Virus record (IMG/VR): IMGVR_UViG_2740892112_000004
Location: 1 to 10,733 of that record
Origin: a virus
Lineage: Duplodnaviria; Heunggongvirae; Uroviricota; Caudoviricetes
Length of the DNA stretch: 10,733 nt
Direction: 5' to 3' (one strand)
Shown here: in pieces, positions 1-10,733 of the stretch
Layout of the letters: every line of letters begins with the position of its first letter
How positions within the stretch are numbered: the stretch's first letter is position 1
Translations under genes and position numbers: made by a program
The notes under the pieces: generated by a model
Told to the model about the DNA's origin: nothing
What the model saw: only the letters and a program-made list of their open reading frames with translations
Database searches by the model: none

Positions 1-165
1 ATGGCAAAGCCGATCATCACGCTCAATGGCCTAAAAATCGTCATTATGTTGGGAATGCTGGTCATTATTCTCTGCGGTATCCGTTTTGCCGCCGAGATTA
101 TCGTGCCGTTTATTCTCGCATTATTTATTGCTGTTATATATAACTCATTTCACTTAACACATTGA
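1..165 (+). pseudogene. 5' fragment of a membrane-transporter gene (N-terminus resembles AI-2E family exporter TqsA/YdgG as I recall it); probable chromosome/element junction
   Basis: ATG at 1, 46 codons of strongly hydrophobic sequence ([46 protein letters not shown]), then the frame changes character (YNSFHLTH) and stops at 163-165. AT-rich non-coding DNA follows. Family assignment is from memory. Confidence 0.45.
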
Positions 166-211
166 TTTAATTAAATAATTTTCACTACAAAAAGTGCCAT
201 AAATCGCAAAA

Positions 212-233
212 TGACTACACCAGTGACTACACC
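212..233 (+). repeat. Tandem direct repeat TGACTACACC x2 (12-bp period); candidate integrase arm-type sites
   Basis: tgactacacc at 212-221 and again at 224-233, about 75-95 bp from the putative junction; a related tcactacaa lies at 182-190. Function is inferred only. Confidence 0.3.
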
Positions 234-342
234 GTTCGGTGCACTGTATGAAACAACGTGGAACAAATAGACACAAGAAATATACAGGCGGGTCATCTTT
301 CCAGGGGGAAGCGCGCTAATTCATGAGGGGCGTTAATGTTGA

Positions 343-358
343 TATGGGGATCCCCATA
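343..358. repeat. 16-bp perfect palindrome TATGGGGATCCCCATA
   Basis: Read directly. A second hairpin follows at 367-384 (ACCGGA, T6 loop, TCCGGT). Confidence 0.5.
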
Positions 359-550
359 ACGGGGCTACCGGATTTTTTTCCGGTTAACTGTTAATCAGGC
401 TGGTGGGCTTTACCTGTTTTGTAGGAGTGGTCATTATGACCATTCAGACAATGACCTTAATCAGAACTTTTCGCTAAAAAATGGCGTTGGTCACGTCGTC
501 CGGAAAGCACAAAATCCCGTCAATTTTTAATTAACGGTTAAACCGTCTTT

Positions 551-600
551 TGTCACGGCGTGTCACTGGTTGTCACTCTCCGTCACGGTATGTCGCTACT
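551..600 (+). repeat. Five head-to-tail 10-bp units each beginning (T/C)GTC(A/G)C; candidate protein-binding array
   Basis: tgtcacggcg / tgtcactggt / tgtcactctc / cgtcacggta / tgtcgctact at exactly 10-bp phasing, ending just before the stop codon of the 603-884 ORF. Confidence 0.5.
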
Positions 601-602
601 CG

Positions 603-884
603 TTAACGCCGTAACCGCTCCGGCTTCTTCCAGTGGTACGTAATTTTCTCCGTTTCCCGATACAGTGCCACGCGGCGATTGTAGGCCAGCATTTCAAGAA
701 CGCGGATCCGTATGTTGCGCATATCCACATCATTAAGCTGGATACCATCACGGCGCATCACCTCAGCAACCACACGCGCGTAATTTTCGGCGGTCACGCT
801 GTCCGGCTGCGTGGCCTGTTCGTCATGCTGCTGGCTGATTCCGGTAACGCGGCGGATTAATCCCAGTAGTTCGGCTTCTGTCAT
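603..884 (-). CDS. Hypothetical protein, 93 aa
   Basis: ORF with a GGGGG Shine-Dalgarno about 5 nt upstream of the ATG at 884. No family recognised. Confidence 0.5.
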   Translation of the reverse strand: MTEAELLGLIRRVTGISQQHDEQATQPDSVTAENYARVVAEVMRRDGIQLNDVDMRNIRIRVLEMLAYNRRVALYRETEKITYHWKKPERLRR

Positions 885-920
885 TGTGCCCCCATCGCTC
901 TGATAGTCTGGTGTCGTCGG

Positions 921-1115
921 GTCCTTCCTGGAATTATGGCCCGTTACGGGGCGGCGACCTCGCGGTTTTTATCTGTTTATGAAAATTTTTCTGGAAAAAG
1001 CATGTCGGTACTTCTCGAACATAACTATTTGTTTTTAAATAGATACACAATAAAAAGAAACGACACGGTAATCATCTAAAATGGCGATTTATGACGCTTT
1101 CATGTCGTTTCTCAG
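921..1115 (+). other. Lambda-type cos site, copy A: cosQ-like flank, cosN (GGGCGGCGACCT at 949-960), and a cosB with R3/I1/R2/R1-like layout
   Basis: ccgttacgGGGCGGCGACCTcgcggtttttatctgtttatgaaaatttttctgg matches my recollection of the lambda cohesive-end region. R-site-like motifs: catgtcggtacttctc (1001-1016) and catgtcgtttctc (1101-1113) direct, agaaacgacacg (1055-1066) inverted, with an AT-rich IHF-like stretch between. Confidence 0.8.
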
Positions 1116-1139
1116 TTTTGTTCAATAATTGCGCGTCTG

Positions 1140-1682
1140 TTACTCGCCTTTCTTCTGTAGCAACTTTTCCGGTACGTTTCCGGTTGTTTCTTTCAAGTAA
1201 TCAGCCAGTATCTGTGGGAGGTTGTCGGCAACTCTGGCACTGGCATTACAGGCTTTAACCACTTCCCTTTTAAGCCTATCCAGCATGGCGGGGGTAATCT
1301 GTGGGAAGCTCCTTTGCATAGTAAGCGGGAGGCTGTCCATGATTGATGAAATCTGACTCGCCAGCTTTGAAAGCGCGTACAGGCAAAACTCAGTATCAAT
1401 CACGTCACCGCGATCGCGCTCGTTTTTAAGTTCCTGCGCCTCCGCCTGTGCTGTCAGTAATCTGATCCTGACTCGTAAGAGTTCATCATCATCAATATCG
1501 CCTTTGTCGTTTGTAAGCTGGCTAATTGCATTGTTAACCCTATTGTCTATCACGCTGGCAACATCGTAAAACGCCTCACGGCCTTTACGTTCAACGGGAG
1601 TCACTCCCCACTTGTCGAACGCTGTCGCACTTACACGGCAGCTTTTCGCCATGTTTTTTTTGTTCATCAGGTGCGATTTCAT
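1140..1682 (-). CDS. Terminase small subunit, lambda Nu1-like (175-180 aa; start could be 1682 or the Met at 1667)
   Basis: Full-length resemblance to lambda Nu1 as I recall it. N-terminal NKK..A......V.....W............G.E..YD.A.VI and central/C-terminal LTAQAEAQELKNERD ... TEFCLYALSKLASQISSIMDSLPLTMQRSFP. Similar length (Nu1 is 181 aa). No clear SD at either candidate start. Confidence 0.8.
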   Translation of the reverse strand: MKSHLMNKKNMAKSCRVSATAFDKWGVTPVERKGREAFYDVASVIDNRVNNAISQLTNDKGDIDDDELLRVRIRLLTAQAEAQELKNERDRGDVIDTEFCLYALSKLASQISSIMDSLPLTMQRSFPQITPAMLDRLKREVVKACNASARVADNLPQILADYLKETTGNVPEKLLQKKGE

Positions 1683-1683
1683 T

Positions 1684-1721
1684 AATACACCAACTTAATT
1701 ACTGCTTCAGGTTGGTGTATT
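1684..1721. promoter_or_regulatory. 11-bp perfect inverted repeat (AATACACCAAC ... GTTGGTGTATT, 16-bp spacer) abutting the terS start codon
   Basis: Read directly; complementary arms at 1684-1694 and 1711-1721. Confidence 0.35.
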
Positions 1722-1789
1722 GTTTGCATCTTTCCCTTTTCATTCATAAAGATAGAGCAAACAACAAAACCACCACCCCCCTGAAAAGG

Positions 1790-1850
1790 CTCATAAATAG
1801 CGAAAAACCGCGAGGTCGCCGCCCCGTAACGGGTCCATATGCCGGAAAGG
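1790..1850 (-). other. Lambda-type cos site, copy B (inverted relative to copy A): cosQ-like flank plus cosN (minus-strand GGGCGGCGACCT = plus 1813-1824), no recognisable R sites
   Basis: Minus strand reads tatgggtcctttccggcatatggacccgttacgGGGCGGCGACCTcgcggtttttcgctatttatga. About 85% identical to copy A over roughly 70 bp. Sequence beyond that, toward terS, diverges and lacks GTCGTTTC-type motifs. Confidence 0.75.
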
Positions 1851-1856
1851 ACCCAT

Positions 1857-1880
1857 AAAAAAAAGCCGGATTTCTCCGGC
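1857..1880 (-). terminator. Intrinsic terminator after the capsid operon
   Basis: Minus strand: GCCGGA-GAAA-TCCGGC hairpin followed by T8, immediately after the stop of the 1887-2300 ORF. Confidence 0.6.
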
Positions 1881-1886
1881 CTTGTC

Positions 1887-2300
1887 TCAGATGGTTTTCA
1901 GTATGCGATCGATGTCGCCGTCATCGCCCTGGTTTCTGCCATCGTATGCCATGCCAGCTGATACGGCTTGCGGGCTGTGCATGTCCATAAAGTTTTCAAA
2001 GGCTGCAGTAAGTTCCGGCGCAACCTTCGGACGTTCCTGCTCTATGGTCATGCTAAGGATGCTTTTAGCCGTACCAACATCGATACAAGGCACGTTTGCC
2101 ATTGCACGTAACAGCGGCTGATAGTCGCCAGATTCATCAAGCGCCATAATCGCATCAGCGCGCGGCTTGTCCTGCTCTTCCAGTTTGTTTAGTTGATATA
2201 CGGCCTCATAGGTTGATAAACCTCTGTCAGCCATTGCCCGCGCTTCGGCTTTAAATTTACTCGCCAGCGGTAGCGTCATGATGCTTTCATTCGTTGCCAT
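1887..2300 (-). CDS. Hypothetical protein, 137 aa (possibly head or packaging accessory by position)
   Basis: ORF with AGGGGGAA SD 4-5 nt upstream of ATG at 2300; last gene of the capsid operon. No family recognised. Confidence 0.5.
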   Translation of the reverse strand: MATNESIMTLPLASKFKAEARAMADRGLSTYEAVYQLNKLEEQDKPRADAIMALDESGDYQPLLRAMANVPCIDVGTAKSILSMTIEQERPKVAPELTAAFENFMDMHSPQAVSAGMAYDGRNQGDDGDIDRILKTI

Positions 2301-2312
2301 CGTTCCCCCTGC

Positions 2313-2648
2313 TTATCGGGCCAGCGGCTGAACGGATACGCCAGAACCCGCAAAGGCGGCGCATTTTTTCGCATCGGTGTCGACGCTCTCAGGCCAGTTA
2401 ACGGCGGCAATATTGAATATCCCCGTCTTGTAACACTGTGCTGATTTCTGCTTTGACGTGTCCACAGGGTACGAGGTCAGATAAACAGCCTTGCCAGATT
2501 CCTTACCATCCCACGGCTTAAACTCGCCATTGTCCGCCAGCATCAGCGGGGTAAATTCCTGAATAACGCCAGCATCAGCGGCAAAATGTACCAGCGTCGT
2601 GGCGACCTGCTGACTGCCTGCAAATAACTCAATGTATGGAGTGTCCAT
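2313..2648 (-). CDS. Head decoration protein, lambda gpD-like (111 aa)
   Basis: Motifs matching my recollection of lambda gpD: TPLMLAD, WDG, CYKTGIF, WPESVDTDAKKCAAFAGSGVSV (lambda: [38 protein letters not shown]). Similar length. GGGGGA SD. Confidence 0.75.
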   Translation of the reverse strand: MDTPYIELFAGSQQVATTLVHFAADAGVIQEFTPLMLADNGEFKPWDGKESGKAVYLTSYPVDTSKQKSAQCYKTGIFNIAAVNWPESVDTDAKKCAAFAGSGVSVQPLAR

Positions 2649-2659
2649 AGAATCCCCCG

Positions 2660-3715
2660 TTAACCAATTTTGACGGTAACAAATTTACGAATATCTGCCG
2701 GAACCGGCTGCGGTGCGCTGTGCGTCTGCACGTACTCAATCGCCGGATCGCCGTCCCCAATCCAGTTTTTCGGGTAAAACATGTTTTGCGTTGCGCCCGT
2801 TCTTACTGCGTCCTGATCCATAATCGCACCATAGGCCACCAGCCCTTTATTGTTGGTGTTGCCCAGAACCAGCAAATCAGGCTCAAGGAAATATTTTTCT
2901 GTGCCGTCGCTGTCAGTGTATTTGCCGGAATAGACGATAAGGGCAATATCGCCCAGATAGCCTTTAAAGCTCACCACTTCGCCCAGGTTTTTACAGGCCA
3001 GTTCGGCGGCGGACTCTGAACCACGGGAAAGATCGTACAGCTCACGGAATTTTTTAAAGCTGCGTAACGTGCGCCATACCTCAGCGCCCATAATCATGAC
3101 GTTTGCGGGGCAACCAGCCTGATCAGCATAAAGCTCGATGTCATAGATTGGGTCGTGCATGTCTTTATCCTGCTCGGACCATTTTTTACCCTTGGCCTGC
3201 TCTATGATGCAGTTTTCCGGTATTTTCCAGTCGATTTCATAGCGTTCTATGCCTTCGCCCTCAATGATGTTTTTTCCGGTCGTTATCGCATTCACCGCCA
3301 GCCATTCCACGCGCGCTTTAATGGCGTTTACCTGGCGGCGCATGTTGCCAGTAATCAGGCGCATACGGCGGTAGGTAGGGTCGTTAAGCTGTGCCGGATC
3401 TTCTCCAGCCATGCGCATGATGGTTTTCGTTGGATCGATTTCGTGCTTTGGCTTCATGTAGCCAGGTTTAATTGTGCTGGTTTCGTACCCTTTATCGCGC
3501 TGTACCTGGCTGCCAACCATAGGCGAACAAAACGCCGACATGGTGACTTCTTCAATGTCCAGGGTATCCAGCATGATGTTTTGCGTGCTGAATGTCGCCA
3601 CGTTCGGGAAAAACAGCGTAGTAAACAGAGGGTTGAATTTAAAATCCGCAATATCCCCGCGATTCAGGTACATGAAAAGCTGGTTAGTGTTAAGTGCCGT
3701 TGCTTTGCCTGTCAT
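2660..3715 (-). CDS. Major capsid protein, lambda gpE-like (351 aa)
   Basis: Collinear similarity to lambda gpE as I recall it: FKFNPLF..LFF, PGYMKPKHEIDP, DPTYRRMRLI, VSFKGYLGDIALIVYSGKY, LVLGNT, YPKNW..GDPA, SAP. GGGGGTGA SD. Start overlaps the upstream stop (TAATG). Confidence 0.8.
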   Translation of the reverse strand: MTGKATALNTNQLFMYLNRGDIADFKFNPLFTTLFFPNVATFSTQNIMLDTLDIEEVTMSAFCSPMVGSQVQRDKGYETSTIKPGYMKPKHEIDPTKTIMRMAGEDPAQLNDPTYRRMRLITGNMRRQVNAIKARVEWLAVNAITTGKNIIEGEGIERYEIDWKIPENCIIEQAKGKKWSEQDKDMHDPIYDIELYADQAGCPANVMIMGAEVWRTLRSFKKFRELYDLSRGSESAAELACKNLGEVVSFKGYLGDIALIVYSGKYTDSDGTEKYFLEPDLLVLGNTNNKGLVAYGAIMDQDAVRTGATQNMFYPKNWIGDGDPAIEYVQTHSAPQPVPADIRKFVTVKIG

Positions 3716-3921
3716 TATTCACCCCCGTGAACCTGATTCATACCCAGCGCCGCGCGTAAATAGGCGCGTACCTGCCAGCCTGTTGACGGCTCAACCATCG
3801 CCAGCGGATCAAGTCCTGCCGCAATGCCTGCTTTTACGTTCTGCTGGTGGCGTTCCTTGAGCGCCTTCACGATGTCGGGGCTGATGTACACCGAAACACC
3901 GCCTTTTTTCTCTTCAGCCAT
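3715..3921 (-). CDS. Hypothetical protein, 68 aa, first gene of the capsid operon
   Basis: ORF with AGAGGAA SD; stop overlaps the capsid gene start, suggesting translational coupling. No family recognised. Confidence 0.5.
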   Translation of the reverse strand: MAEEKKGGVSVYISPDIVKALKERHQQNVKAGIAAGLDPLAMVEPSTGWQVRAYLRAALGMNQVHGGE

Positions 3922-3944
3922 AGTAAGAAATTCCTCTTTGACTT

Positions 3945-3980
3945 AAAAAATCATAACTGGATGTTCATCCAGTTATGATT
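3945..3980 (-). terminator. 32-bp palindrome (15-bp perfect arms, 2-bp spacer, 3949-3980) followed on the minus strand by a U-run; terminator/attenuator or operator
   Basis: aatcataactggatg tt catccagttatgatt read directly; the minus-strand hairpin is followed by about 6 T. Confidence 0.45.
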
Positions 3981-4086
3981 ATAATCATGATTGCATTTTG
4001 TGCAATGATATTGAGTTGCGTTGCAAATTATGAAATGATTATCCCGATCATGTGTGTCAGTGCACCAAAAAACCTCATATGCAAAA

Positions 4087-4125
4087 GCCCGATAAGATGC
4101 CTCCTGTACTTATCGGGCTTTTTTT
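4087..4125 (+). terminator. Intrinsic terminator (stronger on the plus strand)
   Basis: GCCCGATAAG, 12-nt loop, CTTATCGGGC, then T7 at 4119-4125. Confidence 0.5.
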
Positions 4126-4131
4126 GGGTAC

Positions 4132-4153
4132 AAAAAAGCCGGATTACTCCGGC
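4132..4153 (-). terminator. Intrinsic terminator immediately after the perC-like gene
   Basis: Minus strand: GCCGGA-GTAA-TCCGGC followed by T6, starting 7 nt after the stop at 4160-4162. Confidence 0.6.
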
Positions 4154-4159
4154 TGTTGA

Positions 4160-4432
4160 TTAGCTGTCTGGGTAATTACGCCATATTTCATCGCTTACAC
4201 CATCTATACCCATTTCAGCATAAGTGCGATCTACTGCCTTTCTCAGGTCTCCGAAGTTATCCGGCGGCTCCGGTGGCTTCTGTGCCTTCCTGGAACATTC
4301 CAGCCGTCGCATCGTAACCTGATGCCGTTCCTTGTCTGTCTCCACCAGCAGCATGACTTCACCCCATCGCGCCGATGCCCTCCGGTAAAAGCCTTTTGCC
4401 TCGAGTTCCTCCGCTATGCGGTCATGTACCAT
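4160..4432 (-). CDS. PerC-family transcriptional regulator-like protein (90 aa; start at internal Met 4432 of the 4160-4552 ORF)
   Basis: MVHDRIAEELEAKGFYRRASARWGEVM fits the PerC-family N-terminal pattern as I recall it. GGGGGTGA SD 4 nt upstream of the 4432 ATG, which lies directly after the ssb stop; the longer ORF would overlap ssb by 110 nt. Confidence 0.5.
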   Translation of the reverse strand: MVHDRIAEELEAKGFYRRASARWGEVMLLVETDKERHQVTMRRLECSRKAQKPPEPPDNFGDLRKAVDRTYAEMGIDGVSDEIWRNYPDS

Positions 4433-4442
4433 CGTCACCCCC

Positions 4443-4853
4443 TCAGAACGGAATATCATCACCGTAGGGGTCATCGTCTCCCGCTGGTGGCTGATTACCC
4501 TGTGTGCCTGTGGTTTTGCGTCTGTTCCCGCCAGGACGTGCCGCACGGGCACTGATTACGCTGTCTGCAATAACCTGATAACCCTGCCGCGTTTCCCCGT
4601 TCTGTCCGGTCCACTGGCTGACCTGCATCGTGCCGGATACGCTGGCAACGTCGCCTTTTTGATGTTTAGCCAGGAAGTCGGCCTGCTTACCAAATGCGAT
4701 GACCGATAGCCATAACGTAGCCTGCCCATCCTGCGCCTGACTACATGGCAACGATACCGCCATACGTGCCAGCGTCATTGGTGTGCCCTTGCTGGTCTGT
4801 TTTACCTGCGGGTCGTCCACCAGCCGCCCGTAAGCTGCTATCTGTGCTGTCAT
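4443..4853 (-). CDS. ssb: Single-stranded DNA-binding protein (136 aa)
   Basis: OB-fold SSB pattern with the hallmark acidic C-terminal tip DDDPYGDDIPF. GGAGAGGTGG SD. ATGA start/stop overlap with the upstream gene. Confidence 0.85.
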   Translation of the reverse strand: MTAQIAAYGRLVDDPQVKQTSKGTPMTLARMAVSLPCSQAQDGQATLWLSVIAFGKQADFLAKHQKGDVASVSGTMQVSQWTGQNGETRQGYQVIADSVISARAARPGGNRRKTTGTQGNQPPAGDDDPYGDDIPF

Positions 4854-5101
4854 GATTCCACCTCTCCGGTTTTAACGTTGATGGTTGTCACCTGTTCAGC
4901 TTCCGCAATCTCCCGCTCTGTCAGCGTGGCAAAATTTGCCGCCGTCGTGGTCATGAATGCGCTTATCAGTTCGGGATGTGCTTTCGCGTATCCTTCCCCC
5001 GCGTGGCGGTCTATCGTTCTGATTGCCACCTTTAAGGCGTGCTCTGTCATGTCTAACGCTTTATATTTTGGCTCTGTTCTGTCTCTGTGTTTTTGAGTCA
5101 T
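4850..5101 (-). CDS. Hypothetical protein, 83 aa (start at internal Met 5101 of the 4850-5233 ORF)
   Basis: GAGGTGG SD before the 5101 ATG. The N-terminal extension of the longer ORF is a translation of the iteron repeats and is probably not coding. Confidence 0.45.
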   Translation of the reverse strand: MTQKHRDRTEPKYKALDMTEHALKVAIRTIDRHAGEGYAKAHPELISAFMTTTAANFATLTEREIAEAEQVTTINVKTGEVES

Positions 5102-5102
5102 T

Positions 5103-5306
5103 TGCCCACCTCTACCCACTTTTTTCGCCCACTTTTTACGTTTTCCCACTTCGTCCAACGTGGGAAATTTGGGATTTATATCATCTTGTTTCATAGGTAT
5201 TTTTTTAGTGCCCACTTTTTGGGATATATACACGTGGGAAAGTGGGTAATTTTGTTAAAATTCCGTTAAATCACCCACCTTTCCCACTTTTAATGCCCAC
5301 TTTTTA
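5103..5306. repeat. Iteron array, putative replication origin: at least 8 direct and 3 inverted copies of (G)CCCAC(TTTTT) with AT-rich spacers
   Basis: Direct copies near 5104, 5115, 5128, 5145, 5211, 5274, 5283, 5296; inverted GTGGGAAA/GTGGGTAA near 5160, 5234, 5242. Lies immediately 3' of the helicase gene. Confidence 0.6.
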
Positions 5307-6701
5307 CAGTGGTCCTACATCATCACCGTCAATGTAGATCACGTCGTCTTTTTCCAGTTTGGCTAACCATCGTTTAAGGTGTTTTGTGTCATACCCCAGC
5401 TTTTTCATATCGTCACGTAACAGCGGGATCGTGCACTTGTCGCCGTGCTGTGTGCGTGAACGTATGCATCCCCATAGCGCGGTATGGTTTTCCGTCTTGT
5501 TGCCTGCCTCCTCGATGCGCTCCAGTTCAACGGGAGGGCGCGGCTTATCCACCACCACCAGCGACGTGATTAACTCCCCGTCAGCGTCGGTAAAAAGCTC
5601 CACCACGCGTAAGTCATATGCGGCTTCTTTGAGTTCCTCCGCGTCCTTCATTTTGGTGCATGAGATAACCAGCGCTTCGCTTCCTGCGTCCTCCCTGCGT
5701 ATCCGGTATTCAGCATCCAGCGAAGCACGAAATGCACTGGAACCGCGCGCGCCTTTCGTCTCATCCTTGCCGGAATGGTGAACCACCAGCACCGTGGCCC
5801 CTGTGCGTCGTTTCAGTTCGTCACAACCACGGATAAACGCCCCCATATCACGGGAATCATTTTCATCATTACCACCAAAGCAACGCGCCAGCGTATCCAG
5901 AATAATCATGCGAACAGGTTTACCCGTTTCCCTCTCCACCTGACGGGCAGCGATAACCATTTCATCAACATCAAGCGGGACCGCCGGAAAGATGGGACGG
6001 TTTACCAGATACAGATTTTTCACCTGCTCACCGTGCACAACCTCCCAGGCTTTTACACGACGCGGAACGCCGATACCGCCTTCACCAACCACATAGAGAA
6101 CAGCGCCATGCGCCACCCTGCGGCCTCCCCACTGACGGCCCGTGGAAACGTGACACGCCCACGAACCCGCAAGGAATGATTTATAGGAACCGCTTGCCCC
6201 GTATATGCTGCATAGCGACGATGCCGGAATAATCCCCTTTACCACGTAATCTAATTGCGTGTCGTATCCGGCAGATCCAACGCTCATCGGTAGCGTGGTT
6301 TTTCGCTGGTGGTGTTCTTCCCCTGGCTTTTTCCCCCGCTCCCGTTCCAGATATTCGCGCCAGTTCTCCCGCTTCTGGCCGTGTATCCCTTCGGGGTAAT
6401 AATTCGCATCAGTTACGCCCGCCGCCGCCAGCTTGTGCGCAATGGCATTAATATTTGATGGCCTGATGTGGCCTGCCTTGTACAGCCGGACACAATAGCG
6501 CCCCTCGTCGATGATTCTCAGGTCTGCCAGTTCATCCAGTTGATCATCAGCCAGCACAATGGGAGGCACATTATCGCCAGCCAGTCGCCCGTCCTGTTCC
6601 TGCCACTGTTTCGCATGTGCCCACGCATCACTACCCGCAAAAATGATGACTTCGGTCATCTTGTCGTAAGGCTGTTTTTTTAAGTTCGGTGCGCTTTTCA
6701 T
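5304..6701 (-). CDS. Replication initiator/helicase, RepA-like (AAA_25-type RecA-fold ATPase), 465 aa
   Basis: Walker A-like GASGSYKS, Walker B-like RMIILDTLARCF, VLVVHHSGK motif typical of RepA/DnaB-like helicases. C-terminal about 80 aa could be a DNA-binding domain (inference). AGGGG SD. ATGA overlap with the upstream ORF. Confidence 0.75.
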   Translation of the reverse strand: MKSAPNLKKQPYDKMTEVIIFAGSDAWAHAKQWQEQDGRLAGDNVPPIVLADDQLDELADLRIIDEGRYCVRLYKAGHIRPSNINAIAHKLAAAGVTDANYYPEGIHGQKRENWREYLERERGKKPGEEHHQRKTTLPMSVGSAGYDTQLDYVVKGIIPASSLCSIYGASGSYKSFLAGSWACHVSTGRQWGGRRVAHGAVLYVVGEGGIGVPRRVKAWEVVHGEQVKNLYLVNRPIFPAVPLDVDEMVIAARQVERETGKPVRMIILDTLARCFGGNDENDSRDMGAFIRGCDELKRRTGATVLVVHHSGKDETKGARGSSAFRASLDAEYRIRREDAGSEALVISCTKMKDAEELKEAAYDLRVVELFTDADGELITSLVVVDKPRPPVELERIEEAGNKTENHTALWGCIRSRTQHGDKCTIPLLRDDMKKLGYDTKHLKRWLAKLEKDDVIYIDGDDVGPL

Positions 6702-6997
6702 TTCTTGCCCCTGAATCCGTTAATCATGGTTTTCAGCTTCTGGATGTTTGCCCGTGCCCTGGCGTTGCTGGTGGGCACGTTATGCGGCGCGGTCTGTACC
6801 AGAGAAAAATCACGCCGGAACTGATAAACAGGCATCACGCAATCATATTCGTAACCTTCACGGCGGTAAGTTACGCACCGTCCCGCCACGCCCTTAATCA
6901 TTACCGTGCCGCCGTACTGGTCGCGGTAAATATCACCGCGCATAAATTTAGGGTGAGTGTTGCCACTGGCAGTTAAGCCAGAATATTTAAGTTTCAT
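6698..6997 (-). CDS. Hypothetical protein, 99 aa
   Basis: ORF translationally coupled to the helicase gene (ATGA overlap); GGAGAA SD. No family recognised. Confidence 0.5.
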   Translation of the reverse strand: MKLKYSGLTASGNTHPKFMRGDIYRDQYGGTVMIKGVAGRCVTYRREGYEYDCVMPVYQFRRDFSLVQTAPHNVPTSNARARANIQKLKTMINGFRGKK

Positions 6998-7002
6998 TAT
7001 TT

Positions 7003-7236
7003 TTATTCTCCGGTGTGCTGTTCGTTATATCTGTCGTGCAATGTCTCTATTTCCTGCAACTCATTTATTACAGGCTCAAGAAGCGTTATTAATGATGTAA
7101 TAATCCGCGTTTTTTTTGCATTACGTTCATTATCGCCAAAGGATTCAAGGCACATCCGCAATATTTCGTACATACCTTCAGCGTAAGCAAGGGCACTAAA
7201 TGCGCGGTCTATTGTTTCAAGATAAATATCACGCAT
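7003..7236 (-). CDS. Hypothetical protein, 77 aa, net acidic
   Basis: ORF starting ATGCGTGAT (MRD), overlapping the upstream stop by 8 nt; GAGGA SD. Confidence 0.45.
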   Translation of the reverse strand: MRDIYLETIDRAFSALAYAEGMYEILRMCLESFGDNERNAKKTRIITSLITLLEPVINELQEIETLHDRYNEQHTGE

Positions 7237-7462
7237 GGCTTACATCCTCAGGAAATTTTCTTCTGTAACGCGCCTCTGCCACATATTCCGCATAATCGGC
7301 GGCGATATTCAGTACATCAAGTCCCGTTGATTTATATTCTTTCGTGGAAAGTAAGAAAAAAGCCGCTCTAATAAGTTCTGGCATTGACGAAAGCGCATCA
7401 GCCGCATCATCAGGAACGCCGGAAAATTCCTGTTTCAGGGAATTAAAACGATCATCACGCAT
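7229..7462 (-). CDS. Hypothetical protein, about 77 aa (start uncertain: Met at 7462 with poly-G SD, or 7489)
   Basis: ORF 7229-7489. The internal ATGCGTGAT start at 7462 overlaps the upstream stop by 8 nt and follows a G8 run on the minus strand. Confidence 0.4.
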   Translation of the reverse strand: MRDDRFNSLKQEFSGVPDDAADALSSMPELIRAAFFLLSTKEYKSTGLDVLNIAADYAEYVAEARYRRKFPEDVSHA

Positions 7463-7694
7463 AACCCCCCCCATTTTCACAATCAGCAATCAGGATAGCT
7501 TTGGCCTCATTCAGCGCCGTATCAGCACTAAATTGCATGACAGCCAGTGAGTGAGGAACGAAAGCACCGGCATATTCTGTTTCGCTGGTGGCGTGCTTAT
7601 GTGCCCTGTCCGCGATAACAGAAATATCAATCAGCGCGTGCATCAGCGTTTTGATGGCTTCGGCGGCTGCGTCCGGTGTGGTTTTATTGTGCAT
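7455..7694 (-). CDS. Hypothetical protein, 79 aa
   Basis: ORF with AGGGGA SD 7 nt upstream of ATG at 7694. The C-terminal GGG codons lie in the C8/G8 tract. Confidence 0.45.
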   Translation of the reverse strand: MHNKTTPDAAAEAIKTLMHALIDISVIADRAHKHATSETEYAGAFVPHSLAVMQFSADTALNEAKAILIADCENGGGYA

Positions 7695-7896
7695 AAAGCA
7701 TCCCCTGAATATTCGTGTTAATCATTCCGGCACGTTTTGTGATTTCCTGTAATGATTCCCTTGTGGCGACAATTGCTTCATCTGGTAAGTGGTAATTACA
7801 CACCACGCGACCTTTATCCACATTGACCAGTAGCTGCCCTGTGAATTTCTCACGAAACTGAATGCGGTTAAGGTCAGTAAGTGACAGATTAATCAT
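7684..7896 (-). CDS. Hypothetical protein, 70 aa (start at internal Met 7896 of the 7684-7938 ORF)
   Basis: Very good AGGAGGT SD 6 nt upstream of the 7896 ATG. Confidence 0.5.
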   Translation of the reverse strand: MINLSLTDLNRIQFREKFTGQLLVNVDKGRVVCNYHLPDEAIVATRESLQEITKRAGMINTNIQGMLYAQ

Positions 7897-8086
7897 GGCG
7901 CACCTCCTGACGAATACGGGCGGCAAATACAGCAACACAACCGGACGGGCAACGGTTACGCGCTTCGCGTTCCGTCCAGGCGGTTACGTGGATGATTTGA
8001 GATTCTCCGGCACTCAGTGCCAGAAAACGCCACACAAAGGCCGTTTGTGTGTGTACAAGGTGTGGTATATGATTTACAGCAACCAT
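7889..8086 (-). CDS. Hypothetical protein, 65 aa, first ORF of the long operon (start at internal Met 8086 of the 7889-8161 ORF)
   Basis: TAGGAG SD 6 nt upstream of the 8086 ATG; downstream of the predicted promoter and leader hairpin. Confidence 0.45.
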   Translation of the reverse strand: MVAVNHIPHLVHTQTAFVWRFLALSAGESQIIHVTAWTEREARNRCPSGCVAVFAARIRQEVRHD

Positions 8087-8117
8087 AACGGCTCCTAGTT
8101 TACGTTGTTGGTTAGAA

Positions 8118-8158
8118 GCCCTGCGAGTGGTAACGACACTTGCGGGGCTTTGTCTTTT
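8118..8158 (+). terminator. Strong 12-bp stem-loop; plus-strand terminator-like (followed by TTTGTCTTTT) and also a 5'-leader hairpin of the minus-strand operon transcript
   Basis: GCCCTGCGAGTG, 7-nt loop, CACTTGCGGGGC (two G-U pairs as RNA), T-rich tract on the plus strand. Confidence 0.35.
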
Positions 8159-8179
8159 CATCGATTACCTTGATAAAGG

Positions 8180-8259
8180 TGTCAGCCACTATATTAGTAA
8201 CGGGTGTCAGCCACGTCAATAGTGTTTTTCCGTTTTCTTGTGTGTATACTGTCAGCCAC
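8180..8259. promoter_or_regulatory. Three direct repeats (G)GTGTCAGCCAC; candidate operator sites in a divergent promoter region
   Basis: TGTCAGCCAC at 8180-8189, 8205-8214 and 8250-8259. The first overlaps the predicted minus-strand transcription start, the second sits in the promoter spacer, the third lies just downstream of a plus-strand TATACT (8245-8250). Confidence 0.5.
8191..8219 (-). promoter_or_regulatory. Sigma70-like promoter for the long minus-strand operon (-35 TTGACG, 17-bp spacer, -10 TAATAT)
   Basis: Minus strand reads TTGACG (plus 8214-8219), a 17-nt spacer, then TAATAT (plus 8191-8196). Predicted start near 8184. Confidence 0.5.
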
Positions 8260-8280
8260 CTAATAACGAGGAAATCAGAT

Positions 8281-8460
8281 ATGGCAACAAAAGCAGTTAA
8301 TGCAAAATCCAAAAAGCTTGAGGCTCGAGTACCACACGCAATAGCTGATGCTGTAGAAAATTTAAAGGAAGATGGCGAAAGTACAGGGCAATTTATCGTT
8401 TCGGCACTTGAAGGCGAGATCAAACGCCGCCAGCGCCGCAAGGCCAAAGAATCAGAATAA
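8281..8460 (+). CDS. Small putative DNA-binding protein, ribbon-helix-helix-like (59 aa; start at internal Met of the 8140-8460 ORF)
   Basis: GAGGAAA SD upstream of ATG 8281. KKLEARVPHAIADAVENL...GESTGQFIVSALEGEI resembles a beta-strand/helix/turn/helix RHH pattern; basic C-terminal tail. Fold assignment is tentative. Confidence 0.45.
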   Translation: MATKAVNAKSKKLEARVPHAIADAVENLKEDGESTGQFIVSALEGEIKRRQRRKAKESE

Positions 8461-8517
8461 TCACTATCAGCGCCGTGGTGTGAGGTATTACGGCGCATTG
8501 CTATGCAGGACAACACA

Positions 8518-8691
8518 ATGACCGATAAAGAATTGACCAAAACATTATCACCGGCACGGAAAAGACGGCGCAGAAAGATAGAGCATGAATCAGAAAGATT
8601 CGCGTCATGTGCTTTTGCCCTTGAGCAATTCCTTAAAGAGTACAGGGAAAAGCGCTCATTGCAGGTATGGCAACGAACTGAACCAGACTGA
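8518..8691 (+). CDS. Hypothetical small basic protein (57 aa; start at 8518, or 8503)
   Basis: AGGA SD 7 nt upstream of ATG 8518. Contains an ARKRRRRK tract. Followed by the terminator at 8787-8814. Confidence 0.4.
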   Translation: MTDKELTKTLSPARKRRRRKIEHESERFASCAFALEQFLKEYREKRSLQVWQRTEPD

Positions 8692-8786
8692 TTGCATTGC
8701 CCACCAGCCTGATAGCGGCTATCATCCCCGTGCTTATGTTTGGGATCACACACACAAACGGCGCAGCGGGTTATCTGTTCAGAAAG

Positions 8787-8814
8787 GCGGCTCCATTTCG
8801 GGGCCGCTTTTTTT
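8787..8814 (+). terminator. Rho-independent terminator ending the plus-strand two-gene module
   Basis: 8-bp GC-rich stem (GCGGCTCC / GGGGCCGC, one G-U), 5-nt loop, then T7 at 8808-8814. Confidence 0.7.
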
Positions 8815-8960
8815 ATACCTGAAAAACCCCAATTTTGTTGTTTTTCAGTTTCACCAGGGCGAACGAATCCCCGCCCACGTTCTGGCGTATATTCAATCTT
8901 CATGGTTATAGCTCTGTGTTCAGATGATTGATGTGTGGCGGCTGCGTGCCGCCAGCGTGA

Positions 8961-9149
8961 TTAATGAACTGCCTTGCAGCTATCCTTCCAGGCCAGAACC
9001 TCGGATAAAGACCAGCCAACGGAACGACCGCCAAGTTTACGACGTGATGGGAATTGTCCGGCCTTTTCCAGGCGGTAGCGACACGTACGGCTAAGGCCGG
9101 TTAGTTTTTCGCATTCTTTTTCACGTATAAACCGATCAGTGCTTAACAC
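8961..9149 (-). CDS. alpA: AlpA-family DNA-binding protein (prophage CP4-57-type regulator/excisionase-like), 62 aa
   Basis: Helix-turn-helix pattern typical of AlpA/Vis proteins (LTGLSRTCRYRLEKAGQFPSRRKLGGRSVGWSLSEVLAW). AAGGGGGGG SD. Lies immediately downstream of int on the same strand. Confidence 0.8.
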   Translation of the reverse strand: MLSTDRFIREKECEKLTGLSRTCRYRLEKAGQFPSRRKLGGRSVGWSLSEVLAWKDSCKAVH

Positions 9150-9482
9150 TATTGCCCCCCCTTTCGTTTCTTAAAGAGTCATCAGGTGTCTTATTGTGTC
9201 GTATTGTTCCCGCTAGAGTGATGAATGGCAAATATTGAGGATGTATGATTTACAGAAAATGAAACAGTAAGAATAAAATCTTTTAAATTCATGTTAATAC
9301 AAAGGCATAAAATATTGTTTCATGCCTTTTTTCTCGCTCTTTAAAGAGTGATTCGCTAGTGTATAAAAAACCAGTGACACATTAAAAATCAGCCACTTAT
9401 AAATCTGTATGCTTTTTCGCCTCTTGTTCGTGGTTGTTCCACATTGTTGCTCATTGTTGCACGTTGTATCTGTTCGCATATA

Positions 9483-9498
9483 CAGTATGCGCATACTG
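9483..9498. repeat. 16-bp perfect palindrome CAGTATGCGCATACTG between int and alpA
   Basis: Read directly; 18 bp downstream of the int stop codon. Confidence 0.5.
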
Positions 9499-9515
9499 AA
9501 AAAACACGAAAAAAA

Positions 9516-10733
9516 TTATTTTCTTCTGGCTACTGGTAGCGTGGTTACGTTTTCATGTGTTCCCGCCAGTATCCCTAACCGCTCCGTCCACATATCCAGC
9601 GCATTGCGTTTAGCATCCAGATAACGGGAATGATTATAAACTCGCTGCATTCCTGGCATCTGGTGGCCTGTAAGCTGCTCCACGACATGCGGATCAACGC
9701 CTAAATCGTTCAGCATGGTTGTAAAGGTGCGCCGGATGTCATGCAGTGACCAGTGAGGATGATTAAGCCTCCTGTGCGCTAATCTTCCATACTGCGATAC
9801 GCTGGCCTCCTGTTTCACTTCCCCCAGCAATAAGCCCGTGTGCCTGTTCTGCTCCACCAGCTGCGTGACGAACGGCAGGATCGCTTCCGGTATGGGCCGG
9901 AATATTGCGACCTTCGTTTTGCTGTGCTCCTTCGGAACGGTCCATAGCATTTCCGTAAAATCCCACTCCCCGATCTCCGATAACCTCAGTTCTACCGTTC
10001 TGGCTCCGAAGACAATCAGGAGGCGGATTAACGCGACGTAGTAAGGGGAGAATATTTTTTTGTCCAGTGCCTGCAATAATTCGCCAAGTTCTTTGTTACT
10101 TAAGACACGTTCGCTTATATCCGGTTTTTTCCCAACGTCCGCCACGTTCAGATCGTCCAGAACGTTGCTGATTGCATAGCGCCGCCTACGGCAGAACTTA
10201 AGCGCCTGTTTGCACGCCTGTAGCACGAATCCGGCAGTAACAGGCGTTCGCTTTGCCACCTGGTCAAAACAGGCCAGCCAGTGCCGTAGCTCGCATTTAT
10301 CCAGCGGCATAGCACCAATCTGCTGTATTACGTGATTATTAAGTCGCCTTTTCAGGGCGATATAATCCACGCGGTTTTCCTTTACGTAATACTCAAGCCA
10401 GTAGGTGAGCGCATCGCCAACCGTTACCGGCTTTAACGCTTCCTGTACGGTGTAATTAAGCTCATGACGTGGATTTTTCCCCTCTGCCAGCCATGCGCGA
10501 CACTGGGCGGCTTTTTCCCTGGCTGATTTCAGGCTCAGATCAGGATAACTTCCCAGCTTAATGCGTTCGGGTCGTGTCTCCCTTCCCGTTCCGGCCCTGT
10601 ATGTGAAATACCAGGTCAATTTCCCTGATGTTAAATATTTCACGCTCAGGTTTCCGCCATCACTATAAAACGTGTTTTTCTCCGCTGGCTTACCATGAAG
10701 TTTCCTTAGCAAGGTATCGCTCAGTTTGTTCAT
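9516..10733 (-). CDS. int: Tyrosine site-specific integrase, P4-type (405 aa)
   Basis: N-terminal arm-binding-type region (DGGNLSVKYLTSGKLTWYFTYR). Catalytic-domain pattern with conserved Arg (FGARTVELRLSE), His/Arg box (WSLHDIRRTF) and C-terminal Tyr region (RVYNHSRY). ATG is the last three bases of the window on the minus strand. Confidence 0.9.
   Translation of the reverse strand: MNKLSDTLLRKLHGKPAEKNTFYSDGGNLSVKYLTSGKLTWYFTYRAGTGRETRPERIKLGSYPDLSLKSAREKAAQCRAWLAEGKNPRHELNYTVQEALKPVTVGDALTYWLEYYVKENRVDYIALKRRLNNHVIQQIGAMPLDKCELRHWLACFDQVAKRTPVTAGFVLQACKQALKFCRRRRYAISNVLDDLNVADVGKKPDISERVLSNKELGELLQALDKKIFSPYYVALIRLLIVFGARTVELRLSEIGEWDFTEMLWTVPKEHSKTKVAIFRPIPEAILPFVTQLVEQNRHTGLLLGEVKQEASVSQYGRLAHRRLNHPHWSLHDIRRTFTTMLNDLGVDPHVVEQLTGHQMPGMQRVYNHSRYLDAKRNALDMWTERLGILAGTHENVTTLPVARRK

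Follow-up and report, generated by a model that had tools for sequence, protein, structure and literature searches.

A highly probable member of the EcCICFT073 family of Gram-negative PICIs, inserted in E. coli tqsA, with a predicted Nu1-like terS in the rpp slot

EcCICFT073 serves as the prototype Gram-negative cos PICI (Fillol-Salom 2018, 2019). Capsid and decoration genes and two cos sites have been described for EcCICFT073-type islands (Fillol-Salom 2018; PMC6092414). The same study reported that TerS is encoded by the islands in IHE3034 and 18098, neither of which was mobilised by its resident prophages, and that some E. coli PICIs carry terS in place of Rpp (described in PMC6739421). A capsid gene was counted in 21 of 29 reference Gram-negative PICIs (PMC10111431).

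The stretch of DNA analysed here, termed the window (10,733 nucleotides), is very probably a classical Gram-negative PICI that belongs to the EcCICFT073 family and lies in the E. coli gene tqsA. Its genes and sites follow the same sequence as in EcCICFT073, namely int, alpA, small ORFs, DUF4222, rep, ori, SSB, PerC, p68, capsid, decoration, 137-aa gene, cos, packaging-specificity gene, cos and p93. The two lambda-type cos sites are inverted and occupy the same place, both islands are about 11 kb, and the DUF4222 and int products display 92% and 91% protein identity, respectively. EcCICFT073 differs in carrying rppA (c1503) where the window has a full-length Nu1-like terS, a D5-type primase where the window has a RepA helicase, and an integrase that targets ycfD-phoQ rather than tqsA. 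All of the genes named in the first-pass annotation are present, with family matches well above chance. Its view that the element fits no known satellite class, however, is contradicted by the prototype, in which the same capsid, decoration and 137-aa genes occur at 95-100% protein identity, and by the earlier description of capsid and decoration genes, two cos sites and TerS-bearing islands (PMC6092414). Within the EcCICFT073 family the element is unremarkable; the lambda-like capsid, decoration and packaging genes of these islands had already been catalogued in 2018.

The features of the integration and regulatory regions are as follows.

1-137, + strand: 5′ fragment of host tqsA, ending in the attL core TGCTGTTAT (129-137); the E. 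coli 042 annotation has a truncated AI-2 transporter here
212-234, + strand: GTGACTACACC repeated in tandem, likely the arm-type sites bound by the integrase; an identical 23-mer adjoins int beyond attR in 042
4160-4432, − strand: PerC-family regulator (Pfam PerC 1.6e-44), then two terminator-like hairpins
7003-7938, − strand: four small early ORFs, one of which (7684-7938) encodes an Icd-like cell-division inhibitor (phrog_340; relatives annotated Icd-like)
8178-8460, + strand: TGTCAGCCAC repeated three times within 8180-8259, and a divergent gene of the YlcI/YnfO family at 8281-8460 (59 aa)
8961-9149, − strand: AlpA activator/excisionase (Pfam 5e-17; 94% identical to EcCICFT073 AlpA)
9516-10733, − strand: tyrosine integrase (Arm-DNA-bind_3 1e-18, Phage_integrase 3e-16)

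The 9-mer TGCTGTTAT recurs at the other junction in E. coli 042, and reads ATAACAGCA on the opposite strand, which is the att core given for EcCI042 and EcCIK1516 (Table S1, PMC6092414). EcCIK1516 is a reference PICI in tqsA with the same att core, while EcCI042 shares the integrase (405 of 405 residues identical), the att core and the host gene, and 93% of the window aligns to it at 95.7% nucleotide identity. The last triplet of int inside the window is an in-frame ATG that corresponds to codon 5 of the 409-aa integrase of EcCI042, and therefore the first four codons of the EcCI042 annotation and the int-side att arm are missing from the window. A relative from O157, with an integrase 92% identical, has TTAACTACACC in place of GTGACTACACC and a different att site. 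The divergent regulator is the 59-aa YlcI/YnfO-family gene, with the TGTCAGCCAC repeats upstream of it, and the small early ORFs are 52-88% identical to their EcCICFT073 counterparts.

EcCI042 differs from the window by a single replaced segment, 996-1782, between the cos sites, where it encodes a 144-aa protein that matches RppC (PDB 6HLK, 4.5e-31) and has its own cosB sequences. The TerS and capsid proteins of the MS 21-1 island are 100% identical to those of the window, and the terS cassette, present in 487 genomes in an E. coli genome search, is 98.5% identical in ATCC 25922 (EcCIATCC25922). These two islands and EcCIIHE3034 and EcCI18098, which also encode TerS (PMC6092414), have other integrases and att sites (tRNA-Pro/yejM and cspD-clpS). 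The island is a mosaic, with the int and backbone of EcCI042 type and the late module of EcCICFT073, MS 21-1 and ATCC 25922 type, and the slot that holds rpp in EcCI042 and EcCICFT073 is filled by the Nu1-like terS.

The island is about 10.8-11 kb. Close relatives span 10.5-11.4 kb with host genes at both ends, consistent with the original assignment to a phage satellite rather than a slice of a prophage, and at least 80% of the window is found in one place in 366 of 5426 complete E. coli genomes. Profile searches of the whole window found no portal, large terminase, protease domain, tail or lysis gene, as previously noted; the accompanying claim that scaffold is absent does not hold, as the 137-aa ORF is a scaffold-type gene. 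As it has E, D, Nu1 and cos sequences of the lambda family but lacks the remaining head and tail genes, the segment might be taken for a decayed lambdoid prophage remnant and not a mobile satellite. Such an origin is extremely improbable. All of the ORFs in the window are intact and under purifying selection, and hundreds of genomes share the identical architecture, which occupies several att sites, with a separate integrase for each. The satellite order is E then D, compared with D then E in every sampled phage; int, alpA and the island's own replicon with iterons are present; and the prototype EcCICFT073 is experimentally mobile (PMC6092414).

The replication module comprises the following features.

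4443-4853, − strand: single-strand DNA-binding protein, SSB (Pfam SSB 4e-17; 98.5% identical to EcCICFT073 SSB)
4850-5101, − strand: 83-aa conserved protein (phrog_1231 matches residues 45-127 of a longer ORF; relatives annotate an 83-aa gene here)
5115-5303, − strand: replication origin with nine CCCACTTT-type iterons in both orientations, directly 3′ of repA
5304-6701, − strand: RepA-family helicase (AAA_25), replication initiator (Pfam 2.8e-44; phrog_2850 full length)
6698-6997, − strand: DUF4222 protein (Pfam 1.5e-23), directly upstream of the rep gene

An origin 3′ of the rep gene is the position described for Gram-negative PICIs (PMC6092414), and that of the DUF4222 gene is kept in the relatives L009-L013, L016 and L018. 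Resemblance between the RepA helicase and the D5-type primase of EcCICFT073 is limited to the first 125 aa.

The packaging region and the segment next to it contain the following features.

551-596, + strand: four or five TGTCAC repeats with 10-bp phasing (3 overlapping matches versus 0.03 expected)
603-884, − strand: 93-aa conserved protein, last gene of the island (phrog_1561 1e-56; 91% identical to its EcCICFT073 counterpart)
919-1139, + strand: cos site with a phage-like cosB and an exact lambda cosN, pointing towards terS (cosQ 919-925, cosN 949-960, cosB 961-1139)
1140-1682, − strand: full-length Nu1-like small terminase, 180 aa (Phage_Nu1 2e-23; phrog_57 3e-53)
1683-1854, − strand: satellite-specific cos directly upstream of terS, as in lambda (cosQ 1854-1848, cosN 1824-1813, cosB 1812-1683)
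1862-1883, − strand: intrinsic-terminator-like hairpin after the capsid operon

The 12-nt cohesive end of lambda occurs twice without mismatch, at 949-960 (+) and 1813-1824 (−), each time preceded by GGGTCCT (cosQ), and the two sites form an inverted pair that flanks terS. In the first site cosQ, cosN and I2 are conserved, and by alignment its cosB resembles that of the CFT073 icd prophage; this cosB (961-1139) shares 80% identity with phage PhiR5_1 and 71% with bases 13-120 of lambda. The lambda-type cosQ and cosN, together with the phage-like cosB, are consistent with the earlier expectation that the helper is a lambdoid cos phage. The cosB adjoining terS (1683-1812) had no match among 50,697 phage records, and contains inverted repeats that are candidate R elements. 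TerS is 35% identical to lambda Nu1 end to end (residues 6-166) and can be aligned with the TerS proteins of lambda, N15 and PhiR5_1 across an N-terminal wHTH, a central region and a C-terminal region resembling a TerL-binding region. The dN/dS values of terS and of the gene for the 93-aa protein are 0.12 and 0.08, respectively. The 180-aa protein is a Nu1 homologue and gave no match to RppC.

The capsid operon and the segment that precedes it are set out below.

1887-2300, − strand: 137-aa Nu3/gpC scaffold-domain homologue, equivalent to c1501 (phrog_53 positions 495-567 of 583, E 1e-8)
2313-2648, − strand: gpD-like head decoration protein, equivalent to c1500, 111 aa (Pfam HDPD 2.5e-17)
2660-3715, − strand: gpE-like major capsid protein, equivalent to c1499, 351 aa (Phage_cap_E 1.7e-50)
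3715-3921, − strand: 68-aa protein, p68, with a stop/start overlap with the capsid gene, probably c1498 (phrog_3255 8e-37)
3949-4034, − strand: promoter-like site (4034-4005), then a perfect 14-bp hairpin and T run (3980-3949), before the capsid operon; conserved in EcCICFT073

The homology searches bore out the capsid, decoration and Nu1-like TerS assignments, and a correction was added for the 137-aa protein. This protein is 100% identical to EcCICFT073 c1501 and 37% identical over 83 aa to CFT073 prophage gpC residues 416-493, outside the S49 protease domain (146-293); by these alignments it is homologous to the Nu3/scaffold part at the C-terminal end of lambdoid gpC, which does not include the protease. 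The capsid protein is 95% identical to c1499 and 43% to lambda E over 327 aa, with a best phage match of 46%, while the decoration protein is 100% identical to c1500 and 36% to lambda D. The p68 protein is 98.5% identical to its EcCICFT073 counterpart, and a small gene ending at the capsid start is also found in L009, L010 and L011. No phage match was obtained for the promoter/hairpin segment at 3949-4034. The capsid and decoration genes of satellites make up a separate lineage, with 50-95% identity to one another and no more than 46% to phages, and in Escherichia, Salmonella and Serratia alike the E-D pair is conserved as a line confined to satellites. This separate lineage, the reversed gene order and a capsid gene dN/dS of 0.08 indicate that capsid and decoration function is under selection.

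The experimental data come from the prototype. In EcCICFT073 deletion of the capsid (c1499) or decoration (c1500) gene left transfer and interference unchanged, and the island DNA in particles was phage-sized (PMC6092414). A c1499::cat island with phage 80 yielded about 1e6 per ml (PMC6092414). An island with cas9 in place of c1498-c1501 still delivers cargo. The p68-E-D-scaffold operon is thus dispensable for transfer in EcCICFT073. The marked islands in the transfer tests, however, all had the module already interrupted, by c1501::tetA or c1499::cat (PMC6092414), and the same islands are assumed to have been used for the DNA-size test. A best guess is that, with some natural helpers, the proteins of this operon may be built into capsid shells on helper portals or make up such shells themselves, because a decoration protein is useful only on the expanded lattice of its cognate coat protein. 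The dispensability in the prototype weakens this proposal.

A stronger version of the structural role, that the island represents a new class between classical PICIs and cf-PICIs, whose own coat, decoration and scaffold build shells, possibly smaller, on helper portals that its own TerS fills with ~11-kb genomes, is unlikely. The grouping of coat, decoration and scaffold-domain genes in one operon, the selection on the coat gene, the satellite-only E-D lineage and the interrupted modules of the tested islands are all in its favour. Against it, the module occurs in the prototype classical PICI and in most reference Gram-negative PICIs, the interrupted or replaced islands were still delivered, and portal, protease domain and head-completion genes are absent from the window. 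The cf-PICI EcCIEDL933 shares the int, alpA and rep backbone, a capsid protein of its own and TerS, but also has a portal, maturation protease, head-tail connectors, HNH and TerL, all absent here, and forms its own small capsids. The small or altered capsids proposed initially find no support in the nearly identical EcCICFT073 module, given the phage-sized DNA and the lack of a phenotype on deletion.

It is equally doubtful that the module serves no satellite particle at all, and instead poisons the coat or scaffold of other phages by co-assembly, or is a back-up copy from helper-embedded relatives that insert into the helper E gene. Helper-embedded PICIs (11capE; PMC10111431) have the same module set, including satellite-type E and D. 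One, L013, is inserted in the E gene of a lambdoid prophage, another relative, L018, lies inside a P2-like prophage, whereas the island in the window sits in a chromosomal gene and not in a helper late gene. The resemblance of the 137-aa protein to the helper protease-scaffold fusion is confined to the scaffold part, so that it could compete with the fusion. SaPIbov5, compared by description, is likewise a cos-phage satellite with a homologue of the helper major capsid protein (Ccm) and without portal or large terminase, and Ccm acts through interference. However, Ccm redirects helper coat into small capsids, while no size redirection is seen for EcCICFT073, the two are not known to be related in sequence, and SaPIbov5 is not known to have a decoration or TerS partner. 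Interference with lambda persisted when c1499 or c1500 was deleted, although an effect may have been masked by the Rpp that remained. Poisoning would need no cognate decoration protein, and a back-up role does not account for the at most 46% identity to any phage coat protein.

For the preferred reading, a classical PICI of the EcCICFT073 family, a life cycle can be proposed, whose initial steps have been shown for EcCICFT073 only. A lambdoid cos helper would turn on alpA, with AlpA leading to excision and expression of the early operon, and RepA and SSB would copy the circle from the iteron origin to give concatemers. The island TerS is predicted to bind its own cosB adjoining terS (1683-1812) and, through its conserved C-terminal region, to recruit the helper gpA-type large terminase, which would cut the lambda-type cosN; both the contact between TerS and TerL and the cos site chosen are deduced from sequence. 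The other, inverted cos (919-1139), with its phage-like cosB, may be used directly by the helper's own TerS. Multimers of approximately 4 x 10.8 kb = 43 kb would then be packaged into helper-built, phage-sized heads, to which helper tails are added before release by helper lysis. By analogy, the TerS step fits the logic of pac-type SaPIs, where satellite TerS and helper TerL select satellite DNA, although those islands use headful pac packaging with a TerS from an unrelated family and require Ppi for interference, whereas the system here is cos-type with a Nu1-type TerS. In this island TerS would stand in for the Rpp-TerS heterocomplex of EcCICFT073.

The genes that could be assigned in the window all lie on the minus strand, except for a ynfO-like gene, and the Pfam assignments agree with those from PHROGs. 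The first-pass annotation had listed an integrase, AlpA, a RepA helicase, SSB, PerC, a capsid protein, a decoration protein and a small terminase, each of which these families assign. It had also reported that portal, large terminase, protease and tail genes are lacking, and indeed no open reading frame (ORF) resembles any of these or a lysis protein. Its statement that a scaffold gene is absent does not hold, as the 137-aa ORF matches the scaffold part of a gpC-type protein. The main features are as follows.

603-884, minus strand: p93, a 93-aa protein
949-960, plus strand: exact 12-nt lambda cohesive end
961-1139: cosB of the first cos site, phage-like
1140-1682, minus strand: 180-aa Nu1-type small terminase, TerS (Pfam 2.3e-23)
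1683-1812: terS-side cosB
1813-1824, minus strand: second exact 12-nt lambda cohesive end
1887-2300: 137-aa scaffold-type ORF
2313-2648, minus strand: gpD-type decoration protein, D (Pfam 2.5e-17)
2660-3715, minus strand: lambda gpE-type major capsid protein, E (Pfam 1.7e-50)
3715-3921, minus strand: p68, a 68-aa protein
5115-5303: nine origin iterons of the CCCACTTT type, directly after repA
9516-10733: integrase (Arm-DNA-bind_3 and Phage_integrase)
Further Pfam assignments: AlpA, DUF4222, RepA/AAA_25 helicase, SSB and PerC

The window opens with the start codon of tqsA and closes at an ATG in frame with int, which aligns with codon 5 of the 409-aa integrase of EcCI042, the reference phage-inducible chromosomal island (PICI) in tqsA of E. 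coli 042. As the sequence ends inside int, the int-side att arm is missing from it. A tRNA scan of the window found none, Rfam at gathering thresholds gave no match, and NCBIfam searches of the small ORFs returned nothing beyond YlcI/YnfO. A Cys/Ser-rich ORF of 263 aa (8112-8903, minus strand) matches no family and lies partly antisense to the ynfO-like gene; in relatives the annotation at this place is only a truncated pseudogene (Icd-like in O157). This ORF is probably not real at its full length.

The element is a Gram-negative PICI of the EcCICFT073 family, the best-known Gram-negative class, and its type is already known. The integrase gene occupies one end, and the attL core in tqsA, TGCTGTTAT, is identical to the Table S1 entry for EcCI042. 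An alpA regulator (AlpA, 5e-17) adjoins int, most genes are co-directional, and the replication protein (RepA/AAA_25) is the island's own, with the iteron origin immediately 3' of its gene. The size of about 10.8-11 kb falls within the 10-15 kb of the class, tail and lysis genes are absent, and host genes flank the relatives. Two helper-type cosQ-cosN sites accompany a packaging-specificity gene, the Nu1-like terS. These features, with the lambda-type cosQ-cosN, support the earlier proposal of a phage satellite with a lambdoid cos helper. The accompanying view that the element fits no known satellite class was mistaken, because this type of island, with its capsid and decoration genes, its cos sites and its TerS- or Rpp-bearing forms (Rpp being the packaging-redirecting protein of other PICIs), was published in 2018-2019.

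The gene order is that of EcCICFT073, the prototype cos PICI of E. coli CFT073 (compared as NC_004431 1377000-1390000), and ten of the 18 window proteins compared are 91-100% identical to it in the same order. Identity is 100% for decoration (c1500) and the 137-aa protein (c1501), 98.5% for both p68 and SSB, 95% for capsid (c1499), 94% for AlpA, 92% for DUF4222 and 91% for both the integrase and p93. In Table S2 of PMC6092414, c1499 is listed as a capsid gene of 351 aa, and c1501 has 137 aa. The two islands differ in replication protein, a D5-type primase in EcCICFT073 and a RepA helicase here, and in the gene between the cos sites, which is rppA (c1503) in the prototype and terS in the window.

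Other assignments were rejected. Membership of the capsid-forming PICIs is ruled out by the lack of any ORF matching portal, maturation protease, head-tail connectors, HNH or TerL; of gpC only the scaffold part is represented, the protease domain being absent. A P4-like satellite is ruled out because Pfam, PHROGs and NCBIfam gave no match to Psu, Sid, delta, epsilon or the P4 alpha primase, and the only counterparts of P4 genes are int and AlpA. Nor is this a lambda-type head module (Nu1-A-W-B-C/Nu3-D-E-FI), since the order is E-D-Nu3-like-cos-Nu1 and there is no A, W, B, C protease domain or FI. The intact ORFs, evidence of selection, recurring architecture and own replicon speak against a prophage remnant. 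EcCIEDL933 was dropped as the O157 relative, as it is the prototype of the capsid-forming PICIs and a different island.

Among 5426 complete E. coli genomes the best match was E. coli 042, with 95.7% identity across 93% of the window; 366 of these genomes contain 80% or more of the window at a single place, and the island is present in about 7-9% of complete E. coli genomes. The window and E. coli 042 integrases are identical at 405 of 405 residues. Both island junctions contain TGCTGTTAT, the reverse complement of ATAACAGCA, which is the att core given for EcCI042 and EcCIK1516 (Table S1, Fillol-Salom 2018). In E. coli 042 the island splits tqsA, in a neighbourhood free of phage genes that has mdtIJ on one side and pntAB on the other. 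The same island type occupies ycfD-phoQ in O157:H7, O55:H7 and CFT073, with integrases 91-92% identical and other arm repeats, while the MS 21-1 copy lies at tRNA-Pro/yejM and has an unrelated integrase. Integrases that are 92% identical are found at different att sites (tqsA vs ycfD-phoQ), with arm-type repeats GTGACTACACC (window 212-234) vs TTAACTACACC (3059-3079 and 14036-14056 of L008, the O157 relative). Short repeats also occur elsewhere. TGTCAC is present four to five times at 551-596 with a 10-bp period, just 3' of the last gene (chance expectation 0.03), and the alpA-int intergenic region contains two tandem arrays of 10-bp period, GTGTCGTATT x2.2 at 9186-9207 and TTGTTGCACA x3.4 at 9434-9467, which may be regulator binding sites.

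The present copy is a mosaic of EcCI042 and a TerS-type late cassette. Each of the two cohesive ends has GGGTCCT (cosQ) on its 5' side and a conserved I2 stretch on its 3' side; the sites are mutually inverted and lie on either side of terS. The sole stretch replaced relative to 042 is 996-1782, between the two cos cores. In 042 this slot encodes a 144-aa protein matching RppC (PDB 6HLK, 4.5e-31), and in the window the 180-aa TerS, which is 35% identical to lambda Nu1 end to end and gave no match to RppC at E values up to 1 in a PDB sequence search. Set side by side, window 996-1782 and EcCI042 locus (L001) 8997-9658 are the only difference between islands with identical integrases and ∼95% identical backbones; in the window cassette a Nu1-like terS is accompanied by its cosB regions, and in that of L001 an Rpp homologue by other ones. 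Packaging specificity may be exchanged by recombination at the inverted cos cores. The terS cassette was found in 487 genomes.

Alignment of the TerS with those of lambda, N15, PhiR5_1 and other satellites revealed that the winged helix-turn-helix (an N15-like short form), the central region and the C-terminal segment are all present. In lambda the C-terminal segment of TerS binds gpA. An interaction of the TerS C-terminus with TerL is mentioned in PMC6739421. The satellite TerS proteins are themselves mosaics: the window and L012 share the N15-like short winged helix, while the TerS of L010 has a phage-like N-terminus and yet the same satellite-specific C-terminal tail (TTGNVPEKL...), absent from phage TerS. 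In the related E. coli island L010 the capsid gene and the Nu1-like gene (12138-12722) point in opposite directions, which would follow from inversion of the cassette between inverted cos repeats.

The two cosB regions have different relationships. The terS-side cosB gave no BLAST match in 50,697 phage records, and its inverted repeats could be R elements. The other is 80% identical to that of phage PhiR5_1, 71% to that of lambda and clearly like that of the CFT073 icd prophage. Of the 1618 E. coli genomes with a match to the region, many contain unannotated sequences matching 940-1036, which are probably prophage cos sites.

The Pfam match and 43% identity to lambda E settle the coat fold of the capsid protein. 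The 137-aa ORF is, judged by its sequence, a scaffold-type protein: it matches the head-maturation-protease family phrog_53 at its C-terminal end (positions 495-567 of 583, 1e-8) and is 37% identical over 83 aa to a gpC-type protein of the CFT073 icd prophage, at residues 416-493, outside the S49 domain (146-293); in PhiR5_1 the annotation of this gene reads protease C with scaffolding domain Nu3. Comparison of two sampled alleles, in which counts are small, gave dN/dS values of 0.08 for capsid (24.5 synonymous and 7.5 non-synonymous differences), 0.08 for p93, 0.12 for terS, about 0.15 for decoration and about 0.7 for the 137-aa gene, the last from only about 12 substitutions.

Capsid homologues from Salmonella (68% and 51% identity), E. 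coli (64% and 56%) and Serratia (54%) all lie in int...rep...capsid-decoration islands, while a homologue at 43% is within a complete lambdoid prophage. An AlpA-family gene was called beside int in four of the six homologue loci (L009, L010, L012 and L017), and not in L011 or L018. Identity of E is 50-95% among satellites, 61-96% among four phages and 37-46% between satellite and phage; for D it is 43-60% among satellites and 25-39% between satellite and phage. Neighbour-joining trees of E and of D both separate satellites from phages, and among the loci sampled E precedes D in every satellite and D precedes E in every phage. In this small sample the capsid module has the look of a long-established lineage resident in satellites, not of repeated recent captures. 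From lambda biology, the one known role of a decoration protein is on an expanded lattice of its cognate coat protein; the joint retention of the E and D genes is therefore a hint of assembly by the satellite coat.

Just before the p68-capsid operon, 3949-4034 (minus strand) holds a promoter-like site followed by a perfect 14-bp hairpin and a T run; this region is conserved in EcCICFT073 and gave no phage match by BLAST. Such an arrangement of promoter and terminator is reminiscent of lambda pR'-tR' and suggests antitermination control, or an operator. Two related islands lie within prophages. The Salmonella island at L018 (4292-13978) encodes DUF4222 and AAA_25 proteins together with capsid and decoration proteins of the satellite type. 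It lies within the tail and baseplate genes of a P2-like prophage, and may be a case of helper embedding outside the lambdoid phages. The island at L013 (2511-14073) is a helper-embedded PICI of the published 11capE type, which interrupts the E gene of a lambdoid prophage and encodes E, D and Nu1 proteins of its own. PMC10111431 describes 11capE as lacking terS, yet a Nu1-like gene is present in L013.

Helper induction, high-frequency transfer and interference have been shown for EcCICFT073 only (PMC6092414). By extension from the prototype, the island would undergo helper-dependent alpA induction and then excision, would replicate from the origin beside its rep gene, and would be packaged at cos as multimers into phage-sized heads; four island units, about 43 kb, would fit a lambda-size head. 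The island TerS is predicted to bind the terS-proximal cosB and recruit helper TerL, while the phage-like cos may be used by helper TerS. Rpp, by comparison, binds helper TerS and redirects it to the island cosB, and is proposed to have evolved from TerS (PMC6739421, Fillol-Salom 2019). TerS is encoded by the IHE3034 and 18098 islands and not by the O42 and CFT073 islands, and TerS-type islands were not mobilised in the 2018 tests (PMC6092414).

The capsid genes have been probed in the prototype. In Fillol-Salom 2018 (PMC6092414) the c1499 product was called a putative capsid protein and that of c1500 a head decoration protein, and deletion of each left interference and transfer unchanged. As transfer without the capsid gene reached up to about 1e6 per ml (PMC6092414), the module is not required. 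Capsid genes occur in 21 of 29 reference Gram-negative PICIs and are described as not needed for transfer (PMC10111431), and EcCICFT073 with cas9 in place of c1498-c1501 was still delivered (PMC10530653). The EcCICFT073 markers are, however, tetA inside the scaffold-like c1501 and cat replacing c1499, and the c1499 and c1500 deletions were built in the c1501::tetA background (PMC6092414). Each marked derivative tested therefore had an interrupted operon (c1501::tetA, c1499::cat or c1498-c1501::cas9), and the published lack of phenotype would miss a role in building a shell. We found no literature report of particles from an island with an intact capsid operon. The smaller capsids suggested in the first-pass annotation find no evidence, packaged EcCICFT073 DNA being phage-sized only (PMC6092414). 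The two cos sites of EcCICFT073 were shown in the same study to be functional. It is conceivable, if rather unlikely, that the p68-E-D-scaffold operon is a working shell kit whose products, given the right natural helper, would assemble on helper portals into capsids that are satellite-encoded or mosaic and possibly smaller.

The window itself adds little to the publications of 2018-2019, in which the island type, the capsid and decoration genes, the paired cos sites and the TerS/Rpp alternative were all described. If the shell-kit reading were true, these islands would bridge the classical and the capsid-forming PICIs. In classical Gram-negative PICIs strong purifying selection maintains a set of coat, decoration and scaffold-like genes that laboratory transfer does not require, and the near-isogenic rpp and terS islands, EcCI042 and the window, provide a clean pair for comparing two packaging strategies.

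Follow-up and report, generated by a model that had tools for sequence, protein, structure and literature searches.

The stretch of DNA analysed here (10,733 nt, hereafter the window) in all likelihood consists of the left attachment site (attL) and nearly the whole body of a phage-inducible chromosomal island (PICI) of about 10.8 kb, which belongs to the EcCIO42/EcCICFT073 family and was inserted by its integrase (Int) into tqsA. A PICI in tqsA with the core ATAACAGCA/TGCTGTTAT is already published, and the new part is comparative: judged from the sequences, the doubled-motif architecture of the att arms, reported to be unique to helper-embedded PICIs, is shared by classical E. coli PICIs.

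EcCI042 (FN554766.1 1832521-1843554, 11 kb) is listed in Table S1 of Fillol-Salom et al. 2018 (PMC6092414) with the core ATAACAGCA and tqsA as att gene, and EcCIK1516 appears in the same table with the same core and gene (PMC6092414). Bobay et al. 2013 counted tqsA among the core genes disrupted by prophage integration (PMC3603311), and Mageeney et al. 2020 named it a new candidate for regulated gene integrity, with islands of 11, 15 and 16 kb at this gene (Eco33.11.tqsA and others; PMC7192596). The doubled motif tgTGTATTGCantgTGTATTGCa was described in helper-embedded PICIs by Mageeney et al. 2023, in co-oriented copies at 81 +/- 2 and 132 +/- 2 bp; the arm domains of an Int tetramer or AlpA were proposed as the binder, and the motif was stated to be absent from other PICIs (PMC10111431).

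Features of the window

Features are given below with coordinates, strand and, in brackets, their basis; L005 is a locus of genome GCA_964048795.1, from which the right attachment site (attR) was read.

1..128, plus strand: host DNA preceding the att identity block, codons 1-43 of tqsA (K-12 identity, AI-2E model)
1..165, plus strand: chimeric ORF of 54 codons, 46 from TqsA and 8 from the element, and a stop (translation, RefSeq pseudogene)
129-137, plus strand: attL identity block (core) TGCTGTTAT (common to attL, attR and attB)
136..144, plus strand: candidate core-type integrase half-site C', ATATATAAC, directly right of the overlap (attP alignment)
212..233, plus strand: doubled motif of 12-bp period, TGACTACACC-AG-TGACTACACC, candidate arm-type pair of the int-distal arm (exact tandem)
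246..266, plus strand: GAAACAA / GGAACAA pair with 10-bp spacing, adjoining the doubled motif (speculative site for a second protein)
138..10733, genes on the minus strand: PICI body (Pfam, EcCIO42 identity, gene list of L005)
8961..9149, minus strand: AlpA-family HTH protein, 62 aa (PF05930 Phage_AlpA on the L005 product of equal length; HTH regulator in RefSeq)
9516..10733, minus strand: tyrosine integrase of P4/CP4 type, 405 aa from the ATG at 10733 (PF13356, PF22022 weakly, PF00589)

Gene content of the island

The island carried on its minus strand int, alpA, an Icd-like gene and genes for a RepA-type helicase, SSB and PerC, as well as genes for a lambda gpE-like capsid protein, a gpD-like decoration protein and a Nu1-like small terminase/Rpp-like protein. 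The gpE-like, gpD-like and Nu1-like products were the only structural or packaging matches (Pfam, ten largest ORFs), and RefSeq annotation of relatives agreed. Following the criteria of Fillol-Salom 2018 for Gram-negative PICIs, the element was of appropriate size (about 10.8 kb, in a range of about 8-15 kb), encoded int, alpA, a RepA-type helicase (AAA_25) and SSB in one transcription direction, lacked phage lysis and tail genes while holding few capsid/packaging homologues, and occupied a specific att site not used by prophages. No integrase of more than 60% identity was found in 50,697 phage records. Two lambda-like cosQ-cosN sites were present in the island, which would be a satellite of lambda-like cos phages; in EcCICFT073, cos1 is required for transfer (PMC6739421). 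Phased repeats were also seen at 550-600, and a lambda cosN search aimed at them located the two known cos sites instead.

The original prediction of a P4-type integrase was borne out by the domain content of Int, which comprised Arm-DNA-bind_3 (PF13356, DUF4102; residues 4-91, E = 1.3e-18) and Phage_integrase (PF00589; residues 210-371, E = 3e-16). A PDB sequence search matched the N-terminal domain only, to the 'CP4-like integrase' 3jtz. Candidate catalytic residues in the expected order R..H-x-x-R..H..Y, namely R245 (GARTVEL), H331/R334 (LHDIRRT), H357 (TGHQ) and Y366 (RVYNH), were read directly off the sequence. Int was 100% identical in amino acids to that of strain 042 and 92% identical to the Int of the O157 phoQ-site island. 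The AlpA-family protein is likely an excision/activation factor, and an uncharacterised ORF of 66 aa sits between alpA and int.

Interruption of tqsA

The island interrupted the 5' coding region of tqsA (also named ydgG; the gene of the AI-2 exporter), as the original prediction had proposed for a TqsA-like transporter gene. Positions 1-137 of the window were the 5' end of E. coli tqsA, 99.27% identical to K-12 (L002 2914-3050), and the uninterrupted gene was found in 5,171 of the 5,423 E. coli genomes with a match. The TqsA-like N-terminus thus held, while the predicted end of host sequence at 138 had to be moved by one base, since similarity to tqsA ends at 137. The anticipated loss of frame followed immediately: past base 137, codon 46 became ATA (Ile kept), then came 8 foreign codons (YNSFHLTH) and a TAA at 163-165, which is codon 55. 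Residues 1-49 of the 54-aa product matched the AI-2E transporter model of NCBIfam (E = 1.9e-21). The equivalent stretch in strain 042 is annotated in RefSeq as a partial 'pheromone autoinducer 2 transporter' pseudogene without C-terminus, and both tqsA pieces of that strain are marked partial.

The 54-codon ORF is thus a gene remnant and no gene of the element. The alternative, that the element encodes a true small membrane protein here, has next to no chance of being right: the frame is open and starts with ATG, and its product is hydrophobic, but the first 137 nt are host tqsA, present in 5,423 of 5,426 E. coli genomes, the element contributes 8 codons only, and related islands at other sites do not have the ORF. 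The host tqsA matches across E. coli genomes refuted this reading.

An RNA gene as the true target was rejected as well, with no tRNA, tmRNA or Rfam RNA found by ARAGORN and Rfam either in the window or in a 6-kb K-12 stretch containing the intact tqsA and its attB. Integrases of the P4/CP4 type typically, though not obligatorily, insert into tRNA or tmRNA genes at their 3' end; the target here was instead codons 43-46 of tqsA. A protein-coding target is atypical for P4-type integrases in general, and the original remark to that effect stands at this level. It does not stand for the PICI family, whose sites are mostly other than tRNA genes (PMC6092414 Table S1).

The insertion divides tqsA in two: a stub of 46 codons that reads on for 8 codons into the element, and a remainder, lacking its 5' part, that adjoins int. 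The part cut off, the first 46 codons, corresponds to the hydrophobic N-terminus. Since the element carries no replacement for it, the integrated island very probably leaves tqsA inactive, as read from the sequence; the gene was also flagged by the TIGER domain-disruption test (PMC7192596). A shortened TqsA may be made from an in-frame GTG or ATG (codons 51 and 54).

Attachment sites and crossover core

The integrase lay at the opposite end of the window, and the partner att site had been predicted beyond 10733. The window ends at the ATG of the integrase and therefore does not contain attR, which was read from L005, differing from the window by two adjacent bases (8604-8605). The site was located there as predicted: a second copy of TGCTGTTAT was found at 10921-10929 of the extended sequence, about 187-188 bp past the window end, and a second TGACTACACC-AG-TGACTACACC at 10771-10792, with its end 37 nt upstream of the int ATG. 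TGCTGTTAT is the reverse complement of the published EcCI042 core ATAACAGCA, and strain 042 had the same att arrangement. When positions 1-137 of the window were joined in silico to the sequence following the attR core, an uninterrupted TqsA of 344 aa was obtained, one residue different from K-12. At attR, only 9 bp of identity were shared and an in-frame TGA TAA stood directly upstream of the core, so the element gives no replacement 5' end and fuses no ORF to the tqsA remainder.

The attP was reconstructed and compared with those of islands at phoQ-ycfD (O157 TW14359, L003) and cspD-clpS (IHE3034, L004). Both arms were conserved among the three attPs, and a cassette of about 30 bp at the crossover differed. 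The three-way alignment gave the pattern GATAAAW, 7 nt, WTWTATMWC, as follows.

tqsA attP: left half-site GATAAAA, central TGCTGTT, right half-site ATATATAAC
phoQ attP: left half-site GATAAAA, central TATGTCC, right half-site TTTTATCAC
cspD attP: left half-site GATAAAT, central AACTATC, right half-site ATTTATATC

The attP cores look like inverted core-type half-sites flanking a 7-bp overlap, the candidate C' ATATATAAC aligning with TTTTATCAC and ATTTATATC as inverted partners of GATAAAW. From this alignment, the strand-exchange overlap of the tqsA type was inferred to be TGCTGTT at 129-135, which takes in codons 44 and 45 of tqsA together with the final base of codon 43. The right half-sites of the attBs were similar (tqsA ATTCTTAAC, phoQ ATACTTCAC), a likeness that would fit two integrases 92% identical with different targets.

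Distribution of the insertion in E. coli

Islands in tqsA were found in about 4.5% of complete E. coli genomes, roughly 1 in 22, when 200-bp queries were run against 5,426 such genomes. Counts per query were:

K-12 probe with the site in its middle, matched without a break: 5,171 of the 5,423 genomes that matched
K-12 probe, site split in two: about 252 genomes
tqsA joined to the left arm of the element (attL): 246 genomes
right arm of the element joined to tqsA (attR): 247 genomes

With element arms at 246-247 of about 252 split sites, nearly every interruption was made by the int/att module of this element. Occupied hosts were diverse, including O157:H7, O55:H7, O103:H2, O121, strain 042 and avian isolates, and the junction was common to islands of unequal size (that of strain 042 measures about 11 kb and that of PCN033 about 15.1 kb). 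Frequency, host diversity and varied island sizes together indicate that tqsA is a dedicated primary site and no accident.

Two other explanations of the occupied site were weighed against these counts. The first, a fixed and decaying remnant in a dead tqsA pseudogene, without active site-specific recombination, draws on the pseudogene fragments of RefSeq but is very unlikely. Both halves of tqsA were undecayed and rejoined into a full-length ORF, int was intact with the RxxE..HxxR..H..Y pattern, and both att arms were conserved. The same junction was moreover found in about 246 genomes of very different serotypes and in islands of different size, with 95% of genomes empty, and mobility has been shown experimentally for the close relative EcCICFT073 (PMC6092414, PMC6739421). 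This explanation was rejected on the intact halves, int and arms and on the wide distribution. The second, a secondary-site event of an integrase that targets phoQ-ycfD, could appeal to the 92% identity of the integrases and to nearly identical att arms, and is more improbable still. The tqsA-type attP has its own core cassette of about 30 bp, with TGCTGTTAT replacing AAATATGTCC, the junction was identical in 246-247 genomes, and TIGER found a tight integrase clade for tqsA; it was rejected on these grounds. Dedicated integration at tqsA was retained.

Doubled motifs in the att arms

The int-distal arm of the window contained the tandem repeat of the original prediction, with exact copies of TGACTACACC at 212-221 and 224-233, 74 nt past the junction; further exact copies were absent from the window. 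The window had 2 places with exact 10-mer tandems of 10-13 nt period, whereas shuffled versions of it had 0.06 on average, and among 300 shuffles 15 contained at least one. The doubled motif is not a chance occurrence, because the second att arm and related elements carry it too. No earlier description turned up when a collection of papers was searched literally for the doubled-motif strings.

Motif pairs were arranged in a fixed geometry around the core. The two pairs were co-oriented, at 80 bp (int-distal) and 132 bp (int-proximal) from the centre of the overlap; counted from the first base of the core, the motifs begin at about -149/-137 and +84/+96 in the tqsA, phoQ and cspD types. The same geometry was found in phoQ-, cspD- and rcnR-type PICIs. 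The motif was thus in both arms, at a fixed distance from the core and conserved among relatives, as is expected of arm sites. A doubled motif of 12-bp period lay 21-65 nt upstream of int in 7 of 7 E. coli PICI lineages compared (6 insertion sites) and in one S. flexneri relative, with lineage-specific sequences (GGTGTAGTCACT, GGTGTAGTTAAT, TGTGTGGTCAGT, GGTGTACATAAT, GTTTAGTTATAC). A scan of genome contigs with Int gave one locus, a phoQ-type S. flexneri island whose distal arm was outside the stretch analysed; further relatives were taken from accessions of the published PICI table.

From the 132/80 spacing alone, the published cores of the tqsA, phoQ, cspD and rcnR (frmR-thiM) types were predicted to within 1 bp; for the yejM type the spacing pointed to the 3' end of tRNA-Pro. 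For the yicC-type island, no clean identity block was found at the predicted offset; the longest identity run was elsewhere, and the target had a GAGCAGAT repeat of its own. A clean core was not found for DI14, where an IS110 copy flanks or disrupts the island.

Candidate proteins binding the arms

The doubled motifs are probably arm-type Int sites. The predicted role fitted the behaviour of the repeat in the sequences compared (both arms, conserved geometry, apparent covariation with the Int N-domain). Four half-sites in two pairs would bind the N-terminal arm domains of an integrase tetramer and so assemble the recombination complex.

Motif sequence tracked a segment of the Int N-domain and not AlpA across 7 lineages, a small sample confounded by phylogeny. 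Between the tqsA and phoQ types, AlpA was 100% identical while motifs differed, along with the Int segments (VKY-LTSGKL vs VRH-STSGLL); 17 of the 31 differences between these integrases fell within residues 2-62. Conversely, cspD and phoQ types shared the Int N-domain segment with AlpA only 63% identical, and the phoQ-type unit GGTGTAGTTAAT was found in 3 of 4 cspD half-sites, both distal ones included. cspD and rcnR types differed in motifs with AlpA 86% identical. The covariation argument is soft, because half-sites vary inside single elements, where TGAC and TAAC coexist.

Binding of the doubled TGACTACACC motif by AlpA (as excisionase/activator) or by another DNA-binding protein, in place of the Int arm domain, is the main competing explanation and an unlikely one. 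In its favour, P4-like elements have proteins of the AlpA family that work at att sites. For the corresponding motif of helper-embedded PICIs, Mageeney 2023 kept AlpA as an optional binder (PMC10111431). The comparisons above speak against it, with AlpA unchanged (tqsA/phoQ) or little changed (cspD/rcnR) despite differing motifs, and well diverged (cspD/phoQ) where most half-sites match. The four co-oriented half-sites moreover fit an Int tetramer, and the doubled motif occurred nowhere else in the element, including the alpA-proximal promoter region.

A separate motif, (G/C)AACAA, is a better candidate for AlpA, because it is present in the arms and upstream of alpA. Pairs of it were found in the reconstructed attP at -101/-91, -38/-28 and +122/+132, and a phased array lay just upstream of alpA. 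The GAAACAA / GGAACAA pair next to the doubled motif might, speculatively, be a site for AlpA/excisionase or a host bending factor. Enrichment of GRAACAA over the whole window was weak (8 found against 4 expected, a count reached by 5 of 200 shuffles), and the motif is for this reason only a weaker candidate for an accessory-protein site. Arm-type Int sites were kept as the preferred reading of the doubled motifs.

Relation to known elements

EcCIO42 (EcCI042) and EcCIK1516 have the same target, tqsA, and the same att core as the window element. EcCIO42 of strain 042 matched 93% of the window at 95.7% nucleotide identity; gene order was the same and Int 100% identical. The two differed at about 995-1784 of the window, where the window has a Nu1-like gene of 180 aa between the cos sites, as do islands of the O157/CFT073 type; the window element is therefore a mosaic variant and not the identical element.

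Islands of the EcCICFT073/EcCIRM12579 type, at phoQ-ycfD(roxA), were about 93.6% identical over 94% of the window, with 92% identity in Int. Their att arms were near-identical to those of the window element, motif positions were the same, and both have two lambda-like cos sites. They differ in the core cassette (AAATATGTCC), the half-site (TAACTACACC) and the diverged Int N-domain, and their core overlaps the phoQ stop codon, so that the phoQ reading frame stays full.

Helper-embedded PICIs (PMC10111431) have a tandem, co-oriented motif of 12-bp period like that of the window element, at about 81/132 bp compared with 80/132 bp. The motif itself differs (tgTGTATTGCan in helper-embedded PICIs, ggTGTAGTCAct in the window element), as do its core (TGTATTGC and TGTAGTCA, respectively) and the target, a prophage late gene in the former and the chromosomal tqsA in the latter. 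Given the motif core TGTAGTCA and the chromosomal target, the window element is not a helper-embedded PICI.

Similarities with lambda-type attP and with P4/CP4 integrases were seen as well. The window Int has arm-binding, core-binding and catalytic domains, and the candidate arm sites are, as in lambda-type attP, repeated in both arms away from a short core. A small HTH protein of AlpA/Vis-like type is encoded on the strand of int, two genes away from it. The arm sites of lambda are P1, P2 and P'1-3, a layout that differs from the two symmetric pairs of the window element, whose target is also a protein-coding gene and not a tRNA.

The insertion resembles those of regulated-gene-integrity elements (comK, mlrA, sigK), which, as at tqsA, interrupt a gene and do not restore it, the break being one that precise excision would mend. 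The coding sequence of tqsA was disrupted with no replacement supplied by attP, and precise excision would restore the gene. The tqsA island differs in that only the first 46 codons are removed and in that use as a regulatory switch is only a candidate role.

Biological meaning

The window provides a mapped example of a satellite in a conserved quorum-sensing exporter gene, in about 1 of 22 complete E. coli genomes. A reversible on/off switch of TqsA, made of island integration and helper-induced excision and for which the tqsA site was selected, seems rather improbable; if real, it would tie quorum-sensing and biofilm behaviour to the induction of phages.

The fixed 80/132-bp scaffold may let this integrase family change target by swapping a core cassette of about 30 bp, and the position of the motif alone was enough to locate the crossover core in the tqsA, phoQ, cspD and rcnR types. 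The comparison also suggests that some 'att cores' of the original PICI table (EcCIDI14, yejM group) are really arm repeats; for islands of the yejM group, the insertion site appears to be a tRNA-Pro gene, at its 3' end. Both the shared architecture and the suggested reassignment of cores would help the automated mapping of satellites and the retargeting of integrases.

Arm motifs and target genes

In the islands compared, the doubled motif is a tandem of 12-bp period taken as a pair of candidate Int arm sites. A 60-aa hypothetical ORF, annotated by RefSeq and by the gene caller, lies wholly inside the int-proximal att arm, running from the int start toward tqsA and ending in TGA TAA before the core. 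It spans the doubled motif of this arm and is probably spurious.

L001 24975-25157, equivalent to 5787-5969 of L005 (GCA_964048795.1, an island copy 2 nt different from the window): 60-aa hypothetical ORF
L010 750-771 and 11366-11387: doubled arm motif of EcCIDI14
L007 752-773 and 12009-12030: doubled arm motif of the yejM group

Att site cores were given as CGGTGTAGTTAATGGTGTAGTTAATT for EcCIDI14 and TTTGTAGTTATACGTTTGTAGTTATACGG for the yejM-group PICIs (Table S1, PMC6092414). Comparison of the sequences suggests that both are doubled candidate arm motifs, not crossover cores. Placed 132 bp from the int-side motif, the predicted crossover of EcCIATCC25922 falls at the 3' end of a tRNA-Pro gene (L007 543-619).

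The phoQ-type core AAATATGTCC (2970-2980 of L003, from O157 TW14359) overlaps the phoQ stop codon (TAA, 2970-2972), so that phoQ is not truncated when this sister island integrates, whereas the tqsA-type island disrupts its own target.

Repeats, palindromes and putative origin

Window 343-358: perfect 16-bp palindrome TATGGGGATCCCCATA, conserved distal att arm
Window 366-388: short hairpin CCGGA-TTTTTTT-CCGG, after the palindrome in the same conserved arm
Window 550-600: five (T/C)GTC(A/G)C copies at exact 10-bp spacing (tgtcacggcg tgtcactggt tgtcactctc cgtcacggta tgtcgct)
Window 5115-5137: exact tandem CCCACTTTTT, 13-bp period
Window 9421-9475 (minus-strand reading): six (G/C)AACA(A/G) units arrayed in phase, ~10 bp apart

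The palindrome and the hairpin were both also found in the O157 island, which carries unrelated sequence in place of window region 426-601. The 550-600 repeats begin directly downstream of the stop codon of a 93-aa ORF (603-884, minus strand). The (G/C)AACA(A/G) array directly follows the int stop codon, lies upstream of alpA, and may serve AlpA or a different regulator as an operator or a set of binding sites; its unit is also paired in both att arms. The helicase gene (minus strand, 5304-6701) has the CCCACTTTTT tandem directly on its 3' side. This tandem probably represents origin iterons, since the PICI replication origin was located at that position (Fillol-Salom 2018, PMC6092414).

Packaging cassette between inverted cos sites

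918-982, plus strand: lambda-like cosQ-cosN segment (~65 bp), exact GGGCGGCGACCT at 949-960
1791-1854, minus strand: second copy (~65 bp), exact GGGCGGCGACCT at 1813-1824

These two copies are inverted and face each other across a Nu1-like gene (1140-1682, minus strand), and the islands of O157 and strain 042 carry this pair too. The sole large block unaligned to EcCIO42 of strain 042 was the sequence between the cos sites (~995-1784), which aligns instead to O157/CFT073-type islands. By these alignments, the window is a tqsA-type int/att module combined with a CFT073-type packaging cassette, a combination suggesting that packaging cassettes are swapped between inverted cos repeats.

Follow-up and report, generated by a model that had tools for sequence, protein, structure and literature searches.

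The replication origins of several phages are built from short initiator-binding motifs that recur once per helical turn and are separated by degenerate spacers, as in the lambda origin in gene O, the phi80 gp15 sites, the gene-18-type origins of P22, Sf6 and HK106, and SPP1 oriL in gene 38. Lambda O has palindromic iterons of its own. Iterons are also found apart from an origin; P1 incA and F incC, incompatibility and copy-control loci of plasmids and phage-plasmids, are origin-free arrays that titrate or handcuff the initiator of the replicon that carries them. A different use of tandem sites is seen in the lambda Int arm sites P'1-P'3, which are ~10 bp in size with the consensus C/AAGTCACTAT. 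The PICIs are phage satellites that hijack their helpers at induction, at packaging specificity (through Rpp) and at capsid formation, and their replication is treated as autonomous, with rep and ori. The published Gram-negative PICI ori lies beside rep and has two iteron sets that flank an AT-rich region (Fillol-Salom 2018, PMC6092414). The EcCICFT073-type cos PICIs combine cos1 and cos2 with Rpp (PMC6739421, PMC6092414), and EcCIO42 was described in E. coli strain 042 (PMC6092414).

The DNA analysed here (10,733 nt, the window) is an EcCICFT073/EcCIO42-type cos PICI of E. coli inserted in tqsA, the 5' end of which makes up its first 137 nt. All credible genes of the window are on the minus strand (Table 1). 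The cos and Rpp anatomy matches that published for the type, and positions 430-900 are 99.8% identical to E. coli 042. The cosQ-cosN segments around the two inverted cosN sites (919-989 and 1784-1854) are 82% complementary over 71 nt, and the cosB side beyond cosN differs. A Chi site, GCTGGTGG, at 395-402 on the plus strand, 550 bp from cosN, is kept in relatives, and its active side would face a RecBCD enzyme that entered at the cos-A end and travelled left; a second Chi, within 8699-8713 on the minus strand, is part of a 15-nt perfect inverted copy of the first. The repeat region upstream of the leftward operon is overlapped by a 263-aa minus-strand ORF (8112-8903) that is a doubtful gene. 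The decamers of this region differ among relatives and look like an exchangeable immunity specificity.

Table 1. Features of the window, in order of position
Feature	Position	Strand	Remarks
Paired direct repeats TGACTACACC-ag-TGACTACACC	211-234		60-90 bp from the att core, on this arm
Terminator-like hairpin, then GATTTTGTGC	517-537	-	Downstream of the array in the direction of the PICI operon
Conserved left flank: short palindrome ACGGTTAAACCGT, then CTTTT	534-550	+	Terminator-like hairpin and T-run
Phased array of five 10-bp units	551-600	+	TGTCACGGCG / TGTCACTGGT / TGTCACTCTC / CGTCACGGTA / TGTCGCTACT
Last gene of the PICI operon, 93 aa	603-884	-	PHROG 1561, function unknown; from family searches
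Lambda-like cosN (copy A)	949-960	+	Inverted relative to the second cosN, around the Nu1-like gene
Nu1-like "small terminase" (Rpp type)	1140-1682	-	
Lambda-like cosN (second copy)	1813-1824	-	
Candidate for the PICI's own origin	5104-5307		Directly downstream of rep; GCCCACTTTTT- and ACGTGGGAAA-type repeats around an AT-rich stretch
RepA-family helicase	5304-6701	-	After the gene of a DUF4222 protein
Repressor-like protein	7889-8161	-	
Three copies of TGTCAGCCAC	8180-8259		Between the divergent YlcI/YnfO-family gene and the leftward operon
YlcI/YnfO-family gene, 59 aa	8281-8460	+	
AlpA-like excisionase/regulator	8961-9149	-	
10-bp-period repeat GTGTCGTATT, 2.2 copies	9186-9207		Just upstream of alpA
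10-bp-period repeat TTGTTGCACA, 3.4 copies	9434-9467		Non-coding, between int and alpA
P4-type tyrosine integrase with arm-binding domain (PF13356)	9516-10733	-	
SSB; PerC; lambda gpE-like capsid protein; gpD-like decoration protein		-	

Each unit of the array consists of a GTCAC core (GTCGC in unit 5) and a variable 4-nt spacer, followed by a base, mostly T, that precedes the next core. The array is real and non-random: three phased copies of TGTCAC, with up to two mismatches allowed, matched three times in the window and not once in 200 dinucleotide-preserving shuffles. The word GTCAC by itself is not enriched (19 occurrences in the window, 15.9 expected), and the signal therefore lies in phasing and clustering. 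Because the spacers differ between units, Tandem Repeats Finder sees only 2.8 copies (550-577). The preliminary description had reported five tandem units with an exact 10-bp period, outside any ORF, at the 3' end of the minus-strand gene that follows and about 350 bp from one cos copy. Direct reading bears out each of these points. The array lies 2 bp downstream of the stop codon of that gene and ~350 bp from the lambda-type cosN of copy A, and it overlaps credible coding sequence nowhere, since the sole overlap is of 5 nt with a 51-aa GTG ORF (596-751) nested within the real gene. The description was right about the array itself and overstated the uniformity of the motif: its claim that every unit starts with TGTCAC holds for units 1-3, and units 4 and 5 start with CGTCAC and TGTCGC. 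Of the likeness that it drew to the repeats at 8180-8259, the pentamer TGTCA is what remains. Relatives that keep the array carry unrelated decamers there, with TGTCAGCCAC replaced by TGAATCGCAC in one island (L010, below) and by TGAAACACAC in another (L011), and a kinship with these operators is not supported.

The immediate surroundings of the array are constant. The left flank, in the form TTAAA..CCGTCTTTT(T0-3), directly precedes the array in every variant, even where the sequence further left differs; the E. coli and IMG/VR copies were not chosen for this flank, and the metagenome copies were. The orientation of the array relative to the last PICI gene is also constant across loci. A terminator-like hairpin lies downstream of it on the minus strand, which would place the array within the 3' untranslated part of the PICI operon transcript. 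The last gene itself is found in 1,574 of the 5,426 complete E. coli genomes, with homology that mostly ends at its stop codon, and it occurs in array-positive and array-negative satellites alike, with no co-variation with the array. We considered its 93-aa product as a binder of the array and rejected it, as its homologues are all "hypothetical" and nothing favours a DNA-binding fold. The AlphaFold model has three helices (pLDDT 70), and a fold search with this model gave no significant match (best PDB match, E = 1.3). A scan of genome contigs with the same protein found one locus only.

Further to the left, the att-proximal non-coding region (165-602 in the window, and its equivalents in L010-L014) is a mosaic of short cassettes that are shuffled among PICIs and are often bounded by the palindrome TGGTCATTATGACCA (428-442 in the window). 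Two to three copies of GAAAATATCARCGGGTTAG, together with several small AAATTT-centred palindromes, are present in most array-negative islands and in some array-positive ones (L017, L264, L284), and one cassette has TTCCCGAAAA in common with the phi80 gp15 iteron. The idea that the cassettes of array-negative islands mimic O-type iterons of lambda or phi80 was dropped: a scan of IMG/VR with TCCTCAAATTGAGG gave almost only single, probably chance matches, and a scan with CCGAAAATATCARCGGG gave PICI-like contexts only, with no initiator gene. A comparison of the block 400-606 with phages and plasmids yielded no phage match and one spurious plasmid match.

A motif search across related elements, suggested in the preliminary description, found the array conserved among them and present in 281 of the 5,426 E. 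coli genomes, so that the lack of conservation which that description had named as grounds for refutation is not observed. We compared three array-positive islands, L001 (in tqsA), L010 (phoQ/roxA) and L011 (smrA/abgR), with three array-negative islands, L012 (clpS/cspD), L013 (phoQ/roxA) and L014 (tqsA). L010 is a capsid-forming PICI that encodes capsid, portal, protease, HNH, TerS and TerL proteins itself. Five shorter array-bearing stretches from other genomes (L015-L019) were included; three have the host genes yifB (L015), allC (L017) or yejO (L018) as neighbours, L016 has no host gene in view, and L019, from strain clone D i2, lies beside an IS110 fragment and an Rpp identical to that of L011. 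In a DNA coverage analysis, positions 561-601 were the only segment of the window found in all of L001, L010 and L011 and in none of L012-L014. When all window ORFs were compared with the six relatives by tblastn, no protein was found whose presence or identity tracks the array. Its carriers belong to at least two PICI families, are inserted at tqsA, phoQ/roxA, smrA/abgR and other sites, and use either RepA-helicase or primase replicases, either Rpp or HNH-TerS-TerL packaging, and three different operator sequences. L013, on the other hand, shares 92-100% protein identity with the window almost throughout (AlpA is identical and Rpp 98% identical), yet lacks the array. Since carriers differ in site, operators, replicase and packaging, and close relatives with the same proteins lack it, the array is a self-contained module tied to no PICI protein. 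The YlcI/YnfO gene with its operators was considered as a partner of the array and rejected, both because the segment 8159-8453 is absent from two array-negative relatives and present in the third and because the operator sequences differ among array-positive elements.

Sequence variation within the module was assessed in a set of 48 loci from E. coli genomes, IMG/VR and a metagenome scan, which comprises 18 distinct arrays. Every core in the 18 haplotypes is GTCAC, except for the GTCGC of unit 5 in the window type. The arrays contain 3, 4 or 5 units, and only whole units are gained or lost. In an anchored 25-nt block (middle unit), none of 15 core sites is variable compared with 5 of 10 spacer sites; the spacer variants are GGCG/GGTG/TGTG/GTTG/GTCG/TATG, TGGT/TGGC, TCTC/CCTC/GCTC, GGTA/GATT/GATG/GCTG/AGTA and TACT/CACA/CATA. 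Selection thus acts on the core only, and the array is a selected, phased and autonomous GTCAC module. The conserved core, drifting spacers, whole-unit copy changes and iteron architecture support the general idea of the preliminary description, that of a phased, iteron-like array that would bind protein. Of its more specific suggestions, the links to the element's own helicase, to recombination, to packaging and to the repeats at 8180-8259 were not supported.

The same architecture is widespread in phage replication-initiator genes. Scanning IMG/VR viral contigs for the pattern (GTCAC N5)x3 GTCAC gave at least 120 matching contigs (L020-L139), and among the matches listed 74 of these have three different spacers; the composition-matched control GCTAC gave 59 matches, of which 8 have three different spacers. 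Among the matches listed, 89 of 120 arrays lie within a same-strand open frame of at least 150 aa, and in 86 of the 120 the array-containing frame matches a single initiator profile, which was itself built from 38 of these array-containing sequences; 72 of the 86 cover the N-terminal domain. In PHROG these proteins go under the names replication initiation protein, O-like, DnaD-like helicase loader and primosomal protein; a DnaT-like domain forms the C-terminus of the E. coli type. Within these genes the array follows the N-terminal domain and is itself succeeded by a purine-rich tract (GATAAAGATAAAG or AGAGAAGAGAAG, for example), which is the arrangement known from lambda O, with the origin lying within the gene of its initiator. 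Since the 10-bp period is not divisible by 3, the repeat leaves the peptide pattern VTxxHxxSRxVT in the initiator proteins, so that it is the DNA that is conserved and selected. No homologue of these initiators was found when the window ORFs were compared with the profile (best E = 2.2).

The E. coli representative (L046, 1321-2358) carries two arrays in one gene. The first has six units in the part that codes for the N-terminal domain, with no adjacent purine-rich tract, and the second has five units in the linker followed by GATAAAGATACAG. Phages Evi, Tritos, vB_EcoS-640R1 and others share its N-terminal part, and Rac-like and PPompW prophages share its C-terminal part. Of the 5,426 E. coli genomes, 702 (13%) carry this N-terminal/origin type. 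The motif is not exclusive to initiator genes, because 9 of the 120 arrays among the matches listed lie between terL and portal in unrelated GC-rich clusters. These are near-perfect copies of TGTCACCGTT or TGTCACTGAA, 4-7 in number, in phage-like or GTA-like structural gene clusters with no relation to initiator genes (L021, L032, L053, L055, L089, L111, L115, L133, L136).

Known helpers use other iterons. In phi80, gp15 has annotated in-gene binding sites with the iteron TTCCCGAAAACGGGAA. In HK106, gp51 (L412, 7295-8185) carries three copies of TTGTCCAACGG with an 11-bp period, a 34-nt gap, three copies again, the last of them truncated to TTGTCCA, and an AT-rich tract. HK106 is a cf-PICI helper, and gp51 is a textbook in-gene origin. 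With different iterons in both initiators, neither phi80 nor HK106 explains the array, and the documented helper interactions can thus do without it.

How does the PICI array compare with these systems? It has the core, period and copy number of the viral GTCAC class, with at least four direct repeats at a 10-bp period and an invariant core apart from the single GTCGC. It differs from the in-gene origins in its position, as it is non-coding, lies after the last PICI gene and is neither in nor beside an initiator gene. No purine- or AT-rich tract lies directly 3' of the array on the GTCAC strand, where the end of the last PICI gene is found; the AT-richer flank is on the 5' side and reaches only about the 90th percentile of duplex instability within the window. 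The base after the core is a purine in 89% of phage units; among PICI units, 42% have G at this position and 58% have T or C. The phage spacers are also under coding constraint. Since T or C follows the core in 58% of PICI units and in 11% of those in phage arrays, recognition of the two may differ. A 17-nt identity between the PICI array and a prophage array is not significant, given two shared cores and many possible comparisons. P1 incA and F incC offer a functional parallel in that their initiator-type repeats are detached from the unwinding element, and by this analogy the PICI array could act in trans; those arrays share a replicon with their initiator, whereas the PICI array would sit on a satellite and either counter or exploit the initiator of another element.

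On this comparison the array is best placed among iteron-type arrays, as an orphan example carried by a phage satellite. We tentatively propose that it provides orphan iterons for a helper-type replication initiator supplied in trans. The core, period, copy number and spacer degeneracy of the iteron class, together with the detachment of the array from an initiator gene and from the PICI determinants, would make this the most economical reading. The sites would be arranged head to tail, at one for each turn of the helix, and would be bound by the DNA-binding N-terminal domain of an initiator of the "replisome-organiser" type, from the family with GTCAC iterons in its own gene; a helper or co-resident temperate phage would supply this initiator. 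The array might then titrate or handcuff the phage initiator, which would amount to an incompatibility-like interference with helper replication, or it might simply dock the initiator. Because no unwinding element is found in the canonical position, we would favour docking, titration or handcuffing over a complete second origin firing on the PICI. Both the binding of an initiator to the PICI array and the consequences of that binding are inferred.

Alternatively, the array might bind a factor of the host, or one that all these PICIs have in common, that acts locally at the convergent operon end, for example as a roadblock or insulator between tqsA read-in transcription and the PICI operon or as an architectural site. 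Such a role would fit the constant placement of the array between the plus-strand hairpin with its T-run and the stop of the last minus-strand gene, and the independence of the array from the variable PICI modules is as compatible with a host or universally conserved factor as with a phage factor. The close relatives at the same tqsA site that lack the array (L014) show that it is not needed for insulation there, and we know of no E. coli regulator that matches a GTCAC direct repeat at a 10-bp period, which also makes this explanation unlikely. In the Pho box recognised by PhoB, CTGTCAT recurs every 11 bp at the promoter -35 position, and its 4-bp spacers are AT-rich; the array was rejected as a Pho box on its 10-bp period, its GC-rich spacers and the lack of a promoter-like site downstream. 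The palindrome of matS, GTGAC-N3-GTCAC, and the motifs of OmpR, CreB and TorR also differ from the array.

The array could also be a functionless relic or hitch-hiking minisatellite, acquired once, possibly from a phage origin, and spread by recombination through its conserved flanks. It lies in a region of shuffled cassettes, it is dispensable in that closely related elements do without it, and whole-unit indels are the expected outcome of slippage. Neutral drift of this kind is hard to reconcile with a core that stays invariant while the spacers vary within arrays and between haplotypes, or with persistence in 281 genomes and at least two PICI families, and we hold this explanation to be distinctly unlikely.

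A role as RNA is less probable again. Here an RNA-binding protein would recognise GUGAC repeats near the 3' end of the operon transcript, or a small RNA would be derived from this 3'-UTR. The window type has a suitable layout, with the array between the stop codon (603) and the minus-strand hairpin with its U-run (537-517), and in another flank type a GC-rich hairpin and U-run, read by eye, follow the array on the same minus strand. Against this, an Rfam search gave no relevant match, the minus-strand RNA fold is unremarkable (z = -1.9), in the L010 and L017 types other cassettes put 60-400 nt between the array and the last gene, and a 10-nt period has no particular meaning for RNA.

We regard it as highly improbable that the units are recombination sites, whether they were to serve the PICI integrase as arm-type sites or to be bound by AlpA/excisionase or by the integrase of a lambdoid helper. 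The integrase does have an arm-binding domain, the array comes to lie on an att arm once the element is circular, and units 2-3 contain GTCACT, in agreement with the core of the consensus for lambda arm sites, such that tandem ~10-bp sites with a GTCAC(T) core on an att arm are common to both systems. The array differs from the lambda sites in its five units and GC-rich spacers and does not co-vary with integrase or att. It is present or absent at the same att site with 92-98% identical integrases, as L013 and L014 show, and with identical AlpA (L013 compared with L001), and it lies anywhere between ~410 and more than 500 bp away from the core. Better candidates exist, since every relative carries pairs of the (T/G)(G/T)A(A/C)CTACACC type on both arms whatever the insertion site, ~120 bp from the core on the int-proximal arm. 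These ACTACACC pairs are likely the integrase arm-type sites, and the earlier proposal that the array forms part of the recombination site is not sustained.

Other repeats were seen near the att core and the integrase gene. The paired repeats of the window, together with a similar block of ~50 bp, are present on both sides of the att core (window, 211-234 and 9422-9448; L001, 23510-23560), and an inverted partial copy of the adjoining block lies between int and alpA. The two 10-bp-period repeats near alpA (Table 1) are possible regulatory sites for expression of int or alpA.

Least credible of all is a cis site for the element's own replication, as a crr-like second iteron set, or for packaging, as an accessory cos or terminase site, even though P4 has a second cis replication region 4.5 kb from its ori, much as the array lies ~4.5 kb from the PICI ori, and cosN lies ~350 bp away, with the array on its cosQ side. 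The Gram-negative PICI ori and P4 ori/crr do resemble the array as iteron-type repeats on phage satellites. However, P4 crr has the same iterons as P4 ori, whereas the array and the PICI ori are unrelated in sequence. The element's own iterons, which correspond to the published ori adjoining rep (PMC6092414), swap together with the replicase, and the array does not: in L001, a near-identical island from strain STEC17-183, the origin segment is exchanged along with the C-terminal two thirds of rep, and the array is identical in the window, with its RepA helicase, and in L001, with a primase-type replicase. The suggested second iteron set for the element's helicase is thus not supported. The suggested packaging site fares no better, as the array accompanies Rpp/lambda-cos packaging as well as the HNH-TerS-TerL type, elements whose Rpp is 98-100% identical do not have it, and it lies outside cosQ-cosN-cosB, 350 bp from cosN and so beyond the ~200 bp expected of cos subsites. 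Collectively, the conservation and modularity results argue against own-replicase iterons, operators, integrase or excisionase sites, and cos subsites.

The orphan-iteron reading that we tentatively favour leaves a phage-origin architecture on a satellite, and the comparison on which it draws has a value of its own. It delineates a broad class of phage origins that can be recognised from sequence by in-gene GTCAC iterons, a 10-bp period, a purine-rich tract and the VTxxHxxSRxVT imprint. If the PICI array proves functionless, it would still be a good marker of att-proximal cassette exchange in PICIs. It is also a testable handle, as a single 50-bp module that is present or absent in near-identical islands, those of the EcCICFT073/EcCIO42 type included. 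An orphan array with the architecture of a widespread phage origin would point to cross-talk between satellite and helper at the replication step. We consider it possible, if somewhat doubtful, that this cross-talk takes the form of origin mimicry, in which orphan helper-origin iterons would either capture the initiator and boost the satellite's own replication or titrate or handcuff it and throttle the helper. If true, origin mimicry would add to satellite-helper conflict a layer that has not been described before, and PICIs could exchange it as a module without regard to the genes they carry.

Follow-up and report, generated by a model that had tools for sequence, protein, structure and literature searches.

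The 10,733-nt stretch of DNA analyzed here (the window) is an almost complete PICI of the EcCICFT073 family, a lambda-type cos satellite seated in tqsA of E. coli; tqsA is the insertion site in a relative with 99.5% identity. The window displays the hallmarks of PICIs, namely, a tyrosine integrase, an AlpA regulator, a replication module of its own (an AAA_25 helicase together with an SSB), genes that run in one direction, a length of ~10-12 kb, and a specific insertion site. The gene order int, alpA, replication, ssb, perC, E-like capsid, D-like decoration, scaffold-like gene, cassette, and orf93 is common to the window and EcCICFT073, and late-region synteny takes in PerC, the E-like capsid (c1499), the D-like decoration protein (c1500), a 137-aa gene, the specificity gene, and a 93-aa gene, with matching order and gene sizes at 4960-8655 of the EcCICFT073 locus (L002). 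The full head module of cf-PICIs (TerL, portal, protease, capsid, and connectors) is absent, the window having just the E-like, D-like, Nu3-like, and TerS genes; a promoter scan of positions 550-2000 found no sigma-70-like promoter. Species-representative genomes scanned with the scaffold-like protein yielded no relative. Relatives were taken from IMG/VR (80 loci), and TerS-type islands occur in ~500 of 5,426 complete E. coli genomes, O157:H7 among them.

The terS gene of the island is bracketed by a pair of lambda-type cos sites that face in opposite directions, appear to be complete, and differ in predicted specificity. Both contain the cosN sequence GGGCGGCGACCT, on the plus strand in copy A and on the minus strand in copy B, and in both the cosQ core GGGTCCT lies exactly 23 nt before cosN, which in copy A was found to agree with the spacing of lambda. 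The inverted-repeat arms are 82% complementary over 71 nt and contain a perfect core of 31 bp that is common to both copies. An earlier note on this DNA had proposed two diverged, inverted lambda-type cos sites around a Nu1-like gene, and the pair is real, as evidenced by the positions of cosN and by the Nu1-family TerS encoded between them; it was also right that no recent duplication produced the pair, for which it gave ~85% identity over roughly 70 bp. Its contention that only one site has a cosB does not hold, since copy B also carries putative R3, inverted R2, and R1 elements in the lambda arrangement. Nor is the arrangement, which it considered unexpected in a cos phage, a surprise in the EcCICFT073 family, for which two cos sites were published in 2018.

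Table 1. Coordinates of genes, cos subsites, and other features of the window
Feature	Positions	Strand	Details
orf93	603..884	-	Conserved flank downstream of cassette; phrog_1561, function unknown; EcCICFT073 homologue at L002 8374-8655
cosQ/R4-equivalent, copy A	918..929	+	CGGGTCCTTCCT; GGGTCCT core at 919-925; aligned to annotated phage 21 R4
Inverted-repeat arms	919-989 and 1784-1854
Perfect core of both copies	940-970 and 1803-1833
cosN, copy A	949..960	+	12-nt cohesive end, lambda-identical; equivalent to EcCICFT073 cos2
Cassette between cosN sites	961..1812		Both cosB regions and terS; segment found inverted in natural relatives
I2-equivalent, copy A	978..992	+	TATGAAAATTTTTCT; 14/15 positions as phage 21 I2
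R3, copy A	998..1013	+	AAGCATGTCGGTACTT; bp 50-65 from cosN; 14/16 as phage 21 R3
I1 (IHF-site equivalent), copy A	1020..1034	+	bp 72-86; 13/15 as phage 21 I1
R2, copy A	1055..1070	-	Opposite in direction to R3 and R1; bp 107-122, the phage 21 position; 10/16 matching
R1, copy A	1098..1113	+	TTTCATGTCGTTTCTC; bp 150-165 as in phage 21; 12/16 matching
terS	1140..1682	-	180 aa, Nu1 family; Pfam Phage_Nu1 2.3e-23, phrog_57 3e-53
R1, copy B (putative)	1679..1695	-	AGTTGGTGTATTAATG (1695-1679), also given as AGTTGGTGTATTAATGA; overlaps terS start
R2, copy B (putative)	1707..1722	+	Inverted relative to copy B direction; CAATACACCAACCTGA on minus strand
R3 region, copy B (putative)	1758..1777	-	GGTGGTGGTTTTGTTGTTTG; starts at bp 48 from cosN, as does N15 R3 (bp 48-59)
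cosN, copy B	1813..1824	-	Equivalent to EcCICFT073 cos1; canonical position upstream of terS
cosQ/R4-equivalent, copy B	1844..1855	-	TGGGTCCTTTCC; GGGTCCT core at 1854-1848
Intrinsic-terminator-like hairpin	1862..1883	-	9-bp stem then T run; between scaffold-like gene and copy B
Nu3/scaffold-like gene	1887..2300	-	Conserved flank upstream of cassette
AAA_25 helicase	5304-6701
AlpA regulator	8961-9149
int	9516-10733		Domains Arm-DNA-bind_3 and Phage_integrase

Copy A is evidently a phage-21-type helper cos. It aligns along its whole length, with identical spacing, with the cos sites of phage 21/CFT073 prophage 4 and PhiR5_1, and three of the five R-pattern matches in the window cluster there in the order +,-,+; its earlier description as a full lambda-style cos with R3, I1, inverted R2, and R1 is sustained by this alignment. 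Every annotated phage 21 subsite is present at an equal distance from cosN, the cosN sequence is the same in phage 21 and lambda, and R2 and R1 are nearer to those of PhiR5_1 than to those of phage 21. In phage 21 and lambda, R1 is followed by Nu1, whereas copy A has no Nu1 at this point: the phage-like DNA runs out at ~bp 190, the expected place of the Nu1 ATG, and there abuts the stop codon of the convergent terS, confirming that copy A adjoins the 3' end of that gene.

Copy B, with its cosQ-like flank, lies upstream of terS in the canonical position, as the earlier note had stated, and is the positional homologue of EcCICFT073 cos1. Its cosB, which had been thought to be replaced by unrelated sequence, contains three related elements in the order R3, inverted R2, and R1, putative TerS-binding R elements of the N15/Monarch type. 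The 11-bp inverted repeat described there does exist but is not foreign to cosB, for it constitutes the R2/R1 pair of copy B, with R1 as the right arm. A hairpin (terminator or attenuator before terS) was considered for this repeat and discarded, since the left arm is conserved in relatives and the right arm is not, and since the pair also fits the R2/R1 layout of a lambda-type cosB. Copy B R2 agrees at 15 of 16 positions with R2 in the Monarch/N15-type cos of a related island (L007), and its ACACCAACCTGAA core is invariant among relatives; R1 is less conserved. R3 of copy B resembles that of N15 (GAGGTTGTTGTT at bp 48-59) only in part: GGTGGTGGT occupies bp 48-56 and is followed by TTTTGTTGTTTG, so that position and triplet periodicity are equal but the sequence is different, (GGT)n versus (GTT)n, with GTTGTT 6-9 bp further out, a difference that counts against the packaging model proposed below. 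No IHF site was identified in copy B. Of 39 loci, 38 have the conserved core of copy B beginning at bp 59, although the G/GGT tract ahead of it varies in composition, and the spacing appears to be constrained; copy B of the window falls short of that in 38 relatives by 3 bp. In lambda, 3-bp changes in spacing are harmful, and the shortening is a further point against the packaging model.

The product of terS is a domain mosaic that joins an N15-like DNA-binding domain to a C-terminus like that of helper Nu1. N15 provides its best phage match, with 56% identity to N15 gp1 over residues 6-55 of the DNA-binding domain against 28-34% to lambda, 21, PhiR5_1, and phi80, and the C-terminal, predicted TerL-binding part is 56% identical to PhiR5_1 Nu1 and 52% identical to PhiR12_1. 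The N15/Monarch-type R set of copy B matches the N15-like domain of the protein. Membership of the Rpp family was rejected for this 180-aa protein on account of its Pfam Phage_Nu1 match, the lack of an RppC match in the PDB, and an identity to RppA of 13-23% by domain; a phmmer search of the PDB with TerS returned chance matches alone and no Rpp (RppC) or Nu1 structure. The window belongs to the TerS-type subfamily of EcCICFT073-type PICIs. TerS-encoding E. coli PICIs received a passing mention in 2018, when two islands of this kind, IHE3034 and 18098, were tested and transferred poorly after mitomycin C induction (PMC6092414); this result, too, counts against the model proposed below.

The R sites of copy A are not linked to the island TerS. 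Islands with a TerS identical to that of the window have unrelated copy-A R sites or are missing copy A; in one of them (L014), TerS is identical at 180/180 residues, yet the cos2 R sites are of the TCAGATCC type and unrelated to those of copy A, and three cos2 types occur alongside near-identical TerS. An intact copy A is absent from 10 of the 33 TerS-type loci in IMG/VR, cos2 having been lost, truncated, or replaced, and copy B is kept in every one of the 33. The IMG/VR count was used because the number of cos2-less E. coli genomes (230) is inflated by pieces joined across cos2, only the single-piece rows H207-H209 being safe. Relatives carrying only one cos, which the earlier note had named as a finding that would refute its reading, do occur, and the dispensable site is A, not B. 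These data bear on the suggestion that the island TerS initiates at copy A, taken to be alone in having a cosB, and that copy B serves for termination only or as a decoy. Copy A does have the R3-I1-R2-R1 set that is most obviously lambda-style, and TerS of the N15 type is promiscuous toward lambda cosB: N15 TerS packages lambda DNA despite a dissimilar R3, so that binding specificity is not safely readable from sequence. Use of copy A by the island TerS, in addition to copy B, is therefore conceivable. We nevertheless regard initiation at copy A as highly improbable, because copy B corresponds to cos1, which experiments showed to be essential, and has its own R3/R2/R1 set, whereas the R sites of copy A vary completely with an identical TerS, copy A is absent from ~30% of TerS-type relatives when copy B never is, and copy A lies downstream of terS, pointing away from the canonical cos-terS arrangement.

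We consider that copy B is probably, on balance, the island's own primary packaging site and copy A an accessory helper-type cos. The cosQ and cosN of copy B are helper-like and would be cut by helper TerL, and its N15/Monarch-type cosB would be recognized by the island TerS, whose gene follows immediately downstream. The combination of an N15-like DNA-binding domain with a helper-like TerL-binding domain suggests that TerS redirects helper TerL, steering it to island DNA and away from helper DNA, the job performed by Rpp in EcCICFT073. Copy A could be used directly by the unmodified terminase of a 21-type helper, rendering the island packageable by two recognition routes, and we infer that the advantage of the second site would reside in an extended helper range. 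The requirements of termination may account for the inverted orientation: termination would need cosQ and cosN alone, in one direction, and with two direct cos sites terminase could initiate at the first and terminate at the second, with loss of the cassette, so that only inverted sites would retain it.

Published experiments with EcCICFT073 are relevant to this proposal. Transfer of that island required cos1 and was raised by deletion of cos2; both cloned cos sites permitted transfer, and RppA works via the cosB of cos1 (PMC6092414, PMC6739421). With lambda and phi80 as helpers, the presence of cos2 lowered EcCICFT073 transfer, so that no benefit from a second site has ever been observed, and this counts against the helper-range model. 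The resident helper of CFT073 is of the 21 type and cos2 is of the R12 type, so second site and that helper are mismatched, a further observation that counts against the model. It is possible, although we think it doubtful, that copy A has no function, or does mild harm, and is a relic of cassette acquisition or reshuffling by recombination with helper cos regions, kept only because its loss is slow. The increase in EcCICFT073 transfer on deletion of cos2, the 10 of 33 TerS-type loci in which cos2 has been lost, truncated, or replaced, and the gene conversion evident in the arms are compatible with such a relic, as is the near identity of cos2 to real phage cos DNA, which suggests recent capture (EcCICFT073 cos2 and the PhiR12 phage cos share 93.3% identity over 179 bp). 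A relic does not readily explain why, where copy A is present, its cosQ, cosN, I2, R3, I1, R2, and R1 are all intact at phage spacing in at least four specificity types, or why copy A is kept in all Rpp-type loci with enough sequence. Nor does it account for gene-less cassettes, which contain nothing but two phage-type cos sites (Monarch-type and R12-type) and make sense only if such sites are used; their existence implies that phage-type cos sites must be able to serve alone.

The DNA between the cosN sites is inverted in natural genomes, in TerS, RppA, and gene-less cassettes alike, with exchange in the 25-31 bp identical core, and the idea, raised earlier, that the pair is the footprint of an inversion has substance. 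The inverted form was found in 5 versus 495 genomes for TerS cassettes, in 15 versus 69 for RppA cassettes, and at ~1:1 for gene-less cassettes; distances between isomers were derived from a MAFFT alignment, the ungapped matrix being distorted by indels. Assembly artefact was dismissed as a cause: the core is just 25-31 bp long, the isomers were encountered repeatedly, in complete genomes that are independent of one another and at chromosomal sites that differ, and synthetic junctions were matched at 100% identity. Natural inversion of the inter-cosN DNA and the identity of the second site as a copy of a helper-phage cos are new; the two-cos layout was already known from EcCICFT073. No resolvase or invertase domain was found in any ORF scanned, the sole recombinase being the island integrase, and inversion is probably brought about by homologous (RecA or phage Red) recombination or possibly by terminase cutting and rejoining. 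Both mechanisms predict exchange within the cosN core. If copy B is the primary and copy A the accessory site, inversion would be a side effect in which the identical cosN core acts as a recombination handle, the cassette being occasionally flipped or swapped. We think it unlikely that the inverted pair is in essence a recombinase-free, flippable, and swappable packaging-specificity cassette, with terminase as the enzyme of inversion and exchange and with the helper-type cos selected for a second helper specificity; terminase would then cut both cosN sites, and the excised cassette, with two identical cohesive ends, would re-anneal either way or be replaced by another cassette. Very unlikely, in our estimation, is a programmed DNA switch (phase variation) that flips terS/rpp expression or the direction of packaging. 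Precise isomers in three cassette types at several chromosomal sites and a terminator just upstream of copy B are features that such a switch might possess, but no invertase or resolvase accompanies the island integrase, the inverted form is rare when a gene lies inside, the ~1:1 ratio is confined to the gene-less cassette and fits chance recombination filtered by selection, and both cos sites are complete in either state.

Why these islands have two cos sites is a published question, to which our comparison offers a testable, computational answer: one site would be matched to the specificity protein that the island itself encodes, the other is a faithful copy of a helper-phage cos whose type varies per island (21, PhiR12, Monarch/N15, and at least two more), and an inverted orientation is, we infer, necessary if the two are to survive packaging. 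Many E. coli islands, as a large group, appear to use a chimeric TerS instead of Rpp, as a Gram-negative cos counterpart of the SaPI TerS strategy, and it is through the cos pair that the packaging module is inverted and exchanged in nature. All this is relevant to helper range, to how PerC-carrying islands spread among pathogenic E. coli, and to designing vectors for cos-based delivery.

Among known systems, EcCICFT073, whose cos1, cos2, and Rpp were described by Fillol-Salom et al. (2018, ISME J, PMC6092414; 2019, Mol Cell, PMC6739421), has the same two lambda-type cosN sites as the window, in the same positions and relative orientation around a packaging-specificity gene (L002 7559-7570 on the plus strand upstream of rppA and 8298-8309 on the minus strand downstream), these being cos1 and cos2 in the published Fig. 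S1A. In both islands the upstream site bears an island-specific cosB, a putative one in the window. The specificity gene of EcCICFT073 encodes a 144-aa Rpp, of a family of 139-154 aa, which pairs with and redirects helper TerS, whereas the window encodes a 180-aa Nu1-family TerS with a predicted TerL-binding end of its own; the cosB of cos1 reads ACCACCACC and that of copy B (GGT)n/GGTTGGTGTATT, and the second site is PhiR12-type in EcCICFT073 but 21-type in the window. The two papers report no recognizable cosB in either site and do not describe inversion isomers (PMC6092414, PMC6739421), and the word 'inverted' is absent from the main text of the 2019 article (PMC6739421).

The specificity of copy B and TerS finds its closest parallel in N15 and Monarch (Feiss et al. 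2015, PMC4669245; Murialdo & Feiss 2022, PMC9026076). The DNA-binding domain of the island TerS is N15-like (..AFDKWGV.PVE..GRE.F.DV.SV.DNR), a T/G-rich, triplet-periodic R3 starts at bp 48 in N15, as the putative one does in copy B, and the putative R2 and R1 of copy B are inverted and direct, respectively, like those of the 'complex' Monarch-type cosB; islands of the L007 type carry the N15 R3 sequence GAGGTTGTTGTTTAAT together with R2 and R1 at cos2, so that there, as in EcCICFT073, the second site is likewise of phage type, in favor of copy A as an accessory helper-type cos. The R sequence of N15 (GAGGTTGTTGTT) differs from the copy B variants GGTGGT.. and GGTTGGTGTATT, the C-terminal half of N15 TerS is unlike that of the island, and the window is a satellite without TerL. 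Redirection by SaPI TerS-S, in which a satellite TerS pairs with helper TerL and reads the satellite's own site, resembles the role proposed for the TerS of the window, and cos SaPIs (SaPIbov5 and SaPIbov4, the latter cited as having two putative cos sites) are satellites that carry a copy of a helper cos. SaPI TerS, however, serves headful (pac) packaging in Gram-positive hosts, whereas the window unites its own TerS and site with a helper-site copy in one cos-type cassette. Finally, the G segment of Mu with Gin, Hin of Salmonella, and the shufflons are, like the cassette, short segments bounded by inverted repeats and present in both orientations; the cassette, however, has no dedicated invertase, its repeats are cos sites, and exchange takes place at the cosN core.

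The window carries an inverted pair of cos sites that is real and functional-looking and is a TerS-type variant of the architecture already known for the EcCICFT073 family. The 12-nt lambda cohesive-end sequence GGGCGGCGACCT occurs once on each strand, in copy A (plus) and copy B (minus), within an inverted repeat whose 71-nt arms are 82% complementary and share a perfect 31-bp core; the cosQ core GGGTCCT precedes cosN by exactly 23 nt in both copies. The coordinates and inverted arrangement described in the earlier note were right. In EcCICFT073 (L002), rppA is closely flanked by two cosN sequences, one upstream at 7559-7570 (+) and one downstream at 8298-8309 (-). Both sites are printed in Figure S1A of Fillol-Salom et al. 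2019 (PMC6739421), where the canonical upstream site is called cos1 and the downstream one cos2; the main text does not use the word "inverted". By this assignment, copy B corresponds to cos1 and copy A to cos2.

Genes of the island and subsites of the two cos sites (distances in bp from cosN)
Feature	Position	Strand	Distance	Details
orf93	603-884	-		93-aa protein, function unknown
Copy A R4/cosQ	918-929			upstream of cosN
Copy A repeat arm	919-989			perfect core 940-970
Copy A cosN	949-960	+
Copy A I2	978-992		30-44	14/15 match to phage 21
Copy A R3	998-1013		50-65	14/16 match to phage 21
Copy A I1	1020-1034		72-86	13/15 match to phage 21
Copy A R2, inverted	1055-1070		107-122	10/16 match to phage 21
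Copy A R1	1098-1113		150-165	12/16 match to phage 21
terS	1140-1682	-		Nu1-family small terminase, 180 aa
Copy B R1, direct	1695-1679		130-146	AGTTGGTGTATTAATG
Copy B R2, inverted	1722-1707		103-118	CAATACACCAACCTGA; forward sense, 15/16 positions as in R2 of the Monarch-type cos of relative L007
Copy B R3 region	1777-1758		starts at 48	GGTGGTGGTTTTGTTGTTTG; N15 R3 at bp 48-59
Copy B repeat arm	1784-1854			perfect core 1803-1833
Copy B cosN	1813-1824	-
Nu3/scaffold-like protein	1887-2300	-
D-like decoration protein	2313-2648	-
Lambda E-like capsid protein	2660-3715	-
PerC-family transcriptional activator	4160-4552	-		Pfam 1.6e-44
SSB		-
AAA_25 helicase	5304-6701	-		465 aa, replication gene
DUF4222 protein		-
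AlpA	8961-9149	-
Integrase	9516-10733	-

The first 165 bases of the window are the 5' end of tqsA; E. coli STEC17-183 has the region at 99.5% identity, and there the element splits this gene. The real genes, all on the minus strand, are arranged as in EcCICFT073, the PICI that serves as prototype for the Gram-negative cos type. Of 5,426 complete E. coli genomes, approximately 490, among them O157:H7 strains, have the TerS-type region. In place of the AAA_25 helicase of the window, a 584-aa "DNA primase family protein" is encoded in the islands of STEC17-183 and CFT073; the islands are mosaics with exchangeable modules, the replication gene differing from that of STEC17-183 despite the 99.5% identity of the cos region. 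PerC may bear on virulence regulation in STEC and EPEC strains harboring these islands. Short repeats with GTCAC/GTCGC (ttgtcacggcgtgtcactggttgtcactctccgtcacggtatgtcgctact) at 548-600, between the island end and orf93, could be protein-binding iterons, such as arm-type or replication sites, and a perfect 15-bp palindrome (AATCATAACTGGATG / CATCCAGTTATGATT, 2-nt gap) at 3949-3980, upstream of the capsid operon, could be an operator. Two copies of a 25-nt terminator-like sequence (AAAAAAGCCGGATT.CTCCGGC), 92% identical, lie at 1856-1880, after the scaffold-like gene, and at 4129-4153, near the PerC gene.

Judged by its sequence, copy A is a helper-phage-type cos, as is the second site of the relatives. 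Its identity is 75% to lambda (125 bp aligned) and 83% to phage PhiR5_1 (150 bp aligned), and every subsite lies at the same distance from cosN as in the annotated phage 21 cos, to which that of CFT073 prophage 4 is identical. The phage-like DNA stops at about bp 190, the start point of phage 21 gene 1, where the convergent terS has its stop codon. Over 179 bp, the cos2 of EcCICFT073 shares 93.3% identity with the true cos of PhiR12 phages, a type that does not match the resident helper of CFT073, and in Rpp islands with a 759-bp spacing cos2 has an exact N15 R3 (GAGGTTGTTGTTTAAT), an inverted R2, and an R1, constituting a Monarch-type complex cosB.

Copy B has a putative cosB of its own, contrary to the view that only copy A possesses one: R3-like, inverted R2-like, and direct R1-like elements run from cosN toward terS. 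The 11-bp inverted repeat seen there earlier is this R2/R1 pair, whose members are inverted repeats of each other, like R2 and R1 of lambda. Among 39 TerS-type relatives, the ACACCAACCTGAA core is invariant and the R1 arm variable. The composition of the G-run/(GGT)n tract (1758-1782) differs between TerS-type islands, and yet in 38 of 39 loci the conserved TTTTGTTGTTTG core downstream of it begins at bp 59, which argues for a spacing constraint; in the window alone, the core is at bp 56, copy B having one GGT unit fewer than the 38 relatives, and this could affect packaging efficiency. Fillol-Salom et al. did not find a phage cosB in cos1 or cos2 of EcCICFT073, and Murialdo and Feiss (2022, PMC9026076) treated only cos1 of Rpp islands, proposing a single R3 at bp 48-65.

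TerS itself is a mosaic. Its best phage relative is N15 gp1 (46% identity), with 56% identity in the DNA-binding domain (residues 6-55) against 28-34% for lambda, 21-type, PhiR5_1, and phi80 proteins, whereas residues 96-166 are closest to the Nu1 of PhiR5_1 (56%) and PhiR12_1 (52%; other phages, 35-41%) and match the region of lambda Nu1 that holds the TerL-binding end. TerS thus appears to join a foreign recognition domain to a helper-compatible TerL-binding domain, and it probably fits copy B rather than copy A. In relative L014, TerS is identical at 180/180 residues and the R sites equivalent to those of copy A are unrelated (TCAGATCC type); near-identical TerS proteins accompany three cos2 types, and intact cos2 is missing from 10 of 33 TerS-type loci (orf93 starting 10 nt after the terS stop in six of the ten), all of which keep copy B. 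Because TerS and cos2 types are unlinked, cos2 is lost so often, and copy B is constant, the copy A cosB is probably dispensable and not the cognate site of the island TerS. These losses, the L014 comparison, and the homology of copy B to cos1 reverse the roles implied in the earlier note, which had a cosB in copy A only and considered that one copy may be initiation-competent and the other a termination-only or decoy site. N15 TerS packages lambda DNA although the R3 sequences are dissimilar (Murialdo and Feiss 2022, PMC9026076), and specificity is therefore not safely readable from sequence.

In EcCICFT073, either cloned cos allows plasmid transfer by lambda and phi80; deletion of cos1 cuts island transfer, deletion of cos2 raises it, and the double deletion abolishes it, and RppA stimulates packaging only via the cosB of cos1 (Fillol-Salom et al., PMC6092414, PMC6739421). 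The sole measured effect of cos2 in EcCICFT073 was negative, and two TerS-type islands tried in 2018 transferred poorly (PMC6092414).

Individual relatives show further arrangements. In L069 (3595-4614), a PhiR12-type cos comes after the scaffold-like gene and precedes a 169-aa TerS and the N terminus of a gpA-like large terminase, and this cassette may carry a whole terminase. In L080 (approximately 4150-4600), the frame after a PhiR12-type cos opens like PhiR12 TerS (VATQTEVAR) and continues like mid-RppA (SSESDEYSSEETEHRF); this apparent recombinant may be informative about how Rpp originated. Downstream of terS, L032 and L057 have, instead of cos2, unrelated DNA that includes a degenerate cos-like stretch (GCTCCCGCCCCGTGGCAGGG) and, where the orf93 homologue begins, an (ATGACC)5 repeat.

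The idea in the earlier note that inversion is involved gained real support, since inversion isomers were observed for TerS, RppA, and gene-less cassettes (the DNA between the two cosN sites). Among IMG/VR relatives, the gene-less cassette with a 524-bp spacing has one orientation in four cases and the other in five; L053 and L054 have identical, direct flanks, and their internal 536 bp align (99.6% identity) only when one is reverse-complemented; the two states are interleaved on a flank tree. When synthetic inverted junctions were searched against complete E. coli genomes, the TerS type was found in 5 (matched over 99-100% of length; normal junction, 495) and the RppA type in 15 (12 listed at 100% identity and coverage; normal junction, 69). 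By annotation, terS of 2014C-4587 (near yejO) and PM4-5 (in tqsA) lies on the strand opposite orf93 and the scaffold-like, D-like, and E-like genes; in WP4-S17-ESBL-08, where the location beside phoQ is shared with CFT073, rppA (same protein accession as in CFT073) is flanked by the scaffold-like gene and orf93 and lies on the strand opposite them. In all cases the distinct cosQ flanks are fixed and everything inward of cosN is flipped, placing the exchange within the identical core of 25-31 bp. In approximately 14 loci (L011-L015, L023, L025, L026, L041, L048-L051, and L059), the forward cos (the cos1 position) has copy A-type sequence in the 30 bp that adjoin cosN toward cosQ, both arms being identical there, which indicates gene conversion between the arms. 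No invertase is encoded in the window. Most simply, the inversions are a by-product of recombination within the cosN core, mediated by RecA or the Red system of the helper; alternatively, they may arise when terminase cuts both sites and the cohesive ends rejoin. Their rarity with a gene inside, and parity without one, suggests selection on gene orientation.

On helper induction, TerS would pair with helper TerL through its helper-like C terminus, bind the R elements of copy B, and place TerL at cosN 1813-1824; packaging would then proceed via terS and around the concatemer until the cosQ-cosN of copy B is reached again. In competing for TerL, TerS could interfere with the helper, as Rpp does by a different route. 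Copy A would provide a second route, with unmodified 21-type helper terminase packaging the island in the opposite direction, and the best argument that phage-type cos sites are used as they stand is that gene-less cassettes carry only two, of different specificity. The inverted orientation would follow from lambda termination biology: cos-duplication work from the Feiss laboratory reportedly indicated that the requirement for termination is cosQ and cosN in a single reading direction, with cosB unnecessary, so that terminase would resolve a direct pair and delete the intervening DNA. Judged from the searchable literature, three elements are new: a second site typed as a helper-phage cos of variable specificity, the pairing of a putative N15/Monarch-like cosB with a chimeric TerS, and the occurrence of the cos-bounded cassette in inverted form in natural genomes.

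Follow-up and report, generated by a model that had tools for sequence, protein, structure and literature searches.

Most Gram-negative PICIs carry a capsid gene (21 of 29 reference islands encode capsid genes; bioRxiv 10.1101/2022.07.18.500453), yet its purpose has been unexplained since 2018 because single deletions are silent. What such a gene contributes to a satellite is the question raised by the locus studied here, a 10,733-nucleotide stretch of a Caudoviricetes record (IMG/VR IMGVR_UViG_2740892112_000004), referred to below in its entirety as the window. A preliminary description of its capsid region, made from the sequence alone, had placed gpE-like and gpD-like genes between two small proteins and proposed the latter as candidates for capsid-size determination, a minimal scaffold or interference with helper capsid assembly. 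We find that the capsid gene is part of a selected, probably co-transcribed kit, whose gene order we met nowhere but in the satellite islands analysed here, and this opens the puzzle of the PICI capsid gene to concrete tests.

The window is an integrase/AlpA/RepA island in tqsA and thus a Gram-negative PICI, belonging to the EcCICFT073 family. A 5′ fragment of tqsA occupies positions 1–165, a tyrosine integrase gene (int, 9516–10733; PF00589 and PF13356) lies at one end of the island, and in E. coli 042 tqsA is split around a copy of the island with 95.7% identity. After int come the AlpA regulator (8961–9149; PF05930, 5e-17), DUF4222, a RepA-type AAA_25 helicase (5304–6701), an SSB gene (4443–4853) and PerC, followed by the capsid genes, cos and TerS. 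No portal, protease, large terminase, tail or lysis families were detected among the window ORFs by ORF and profile searches. PICIs are recognised by their small size (about 10–20 kb), an incomplete head gene set without tail or lysis genes, and cos site(s) with a packaging-specificity gene (Rpp or TerS); the window has all of these, the last in the form of two inverted cosN sequences around a Nu1-like gene. It shares with EcCICFT073 and other cos-type Gram-negative PICIs int, alpA, a replication module, capsid and decoration genes and a packaging gene between two cos sites, as well as a length of about 10–11 kb and, presumably, lambdoid helpers (PMC6092414; PMC6739421). Induction by helper phage, packaging and transfer have been demonstrated for the prototype EcCICFT073, whose capsid and decoration homologues, c1499 and c1500, are already published (PMC6092414), a known satellite family that the preliminary description had missed. 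The cf-PICIs (e.g. EcCIEDL933; bioRxiv 10.1101/2022.09.08.507074) likewise encode their own major capsid protein and small terminase, but differ in also carrying portal, protease, head-tail connector, HNH and large terminase genes and in making their own small capsids; none of these additional genes was found in the window. The capsid module itself is carried by 598 of 5,426 complete E. coli genomes.

Four minus-strand ORFs make up the capsid region, encoding in transcription order a 68-aa protein (3715–3921), a gpE-like protein (2660–3715), a gpD-like protein (2313–2648) and a 137-aa protein (1887–2300), with positions and strand as initially described. The operon reads towards cos and terS, and a terminator stands directly before the lambda-type cosN and Nu1-like terS. 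The contrast first drawn with the C-Nu3-D-E order of lambda is correct, and it extends further, as lambda, phage 21 and Gifsy-1 all have the C/Nu3-D-E order whereas E precedes D in every examined island of this capsid lineage (51–100% identity). Overlapping stops and starts had also been reported, which holds for the 68-aa and capsid genes, joined by a TAATG that is conserved in 82 of 82 loci, but not for the other two intergenic junctions, which are gaps of 11–13 nt with G-rich SDs.

The four genes make up a single insulated unit, preceded by a conserved TATAAT and candidate leader hairpin and followed by a terminator. The TATAAT (3978–3983, minus strand), a candidate −10 box, follows a weak −35 inside a TTGCA-N5-TGCAA palindrome and occurs in five of five divergent islands, which come from E. 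coli, Salmonella and Pluralibacter. Of 32 unique upstream sequences, 31 carry it and the other has TGTAAT; it probably serves as a promoter element of the capsid operon. Between this box and the SD of the 68-aa gene lies a further palindrome with a 14-bp stem and T-run (3949–3980, minus strand), which scored as terminator-like and has a core (ACTGGAT/ATCCAGT) conserved across genera. In a covariation analysis 94.6% of cells were paired, two pairs showed compensatory changes and the covariation score was reached by four of 500 shuffles, but one pair was unpaired in eight of 16 sequences. These data are no more than suggestive, and leader hairpin, insulating terminator and operator are all candidate roles for the palindrome. 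The upstream region had no match in phage genomes, nor did the whole window in Rfam. The operon is closed by an intrinsic terminator (GGCCGGA-GAAA-TCCGGC with a T-run; 1862–1883, minus strand) that is conserved 3′ of the 137-aa gene across loci.

Beyond the terminator, cos site 1 (1784–1854, minus strand) contains the exact lambda cohesive-end sequence as its cosN 12-mer (1813–1824, minus strand: GGGCGGCGACCT) and is 83–96% identical to the corresponding cosN region in phage 21-like phages. Cos site 2 (919–989, plus strand; cosN 12-mer at 949–960) is inverted, forming the other arm of a 71-nt inverted repeat with cos site 1, and EcCICFT073 too is reported to have two cos sites (PMC6739421). 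Between them is a 180-aa Nu1-like small terminase (TerS) homologue (1140–1682, minus strand; PF07471, 2.3e-23), with 35% identity to lambda Nu1 over residues 6–166 and 33% to phage 21 gp1. It is near full length, in contrast to the shorter protein of ~144 aa that occupies this position in other islands compared here and resembles the Nu1 N-terminus only. Solved structures, including Rpp, gave no sequence match to the 180-aa protein.

The family assignments of the two head genes hold. The major capsid protein (351 aa, lambda gpE family) matches PF03864 over residues 27–349 (1.7e-50; 172.4 bits against a cut-off of 22.9) and aligns over its full length with lambda gpE (43% identity) and phage 21 gp7 (44%). 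The 111-aa decoration protein belongs to the lambda gpD/phage 21 SHP family (PF02924, 2.5e-17; 63.5 bits against a cut-off of 29.1), with 36% identity to gpD and 43% to SHP. No phage capsid protein more than 47% identical to the island capsid protein was found, and every relative at 51–64% identity belongs to a PICI-type island in which E precedes D, which together indicate long-term maintenance inside satellites.

The 137-aa protein, for which no homology had been recognised, turns out from its sequence to be a putative stand-alone scaffold of the Nu3/gp6 type, the similarity lying in an Ala-rich repetitive motif. Its residues 6–135 align with residues 69–198 of phage 21 gp6 (hhalign 97.6%, E 3.9e-12, 127 columns; 95.9% in a separate hhalign comparison), comprising two copies of the Nu3 repeat and the phage 21-type C-terminal FE.FM..HSP tail, while the first gp6 repeat is missing. 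This homology covers the C-terminal two-thirds of gp6, the Nu3 equivalent of phage 21, and was also recovered by BLASTP against gp6 (4e-11) and in a match to the C-terminus of PHROG 53 (phrog_53, 1e-8). The tblastn matches fell in the C/Nu3 scaffold region in 19 of 19 matching phage records, 18 of which are annotated as such, and a second lineage has in the same slot a divergent 141-aa protein that matches the phage Nu3 profile (4.8e-13). Pairwise comparison with lambda gpC/Nu3 gave no similarity, hence the link runs through phage 21-type scaffolds. The homology supports the minimal scaffold suggested earlier, and no protease domain was found in the protein. In phages the Nu3/gp6 scaffold is encoded in frame inside the 3′ portion of an S49 protease gene that precedes D and E, whereas here it has a gene of its own, placed after both. 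Its structure model is helical and too poor for a fold search (pLDDT 44); lambda gpNu3 is described in the title of one paper as intrinsically disordered (PMC3247018).

The NCBI name of the 137-aa family, ‘head-tail connector’, is misleading and is corrected here, as its homologues are without exception scaffold regions that carry the historical label ‘head-tail preconnector’ gp5/gp6, and the protein had no match among Pfam or NCBIfam connector or adaptor families. Two other proteins that follow the decoration gene, of 68 aa in Salmonella and 77 aa in Pluralibacter, were considered as carriers of the Nu3 motif and rejected (hhalign 0.2%).

All four genes show the signature of coding sequence under constraint. 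In-frame dN/dS values were 0.24 for the 68-aa gene, 0.13 for the capsid gene, 0.10 for the decoration gene and 0.28 for the scaffold gene (0.10–0.28), against 1.1–2.8 in out-of-frame controls, so these are not chance ORFs, and the ORFs were intact in 72–83 of 85 related loci. The scaffold gene is absent by deletion in four loci, frameshifted in two, and occurs in variants with a 44-aa in-frame deletion; it is dispensable in nature. Identity to phage 21 is 44% for the coat, 43% for the cement, 37% for the scaffold and 33% for TerS, and such near-equal divergence is more readily explained by an old module whose parts diverged together than by a recent imitation of helper genes.

We consider it rather probable that this region, as the capsid (‘late’) operon of an EcCICFT073-family PICI in tqsA, supplies an accessory shell kit of coat, cement and scaffold. 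Such a kit would be expressed from one insulated transcription unit, with the 68-aa protein first and translationally coupled to the gpE-type coat, followed by the gpD-type cement and then by the Nu3/gp6-type scaffold, encoded apart from the protease in which it nests in phages. After helper induction the kit would assemble on the portal, protease, large terminase and tails of the helper, the island coat acting alone or mixed with the helper coat protein. Since a helper is able to provide every one of these functions itself, the kit would be an accessory and not a necessity, which would explain both the silent single deletions with lambda or phi80 and the occasional loss of the scaffold gene. 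The capsid and decoration genes were previously known, whereas the identity of the scaffold, the 68-aa orphan with its TAATG coupling and the E-D order of the satellites are new; the literature searched contained no description of the Nu3-type nature of the post-decoration gene or of its conserved 68-aa partner.

The 68-aa protein (phrog_3255, of unknown function; intact in 83 of 85 loci) is a tiny satellite-specific orphan family. An exhaustive profile search of 1.84 billion representatives returned 14 matches at E ≤ 1e-3, 13 of them short proteins (29–99 aa) and one a weak repetitive match in a 1,264-aa protein; no sequence relatives were detectable beyond its own family, and a structure search gave no fold match. 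Homology to lambda W (also 68 aa), FI, FII, Nu1, B, C, D and E, to their phage 21 equivalents and to other island proteins was considered and rejected (hhalign, all <3%). It may tentatively be proposed, though we think it fairly unlikely, that the protein is a small DNA-binding regulator (e.g. ribbon-helix-helix) acting through the palindromes upstream of its own gene. Consistent with this are a predicted strand(s)-helix-helix topology (pLDDT 73), its position at the head of the operon, and the conserved palindromes, one overlapping the −35 region and the other situated between the −10 box and the SD. Comparison with ribbon-helix-helix sequences and folds gave no match. The two alleles of the 68-aa protein share the same palindrome and capsid partners, so that their co-variation speaks neither for nor against the proposal.

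Redirection of capsid size, or interference with the helper, was among the roles first suggested for the small proteins and appears unlikely. Under this explanation the coat would act like SaPIbov5 Ccm and the scaffold like SaPI1 CpmB, so that heads would be made small enough for the ~11 kb island but too small for the genome of the helper. The presence of coat and scaffold homologues in one satellite does parallel these systems, in which a helper-coat homologue (Ccm; PMC6092414) or scaffold-like protein (CpmB) is satellite-encoded, and by our own arithmetic a T=3 or T=4 head corresponds to about one or two island copies. The SaPI proteins Ccm, CpmA and CpmB redirect helper capsid size, however, whereas in EcCICFT073 all DNA packaged with lambda was phage-sized, and single deletion of c1499 or c1500 left both lambda interference and transfer unchanged (PMC6092414). 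In single-gene expression of the post-ori genes, lambda was inhibited by rppA and by no other (PMC6739421). The SaPI and island proteins have no sequence relationship, and scaffold and coat show about the same degree of divergence from phage 21, suggesting that the scaffold works with the coat of the island itself and does not mimic that of a helper. A role in size determination or interference is unsupported, and the prototype data speak against it, at least with lambda and phi80. Both the phage 21-specific C-terminal tail of the scaffold and the cos region, whose best matches are in phage 21-like phages, suggest that the natural helpers may be phages other than lambda and phi80.

A bolder extension of the shell kit, to which we give about as little credence as to size redirection, would make EcCICFT073-type PICIs intermediate between satellites that steal whole capsids and the cf-PICIs. 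With natural, phage 21-like helpers, the coat, cement, scaffold and 68-aa protein would then build satellite-specific shells, possibly smaller, on the helper portal, and the 68-aa protein would be a new kind of assembly or size factor. In that reading, the choice of lambda and phi80 as helpers, together with the use of single-gene deletions, would have hidden the phenotype.

Equally doubtful is the proposal that the genes are a backup. Helper-embedded satellites of this family have been reported, mostly in gene E, and a backup role was proposed by the authors (bioRxiv 10.1101/2022.07.18.500453); satellites that integrate in helper late genes would thereby replace or buffer the functions they disrupt or that are targeted. 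In our loci, one island adjoins a truncated GpA_ATPase gene (L007), another lies inside P2-like tail genes (L095), and three IMG/VR loci have gpC/Nu3-like ORFs (283–501 aa) downstream, all in keeping with such insurance. The island in the window, however, lies in chromosomal tqsA and not in a prophage, and with a coat only ~44% identical to lambdoid helper coats, functional replacement is uncertain.

That the operon is the decaying, currently functionless remnant of a defective lambdoid prophage is highly improbable and effectively refuted by the selection analysis, for although the head set is incomplete (portal, protease and large terminase are missing) and single-gene deletions are silent in EcCICFT073 (PMC6092414), the genes are intact in nearly all of the 85 loci, their SDs, overlap, upstream elements and terminator are conserved, and satellites of different genera retain the capsid-decoration pair (51–100% identity).

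Two scans of species-representative genomes for capsid patterns found nothing. The capsid gene is split or uncalled in the two Pluralibacter loci examined (L005 and L006), which have the same flanking genes and are probably one island variant. Downstream of cos site 2 lies a conserved 93-aa ORF (603–884, minus strand; phrog_1561, 1e-56), which is part of the canonical architecture of most loci.

The anatomy of the window is that of a Gram-negative phage-inducible chromosomal island (PICI), with all genes of importance carried on the minus strand. Profile searches placed there a tyrosine integrase (9516–10733), AlpA (8961–9149), a DUF4222 protein (6698–6997), a RepA/AAA_25 helicase (5304–6701), an SSB (4443–4853), a PerC-family protein (4160–4552, PF06069 at 1.6e-44; start probably near 4432), a Nu1-like small terminase (TerS, 1140–1682) and a 93-aa ORF (603–884, phrog_1561 at 1e-56). 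The window opens with 165 bases from the 5′ end of tqsA, a gene that in E. coli 042 is split by a 95.7%-identical copy of the island.

The capsid operon outlined in the preliminary description was confirmed, and the interpretation given there is supported in part. Four minus-strand ORFs lie at the expected places: a 68-aa ORF (3715–3921), a gpE-like capsid gene (2660–3715, PF03864 at 1.7e-50), a gpD-like decoration gene (2313–2648, PF02924 at 2.5e-17) and a 137-aa ORF (1887–2300). The capsid protein shares 43% identity with lambda gpE and 44% with phage 21 gp7 over the full length, and the decoration protein 36–43% with gpD and its phage 21 counterpart, SHP. The order E, D, small gene, running toward cos and terS, is also correct, whereas lambda, phage 21 and Gifsy-1 have C/Nu3-D-E. 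Overlapping stops and starts had been proposed; this holds for the 68-aa/capsid junction (TAATG), but the other two are gaps of 11–13 nt with G-rich Shine-Dalgarno sequences. A related 463-aa protein (P0110, 56% identity to the window capsid) carries both E and D domains and represents a natural fusion of capsid and decoration proteins or else results from a stop codon lost on a short contig; both readings fit the E-then-D order.

The 137-aa protein matched the extreme C-terminus of a PHROGs ‘head maturation protease’ family (positions 495–567 of 583, E 1e-8), and of 50,697 phage records searched by tblastn, 19 matched, all in the gpC/Nu3 common scaffold region of phage 21-like phages (annotated as such in 18 of 19). 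Identity to phage 21 gp6, the scaffold, was 37% (BLASTP, E 4e-11), and profile-profile comparison gave 95.9% probability. A 141-aa homologue from a second satellite lineage (L092) is 29% identical and matches a phage Nu3 HMM at 4.8e-13; with it added, hhalign reached 97.6% (E 3.9e-12), aligning residues 6–135 to gp6 69–198, which argues that the protein is, by homology, two Nu3 repeat motifs and a phage 21-type tail without the protease domain. The preliminary description had seen no homology in this protein, a statement overturned by these matches, yet its suggestion of a minimal scaffold is supported by the same evidence. Pairwise comparison with lambda Nu3 itself gave no match. The AlphaFold model is helical but, at its low confidence (pLDDT 44), uninformative; lambda gpNu3 is reportedly intrinsically disordered, according to a paper's title. 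NCBI records name the family ‘phage head-tail connector protein’, but it fits no connector model and is homologous to scaffolding proteins, hence the name is probably a misnomer derived from the older ‘head-tail preconnector’ label of gp5/gp6.

This gene is also the most dispensable member of the operon in nature, with four clean deletions and two frameshifts, as well as an exact in-frame deletion of 44 residues between the two repeat motifs (natural variants: P0025, P0028, P0029; L022, L027, L029, L051, L054, L055). In the four complete deletions, cosN lies 128–176 bp past the stop of the decoration gene.

Two terminator hairpins separate the operon from the PerC homologue adjoining it upstream, which belongs to a family of transcriptional activators and is a candidate for controlling the operon through its promoter with a weak −35. 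A conserved block 5′ of the 68-aa gene comprises this weak −35, within a TTGCA-N5-TGCAA palindrome, followed by TATAAT. Such palindromes (~3985–4030, minus strand) overlap and precede the −35, are kept in E. coli, Salmonella and Pluralibacter islands, and look like a candidate binding site of a dimeric regulator. Between TATAAT and the Shine-Dalgarno sequence of the 68-aa gene, directly 5′ of the latter, lies a palindrome with a 14-bp stem and a T-run; 94.6% of cells were paired and two pairs were compensatory, with one pair unpaired in half of the sequences, and these counts are only suggestive of a hairpin. The upstream region had no counterpart found in phages, and an Rfam search of the window returned no family. 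Downstream, the operon ends in a strong terminator (1862–1883).

Beyond this terminator lies the lambda cohesive-end sequence GGGCGGCGACCT (1813–1824), with a second, inverted copy at 949–960. These belong to 71-nt inverted-repeat cos sites, 919–989 (plus) and 1784–1854 (minus), bracketing terS. Across 80 loci, the cassette between them encodes either a Nu1-like TerS of 180–184 aa or a shorter protein of ~144–146 aa resembling the Nu1 N-terminus only, and this packaging-specificity cassette looks swappable. The 93-aa ORF is kept in most loci, just past the second cos site.

Among phage capsid proteins in the collection, identity to that of the window did not exceed 47%. Relatives at 51–87% identity occur in E. 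coli, Salmonella, Edwardsiella, Lelliottia, Serratia and others, and all those with inspected context lie in PICI-type islands, where the capsid gene precedes the decoration gene. Lineages whose capsid is at least 64% identical also carry the 68-aa and Nu3-like genes; in those at 51–56%, the decoration gene is followed instead by one for an AlpA-like HTH protein. The proteins that Salmonella and Pluralibacter encode at this position, considered as possible Nu3 homologues, proved unrelated to it. Divergence from phage 21 is about equal for the four proteins (coat 44%, cement 43%, scaffold 37% and TerS 33% identity), a pattern that agrees better with an old satellite module whose parts have diverged together than with recent mimicry.

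Coat, cement and scaffold would form an accessory shell-building kit, expressed as one regulated unit and assembling on the helper's portal, protease, large terminase and tails. This reading has the most support: identities and selection are observed, and assembly we infer. Both the cos region and the scaffold tail point to phage 21-like phages. Two weaker alternatives stay in play: that relatives embedded in helpers use the genes as a backup, and that the 68-aa protein is a regulator. Some related islands sit within the late regions of prophages: one adjoins a truncated GpA_ATPase gene (L007, 157–1284), one lies within P2-like tail genes (L095, 1–2167 and 13183–17032), and in three IMG/VR loci the island is upstream of gpC/Nu3-like ORFs of 283–501 aa. 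These match the ‘helper-embedded satellite’ idea from the literature and apparently extend it to a P2-like prophage.

Capsid-size redirection or interference is possible only with helpers other than those tried. In EcCICFT073, the family prototype, which has capsid gene c1499 and head decoration gene c1500, deleting either left lambda interference and transfer unchanged, and packaged DNA was all phage-sized (PMC6092414); among post-ori genes only c1503 (rppA), between two cos sites, inhibited lambda (PMC6739421). A dead remnant is excluded, as is the pseudogene option raised in the preliminary description, because in-frame dN/dS (Nei-Gojobori) was 0.24, 0.13, 0.10 and 0.28 for the 68-aa, capsid, decoration and 137-aa genes, against 1.1–2.8 out of frame, and across 85 loci (80 from IMG/VR and five others) the first three genes were intact in 82–83 and the 137-aa gene in 72.

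The module was present in 598 of 5,426 complete E. coli genomes. Of 29 reference Gram-negative PICIs, 21 are reported to have capsid genes, which are described as unneeded for transfer (bioRxiv 10.1101/2022.07.18.500453), and we found no later literature giving them a function; together with the c1499/c1500 reports, the module's existence is therefore already known. The window island belongs to a known satellite family and offers modest new insight: the identification of the fourth gene as a scaffold gene, a coupled orphan, selection data and a satellite-specific gene order.

In the two Pluralibacter loci examined, probably one island variant as they share flanking genes, the capsid gene is either split into 179 + 170 aa or uncalled (L005, 8207–9270; L006, 7785–8838), with the 68-aa and decoration genes intact. 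L005 also has a tail assembly gene resembling lambda gpI (10494–11078, phrog_32 at 8e-75). In the window, GC skew becomes positive at 8100–8900, and a plus-strand 106-aa ORF (8140–8460) overlaps a minus-strand 263-aa ORF (8112–8903); the latter is probably spurious, because RefSeq annotation of the matching part of related islands shows Icd-like genes and, on the plus strand, one of the YlcI/YnfO family.

Follow-up and report, generated by a model that had tools for sequence, protein, structure and literature searches.

Candidate terminators and a putative LexA-controlled promoter between the replication and packaging blocks of an EcCICFT073-type chromosomal island

SaPI operon I, a staphylococcal packaging module, is known as a LexA-controlled operon (Ubeda et al. 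2007, as cited in PMC5052747 and PMC3152322). In the account given by these citing papers, it belongs to a satellite of the phage-inducible chromosomal island (PICI) class, and its LexA site couples expression to the SOS signal by which helper prophages are induced. The prototype of the Gram-negative PICIs is EcCICFT073, and islands of this type serve as the model for the group and are under development as delivery vehicles. Published work on EcCICFT073 deals with its AlpA-dependent induction by helpers and with the function of Rpp, the product of a characterised gene, which redirects packaging; no phenotype is known for the capsid-like c1499 and the decoration-like c1500 (PMC6092414, PMC6739421). 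In the literature searched on EcCICFT073-type islands, induction is described only via helper-induced AlpA, LexA is mentioned only in citations of SaPI work, and the switching-on of the rpp operon, its promoter, its terminators, and a LexA site are not described. The literature searched likewise describes neither LexA binding nor SOS induction for this operon, and no LexA control for the family. Here, we propose, with somewhat more confidence than doubt, that two terminators insulate the packaging operon of such an island and that this operon would have its own LexA/SOS-gated promoter.

The window, that is, the whole 10,733-nt stretch of DNA analysed, is assigned by sequence identity to an EcCICFT073-type PICI of E. 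coli, since E. coli MS 21-1, in which the element adjoins tRNA-Pro, shares 99.9% identity with it over 3700-4600, and the intergenic region under study shows 96% identity to the same place in CFT073. A total of 620 E. coli genomes have this region. Every gene of the window lies on the minus strand. The upstream genes are, in order, those for an integrase, an AlpA-type regulator, an Icd-like protein, a DUF4222 protein, a RepA-type helicase, an SSB, and a PerC-like protein, the last of which closes the replication/accessory block with a TAA stop at 4162-4160. After a gap of 238 bp, counted from this stop (4160) to the ATG of the next gene (3921), the downstream operon encodes a 68-aa protein, a lambda-E-like capsid protein, a gpD-like protein, a 137-aa protein, and a Nu1-like TerS/Rpp (Table 1). 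This operon corresponds to the c1499-c1503 region of EcCICFT073, an island of the same element family in which perC, the 68-aa gene, c1499, c1500, and, further on, rpp follow each other in the same order as in the window.

Table 1. Positions of the boundary features and of the flanking genes in the window
Feature	Position	Strand	Basis or remark
T1, predicted intrinsic terminator of the upstream block	4132..4154	-	terminator scan, repeat search, fold
H2, predicted second terminator, bidirectional-looking	4083..4125	.	repeat search, fold
Distal 19-bp direct repeat ATCATTTCATAATTTGCAA	4021..4039	-	~-50 to -68 from the predicted start
Proximal 19-bp direct repeat ATCATTGCACAAAATGCAA	3991..4009	-	overlaps the -35
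Predicted sigma-70 promoter of the capsid/packaging operon	3978..4005	-	read from sequence and conservation
Perfect palindrome	3949..3980	.	15-bp arms, 2-nt centre; repeat search, scan, fold
LexA-operator-like 20-mer AACTGGATGAACATCCAGTT, CTG-N10-CAG	3955..3974	.	heterology index
5' leader	3922..3948	-	T run 3945-3948 and RBS
perC-like gene	4160..4432	-	PF06069 PerC, E = 1.6e-44; 90 aa in the MS 21-1 annotation
68-aa gene, first of the downstream operon	3715..3921	-	ATG 3921
lambda-E-like capsid protein	2660-3715	-	
gpD-like protein	2313-2648	-	
137-aa protein	1887-2300	-	
Nu1-like Rpp/TerS	1140-1682	-	

Conservation was read from 44 homologous upstream regions of three genera, which comprise E. 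coli genomes (L001-L006), 37 metagenome contigs reached via the capsid protein, and distant loci reached via homologues of the 68-aa protein, including Salmonella Glostrup (L165) and Pluralibacter gergoviae (L167). Two groups recur below as points of reference, namely a divergent sister lineage of E. coli (L005, L006, and L158) and a capsid-forming PICI, or cf-PICI (L007). A search of one-genome-per-species contigs gave no confirmed relative of the capsid protein, and the pattern CATTGCNNAAAATGCAAT found only chance matches in the same contigs, none of which had the neighbouring genes encoded. No match to 3700-4600 was found in a phage collection.

The 238-bp gap holds three hairpins. An original prediction, made from the sequence, had placed all three within 240 bp ahead of the first capsid-operon gene, and they are recovered there at a level far above chance. 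The terminator expected just past the perC-like stop was returned by the terminator scan (T1), the hairpin with a 10-bp stem was found by the repeat search as a pair of perfect arms (H2), and the palindrome followed by a T run has arms of 15 nt each (3949-3963 and 3966-3980) that are 100% complementary. The scan, the repeat search, and folding each recover both T1 and H2. The 256-nt region folds at -79.2 kcal/mol compared to -50.1 +/- 4.2 kcal/mol for its shuffles, which is better by 29 kcal/mol (z = -6.9; 0/200 shuffles as good), and a perfect palindrome with 15-bp arms would be expected, by a back-of-envelope estimate, about 1e-4 times per 10.7 kb. The best Rfam match of the region reaches 26 bits against a threshold of 60 bits, and no part of the window comes close to an Rfam threshold. 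From this arrangement, the prediction had read strong insulation between the replication and capsid blocks. That view holds for the two blocks as separate transcription units with real terminators between them, and is not supported for the palindrome as a third terminator.

T1 is the stem-loop AGCCGGA-GTAA-TCCGGCT at 4154-4137, which lies 6 nt past the perC stop, has a 7-bp stem with five G-C pairs and a GTAA loop, and runs into six T residues (4137-4132). H2 consists of GCCCGATAAG (4118-4109), a 12-nt loop, and CTTATCGGGC (4096-4087), forming a GC-rich 10-bp stem that is flanked on the minus strand by A7 upstream and T4 downstream, and on the plus strand by T7; together with the flanking runs, it has perfect arms of 14 nt (4083-4096 and 4109-4122). 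By a d-score of the d'Aubenton-Carafa 1990 type, suited to rough ranking only, T1 obtains +20 on the minus strand and a strongly negative value on the plus strand, and H2 obtains +22 on the plus strand versus -11 on the minus strand. H2 thus looks bidirectional, with the better score on the plus strand, and the A tract 5' and the T tract 3' of its stem let either strand read as a stem followed by a U run. Across the related loci, T1 follows the stop of the last upstream gene at 5-35 nt, and this gene is of six kinds (three perC alleles, ssb, a 74-aa cassette gene, and one other). The T1 stem variants GCCGGA/TCCGGC, GCCGGGA/TCCCGGC, GCCGGG/CCCGG, and CCGGG/CCCGG all still pair. In the main E. 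coli loci, the stem of H2 is invariant and its loop varies freely. The sister lineage, Salmonella, and Pluralibacter have other stems in the same layout of A run, stem, and T run, so that four to five unrelated stem sequences occur across the E. coli sublineages and the two other genera; in L158, a one-base insertion is itself paired, adding one base to each arm. The preservation of structure in 44 loci despite these stem changes identifies T1 and H2, by comparative evidence, as real intrinsic terminators.

BLAST searches returned many genomes that match 3700-4124 alone or 4132-4600 alone, placing a mosaic junction at ~4125-4132, between H2 and T1. From this break it follows that T1 is part of the upstream module and H2 part of the downstream one, and that the gap between them is a recombination point. 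Strains of O157 carry a small gene cassette in this gap, located between two copies of T1, and other islands carry a 150-bp insert there, for which the Rfam search with the intergenic region of L003 gave no match. T1 and H2 resemble the tandem or bidirectional terminators that phages and mobile elements have where their modules meet, in that they are likewise GC-rich stem-loops with U tracts, and H2 shares the typical A-tract/T-tract symmetry; in the present case, the pair sits exactly at the junction of module recombination. Compared to such known terminators, the two are ordinary examples with no unusual feature.

A promoter for the downstream operon is predicted beyond H2. It is composed of a -35 element TTGCAC (4005-4000), a 16-bp spacer, and a -10 element TATAAT (3983-3978), from which transcription is predicted to start at ~3971 (+/-2), about 7 nt past the -10. 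TATAAT is invariant across 24 unique box-bearing variants (38 of the 44 loci were anchored), the divergent E. coli lineage has TAAAAT in its place, and the TTGC of the -35 is invariant across the variants compared. This -35 is weak, matching the consensus at three of six positions, which explains why the promoter scan did not list TTGCAC-16-TATAAT. The promoter that the scan did list, TTCATA-18-TATCAT (4034-4005), was dismissed as the main promoter: its -10 lacks conservation, with TTTCAT and TTGCAT among the variants. A self-contained promoter also fits the free recombination of the downstream module with upstream modules that are unrelated. In the 5' leader, an RBS, AAAGAGGAA, is found at 3931-3939 ahead of the ATG, and the T run and the RBS are conserved in all variants, including those that have no palindrome.

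The promoter region also contains two 19-bp direct repeats that are 30 bp apart and share the consensus ATCATTkCAyAAwwTGCAA. The proximal copy includes the inverted repeat ATCATTGCA-N5-TGCAATCAT, and ATCATTNCANAANNTGCAA has two exact matches in the window and no more. The repeats are kept in every relative, even in the cf-PICI with its unrelated packaging genes, and the distance of 30 bp between them is unchanged in the divergent group, the cf-PICI, Salmonella, and Pluralibacter. This conservation suggests a further regulator besides the one that may bind the palindrome. The possibility that the repeats are AlpA sites in common with the alpA promoter found no support, as the 19-bp motif is found nowhere else in the window.

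The palindrome lies directly on this promoter. Its left arm starts at 3980 inside the -10, so that the first three bases of the arm are the end of TATAAT, and at its other end the T run (TTTTTT, 3950-3945) has its first two T residues inside the stem. Owing to the overlap with the -10, the operon's own transcripts would be made without the full hairpin; RNA from the predicted start would contain no more of the left arm than its last 5-6 nt and could form at most a 5-bp stem, which is away from the U run. The 38 loci that have the motif beside the -10 show ten distinct 32-mers, and the palindrome is perfect in nine of the 38 loci. Hardly any change is seen at pairs 9-14 (CTGGAT/ATCCAG). Mismatches are frequent at pairs 6-8; a G.A mismatch marks the type found most often (13 loci), and a compensatory outer-arm variant, AATCAC...GTGATT, occurs in one lineage. 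In Salmonella, the core is at the same place with different inner flanks and the outer AATC/GATT ends kept, and in Pluralibacter the core is shifted 13 nt further downstream from the -10 and the outer arms are absent. Two other functions considered for the palindrome, as a cos site and as a replication origin, were rejected: the cosN 12-mers of the element are located at 949-960 and 1813-1824 instead, and the published replication origin lies immediately 3' of pri-rep (PMC6092414).

On a reading in line with the original prediction, the palindrome would be a third serial terminator, and the operon would lack an effective promoter and be expressed only when a factor of the helper or the island, such as an antiterminator or PerC, permits read-through of all three hairpins. 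The full hairpin of the palindrome is indeed stable (-17.3 kcal/mol) and followed by the T run, it is listed as terminator-like by the scan, the folding energies of all box-bearing variants of E. coli lie between -10 and -19 kcal/mol, and conservation extends to the T run. However, its rough terminator score falls below the threshold, its left arm begins inside the invariant TATAAT with a conserved TTG at 16 bp, and its outer arms vary, being lost as such in Salmonella and Pluralibacter. The promoter is shared by the divergent lineage and the cf-PICI, neither of which has a stable hairpin at this place (-3 to -6 kcal/mol), and the free exchange of upstream modules also speaks against dependence on read-through. 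The signals that such read-through would use do not fit well either. For late antitermination by a helper, a lambda nut site (boxA CGCTCTTA plus a boxB hairpin) was sought in the window; no boxA was found, the sole boxB-like match is at chance level and lies inside int, and the operon has a predicted promoter of its own. As for activation by the adjacent PerC, 19 of the 37 islands sharing this promoter and box lack the gene in the 1 kb upstream, and the co-occurrence of 18 islands with and 19 without it led us to reject PerC as a cis-coupled activator. An operon governed by three terminators in series is accordingly quite improbable in our estimation, and the palindrome is probably not mainly a terminator.

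The third signal named in the original prediction, a regulator binding the palindrome, fits best. The 20-mer AACTGGATGAACATCCAGTT, with its conserved core CTGGAT-N4-ATCCAG, is located 3 bp downstream of TATAAT and would span ~-3 to +17 of the predicted start. Genes under tight LexA control typically have their operator in such a place, directly behind the -10 and over the start (PMC8072944), and the 20-mer agrees at all critical positions with the LexA consensus TACTG(TA)5CAGTA (PMC6590174). Its heterology index (HI) is ~5.2, which is mid-range compared to the 1.0-11.6 obtained by leave-one-out for 27 known E. coli operators; the matrix was built from these 27 literature operators, 8 of which were checked in MG1655, where 8/8 sit upstream of their genes. 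It is the best LexA-like site in the window, and 0/2000 shuffled windows contain one as good. A box of this type is present in about 40 of the 44 related loci, including Salmonella (HI 7.7) and Pluralibacter (HI 5.2, at the shifted position), is missing in one sister lineage, and is the only strong one in the packaging-side sequence of ~262 kb of related loci.

Natural variants of the box have HI values of 4.0-7.9, and two substitutions are seen in the core, one of which moves clearly toward the LexA consensus. This is the change from CCAG to ACAG in L151/L152, which gives an HI of 4.0 and breaks the hairpin; the other, from G to A at the centre, is seen in O157 alongside a change in the flank and makes little difference to the HI (5.5). 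The ruvAB operator CGCTGGATATCTATCCAGCA, verified in MG1655, has half-sites CTGGAT/ATCCAG identical to those of AACTGGATGAACATCCAGTT, and both it and the cho operator CACTGGATAGATAACCAGCA share with the 20-mer the CTG-N10-CAG pattern and, if the start of the operon is predicted correctly, the position at the promoter start, with the HI in the functional range. The 20-mer differs from the ruvAB and cho operators in that its centre is GAAC rather than A/T-rich, in that it is embedded in a 32-bp palindrome with a T run, and in that its binding is predicted only. Taken together, these features lead us to regard the palindrome core as an operator for which LexA is the most likely ligand, an assignment that we consider slightly better founded than not.

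The palindrome extends 6 bp past the LexA box on each side, with the compensatory change in the outer arms, and LexA alone does not explain this extension. The compensatory change hints at an additional constraint, which may come from a larger protein or from a hairpin that halts polymerase reading through. In a rival reading, the palindrome is the operator of another dimeric regulator than LexA, one with its gene on the island or in a helper, which would recognise CTGGAT-N4-ATCCAG, perhaps together with the AATCA/TGATT arms, so that the resemblance to LexA would be incidental. An invariant core on the start site would be expected for any protein that binds the core, the palindrome is longer than a LexA box and keeps its outer AATC/GATT ends even in Salmonella, one lineage shows the compensatory outer-arm change, and the motif ATCAT/ATGAT recurs across the promoter region. 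On the other hand, no candidate protein was found for this role: half of the islands with the box lack PerC, and the 68-aa gene neither covaries with the box nor gives a match to a DNA-binding fold. The AlphaFold model of the 68-aa protein (pLDDT 74) consists of a beta-hairpin and two helices and has no PDB fold match, and in Salmonella the gene is of the box-less type, though Salmonella carries the box. A role of this protein as an autoregulator of the ribbon-helix-helix type is thus unsupported, as the model matches no PDB entry significantly and the alleles vary independently of the box. Agreement with the LexA consensus at a level absent from the 2000 shuffled windows and the core variant that shifts toward this consensus also weigh against a non-LexA binder, which we judge to be unlikely.

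An effect of the core at the RNA level was weighed as well. The core could act as a 5' stem-loop, UGGAUG/CAUCCA, with a stabilising effect on the mRNA or an influence on its translation, and in Pluralibacter it could serve as a weak leader attenuator. In most variants, a transcript from the predicted start would open with a 5-bp stem-loop, and the Pluralibacter leader contains the whole box hairpin and a U run. However, the stem alone is worth about -3 kcal/mol, the L151/L152 variant abolishes it and still persists, the sister lineage has no equivalent, and there is no covariation within the core, which is simply invariant. A role as RNA is therefore very unlikely, and LexA binding at the DNA level is the reading we follow below.

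In the mechanism that we propose, the leftward transcription unit (alpA to rep, ssb, and perC) would end at T1 just past the perC stop. H2, as a part of the downstream module, would back T1 and shield the next promoter against transcription from both sides. The capsid-like/packaging operon, from the 68-aa gene to rpp, would start from its own sigma-70 promoter TTGCAC-16-TATAAT, and LexA bound to CTGGAT-N4-ATCCAG at the start site would keep it down in undamaged cells. RecA-stimulated cleavage of LexA would then free the operon in response to the same signal that induces helper prophages. For a polymerase that reads past T1 and H2, the full palindrome with its U run could provide a final point of termination. 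In this scheme, the start site, the binding of LexA, and the inducibility by SOS are what we infer from sequence and its conservation. The box-less sister lineage and the cf-PICI indicate that LexA control is not essential to the family. Moreover, lambda is blocked by EcCICFT073 in plaque assays that involve no SOS induction (PMC6092414, PMC6739421). It follows that rpp must be expressed without LexA cleavage, by leakiness, an increase in copy number, read-through, or another activator.

A LexA operator on the promoter of the rpp operon is a concrete and cheaply testable hypothesis. If it is true, DNA-damaging antibiotics would, as in the SaPIs, prime both the interference with packaging and the transfer of the island in an AlpA-independent way; if LexA does not bind, the boundary would consist of ordinary inter-operon terminators and some other operator. 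The analysis could also provide boundaries for engineering, with T1 and H2 as insulators and the gap between them as a natural insertion point for accessory cassettes. A broader generalisation, which is possible but which we regard as doubtful, is that the Rpp-type PICIs of E. coli and its relatives place their packaging/interference operon under direct SOS control, convergent with SaPI operon I, and that the palindrome serves both as a fail-safe RNA terminator and as a DNA operator. With LexA-like boxes in the int-alpA region, such an island would sense DNA damage itself in addition to the helper.

In the part of the SaPI literature considered here, operon I serves packaging and interference, lies downstream of the replication module, and has a promoter of its own with a LexA site, and the window shows a similar layout by gene order and promoter conservation, with a packaging operon past the replication module and a predicted promoter of its own. 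The genes themselves are unrelated, being cpmAB, ptiA/B/M, and terS in SaPI operon I as presented by the citing papers, and capsid-like, gpD-like, and rpp genes in the window. The host clade and the LexA motif also differ, the Gram-positive LexA box being CGAAC-N4-GTTCG, and the box is missing in the sister lineage of the window and in cf-PICIs. LexA control is experimental for the staphylococcal operon, according to the same citing papers, and predicted for the island described here, which, if the prediction is right, would add a LexA-gated packaging operon of a satellite like that of SaPI operon I.

The packaging promoter is accompanied by two 19-bp direct repeats, the proximal of which overlaps the -35 element, and no further copy of the repeat was found elsewhere in the window. 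Both repeats are kept in all relatives examined, including islands that lack perC, and they are also kept in capsid-forming PICIs (cf-PICIs) whose packaging genes are unrelated.

The -10 region of this promoter, GATTATAATC (window 3976-3985), is palindromic, and TATAAT can therefore also be read on the plus strand (3980-3985), where it has a weak -35 located within the LexA-like box. Since H2, the terminator nearer the packaging operon, is stronger on the plus strand, it is conceivable that a divergent transcript, some 130 nt long (window 3992-4125), is made and ends at H2. Such an RNA is without conservation support because positions 4041-4082 exist as two unrelated alleles.

The few bases (window about 4125-4132) that separate H2 from T1, the other intrinsic terminator downstream of the perC-like gene, are a hot spot for insertions. 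In O157 strains, a 74-aa gene that carries a T1 copy of its own is inserted at this gap, and the same non-coding insert of roughly 150 bp is found there in ATCC 25922-type islands and in a cf-PICI. This insert contains a small hairpin and gave no match in Rfam. The first gene of the operon is mosaic; its O157 allele is 68% identical, compared to 98% for the neighbouring capsid gene. The encoded 68-aa protein has no family annotation, and its AlphaFold model (pLDDT 74), consisting of two helices and a β-hairpin, showed no match in the PDB.

Additional LexA-like boxes lie between int and alpA in three different islands. A box of the window, TACTGTATATGCGAACAGAT, has a heterology index of 9.1, and shuffled windows are expected to hold 0.034 equally good sites each; the MS 21-1 box, TACTGGTTTTCTGTACAGCT, has an index of 7.0. 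In published reporter assays, alpA proved not to be SOS-inducible. The LexA-like box that lies downstream of int is closely followed by a tandem array of four 10-bp units, GCAACAATGA, GCAACAATGT, GGAACAACCA, and CGAACAAGAG (window 9420-9460, minus strand), which may be binding sites for a recombinase or a regulator.

Coordinates of the features in the window and in related islands
Feature	Locus	Position	Strand	Remark
19-bp direct repeat, proximal	window	3991-4009		30 bp from the other copy
19-bp direct repeat	window	4021-4039
68-aa gene	window	3715-3921		first of operon
Insert at T1-H2 gap	L002 (E. coli)	3420-3800
Insert at T1-H2 gap	L003 (E. coli)	3425-3600
Insert at T1-H2 gap	L007 (cf-PICI)	2650-2830
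LexA-like box, int-alpA	window	9468-9487
LexA-like box, int-alpA	window	9357-9376
LexA-like box, int-alpA	L001 (E. coli MS 21-1)	13570-13589
LexA-like box, int-alpA	L004 (E. coli)	12197-12216
cosN 12-mer, copy 1	window	949-960	+	exact
cosN 12-mer, copy 2	window	1813-1824	-	exact

The lambda cohesive-end sequence, GGGCGGCGACCT, occurs in two exact copies in the window. They lie at the middle of the two arms of a 71-nt inverted repeat (919-989 and 1784-1854; 82% complementary), one copy per arm. Both arms are intergenic, one on each side of the Nu1-like rpp/terS gene, which is thus bracketed by two cos-like sites in opposite orientation.

Follow-up and report, generated by a model that had tools for sequence, protein, structure and literature searches.

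A predicted iteron-type replication origin next to a RepA-family helicase gene in a Gram-negative PICI of Escherichia coli, and a helicase residue that covaries with the repeats

The stretch of DNA analyzed here (hereafter, the window; 10,733 nucleotides) has all of its substantial ORFs on the minus strand and contains a 202-bp intergenic array region (5102-5303) that extends from the stop codon of a helicase gene to the ATG of the next gene. The putative initiator-helicase gene (5304-6701, minus strand; 465 aa; Pfam AAA_25, 2.8e-44) ends in a TAA codon (5304-5306) that overlaps the A-tract of the first repeat, and at the other end of the region the last repeat (5105-5109) overlaps the Shine-Dalgarno sequence of the next ORF (start codon 5099-5101, minus strand). 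This small ORF (4850-5101, minus strand; 83 aa; PHROG 1231) bounds the array region, and beyond it lies the SSB gene of the island (4443-4853, minus strand; Pfam SSB, 4.2e-17), probably an accessory of the replication module. The initial annotation of this DNA had proposed a dense iteron array as a probable replication origin, and its boundaries, the helicase stop (5304-5306) and the next gene, are correct.

Between 5105 and 5300, there are 11 CCCAC/GTGGG cores, of which eight are on the plus strand as CCCAC (starting at 5105, 5115, 5128, 5145, 5211, 5274, 5283, and 5296) and three are in the opposite orientation on the minus strand (GTGGG at 5160, 5234, and 5242). Our recount thus gave the same number and orientation as the eight direct and three inverted copies noted earlier. 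The whole 10.7 kb window has 23 core copies, 11 of them in this array. By chance, the 202-bp intergenic region would hold far fewer (mean 0.88, maximum 5; 2000 dinucleotide-preserving shuffles), and no 200-bp stretch with more than five core copies was found in 1000 shuffles of the whole window. Longer words are concentrated in the array as well: all six window copies of AAAGTGGG and seven of the eight copies of AAGTGGG lie within it. Read on the gene strand, the iteron unit is approximately (A)AAAGTGGG(N), about 9 bp in length, and the iterons are irregularly spaced (9-17 bp). A whole-island motif search found no other iteron cluster.

In gene direction, the stop codon is followed by three direct iterons, a 27-bp A/T-rich spacer, two inverted iterons, GTGTATATAT, one direct iteron, a 46-bp A/T-rich stretch, one inverted iteron, and four direct iterons, the final one lying over the ribosome-binding site of the small ORF. 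The rep-proximal set (5274-5300, minus strand) comprises three direct GTGGG copies (5296-5300, 5283-5287, and 5274-5278; spacing 13 and 9 bp) that keep their positions across an alignment of 59 unique origins. It is separated by the first AT-rich spacer (5247-5273; GC about 0.32-0.36) from a conserved core (5211-5246), in which CCCAC at 5211-5215 faces GTGGG at 5234-5238 and an additional core copy is present at 5242-5246. Between the inward-facing iterons lies ATATATAC (5224-5231) with a GTATATA core, and the 5211-5246 segment is a candidate nucleation or melting site. The central A/T-rich region (5165-5210; GC about 0.30), a candidate DNA-unwinding element, has six cores between it and the rep gene (5211-5300) and five beyond it (5105-5164); the latter form the rep-distal set (minus strand), with one inverted copy (5160-5164) and four direct copies (5145-5149, 5128-5132, 5115-5119, and 5105-5109). 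The outer arrays share one orientation, so that the layout does not obviously encode a simple head-to-head double hexamer.

The AT-rich stretches of the earlier description are present (GC 0.30-0.36 across 5150-5274) but are not unique: the A/T-rich centre ranks 4th to 6th among the least stable 45-bp windows of the island. This rank makes the 'melting region' weaker evidence than had been assumed. The 5165-5210 stretch is A-rich and conserved in E. coli relatives, and several other genera are not AT-rich there. For this reason, and because it is the 4th least stable 45-mer, the TATATA core between the facing iterons is a candidate for first melting at least equal to 5165-5210. Scans for other signals returned no DnaA box (at most one mismatch) in 5102-5303, with the window total at chance level, no sigma-70 promoter or intrinsic terminator in 4900-5500, and no RNA family in an Rfam scan of the whole window. 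A promoter, operator, or terminator reading is unsupported by the empty scan of 4900-5500, and a packaging site was rejected because the lambda cosN-like sequences are located elsewhere in the island. Local GC skew is dominated by the strand-biased iterons and is uninformative on replication direction.

The helicase comprises an N-terminal domain (residues 1-125), a RecA-fold ATPase of the AAA_25/RepA family (about 146-385), and a winged helix (about 391-465). The protein has a full-length match to PHROG 2850. That it is a RepA-like helicase, as first annotated, is corroborated by the AAA_25 match, by Walker A (GASGSYKS) and Walker B (D269) motifs that are invariant in alignment A1, and by a weak match to RSF1010 RepA (1G8Y; E 0.004). 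Foldseek gave generic RecA-fold matches for the helicase (Rad51, RadA, and KaiC) and no match for the N-terminal domain, and Pfam searches with the N-terminal and C-terminal pieces (E up to 10) returned nothing usable. AAA_25 is the sole Pfam match of the motor, which lacks homology to D5_N, DUF5906, Pox_D5, or SaPI Rep. The full-length AF2 model is poor (pLDDT 60.7), and oligomeric state and self-loading are therefore discussed below by analogy. The C-terminal domain (5307-5531, minus strand; residues 391-465), our proposed iteron reader, is confidently predicted to be a winged helix. In this predicted fold, His441 (codon 5379-5381, minus strand), the proposed specificity determinant for the fourth base of GTG-N-G, is positioned immediately before helix 3 (the recognition helix), at its N-cap. 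The residue just before the recognition helix is a usual base-contacting position.

The window is a roughly 11 kb Gram-negative PICI of E. coli. Over 93% of its length, it is 95.7% identical to EcCI042, the island that E. coli 042 carries in tqsA and that Fillol-Salom et al. 2018 list in their Table S1 (PMC6092414), and on this basis the window is a PICI, neither a P4-type satellite nor a plasmid. The window shows the hallmarks of Gram-negative PICIs, which are islands of about 10-12 kb with a terminal integrase, genes in one direction, a rep-ori module, genes for capsids or for redirected packaging, a helper cos site, and a dedicated att site. The ORF scan identified a tyrosine integrase with an arm-binding domain (9516-10733), and the other products are a DUF4222 protein, the AAA_25 ATPase, the SSB, a lambda gpE-type major capsid protein (MCP-E), a gpD-type decoration protein, and a small-terminase-like (TerS-like) protein. 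Lambda-type cosN-like 12-mers are also present in the island. The initial annotation had framed the array as P4-like, in terms of 'satellite and plasmid origins', and left the known PICI class of origin unrecognized. The module is common: of 5426 complete E. coli genomes, 1726 contain helicase-ori-like DNA and 588 cover at least 80% of the stretch, and the DUF4222 gene and the small ORF adjoin it in all relatives examined. At one locus (L001), the rep-ori segment lies beside phoQ within a capsid-forming PICI-like island that encodes an HK97-type capsid, portal, and terminase.

Homologous helicases (50-99% identity) were collected with their flanks in three sets, consisting of one genome per species in Enterobacterales (80 loci), IMG/VR contigs (80), and metagenome contigs (80). 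Almost all homologues have a dense array in the roughly 250 bp past the stop codon, although the repeated word varies by clade, and more than 200 relatives have an array at the equivalent position. The cores are GTGGG in the window, GTGAG in EcCI042 and Xenorhabdus, GTGCG(GC) in the Citrobacter, Kosakonia, Enterobacter, and Kluyvera types, and GTGGGG(A) in the Pantoea, Serratia, and Pectobacterium types. Alignment of the 59 unique origins showed that G-type and A-type origins are positionally homologous, with iteron positions that switch from G to A in concert and non-iteron elements that are unchanged. The core element is retained whether the G-type or the A-type origins are aligned. Among 123 unique Enterobacterales origins with clear arrays, the facing pair is located a median of 58 nt past the stop codon and is 17-26 nt apart in 119, with an 11-nt gap in two more; a (T)GTATA(T/C)A element (TATA) occupies the gap in 117 of the origins that have a facing pair. 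Structural variation also exists: L130 has an iteron expansion, and L122 has lost everything between its outer iterons. Loci with fewer than four exact cores ('weak' loci) have degenerate or deleted arrays, such as the L122 deletion and Klebsiella-type NTGGG repeats, and for this reason were dismissed as counter-examples.

The functionally studied island EcCICFT073 (L163) has the same backbone and intergenic position as the window, and its repeats are TCTACC/GGTAGA. Its Pri-Rep (584 aa; Pfam D5_N, DUF5906, and Pox_D5) aligns with the window helicase over residues 1-125 alone (64% identity), whereas the small ORFs of the two islands are 83% identical. The neighbouring genes are thus retained in EcCICFT073 while the Rep motor and the iterons are different, implying that the iterons follow the Rep gene and not its neighbours. 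The 'private replicon specificity' suggested earlier for the window motif is upheld in the sense that at least three specificities exist in the family (GTGGG, GTGAG, and GTGCG), with TCTACC in EcCICFT073. The idea that co-resident islands avoid a shared iteron type was unsupported: in four of five genomes with two or three islands, a tiny sample, the islands have the same type.

Residue 441, which is four positions ahead of an invariant Trp in the motif K-X-[FLM]-x-[RK]-W-L, predicts base 4 of GTG-N-G with no exception in 210 loci with clear arrays (147 loci with at least four cores in the first set, 63 in the metagenome set). His occurs with G (48 loci in the first set and 27 in the metagenome set), as does Lys (25 and 1), Asn occurs with A (66 and 16), and Ser with C (8 and 11). 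Gly with C was found at eight loci of the metagenome set and was not seen in the first set; an Enterobacter locus (L164) that was read directly is concordant, having Gly with C. In one pair of loci (L113 and L153), the last 45 residues of the helicases differ by His/Asn alone, and the origins are of the GTGGG and GTGAG types, respectively. With residue 441 masked, a neighbour-joining tree of the C-terminal domain shows 11 changes of the residue and nine of the base, always together, which amounts to at least nine joint changes. In 55 unique full-length E. coli-type helicases, column 441 is the sole fully informative column (MI/H = 1.00; next best 0.36).

The codon for residue 441 is about 75 bp from the array, and part of the association could therefore be linkage. 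However, columns 442-465, which lie between this codon and the array, have MI/H values of at most 0.42 and are shuffled relative to the array, which argues against simple hitchhiking, given that the more distant column 441 is fully informative. In protein-DNA contacts, guanine is commonly paired with His or Lys, and adenine with Asn. The association between residue and base is observed, and causality is a proposal: on balance, we favour a code of one residue and one base pair (His/Lys-G, Asn-A, Ser/Gly-C) that sets origin specificity in this lineage of RepA-family initiator-helicases. We found no description of such a code in the portion of the literature covered by our search, and it is the most novel part of this analysis. 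If true, the code was switched at least nine times, with all of the roughly 10 linked iterons changed in concert each time, and it would constitute a natural programmable set of orthogonal satellite replicons, as well as a tractable case of co-evolution between a multi-copy cis site and its reader. If the relationship is causal, H441N alone should make the helicase switch its target from GTGGG origins to those of the GTGAG type. The code may also help to predict which co-resident satellites share an initiator.

Three other readings of the array were considered. The repeats might be operators for the downstream operon (small ORF, ssb, perC, and capsid), bound by the helicase or another island protein, with replication starting elsewhere. 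The last iteron does overlap the Shine-Dalgarno sequence and start region of the small ORF, transcription probably crosses the array given the lack of a terminator behind the helicase gene, and the covariation speaks to binding specificity rather than to replication. Nevertheless, two arrays that total eleven sites, together with an A/T-rich centre and a conserved TATATA core, are the architecture of an origin and not of an operator, the sigma-70 scan of 4900-5500 revealed no promoter-like site, and the island has no other iteron cluster. In addition, the homologous position in EcCICFT073 is needed for Rep-dependent plasmid maintenance, according to the portion of PMC6092414 covered here. We consider this explanation very unlikely, although the array could have a regulatory role alongside origin function. 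A slightly less probable reading accepts the origin and assigns the iterons to a host factor or to another island protein (the DUF4222 protein or the small ORF product), the association with residue 441 being due to hitchhiking. The low information in columns 442-465 (MI/H at most 0.42 vs. 1.00 at 441) stands against this, as do the location of residue 441 at the recognition helix of the predicted winged helix and the fit of His/Lys-G and Asn-A to the usual amino acid-base preferences. Tight linkage of codon 441 to the array (75 bp) is in its favour, and so is the conservation of the DUF4222 gene and small ORF beside the module in all relatives examined. The small ORF was itself rejected as an iteron reader: its best column reaches an MI/H of 0.60, and it is 83% identical in EcCICFT073 despite unrelated iterons.

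In iteron plasmids, the same sites serve both initiation and handcuffing, and the repeats could by this precedent act mainly in copy-number control, handcuffing, or centromere-like partition, or they could be a recombination-prone tract with no role in initiation. The L130 expansion and the L122 deletion do suggest that the tract is recombinogenic. Against these readings, there are no partition genes, and architecture and position are conserved across genera while the sequence changes in concert, indicating selection on recognition by a protein; a purely structural or recombinogenic repeat leaves this concerted, residue-matched change unexplained. This is the least probable of the three explanations, and a role in copy-number control or handcuffing would most likely exist in addition to initiation rather than replacing it.

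We prefer to read 5102-5303 as an origin: very probably, this region functions as the vegetative replication origin of the PICI, as predicted from its sequence and its relatives. Earlier work on PICIs and SaPIs has already described the type of origin, its position, and its logic, and it includes a close relative of the island (PMC6092414). There is strong comparative support for reading of the iterons by the predicted C-terminal domain of the helicase. After induction and excision of the island, the helicase (5304-6701) would bind the roughly 9-bp (A)AAAGTGGG iterons via its winged helices, a mode of binding suggested by the covariation together with the predicted fold, and His441 at the start of the recognition helix would read base pair 4 of GTGGG. 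By analogy to SaPI Rep, the eleven sites (two flanking arrays and the central facing pair) may concentrate the protein and promote ring assembly, and the duplex would then open at the GTATATA core and the adjacent A/T-rich stretch. Rings of the RecA-fold motor (RepA/DnaB-like) may load onto the single strands with no separate loader, and no loader gene was seen in the island. The island SSB (4443-4853) would coat the single strands, and host primase and polymerase would complete initiation; no primase was identified with Foldseek on the helicase model or with Pfam on its N-terminal and C-terminal pieces. For annotation, this reading gives a predicted location to the origin of a satellite module that is very common in E. 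coli.

Compared to known replicons, the window shares with P4 its nature as an E. coli satellite, a single multidomain protein with a helicase and a C-terminal origin-binding domain, short repeats in both orientations, and a repeat region (crr) directly 3' of the alpha gene. P4 differs in its need for two cis sites, ori and crr, with about 4.7 kb between them, and its alpha protein is a primase with a D5-like helicase, outside the RepA family. In the annotated P4 genome, the type-1 repeats of ori read TGTTCACC, and no copy of AAGTGGG is present. This agrees with the earlier remark that the window motif, (A)AAAGTGGG, differs from the P4 ori octamer, and it excludes a P4-type ori, since the P4 repeats are not of the GTGGG type. 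A full-text literature search for the P4 octamer returned primer matches alone.

RSF1010 (IncQ) provides the closest solved relative of the window motor domain, RepA 1G8Y, although the match is weak (E 0.004). In RSF1010, an initiator distinct from the helicase, RepC, binds iterons of about 20 bp, and the replicon also has the RepB' primase. The RSF1010 RepA helicase is not known to have a DNA-reading domain, whereas the window helicase carries its own predicted winged helix and the repeat unit is of about 9 bp. The scanned island ORFs include no homologue of RepC or RepB. An IncQ-type replicon was rejected on these grounds, the similarity being confined to a weak motor match. Classical iteron plasmids (pSC101, F, R6K, and pPS10) have 17-22 bp tandem direct repeats and WH-WH Rep initiators. 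These initiators are not helicases, and they require DnaA boxes and loading of host DnaB/DnaC. The likeness lies in winged-helix reading of repeats beside an A/T-rich unwinding element, as is predicted for the window. A classical oriV was nevertheless rejected, given the unit of about 9 bp, the absence of a DnaA box in 5102-5303, and the absence of a Rep_3/RepA_C-type gene in the scanned ORFs.

The closest correspondence is to the origins of SaPIs and Gram-negative PICIs, which, in the portions of PMC6092414 and PMC9371898 covered here, lie immediately 3' of rep and consist of iteron sets that flank an AT-rich region. A cloned EcCICFT073 rep-ori segment maintained a plasmid, and deletion of rep or ori impaired maintenance (PMC6092414, same portion). 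SaPI Rep is both helicase and initiator and recognizes its iterons via a C-terminal winged helix (PMC9371898); these iterons are 6-12 penta- or hexanucleotides immediately downstream of the rep ORF (PMC9371898, citing Ubeda et al. 2007, in the portion covered), and the AT-rich centre is flanked by iterons in facing orientation (PMC9371898). The order of Rep gene, iterons, and AT-rich region, called standard for satellite and plasmid origins in the initial annotation, is accordingly the published layout of SaPIs and Gram-negative PICIs in these sources. All three elements of it were found in the window: the array is 3' of rep, with the first iteron overlapping the stop codon (5304-5306), two iteron sets lie about an A/T-rich region, and at least two central iterons face each other (5211-5215 vs. 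5234-5238). EcCICFT073, EcCI042, and the window are alike in having the origin between rep and the small ORF-ssb-perC genes, with two iteron sets and an A/T-rich centre. EcCI042 shares the helicase family of the window and combines Asn with GTGAG, whereas the window combines His441 with GTGGG. The functionally tested EcCICFT073, in contrast, has a D5_N/SF3 motor and iterons that are not homologous to those of the window. The portion of the PMC6092414 text covered here gives no iteron sequences for origins of AAA_25-type helicases and none of the motifs described above.

The likeness to SaPIs extends to the 11 iterons, the inward-facing pair, and the predicted C-terminal winged helix, whereas host phylum and iteron sequences differ. 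The motors differ as well: SaPI Reps are self-loading AAA+/SF3-type 3'-5' helicases (Qiao et al. 2022), and the window protein is a RecA-fold AAA_25/RepA-family ATPase, probably of the opposite polarity, judging from its family. The N-terminal domain of the window helicase is common to the SF3-type Pri-Rep, and its combination with a RecA motor is unreported in the portion of the literature covered by our search. Relative to the PICI and SaPI literature in that same portion, the new element is the joining of a RecA/RepA-type motor to the design of winged helix plus iterons. The origin design of PICIs and SaPIs is here combined with a RecA-type motor, which has no homology to the SF3 motor of the previously studied systems, suggesting that winged helix and origin travel as a module on interchangeable motors.

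Alignment of the window helicase (5304-6701, minus strand) with P0003-P0118 revealed that this family is a three-part mosaic, comprising an N-terminal domain, an ATPase core, and a C-terminal domain, the variants of which recombine independently of one another. For example, P0023 combines the ATPase core found in the window helicase with a different N-terminus, and P0082 shares only the C-terminus with the window protein, its N-terminus and ATPase core being different. Residues 1-125 of the window helicase (window 6327-6701, minus strand) share 64% identity with the N-terminal part of the D5/SF3-type Pri-Rep of EcCICFT073 (L163 5242-5616), and the remainders of the two proteins are unrelated. 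One common N-terminal module is thus fused to two distinct motors (RecA-type and D5/SF3-type). The structure of these 125 residues was predicted well (pLDDT 75-91), and searches with them gave no usable Pfam family and no fold match.

The iteron arrays of relatives vary in both number and sequence. In the rep-proximal iteron set of L130 (IMG/VR), within the first ~60 bp past the helicase stop, the 13-bp unit AAAAGTGGGTAGT is present in four additional tandem copies, showing that iteron number varies rather than being fixed. In L122 (IMG/VR), all sequence 3' of the helicase stop that would separate the rep-proximal iterons from the last iteron is missing, apparently due to recombination between iterons; this locus represents a natural origin deletion in which the helicase gene is intact. 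Hybrid origins that mix GTGAG and GTGGG are present in L121, L123, and L129 (IMG/VR) and in L113-L118. When the helicase is of the Asn-type (Asn at window position 441), the left set of such hybrids is GTGAG and the final 1-2 positions of the right set are GTGGG. Several origins of His-type helicases contain one GTGAG at the end of the array. Constraint appears to be weakest on the outermost rep-distal iterons. Looser arrays lie behind the helicases of three Klebsiella-type loci (L234, L051, and L072), which are His-type with a divergent tail ('...IKHFTRWLKKLVDD...'); only NTGGG is repeated there (ATGGGG, CTGGGTA, GTGGGT), which suggests that a second core position can also vary.

Five genomes (IMG/VR loci) contain two or three islands bearing a helicase of the window family. 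In four of them, all copies have a single iteron type (L095/L097/L099; L134/L135; L149/L150/L155; L085/L147), and the iteron types differ in the remaining pair (L139/L140). Across these five genomes, co-residence does not seem to be blocked by common initiator specificity.

The lambda cosN-like 12-mer GGGCGGCGACCT is present twice in the window as an exact match (0.05 copies expected by chance), in opposite orientation (949-960, plus strand; 1813-1824, minus strand), with the small-terminase-like gene (1140-1682, minus strand) between the two sites. Because the name 'CFT073 cos.1' is used in the supplement of PMC6092414, more than one cos may already be known for such islands.

The replication module has a conserved partner, a DUF4222 gene overlapping the initiator gene at its start in the window (6698-6997, minus strand), in EcCICFT073 with its different motor (L163 4946-5245), and in an Enterobacter island (L164 2181-2504). 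Some relatives (nucleotide matches H1 and H5-H10; L001 11690-12004) have an additional ORF of 315 bp inserted between ssb and the small post-origin ORF, outside the origin. The same helicase-ori module as in the window, with ~100% amino-acid identity of the helicase and likewise 11 GTGGG cores, is found in L001, an island between phoQ and roxA of E. coli JNE132847. The gene content of the L001 island (HK97-type capsid, protease, portal, head-tail connector, HNH, and both terminase subunits) resembles that of a capsid-forming PICI, and the replication module is exchanged between this satellite type and that of the window.

Follow-up and report, generated by a model that had tools for sequence, protein, structure and literature searches.

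The six tightly overlapping small ORFs that lead the replication gene in the stretch of DNA analyzed here (the window, 10,733 nucleotides) form an operon that is a known and widespread feature of a known family of phage satellites, and two of its supposedly unknown genes have already been named. This outcome is mostly deflationary, and what is left of the initial proposal concerns the four genes in between, o2 to o5, which comparative analysis identifies as real, uncharacterized and swappable accessory genes. The initial annotation had suspected a phage satellite, and gene order and size both bear this out: by its gene content, the element is a PICI, a satellite of E. coli of the EcCI042 type, inserted in tqsA. 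The island of E. coli 042 is colinear with the window at 95–99% identity, with tqsA fragments on both flanks, and the island takes up the whole of the 10.7-kb window between the tqsA fragments. As in the PICI definition of Fillol-Salom 2018, an integrase end is followed by alpA and then by replication genes, all on the minus strand, and the element is small (about 10–15 kb), has its own attachment site and carries neither lysis nor tail genes, its virion genes in the window being limited to those for E-like capsid, D-like decoration and Nu1-like proteins. The tyrosine integrase at the island end (9516..10733, minus strand) has Phage_integrase and Arm-DNA-bind_3 domains, and an AlpA-family activator/excisionase-like gene lies at 8961..9149 on the same strand (PF05930, 5.4e-17). 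AlpA is a helper-induced activator whose role has been described in EcCICFT073 (Fillol-Salom 2018, PMC6092414).

Beyond integrase and alpA, the order continues with a divergent ylcI gene, an Icd-like gene, the cassettes, RgdR and the replicase, and the island also carries a PerC gene. This early-region layout is known from E. coli PICIs, namely EcCI042, the EcCICFT073/Nissle 1917 island and O-island 51/CP-933C of O157:H7, which have in common with the window the order int, alpA, (ylcI), Icd-like, small ORFs, RgdR, replicase, SSB and PerC. EcCI042 was named by Fillol-Salom 2018, where RgdR was found to be encoded by all E. coli PICIs analyzed. For o1 and o2, the proteins of the window match those of the O157-like island L001 and of the 042 island exactly, and the accessions under which RefSeq lists them there are also those of the O157:H7 island. 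In contrast, the o5 allele of the window shares no more than 71–73% identity with its strain 042 and Nissle counterparts, the o3/o4 pair is split in the window and fused in the 042 and O157 islands, and the late module is of the lambda E/D/Nu1 type in the window, whereas L001 has an HK97-type capsid-forming set. Of 5426 complete E. coli genomes, 1480 contain sequence related to the operon, among them O157:H7, Nissle 1917 and strain 042.

The operon itself is as compact as first described, with all six ORFs, of 65 to 99 aa, on the minus strand. The first cistron, o1 (7889..8086, 65 aa), is Icd-like and has AGGAG 7 nt upstream of its ATG; o2 (7684..7896, 70 aa) is a conserved hypothetical gene and variable cassette (phrog_340, 1e-23). 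Three acidic proteins, all predicted to be helical, follow: o3 (7455..7694, 79 aa), which matches positions 1–76 of the 154 in phrog_2512, o4 (7229..7462, 77 aa), which matches positions 78–154 of the same family as well as phrog_24341, and o5 (7003..7236, 77 aa; phrog_2196, 1.4e-30). Their net charges of -5, -4 and -7, respectively, agree with the early remark that at least two of the products are net acidic. The last small gene, o6 (6698..6997, 99 aa), is strongly basic (net charge +12, pI 10.17) and leads into a 465-aa replicase (5304..6701, minus strand), a RepA-type AAA_25 helicase (PF13481, 2.8e-44; phrog_2850, 5e-255) whose relatives are labeled “helicase RepA family protein” in RefSeq. 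The o6 stop overlaps the replicase start by 4 nt (ATGA), and the small ORFs do lead the replication gene, as had been claimed. Further upstream, the start of o2 lies over the stop of o1 in an 8-nt overlap (ATGATTAA), o2 and o3 overlap by 11 nt, and a gap of 5 nt lies between o5 and o6. SD-like sequences precede every start (AGGAG, AGGAGG, GGGGA, G8, GAGGA, GGAG and GGGG). The repeated junction noticed in the initial annotation is also there: there are exactly two copies of ATGCGTGA in the window, as the 8-nt overlaps that place the o4 start over the o3 stop and the o5 start over the o4 stop, and the junction is found again in related loci. As a bare 8-mer its count is not significant, since 0.53 copies are expected and two were reached in 22 of 200 shuffles. 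The exact protein of each ORF is found on at least 351 public contigs, the highest count being 1000 or more, and dN/dS against divergent alleles ranges from 0.09 to 0.5. At the level of sequence, these data confirm that all six ORFs are more than chance and are real coding genes.

The initial view that none of the six products belongs to a recognizable family did not hold for the two at the ends. By homology, o1 is an Icd-like protein related to Icd of phage P1, and it resembles phage cell-division inhibitors. Its score with the NCBIfam model NF033153 (phage_ICD_like) is 64.8 bits (E 5.2e-18), where the cutoff is 25, and it is 37% identical to P1 Icd, the founding protein, over 52 aa (E 2e-7). 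The same model is matched by P1 Icd itself and by P4 Eta/Kil (7.8e-21 for the latter), and o1 and P4 Eta/Kil have phrog_1743 in common. In the P1 annotation, Icd is a division inhibitor that is required for ant expression. Between alpA and o1 lies an ORF of 263 aa (8112..8903, minus strand), the broken remnant of a long eta-like ORF, whose frame is not that of o1 and which ends 25 nt ahead of the o1 ATG. Of 70 related loci, 65 have a long ORF (435–528 aa in typical examples) that extends across this region and, in frame, ends in the Icd domain; the P4-type arrangement of an eta-like ORF with a nested short kil-like product is thus intact in those relatives and absent from the window, where the ORF is out of frame with o1.

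Given the nature of o1, the operon could be read as an abortive-infection or cell-death module, in which the Icd-like protein acts as toxic effector, the small proteins sense or gate it, and a phage protein fires it. P4 Kil, which has the same domain as o1, does kill cells (PMC10111431), and a precedent for such a module is the “prophage” locus of ECOR61, where six linked genes bring about cell death upon expression of a phage accessory gene and an Icd-like protein has been proposed as the effector (Silas et al., bioRxiv 10.1101/2023.04.06.535777). This locus, likened here by description and not by sequence, consists of an Icd-like gene, several small genes and a replication gene (a primase). 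However, the ECOR61 Icd-like protein has a long N-terminal extension, the counterpart of which is broken in the window, and PADLOC-DB 2.0 returned no family at E up to 1 for the six proteins, the replicase, YlcI or the 263-aa ORF. Moreover, inhibition of division in the satellite's own lytic cycle would account for an Icd-like gene without a role in defense. We consider a cell-death module unlikely.

At the other end of the operon, the family and motif matches identify o6 as RgdR, an experimentally studied regulator. It scores 82.6 bits against PF13973 (DUF4222), where the gathering score is 27 (E 1.5e-23), and it shares 94 of its 99 residues (95%) with the O157:H7 protein encoded at the OI-51-type position. 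The five substitutions relative to the O157 strain compared are M19T, A38E, G39E, C41R and I92V, and the RGD motif is intact at residues 20–22 (FMRGDIY). RgdR (ECs1581) was described as a prophage-encoded regulator that acts on type III secretion and on motility (Flockhart et al. 2012, PMC3378721); it activates LEE1/type III secretion, represses motility and binds DNA non-specifically, and the importance of its RGD motif is described in the same study. The o6 product is like RgdR of O157:H7 in its length of 99 aa, its pI of about 10, its DUF4222 domain and its RGD at residues 20–22; this comparison is one of sequences, and the genome from which the window comes may lack LEE. Since RgdR acts on virulence functions, the PerC gene is on the same island, and deletion of the O157 island lowered colonization of sheep (published RgdR/PICI work), the small ORFs might all be host-directed “morons” that serve bacterial fitness or virulence rather than the satellite cycle. 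This we regard as very unlikely: the early operon that houses the genes depends on induction and ties them to the replicase, commensal and LEE-negative strains such as Nissle 1917 have the same cassettes, and no DNA-binding signature is seen in o2 to o5.

Between these two fixed ends lies the variable part of the operon. Among related loci chosen for o2 homologues, all 82 start the operon with the Icd-like gene and have RgdR as the last gene ahead of the replicase, with one to six shuffled cassettes in between, and the end positions hold with either of two unrelated replicase types. The genes o2 to o5 are conserved (dN/dS 0.3–0.5), mutually unrelated, and confined to Escherichia/Shigella, in the case of o5 among the matches listed. 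o2 falls into 29 clusters, from Escherichia only, with a short form of 70 aa and a long form of about 121 aa, and has a dN/dS of 0.52 against the related locus L004, where gene order is swapped. o5 falls into 440 clusters; all of the 120 matches listed are from E. coli and nearly all are 77 aa long, its dN/dS is 0.33–0.43, and it is found in 28 of 82 related loci. A paralogous relationship between o5 and o4 was ruled out (hhalign probability <1%). Homology searches placed o1 and o6 in families and were of little help with the genes in the middle: Pfam, NCBIfam, PADLOC and PDB yielded no matches to o2 to o5, for which helper interference, anti-repressor and anti-defense activity, as first suggested, stay candidate functions. 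The AlphaFold models of the middle ORFs are unreliable (pLDDT 55) and give no functional clue, the o3 model consisting of two long helices at low confidence.

The position of these genes directly upstream of the replicase, with translational coupling, raises an alternative hypothesis, where o2 to o5, and perhaps RgdR, are replication accessory factors (for origin binding, helicase loading or as primosome adaptors) made in a fixed ratio with the replicase. RgdR always adjoins the replicase, whichever its type, and its non-specific DNA binding would suit such a role. For the cassettes, the pattern of variation is hard to reconcile with it: there are between one and six of them, their number and order vary, and they combine freely with two unrelated replicase types, while the smallest islands, in the sample selected by o2 homologues, have Icd, o2 and RgdR alone. 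Three of the four are acidic and ill-suited to DNA binding. Homology to replication accessory proteins was also looked for, as the finding that would count against the initial proposal, and searches of Pfam, NCBIfam, PHROG and PDB found no similarity of o2 to o5 to any known replication protein. We therefore judge accessory replication factors to be an improbable explanation.

The count of six ORFs is correct for the window, but in many close relatives o3 and o4 are a single gene of 154–155 aa, fused in the related loci L001 and L002, in O157:H7 and in 042. The difference lies in a homopolymer tract directly upstream of the o4 start (G8, 7465..7472, minus strand), whose length sets the split or fused state: with G8, found here and in Nissle 1917, there are two genes, and with G7 (the L001/O157 type) or G10 (strain 042) there is one. 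In the related loci, where individual assemblies may contain homopolymer sequencing errors, G7 was counted seven times, G8 four times, G9 once and G10 twice, so that tract length varies between strains as in phase-variable loci and switches the frame as predicted. Both states are common, with one gene annotated in 26 and two in 18 of 44 sampled complete genomes. The number of ORFs is thus dependent on state, because the poly-G tract toggles o3 and o4 between two genes and one. In the split form, the G8 tract probably doubles as the Shine–Dalgarno sequence of o4. Elsewhere, in L004 and about 240 genomes, o4 stands alone after a different upstream gene.

A split gene may also be taken as a sign of decay, and some of the ORFs, notably o3 and o4, could be remnants, in decay or not translated, within an island that is defective. 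G8 does interrupt a frame that is continuous in many relatives, and the eta-like ORF is broken too. In addition, transfer was not detected for a marked strain 042 island (Fillol-Salom 2018, Table 1), and because of this the island type of strain 042 may be inactive or lack a known helper. However, the split form still has a stop/start overlap and a G-rich SD, and its exact proteins are found on about 900–1000 contigs (912 for the 79-aa form of o3, 991 for o4) with dN/dS below 1. A set of 63 representative clusters has the two halves mostly as proteins of their own. The split state is also that of Nissle 1917, whose island shares its roxA-side position and operon layout with the mobilizable CFT073 island. 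Decay is, of all the explanations considered here, one to which we give hardly any credence.

The region upstream of o1 suggests how the operon could be controlled. A sigma-70-like promoter into the operon (8191..8219, minus strand) has a -35 element TTGACG, a 17-nt spacer and a -10 element TAATAT; it is a consensus match, with a scan score of 9 of 12, and its geometry is kept in divergent alleles. Divergent from the operon is the gene for a 59-aa ribbon–helix–helix-like protein of the YlcI/YnfO family (8281..8460, plus strand; NF041551, 1.1e-16), a putative repressor. Three 10-bp direct repeats, TGTCAGCCAC (8180–8189, 8205–8214 and 8250–8259), flank the promoter's -10 and -35 elements as well as the start region of ylcI and are candidates for the operators of YlcI. 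This protein occurs in 42 distinct alleles, whose indels are in frame and whose motifs are conserved, and the repeat sequence and the N-terminal strand of YlcI change together in at least 11 allele groups. Because the repeats co-vary with the YlcI alleles, we suggest that the two form a repressor–operator switch. The operon leader also contains a conserved hairpin (8115..8151) with a 15-bp stem, the terminator form of which is on the plus strand; compensatory changes are seen in six of nine pairs across eight alleles. An Rfam scan of the whole window at E up to 1 gave no match, and no CI/seqA immunity RNA (C4 or isrK) was found.

These features can be compared with two well-known phage systems. 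The left operon of P4 (vis – eta/kil – epsilon – orf151 – orf106 – alpha) has a layout parallel to that of the PICI operon. In both, an AlpA/Vis homologue is upstream (45% identity), a long ORF contains a nested short C-terminal Icd-domain product (in our case in the relatives, the window copy being broken), an internal promoter, here the consensus match, lies within the long eta-like ORF, and small cistrons with 8-nt overlaps run toward the replicase. Translation of eta/kil in P4 governs read-through into the downstream genes (PMC10111431). The remark that this is a telling position in satellites was well founded, since the cassettes occupy the same place as the helper-derepressing epsilon gene of P4. 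The two operons differ in that the CI/seqA-type immunity RNA was not detected in the window, a divergent YlcI-type gene and repeats being in its place, and in that the replicase is a RepA-type AAA_25 helicase where P4 has the alpha primase–helicase. By BLASTP, o2 to o6 have no significant similarity to P4 epsilon, orf151 or orf106, and their PHROG families differ too. In the immI operon of P1 (c4 RNA – icd – ant1/ant2), the Icd gene is likewise a short first cistron that overlaps the start of the next gene; unlike immI, the window has no C4 RNA by the Rfam scan and no Ant homologue after o1.

Taking all of its steps together, we favor, as the probable explanation, a conserved early PICI operon that works like the left operon of P4. 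The helper phage would turn on alpA, and transcription would enter the operon from the alpA side, from the internal sigma-70 promoter, or from both, the internal promoter normally being kept shut by an allele-specific YlcI repressor on the three repeats. Stop/start overlaps would then pass ribosomes along the cistrons as far as the replicase. The Icd-like product would transiently stop host division during replication of the island, and RgdR, as a small basic DNA-binding protein, would change host and possibly island transcription. For o2 and the acidic, helical o3, o4 and o5, we infer from their position, variability and charge, and from analogy with P4, that they may be accessory binders of helper or host proteins, like P4 epsilon. 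Because natural o3–o4 fusions are tolerated, these two may act jointly.

A bolder reading, which we put forward tentatively and find doubtful when its parts are taken jointly, is that o2 to o5 are a reservoir of undescribed effectors targeting helper or host, such as an epsilon-like derepressor, interference factors or cell-death gates, controlled by an undescribed immunity switch and diversified by poly-G toggling. The switch would consist of YlcI, encoded antisense inside an eta/kil-like nested gene, with three co-varying operators and an internal promoter, and slippery G tracts at cistron junctions would toggle neighboring genes between the separate and the fused state. The silencing of Gram-negative PICIs was described as unclear in 2018.

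For the annotation of these islands, the analysis implies that their “Icd-like” genes form the end part of a larger nested gene, and that the count of “hypothetical proteins” shifts with the length of the poly-G tract. Roughly one in four complete E. coli genomes has sequence related to this operon, and the analysis provides a frame in which to place its small ORFs: an Icd/Kil-like leader, shuffled cassettes, RgdR and a replicase, with AlpA and a probable YlcI repressor in control.

The window and the island of E. coli 042 are colinear and share 95-99% identity, differing at 996-1783. Because the left end of the window (1-165) is a 5' fragment of tqsA (ydgG), whose counterpart flanks the 042 island (2064-2207 of that locus), the AI-2 transporter gene tqsA is interrupted by the island; a relative in strain ED1a has been reported at the same ydgD-ydgG position. 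The 042 island is the element named EcCI042 by Fillol-Salom et al. (2018, PMC6092414), and the order of genes along the minus strand (integrase, alpA, a divergent ylcI-type gene, six small ORFs termed o1-o6, replicase, SSB, PerC, tandem terminators, and a late module) is that of Gram-negative PICIs. In the late module (1140-3921), a major capsid protein of lambda E type is encoded at 2660-3715, a decoration protein of D type at 2313-2648, and a Nu1-type, small-terminase-like protein at 1140-1682; neither portal, protease, nor large terminase was found among the proteins scanned. In an O157-like island (L001), the early operon is almost identical but adjoins a complete capsid-forming module of HK97 type, so that recombination of early and late modules is independent. 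Just 3' of the PerC gene, two terminator-like hairpins in tandem, with U-tracts (4081-4155, minus strand), mark off the capsid genes from the early/replication genes; their Rfam match is at weak chance level only (ncr1175, E 0.32). A search of the phage database with the window DNA, in near or distant mode, gave no match.

The six ORFs exist as the initial annotation described them, and all lie on the minus strand: o1 (7889-8086, 65 aa), o2 (7684-7896, 70 aa), o3 (7455-7694, 79 aa), o4 (7229-7462, 77 aa), o5 (7003-7236, 77 aa), and o6 (6698-6997, 99 aa), followed by a replicase gene of the AAA_25/RepA type (5304-6701, minus strand, 465 aa). Its description of Shine-Dalgarno sequences and stop/start overlaps is borne out. 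A purine-rich SD-like sequence stands 5' of every start from o1 to o6 and the replicase, the o1/o2, o2/o3, o3/o4, and o4/o5 overlaps measure 8, 11, 8, and 8 nt, and o6 overlaps the replicase via ATGA; o5 and o6 are separated by a 5-nt gap. The start-over-stop junction ATGCGTGA, said to occur twice, has exactly two copies in the window, at o3/o4 and o4/o5. Its count is ordinary for an 8-mer (expected 0.53, with two copies reached in 22 of 200 shuffles); the significant points are where it stands and that it recurs in relatives. Three products are net acidic (o3, -5; o4, -4; o5, -7), where at least two had been claimed, and o6 is very basic (+12).

Each exact protein is carried by 351 to 1000 or more public contigs, the DNA of the region is matched in 1480 of 5426 complete E. 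coli genomes, and RefSeq annotates the run as an Icd-like gene, three to five hypothetical genes, DUF4222, and helicase RepA. In comparisons with divergent alleles, o1, o2, o3, and o5 have dN/dS values of 0.3-0.5, and o6, where substitutions suffice for an estimate, has values of 0.09-0.3. The ORFs o1-o6 are genuine coding sequences, and the rival view of some of them as products of decay is improbable.

The initial annotation stated that none of the six matches a known family, which is incorrect for o1 and o6. The o1 protein scores 64.8 bits with the NCBIfam Icd-like model, above the cutoff of 25, and is 37% identical to authentic Icd, the division inhibitor of phage P1 (E 2e-7). The P4 eta/kil reading frame matches the same model at its C-terminus (E 7.8e-21) and has phrog_1743 in common with o1, and o1 is the counterpart of P4 Kil and P1 Icd. 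These are host-toxic or division-blocking proteins encoded by leader cistrons, the translation of which affects downstream expression (for Kil, Mageeney et al. 2023, PMC10111431). The only match to o1 in the phage database is a 16.5-kb “induced prophage” record. The o6 protein belongs to DUF4222, and 94 of its 99 residues are identical to an O157:H7 island protein, RgdR (99 aa, pI about 10, RGD at residues 20-22), which is experimentally characterized as a non-specific DNA binder that acts as an activator of LEE1/type III secretion and a repressor of motility (Flockhart et al. 2012, PMC3378721). All E. coli PICIs analyzed by Fillol-Salom et al. (2018, PMC6092414) encode RgdR. The RgdR activities speak for an unlikely rival explanation, in which the small ORFs are host-directed regulators. 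For the neighboring genes in Sakai and EDL933 (ECs1578-1580, Z1839-1841), a literature search gave only a comparative-hybridization list and the mapping of rgdR. Single-sequence searches of the PDB with o1 and with o6 returned nothing at E <= 0.1.

By analogy, the closest mechanistic model for the six-ORF operon is the left operon of P4, which runs from vis (an alpA homolog) through nested eta/kil, epsilon, orf151, and orf106, with 8-nt overlaps, to the alpha replicase. In P4, a constitutive promoter lies inside eta, and the shorter form of the Eta protein is Kil. Eta, which is coupled to vis, permits read-through downstream when it is translated (Mageeney et al. 2023, PMC10111431). A resemblance to eta with nested kil is seen in 65 of 70 related loci, where a long ORF starts just after alpA, crosses ylcI and the small gene behind it on the opposite strand, and terminates in the frame of the Icd domain. 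Typical examples encode 435-528 aa (e.g. 539-1939 in locus L004, 4422-6008 in L051, and 3719-5257 in L084). The antisense-encoded middle of this ORF is Ser/Leu/Arg/Cys-rich and junk-like, yet stays open. In the window, where the segments concerned are 8112-8903 (minus strand) and 7889-8161, the copy is broken: the ORF at 8903-8112 ends 25 nt before the o1 ATG, in another frame. Comparison of dN/dS for ylcI and the antisense long ORF does not discriminate between them, because the third codon positions of both frames coincide. Unlike P4 and P1, the window has no C4/CI-type RNA, and the region 5' of the Icd-like gene gave no Rfam match to C4 or isrK; a further difference from P4 is that o2-o6 bear no similarity to epsilon, orf151, or orf106.

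A sigma-70-like promoter, identified by sequence match, lies inside the broken ORF on the minus strand (8191-8219; -35 at 8219-8214, -10 at 8196-8191), and is faced by the ylcI-type gene (8281-8460, plus strand), whose product is of the YlcI/YnfO family and ribbon-helix-helix type. The loci examined hold 42 distinct YlcI alleles, which carry in-frame indels and conserve the strand “(K/R)S...R.P(H/L)” at the N-terminus. Three 10-bp repeats of TGTCAGCCAC, putative operators, occur at 8180-8189, 8205-8214, and 8250-8259: just 3' of the -10, beside the -35 element, and adjoining a conserved TATACT near the ylcI start. The repeats change together with the YlcI N-terminal sequence in at least 11 allele groups among loci L003-L087 (an alternative operator allele is, for example, GTGTTCAACA), while the promoter geometry is constant. 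Because of this co-variation, we infer that YlcI and the repeats are an allele-specific repressor and its operators, an immunity module controlling the six-ORF operon. No description of what YlcI does, or of an E. coli PICI repressor of ribbon-helix-helix type, turned up in a literature search. A 62-aa basic ORF 3' of ylcI (8503-8691, plus strand; phrog_21027, E 3.6e-14; hypothetical in relatives) probably forms a two-gene unit with it. The operon leader contains a hairpin with a 15-bp stem (8115-8151), of terminator form on the plus strand, that is conserved among 8 alleles: 6 of its 9 pairs carry compensatory changes. A conserved TCTAACCA comes after it, and it has no Rfam match. A cis-antisense RNA ending at this hairpin was considered and dropped, as no conserved antisense promoter was seen in 13 alleles.

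Between the Icd-like gene and the RgdR gene, the small genes behave as variable cassettes. An IMG/VR scan with o2 as query gave 80 loci, mostly contigs of about 7-20 kb. In all 82 loci holding Icd, RgdR, and replicase, Icd comes first and RgdR directly before the replicase, with one to six cassettes in between; o3 is present in 66, o4 in 60, and o5 in 28 of them, and the o2/o3 order is reversed in some islands. The replicase after RgdR is of either of two unrelated types, which, with the varying number and order of the cassettes, counts against the rival explanation of the small ORFs as replication accessory factors. The cassettes appear to be restricted to Escherichia/Shigella. Paralogy of o4 and o5, or of any o2-o5 pair, was rejected (hhalign probabilities below 1%), and the MRD start common to o4 and o5 is explained by their shared junction sequence. 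For o2-o5, Pfam and NCBIfam gave no match, PADLOC had no matches, and PDB searches returned nothing at E <= 0.1, whether with single sequences (o2, fused o3-o4, o5) or with profiles (o2, fused o3-o4). The lack of PADLOC matches counts against another, unlikely rival, in which the operon is an abortive-infection module of the ECOR61 type, a six-gene “prophage” cell-death locus with an Icd-like effector (Silas et al., bioRxiv 10.1101/2023.04.06.535777). A tblastn search of the phage database with o2 found no match, and a literature search found no paper on the o2-o5 genes. AlphaFold2 models of fused o3-o4 (47-sequence alignment; pLDDT 55, pTM 0.34) and of o2 (26 sequences; pLDDT 55, pTM 0.28) were too poor for use, and Foldseek with this low-pLDDT o2 model found nothing in the PDB (best E 4.1, probability 0.04 or less). 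Low-confidence predictions of secondary structure give two long helices for o3, a helical o4, and a beta-hairpin with a long helix for o2.

The o3 and o4 genes also exist as one. Of the 154 positions of phrog_2512, o3 matches 1-76 and o4 matches 78-154; both ORFs are spanned by one protein, of 154 aa in O157:H7 and in an island of 99.6% identity, and of 155 aa in strain 042. The difference is solely the length of a homopolymer just 5' of the o4 start (7465-7472 in the window): G7 or G10 yields an o3-o4 fusion, while G8, as in the window and Nissle 1917, yields two cistrons joined by ATGCGTGA. Since rounding confounded a census of the tract based on the identity bands of short BLAST probes, an annotation sample and direct counting took its place. 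Of 44 full-length matches from complete genomes sampled at even spacing, 26 carry a one-gene and 18 a two-gene annotation, and the fetched loci have G7 (seven), G8 (four), G9 (one), and G10 (two). At a second type of junction, from a long o2 into o4 (e.g. L004, about 2490-2510), the tract also varies, from G6 to G10; the two contexts are GAAAAT-Gn-TTATGCGTGA and CATTCA-Gn-TAAACATGCGTGA. Variation in poly-G length thus toggles neighboring proteins between separate, truncated, and fused states. It may represent phase variation or homopolymer sequencing noise. Error in single assemblies is possible, yet whole lineages have one common state; for example, every O157:H7 genome in the annotation sample is fused. 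A set of 1.84 billion representative proteins holds only 63 clusters of the o3-o4 family, mostly separate halves of about 75 aa, and the two-gene state is likely older than the fused one. The G-run may also serve as the o4 ribosome-binding site. Since natural fusions are tolerated, Rosetta-stone reasoning suggests that o3 and o4 act together.

The anatomy of the operon, its homologies, the variability of the cassettes, the G-tract states, and the repeat co-variation are established observations. In the working model that we favor, helper-induced AlpA, relief of YlcI repression, or both would drive transcription; in EcCICFT073, AlpA is the helper-induced activator of island genes (Fillol-Salom et al. 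2018, PMC6092414). Translation would be coupled down to the replicase through the stop/start overlaps, the Icd-like product would hold division during island replication, RgdR would modulate transcription, and o2-o5 would bind helper or host proteins as accessory factors. The initial annotation is confirmed as observation and supported in part only as interpretation. The operon belongs to a known satellite family, in which it is widespread and has already been annotated; two of its six genes are named (o1 and o6), and one of these is experimentally characterized. The o2-o5 genes are genuinely without assigned function, and nothing found marks them as unusual beyond that. Interest is modest, and the leads most worth following are the regulatory switch and the poly-G toggling.

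Follow-up and report, generated by a model that had tools for sequence, protein, structure and literature searches.

The phage-inducible chromosomal island (PICI) EcCIO42 of Escherichia coli 042 carries a divergent control region in which three 11-bp sites of the form GTG-N5-CAC lie on the core elements of two promoters, and across related loci the central five bases of these sites track residues 11-15 of a 59-aa ribbon-helix-helix (RHH) protein encoded beside them. It is likely that this protein silences the early promoter of the island from the two sites O1 and O2 and holds down its own synthesis through the third site O3, with an antisense RNA as a second lock and AlpA-driven read-through as the bypass. 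The support for this control mechanism is comparative throughout.

Island and divergent control region

The window, i.e. the whole stretch of DNA that was analyzed (10,733 bp), is EcCIO42. Positions 7600-9000 are 99.9% identical to E. coli 042, where the annotation shows an ~11-kb element within tqsA, and the island was named as a PICI by Fillol-Salom et al. 2018 (PMC6092414). Its gene content is that of Gram-negative PICIs: an integrase, alpA, a replication module and a few phage-like packaging genes within ~10-15 kb, with an attachment site of its own. The minus-strand genes are the Icd-like gene, small ORFs, DUF4222, a RepA-type helicase, SSB and PerC, followed by the major capsid protein, a head decoration protein, a scaffold-like protein and a Nu1-like small terminase. 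At 7229-7694 on the minus strand, two ORFs of 86 and 79 aa stand in place of a single 155-aa gene in the RefSeq record of strain 042, and this split is a point difference from that record. EcCIO42 yielded less than 1 transductant per ml in its sole published transfer test (PMC6092414). Gram-negative PICIs are described as transcribed unidirectionally, with AlpA as the sole known regulator, the presence of a repressor unclear, and induction centred on AlpA, not on derepression (PMC6092414).

The preliminary description treated the minus-strand genes as one long operon. This part is probably incomplete, since two or three intrinsic terminators (4154-4137, ~4110-4081 and 3980-3949, minus strand) separate perC from the capsid genes, so that the operon is not one simple unit. 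The packaging genes probably form a separate transcription unit, or need antitermination or additional input. A promoter-like site is present at 4034-4005 within the terminator region (3949-4155, minus strand). The features of the window referred to below are as follows.

7889-8086, minus strand: gene for the 65-aa Icd-like protein, first gene of the early operon, with its ribosome site under the candidate antisense RNA
8068-8160, plus strand: candidate cis-antisense RNA gene, with a -10 element TATGAT at 8068-8073, a start near 8081 and a terminator stem at 8115-8151 followed by a U run
8112-8903, minus strand: long ORF (263 aa), stop-free back to the alpA stop, antisense to the 57-aa and RHH genes and running through the operators
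8179-8189, plus strand: putative operator O1 (GTGTCAGCCAC), from just past the -10 element of the minus-strand promoter to about +6
8191-8219, minus strand: predicted early promoter of the Icd-like/replication operon, TTGACG (8219-8214), 17-nt spacer, TAATAT (8196-8191) (sigma-70; promoter scan)
8204-8214, plus strand: putative operator O2 (GTGTCAGCCAC), in the spacer of the minus-strand promoter and adjoining its -35 element
8245-8250, plus strand: -10 element TATACT of the putative RHH gene promoter, 31 nt 5' of the ATG at 8281
8249-8259, plus strand: putative operator O3 (CTGTCAGCCAC), over the last two -10 bases and the expected start (~8257) of the RHH gene promoter
8281-8460, plus strand: gene for the 59-aa RHH protein of the YlcI/YnfO family, taken from covariation as the cognate binder of O1-O3
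8518-8691, plus strand: gene for a 57-aa basic protein, a variable accessory gene whose product is not the operator binder
8787-8815, plus strand: intrinsic terminator ending the RHH/57-aa transcript, partly bidirectional and inside the long ORF, read directly from the sequence
8961-9149, minus strand: alpA, AlpA-family regulator, the published activator of Gram-negative PICIs (PMC6092414)
9516-10733, minus strand: integrase gene

Exactly three copies of the 10-mer TGTCAGCCAC are present in the 10,733 bp of the window, all on the plus strand (8180-8189, 8205-8214 and 8250-8259), where 0.03 copies are expected on average and none of 200 dinucleotide-preserving shuffles reached three. The three repeats noted in the preliminary description are thus real. 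Extended to 11 bp they read GTGTCAGCCAC at 8179 and 8204 and CTGTCAGCCAC at 8249. A further copy with two mismatches, at 2224, is within chance expectation.

The placement of the repeats on core promoter elements, one in the spacer, one over the start and the third at the divergent promoter, was likewise upheld, and it recurs in the relatives. On the operon strand the arrangement TTGA(C/A/G)-17/18-TAnnnT is present in 58 of 58 distinct related regions, and the second site always abuts the TTGA(C/A/G) element. In the window the early transcript would start near 8184. The RHH gene promoter falls below the threshold of the promoter scan because its -35 element is poor; its TATACT, or a one-base variant of it, recurs at an unchanged offset in about 52 of the 62 distinct upstream regions among the relatives. 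A comparison of E. coli with Xenorhabdus-type loci of the same class puts identity to the window at 0.99 within the three sites and 0.55 beyond them. The spacings between the sites (25 and 45 bp) are not whole helical turns, and cooperative binding is therefore not evident.

The ribbon-helix-helix protein and its putative operators

The 59-aa protein scores 60.6 bits against the NCBIfam model of the YlcI/YnfO family (NF041551; cut-off 30). Its AlphaFold2 model, computed with 39 homologues, has a mean pLDDT of 88 and consists of an extended N-terminus followed by two helices, which is the predicted strand-helix-helix order of the RHH (Arc/MetJ/CopG) superfamily. In the turn between the helices (G32-E33-S34-T35) E33 is invariant among the 39 homologues, and conservation of G32, S34 and T35 is at least 90%. 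Alignment with hhalign places K12, E14 and R16 of the family on Q9, N11 and R13 of Arc, which are the base-contacting residues of that repressor. A Pfam scan of the protein gave no family at E ≤ 0.01, a PDB sequence search with the family profile gave nothing at E ≤ 10, and Foldseek of the model against the PDB gave nothing; membership in the superfamily is thus assigned from fold and motif. The gene is truly coding, as third codon positions are the most variable (0.52 vs 0.26 and 0.20 at the other two). The segment GEIKRRQR(R/K)K (residues 45-54, window 8413-8442) is near-invariant across all specificity classes, while the DNA-reading strand varies, and may be an interface common to the classes, used for a partner or for contacts with the backbone.

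The sites were compared across 68 loci that encode homologues of the 59-aa protein, taken from species-level Enterobacterales genomes. Nearly all of them have three GTG-N5-CAC sites at about -102, -77 and -32 from the ATG. The N5 core differs among loci and tracks residues 11-15 of the RHH protein, giving about 21 classes, each with a core of its own, e.g. KKLEA/TCAGC, QQLNA/AATCG, QMTTV/TATTT, LQVSV/AACAC, KRFDV/TCGGA and QS(I/V)T(V/A)/TAAGA. The second site is shared in 71 of 79 pairs of loci of the same class and in 2 of 624 pairs of different class. As the core follows these residues and not AlpA, the Icd-like protein or the 57-aa protein, the RHH protein is most readily taken as the cognate binder of O1-O3, in agreement with the preliminary description, which had named it as one of two candidates. 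Together with the alignment to the strand of Arc, the covariation of residues 11-15 suggests that the N-terminal strand sets DNA specificity, as in other RHH proteins. The RHH gene adjoins the operators, so co-inheritance contributes to the covariation; recombinants in which the AlpA, Icd-like, replication or 57-aa genes have been exchanged argue against another binder.

The same layout, with an RHH gene, three operators and the antisense RNA, is found in EcCICFT073 (E. coli CFT073 1380242-1381052), the model Gram-negative PICI of experimental work, with lambda and phi80 as known helpers. The operators there are GTGTGGCCCAC, GTGTGGCCCAC and CTGTCCCCCAC at -100, -77 and -32, the strand of the RHH protein reads QALKA, and AlpA is 93% identical to that of the window. 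The small genes of EcCICFT073 are annotated in the current RefSeq record; the divergent RHH gene, the operators and the antisense RNA are not mentioned in the 2018 paper on this island (PMC6092414).

The exchanges among relatives bear on whether AlpA or the Icd-like protein might itself bind the repeats. AlpA activates island genes in EcCICFT073 (PMC6092414), and some PHROG labels for Icd-like proteins read 'transcriptional repressor'. However, loci of different class in which AlpA is at least 90% identical share the operator in none of 55 pairs, and those in which the Icd-like proteins are at least 85% identical share it in none of 23. Conversely, Icd-like proteins less than 40% identical go with the same operator in 90 of 100 pairs of the same class. 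In addition, one E. coli element (L003) has two cassettes behind a single alpA, KKLEA/TCAGC and QMTTV/TATTT, each with its matching pair. Both proteins are excluded as the specificity determinant by the 55 and 23 differing pairs, and binding of the repeats by either of them is considered very improbable.

Second complete cassettes lie between the first cassette and alpA in two loci (L002, 2700-3306; L003, 2714-3360), which indicates that cassettes are shuffled between islands. In some E. coli relatives the parts of a second cassette are a truncated Icd-like start, the antisense RNA, operators, an RHH gene and a small gene. The second protein of L002 is RHH-like but not of the YlcI type, and is accompanied by GTGTAAT-type repeats.

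A search of IMG/VR for the operator pair returned 19 loci (contigs of 8-27 kb), 18 of which have an RHH gene of the KKLEA type about 100 bp downstream and so carry this control module. The remaining match (L073, contig 3300048775_000079) is unrelated and GC-rich, and has four tandem AAAAGGTGTCAGCC(AC) units with a 22-bp period, iteron-like and without a linked RHH gene. Such tandem AAAAGGTGTCAGCC units, and the occurrence of the window's repeats as direct repeats in an AT-rich region, would suit a reading of the repeats as replication-origin iterons; a packaging or recombination site, or chance, might also be thought of. This group of readings is scarcely credible: chance would supply 0.03 copies, and the positions of the repeats are fixed relative to the -35 and -10 elements in all relatives. 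Also, elements that carry a primase in place of the RepA-type helicase keep the same sites, and in published work PICI origins map downstream of the replication gene (PMC6092414).

The 57-aa basic protein, the second repressor candidate of the preliminary description, is without a homologue throughout the 68 related loci, the Xenorhabdus loci included, and is 98% identical between EcCIO42 and EcCICFT073 despite their differing operators. On these two counts it is ruled out as the operator binder. A Pfam scan of the protein gave no family, and no toxin family matches it. Between the RHH stop and the 57-aa start a conserved hairpin (GCGCCGTGG...ACGGCGC) is present at 8463-8497, and it also occurs in both cassettes of L002.

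A different view of the RHH protein is that it binds the repeats without being the maintenance repressor, acting instead as a self-activator from O2 (at about -48), a Cro-like factor after induction or an autoregulating antitoxin. The poor -35 element on the plus strand and the location of O2 where class I/II activators bind would agree with activation, and a small gene downstream of the RHH gene in E. coli elements would agree with a toxin-antitoxin pair. Against this, O1 occupies the start and O2 the spacer of the opposite-strand, near-consensus promoter in every class, a placement that represses. The gene downstream is not conserved, is without homologue in the Xenorhabdus loci and matches no toxin family. 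The non-repressor view is accordingly rated as unlikely, though less so than binding by AlpA or the Icd-like protein. From the position of its sites, the RHH protein would act by repression rather than activation.

Membership in the YlcI/YnfO family does not by itself carry this mechanism. In E. coli K-12, YlcI is encoded in the DLP12 prophage (580251-580834) beside a lambda-type cos and nohD, and no GTG-N5-CAC triple was found at the ylcI locus; lacking comparable sites, this member points to a different use of the fold. Neither tblastn of the 59-aa protein nor blastn of 8040-8470 gave a match among 50,697 phage records, and nothing thus points to a copy of the protein or the operators in a helper phage.

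Candidate antisense RNA and long open frame

Left of the first site, all relatives keep a GC-rich hairpin followed by a T run (8115-8160, plus strand). In 49 of 53 distinct loci the hairpin has its greater stability as plus-strand RNA (G-U pairs 120 vs 23), and the RNAalifold consensus of 40 loci reaches -31.2 kcal/mol on the plus strand and -9.6 kcal/mol on the minus strand. Compensatory changes occur in 15 of the 24 pairs of the consensus fold. In this fold stem-loop 1 exposes a CUCC(U) loop complementary to the Shine-Dalgarno sequence of the Icd-like gene (an anti-Shine-Dalgarno), and is followed by a helix that pairs the start-codon complement and then by the terminator. For the window itself, the fold of positions 8081-8160 has -35.4 kcal/mol (z -5.3). 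The TATGAT element (TAnnnT) lies about 7 nt 5' of the first paired base and persists while the overlapping codons change; the promoter as a whole is weak (8 of 12 consensus matches) and lies within coding sequence. A covariance model finds one copy of the RNA per cassette, and its matches include cassettes outside its training, namely the second cassettes of L002 and L003 and that of CFT073. Rfam, including C4 and isrK, gave no match at E ≤ 1 for the whole window or at E ≤ 10 for 8000-8520. These results establish the structure and its strand; the RNA would presumably be transcribed and act on the Icd-like gene.

The control region is also crossed by an open frame on the operon strand, which, like the antisense RNA, had gone unnoticed in the preliminary description. 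In CFT073 this ORF has 428 codons (L093, 6766-8052) and starts 53 nt past alpA. It reads antisense across the 57-aa and RHH genes, crosses the operators and then the gene of the antisense RNA, and finishes as the Icd-like protein. Weak similarity to Bro-N/antirepressor sequences is seen in its N-terminal part. Of 60 related loci, 40 lack any stop in the frame of the Icd-like gene over the ~190 nt that separate the two start codons, and 2 and 8 lack one in the other two frames; the mean stop counts are 1.4 for the Icd-like frame and 6.5 and 3.6 for the others. A stop-free stretch that spans the whole RHH gene and the control region is present in 51 of 66 loci. The open frame is thus conserved, and would presumably be translated. 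In the window no stop interrupts it between the alpA stop codon (8961) and 8112, and it ends 26 nt before the Icd-like ATG, owing to a 1-nt difference (gttgTTggttaga against gttgTggttaga). The P4-type feature of a first gene that is the in-frame tail of an ORF starting upstream is accordingly seen in the 40 loci and in EcCICFT073, and is broken in the window.

Overexpression of AlpA alone induces EcCICFT073 (PMC6092414). With the control region inside a frame that comes from alpA, this points to a P4-like bypass by translated read-through. Induction would then probably bypass the switch through AlpA-driven translated read-through, and not occur by simple derepression; the helper-mediated derepression suggested in the preliminary description is thus probably an incomplete account.

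Proposed control and relation to known systems

In the quiescent island one RHH dimer would probably be bound at each GTG-N5-CAC operator. With the protein on O2 (spacer) and O1 (start), the strong early promoter, which would drive the Icd-like gene and the replication genes of the island, would be blocked. The weaker site O3, once bound, would limit synthesis of the RHH protein itself, and O2 may also aid the weak promoter of its gene. The antisense RNA, made from the strand of the RHH gene, would cover the Icd-like ribosome-binding site and block translation of any message that escapes. Upon helper induction AlpA would rise, and RNA polymerase starting at the alpA promoter, with ribosomes translating the long frame behind it, would pass the terminator at 8787-8815, the head-on RHH gene and the operators, and so enter the replication operon. 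The packaging genes, behind further terminators, would probably need additional input. The protein-operator specificities, at least ~21 in number, would act like immunity types. A broader version, in which the YlcI/YnfO-family RHH protein is the missing master repressor and immunity determinant of a large group of Gram-negative PICIs, EcCICFT073 among them, with a code of five strand residues for five central base pairs, at least 20 heteroimmune types and, in place of inactivation of the repressor upon helper induction, ribosome-coupled AlpA read-through overriding both repressor and antisense RNA, is put forward tentatively, its chance being judged slightly below even.

The immunity/early region of satellite P4 (PLL-vis-eta/kil-PLE-CI RNA) is similar in having an AlpA/Vis homologue upstream and a 65-aa first gene after an internal early promoter. 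In 40 of 60 related loci and in EcCICFT073, though not in the window, the small first gene is, as in P4, the tail of a long frame begun upstream of the promoter. Also as in P4, an RNA would control translation of the small gene, and an upstream inducible promoter would give a translated bypass, as proposed here. For P4, Forti et al. reportedly found in 1999 that termination in the immunity region is prevented when eta is translated from the vis-linked promoter upstream. The 65-aa kil gene of P4 is nested in eta, and the logic of eta/kil control has been described (PMC10111431). However, P4 relies on a sense-strand CI RNA that is processed out of the same transcript, and has no protein repressor, whereas here a divergent RHH protein, three operators and a candidate antisense RNA are combined; the RNA lies on the opposite strand and has no C4/isrK match in Rfam, and the element is a PICI with lambda-type capsid genes. 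The link to kil/eta suggests a common design of early control in two satellite families that have been regarded as unrelated.

The immI region of phage P22 has two RHH repressors, Arc and Mnt, divergent promoters Pant and Pmnt, and the sar antisense RNA over the ribosome site of the downstream gene. The present region resembles it in the small RHH protein, operators in or just past a strong promoter, divergent promoters and a short antisense RNA. It differs in that one RHH protein and three separate 11-bp sites stand in place of two proteins with a single palindromic operator each, in that the sequences are unrelated, and in that the controlled operon is a satellite replication programme. The omega repressor of inc18 plasmids (PDB 1irq, 2bnw) uses contiguous 7-bp heptads in arrays of 7-10, unlike the 11-bp units placed 22-45 bp apart here. 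Similar to Stl/Rpr of the Gram-positive PICIs (SaPIs), the putative repressor gene is divergent from the replication/packaging operon and occurs in many specificity types; however, Stl repressors are large helix-turn-helix proteins inactivated by helper-phage proteins, and no helper-encoded partner is known here.

No description of the module was found in the literature on RHH repressors in satellites, on YlcI/YnfO/DUF3950 or in newer work on PICI induction, and the function of the YlcI/YnfO family, these operators and this RNA were likewise not found described. Promoter-bound RHH repressors, control by antisense RNA and nested kil/eta frames are all known singly; their combination is new, as is the presence of such control in islands said to lack a repressor. 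It offers a testable explanation for the silence of the islands and for the avoidance of cross-talk by co-resident ones, and provides the uncharacterised YlcI/YnfO family with a candidate function. The ~21 matched pairs of small repressor and operator may also serve as orthogonal genetic parts. The full module is present in 191 of 5,426 complete E. coli genomes, with relatives across the Enterobacterales.
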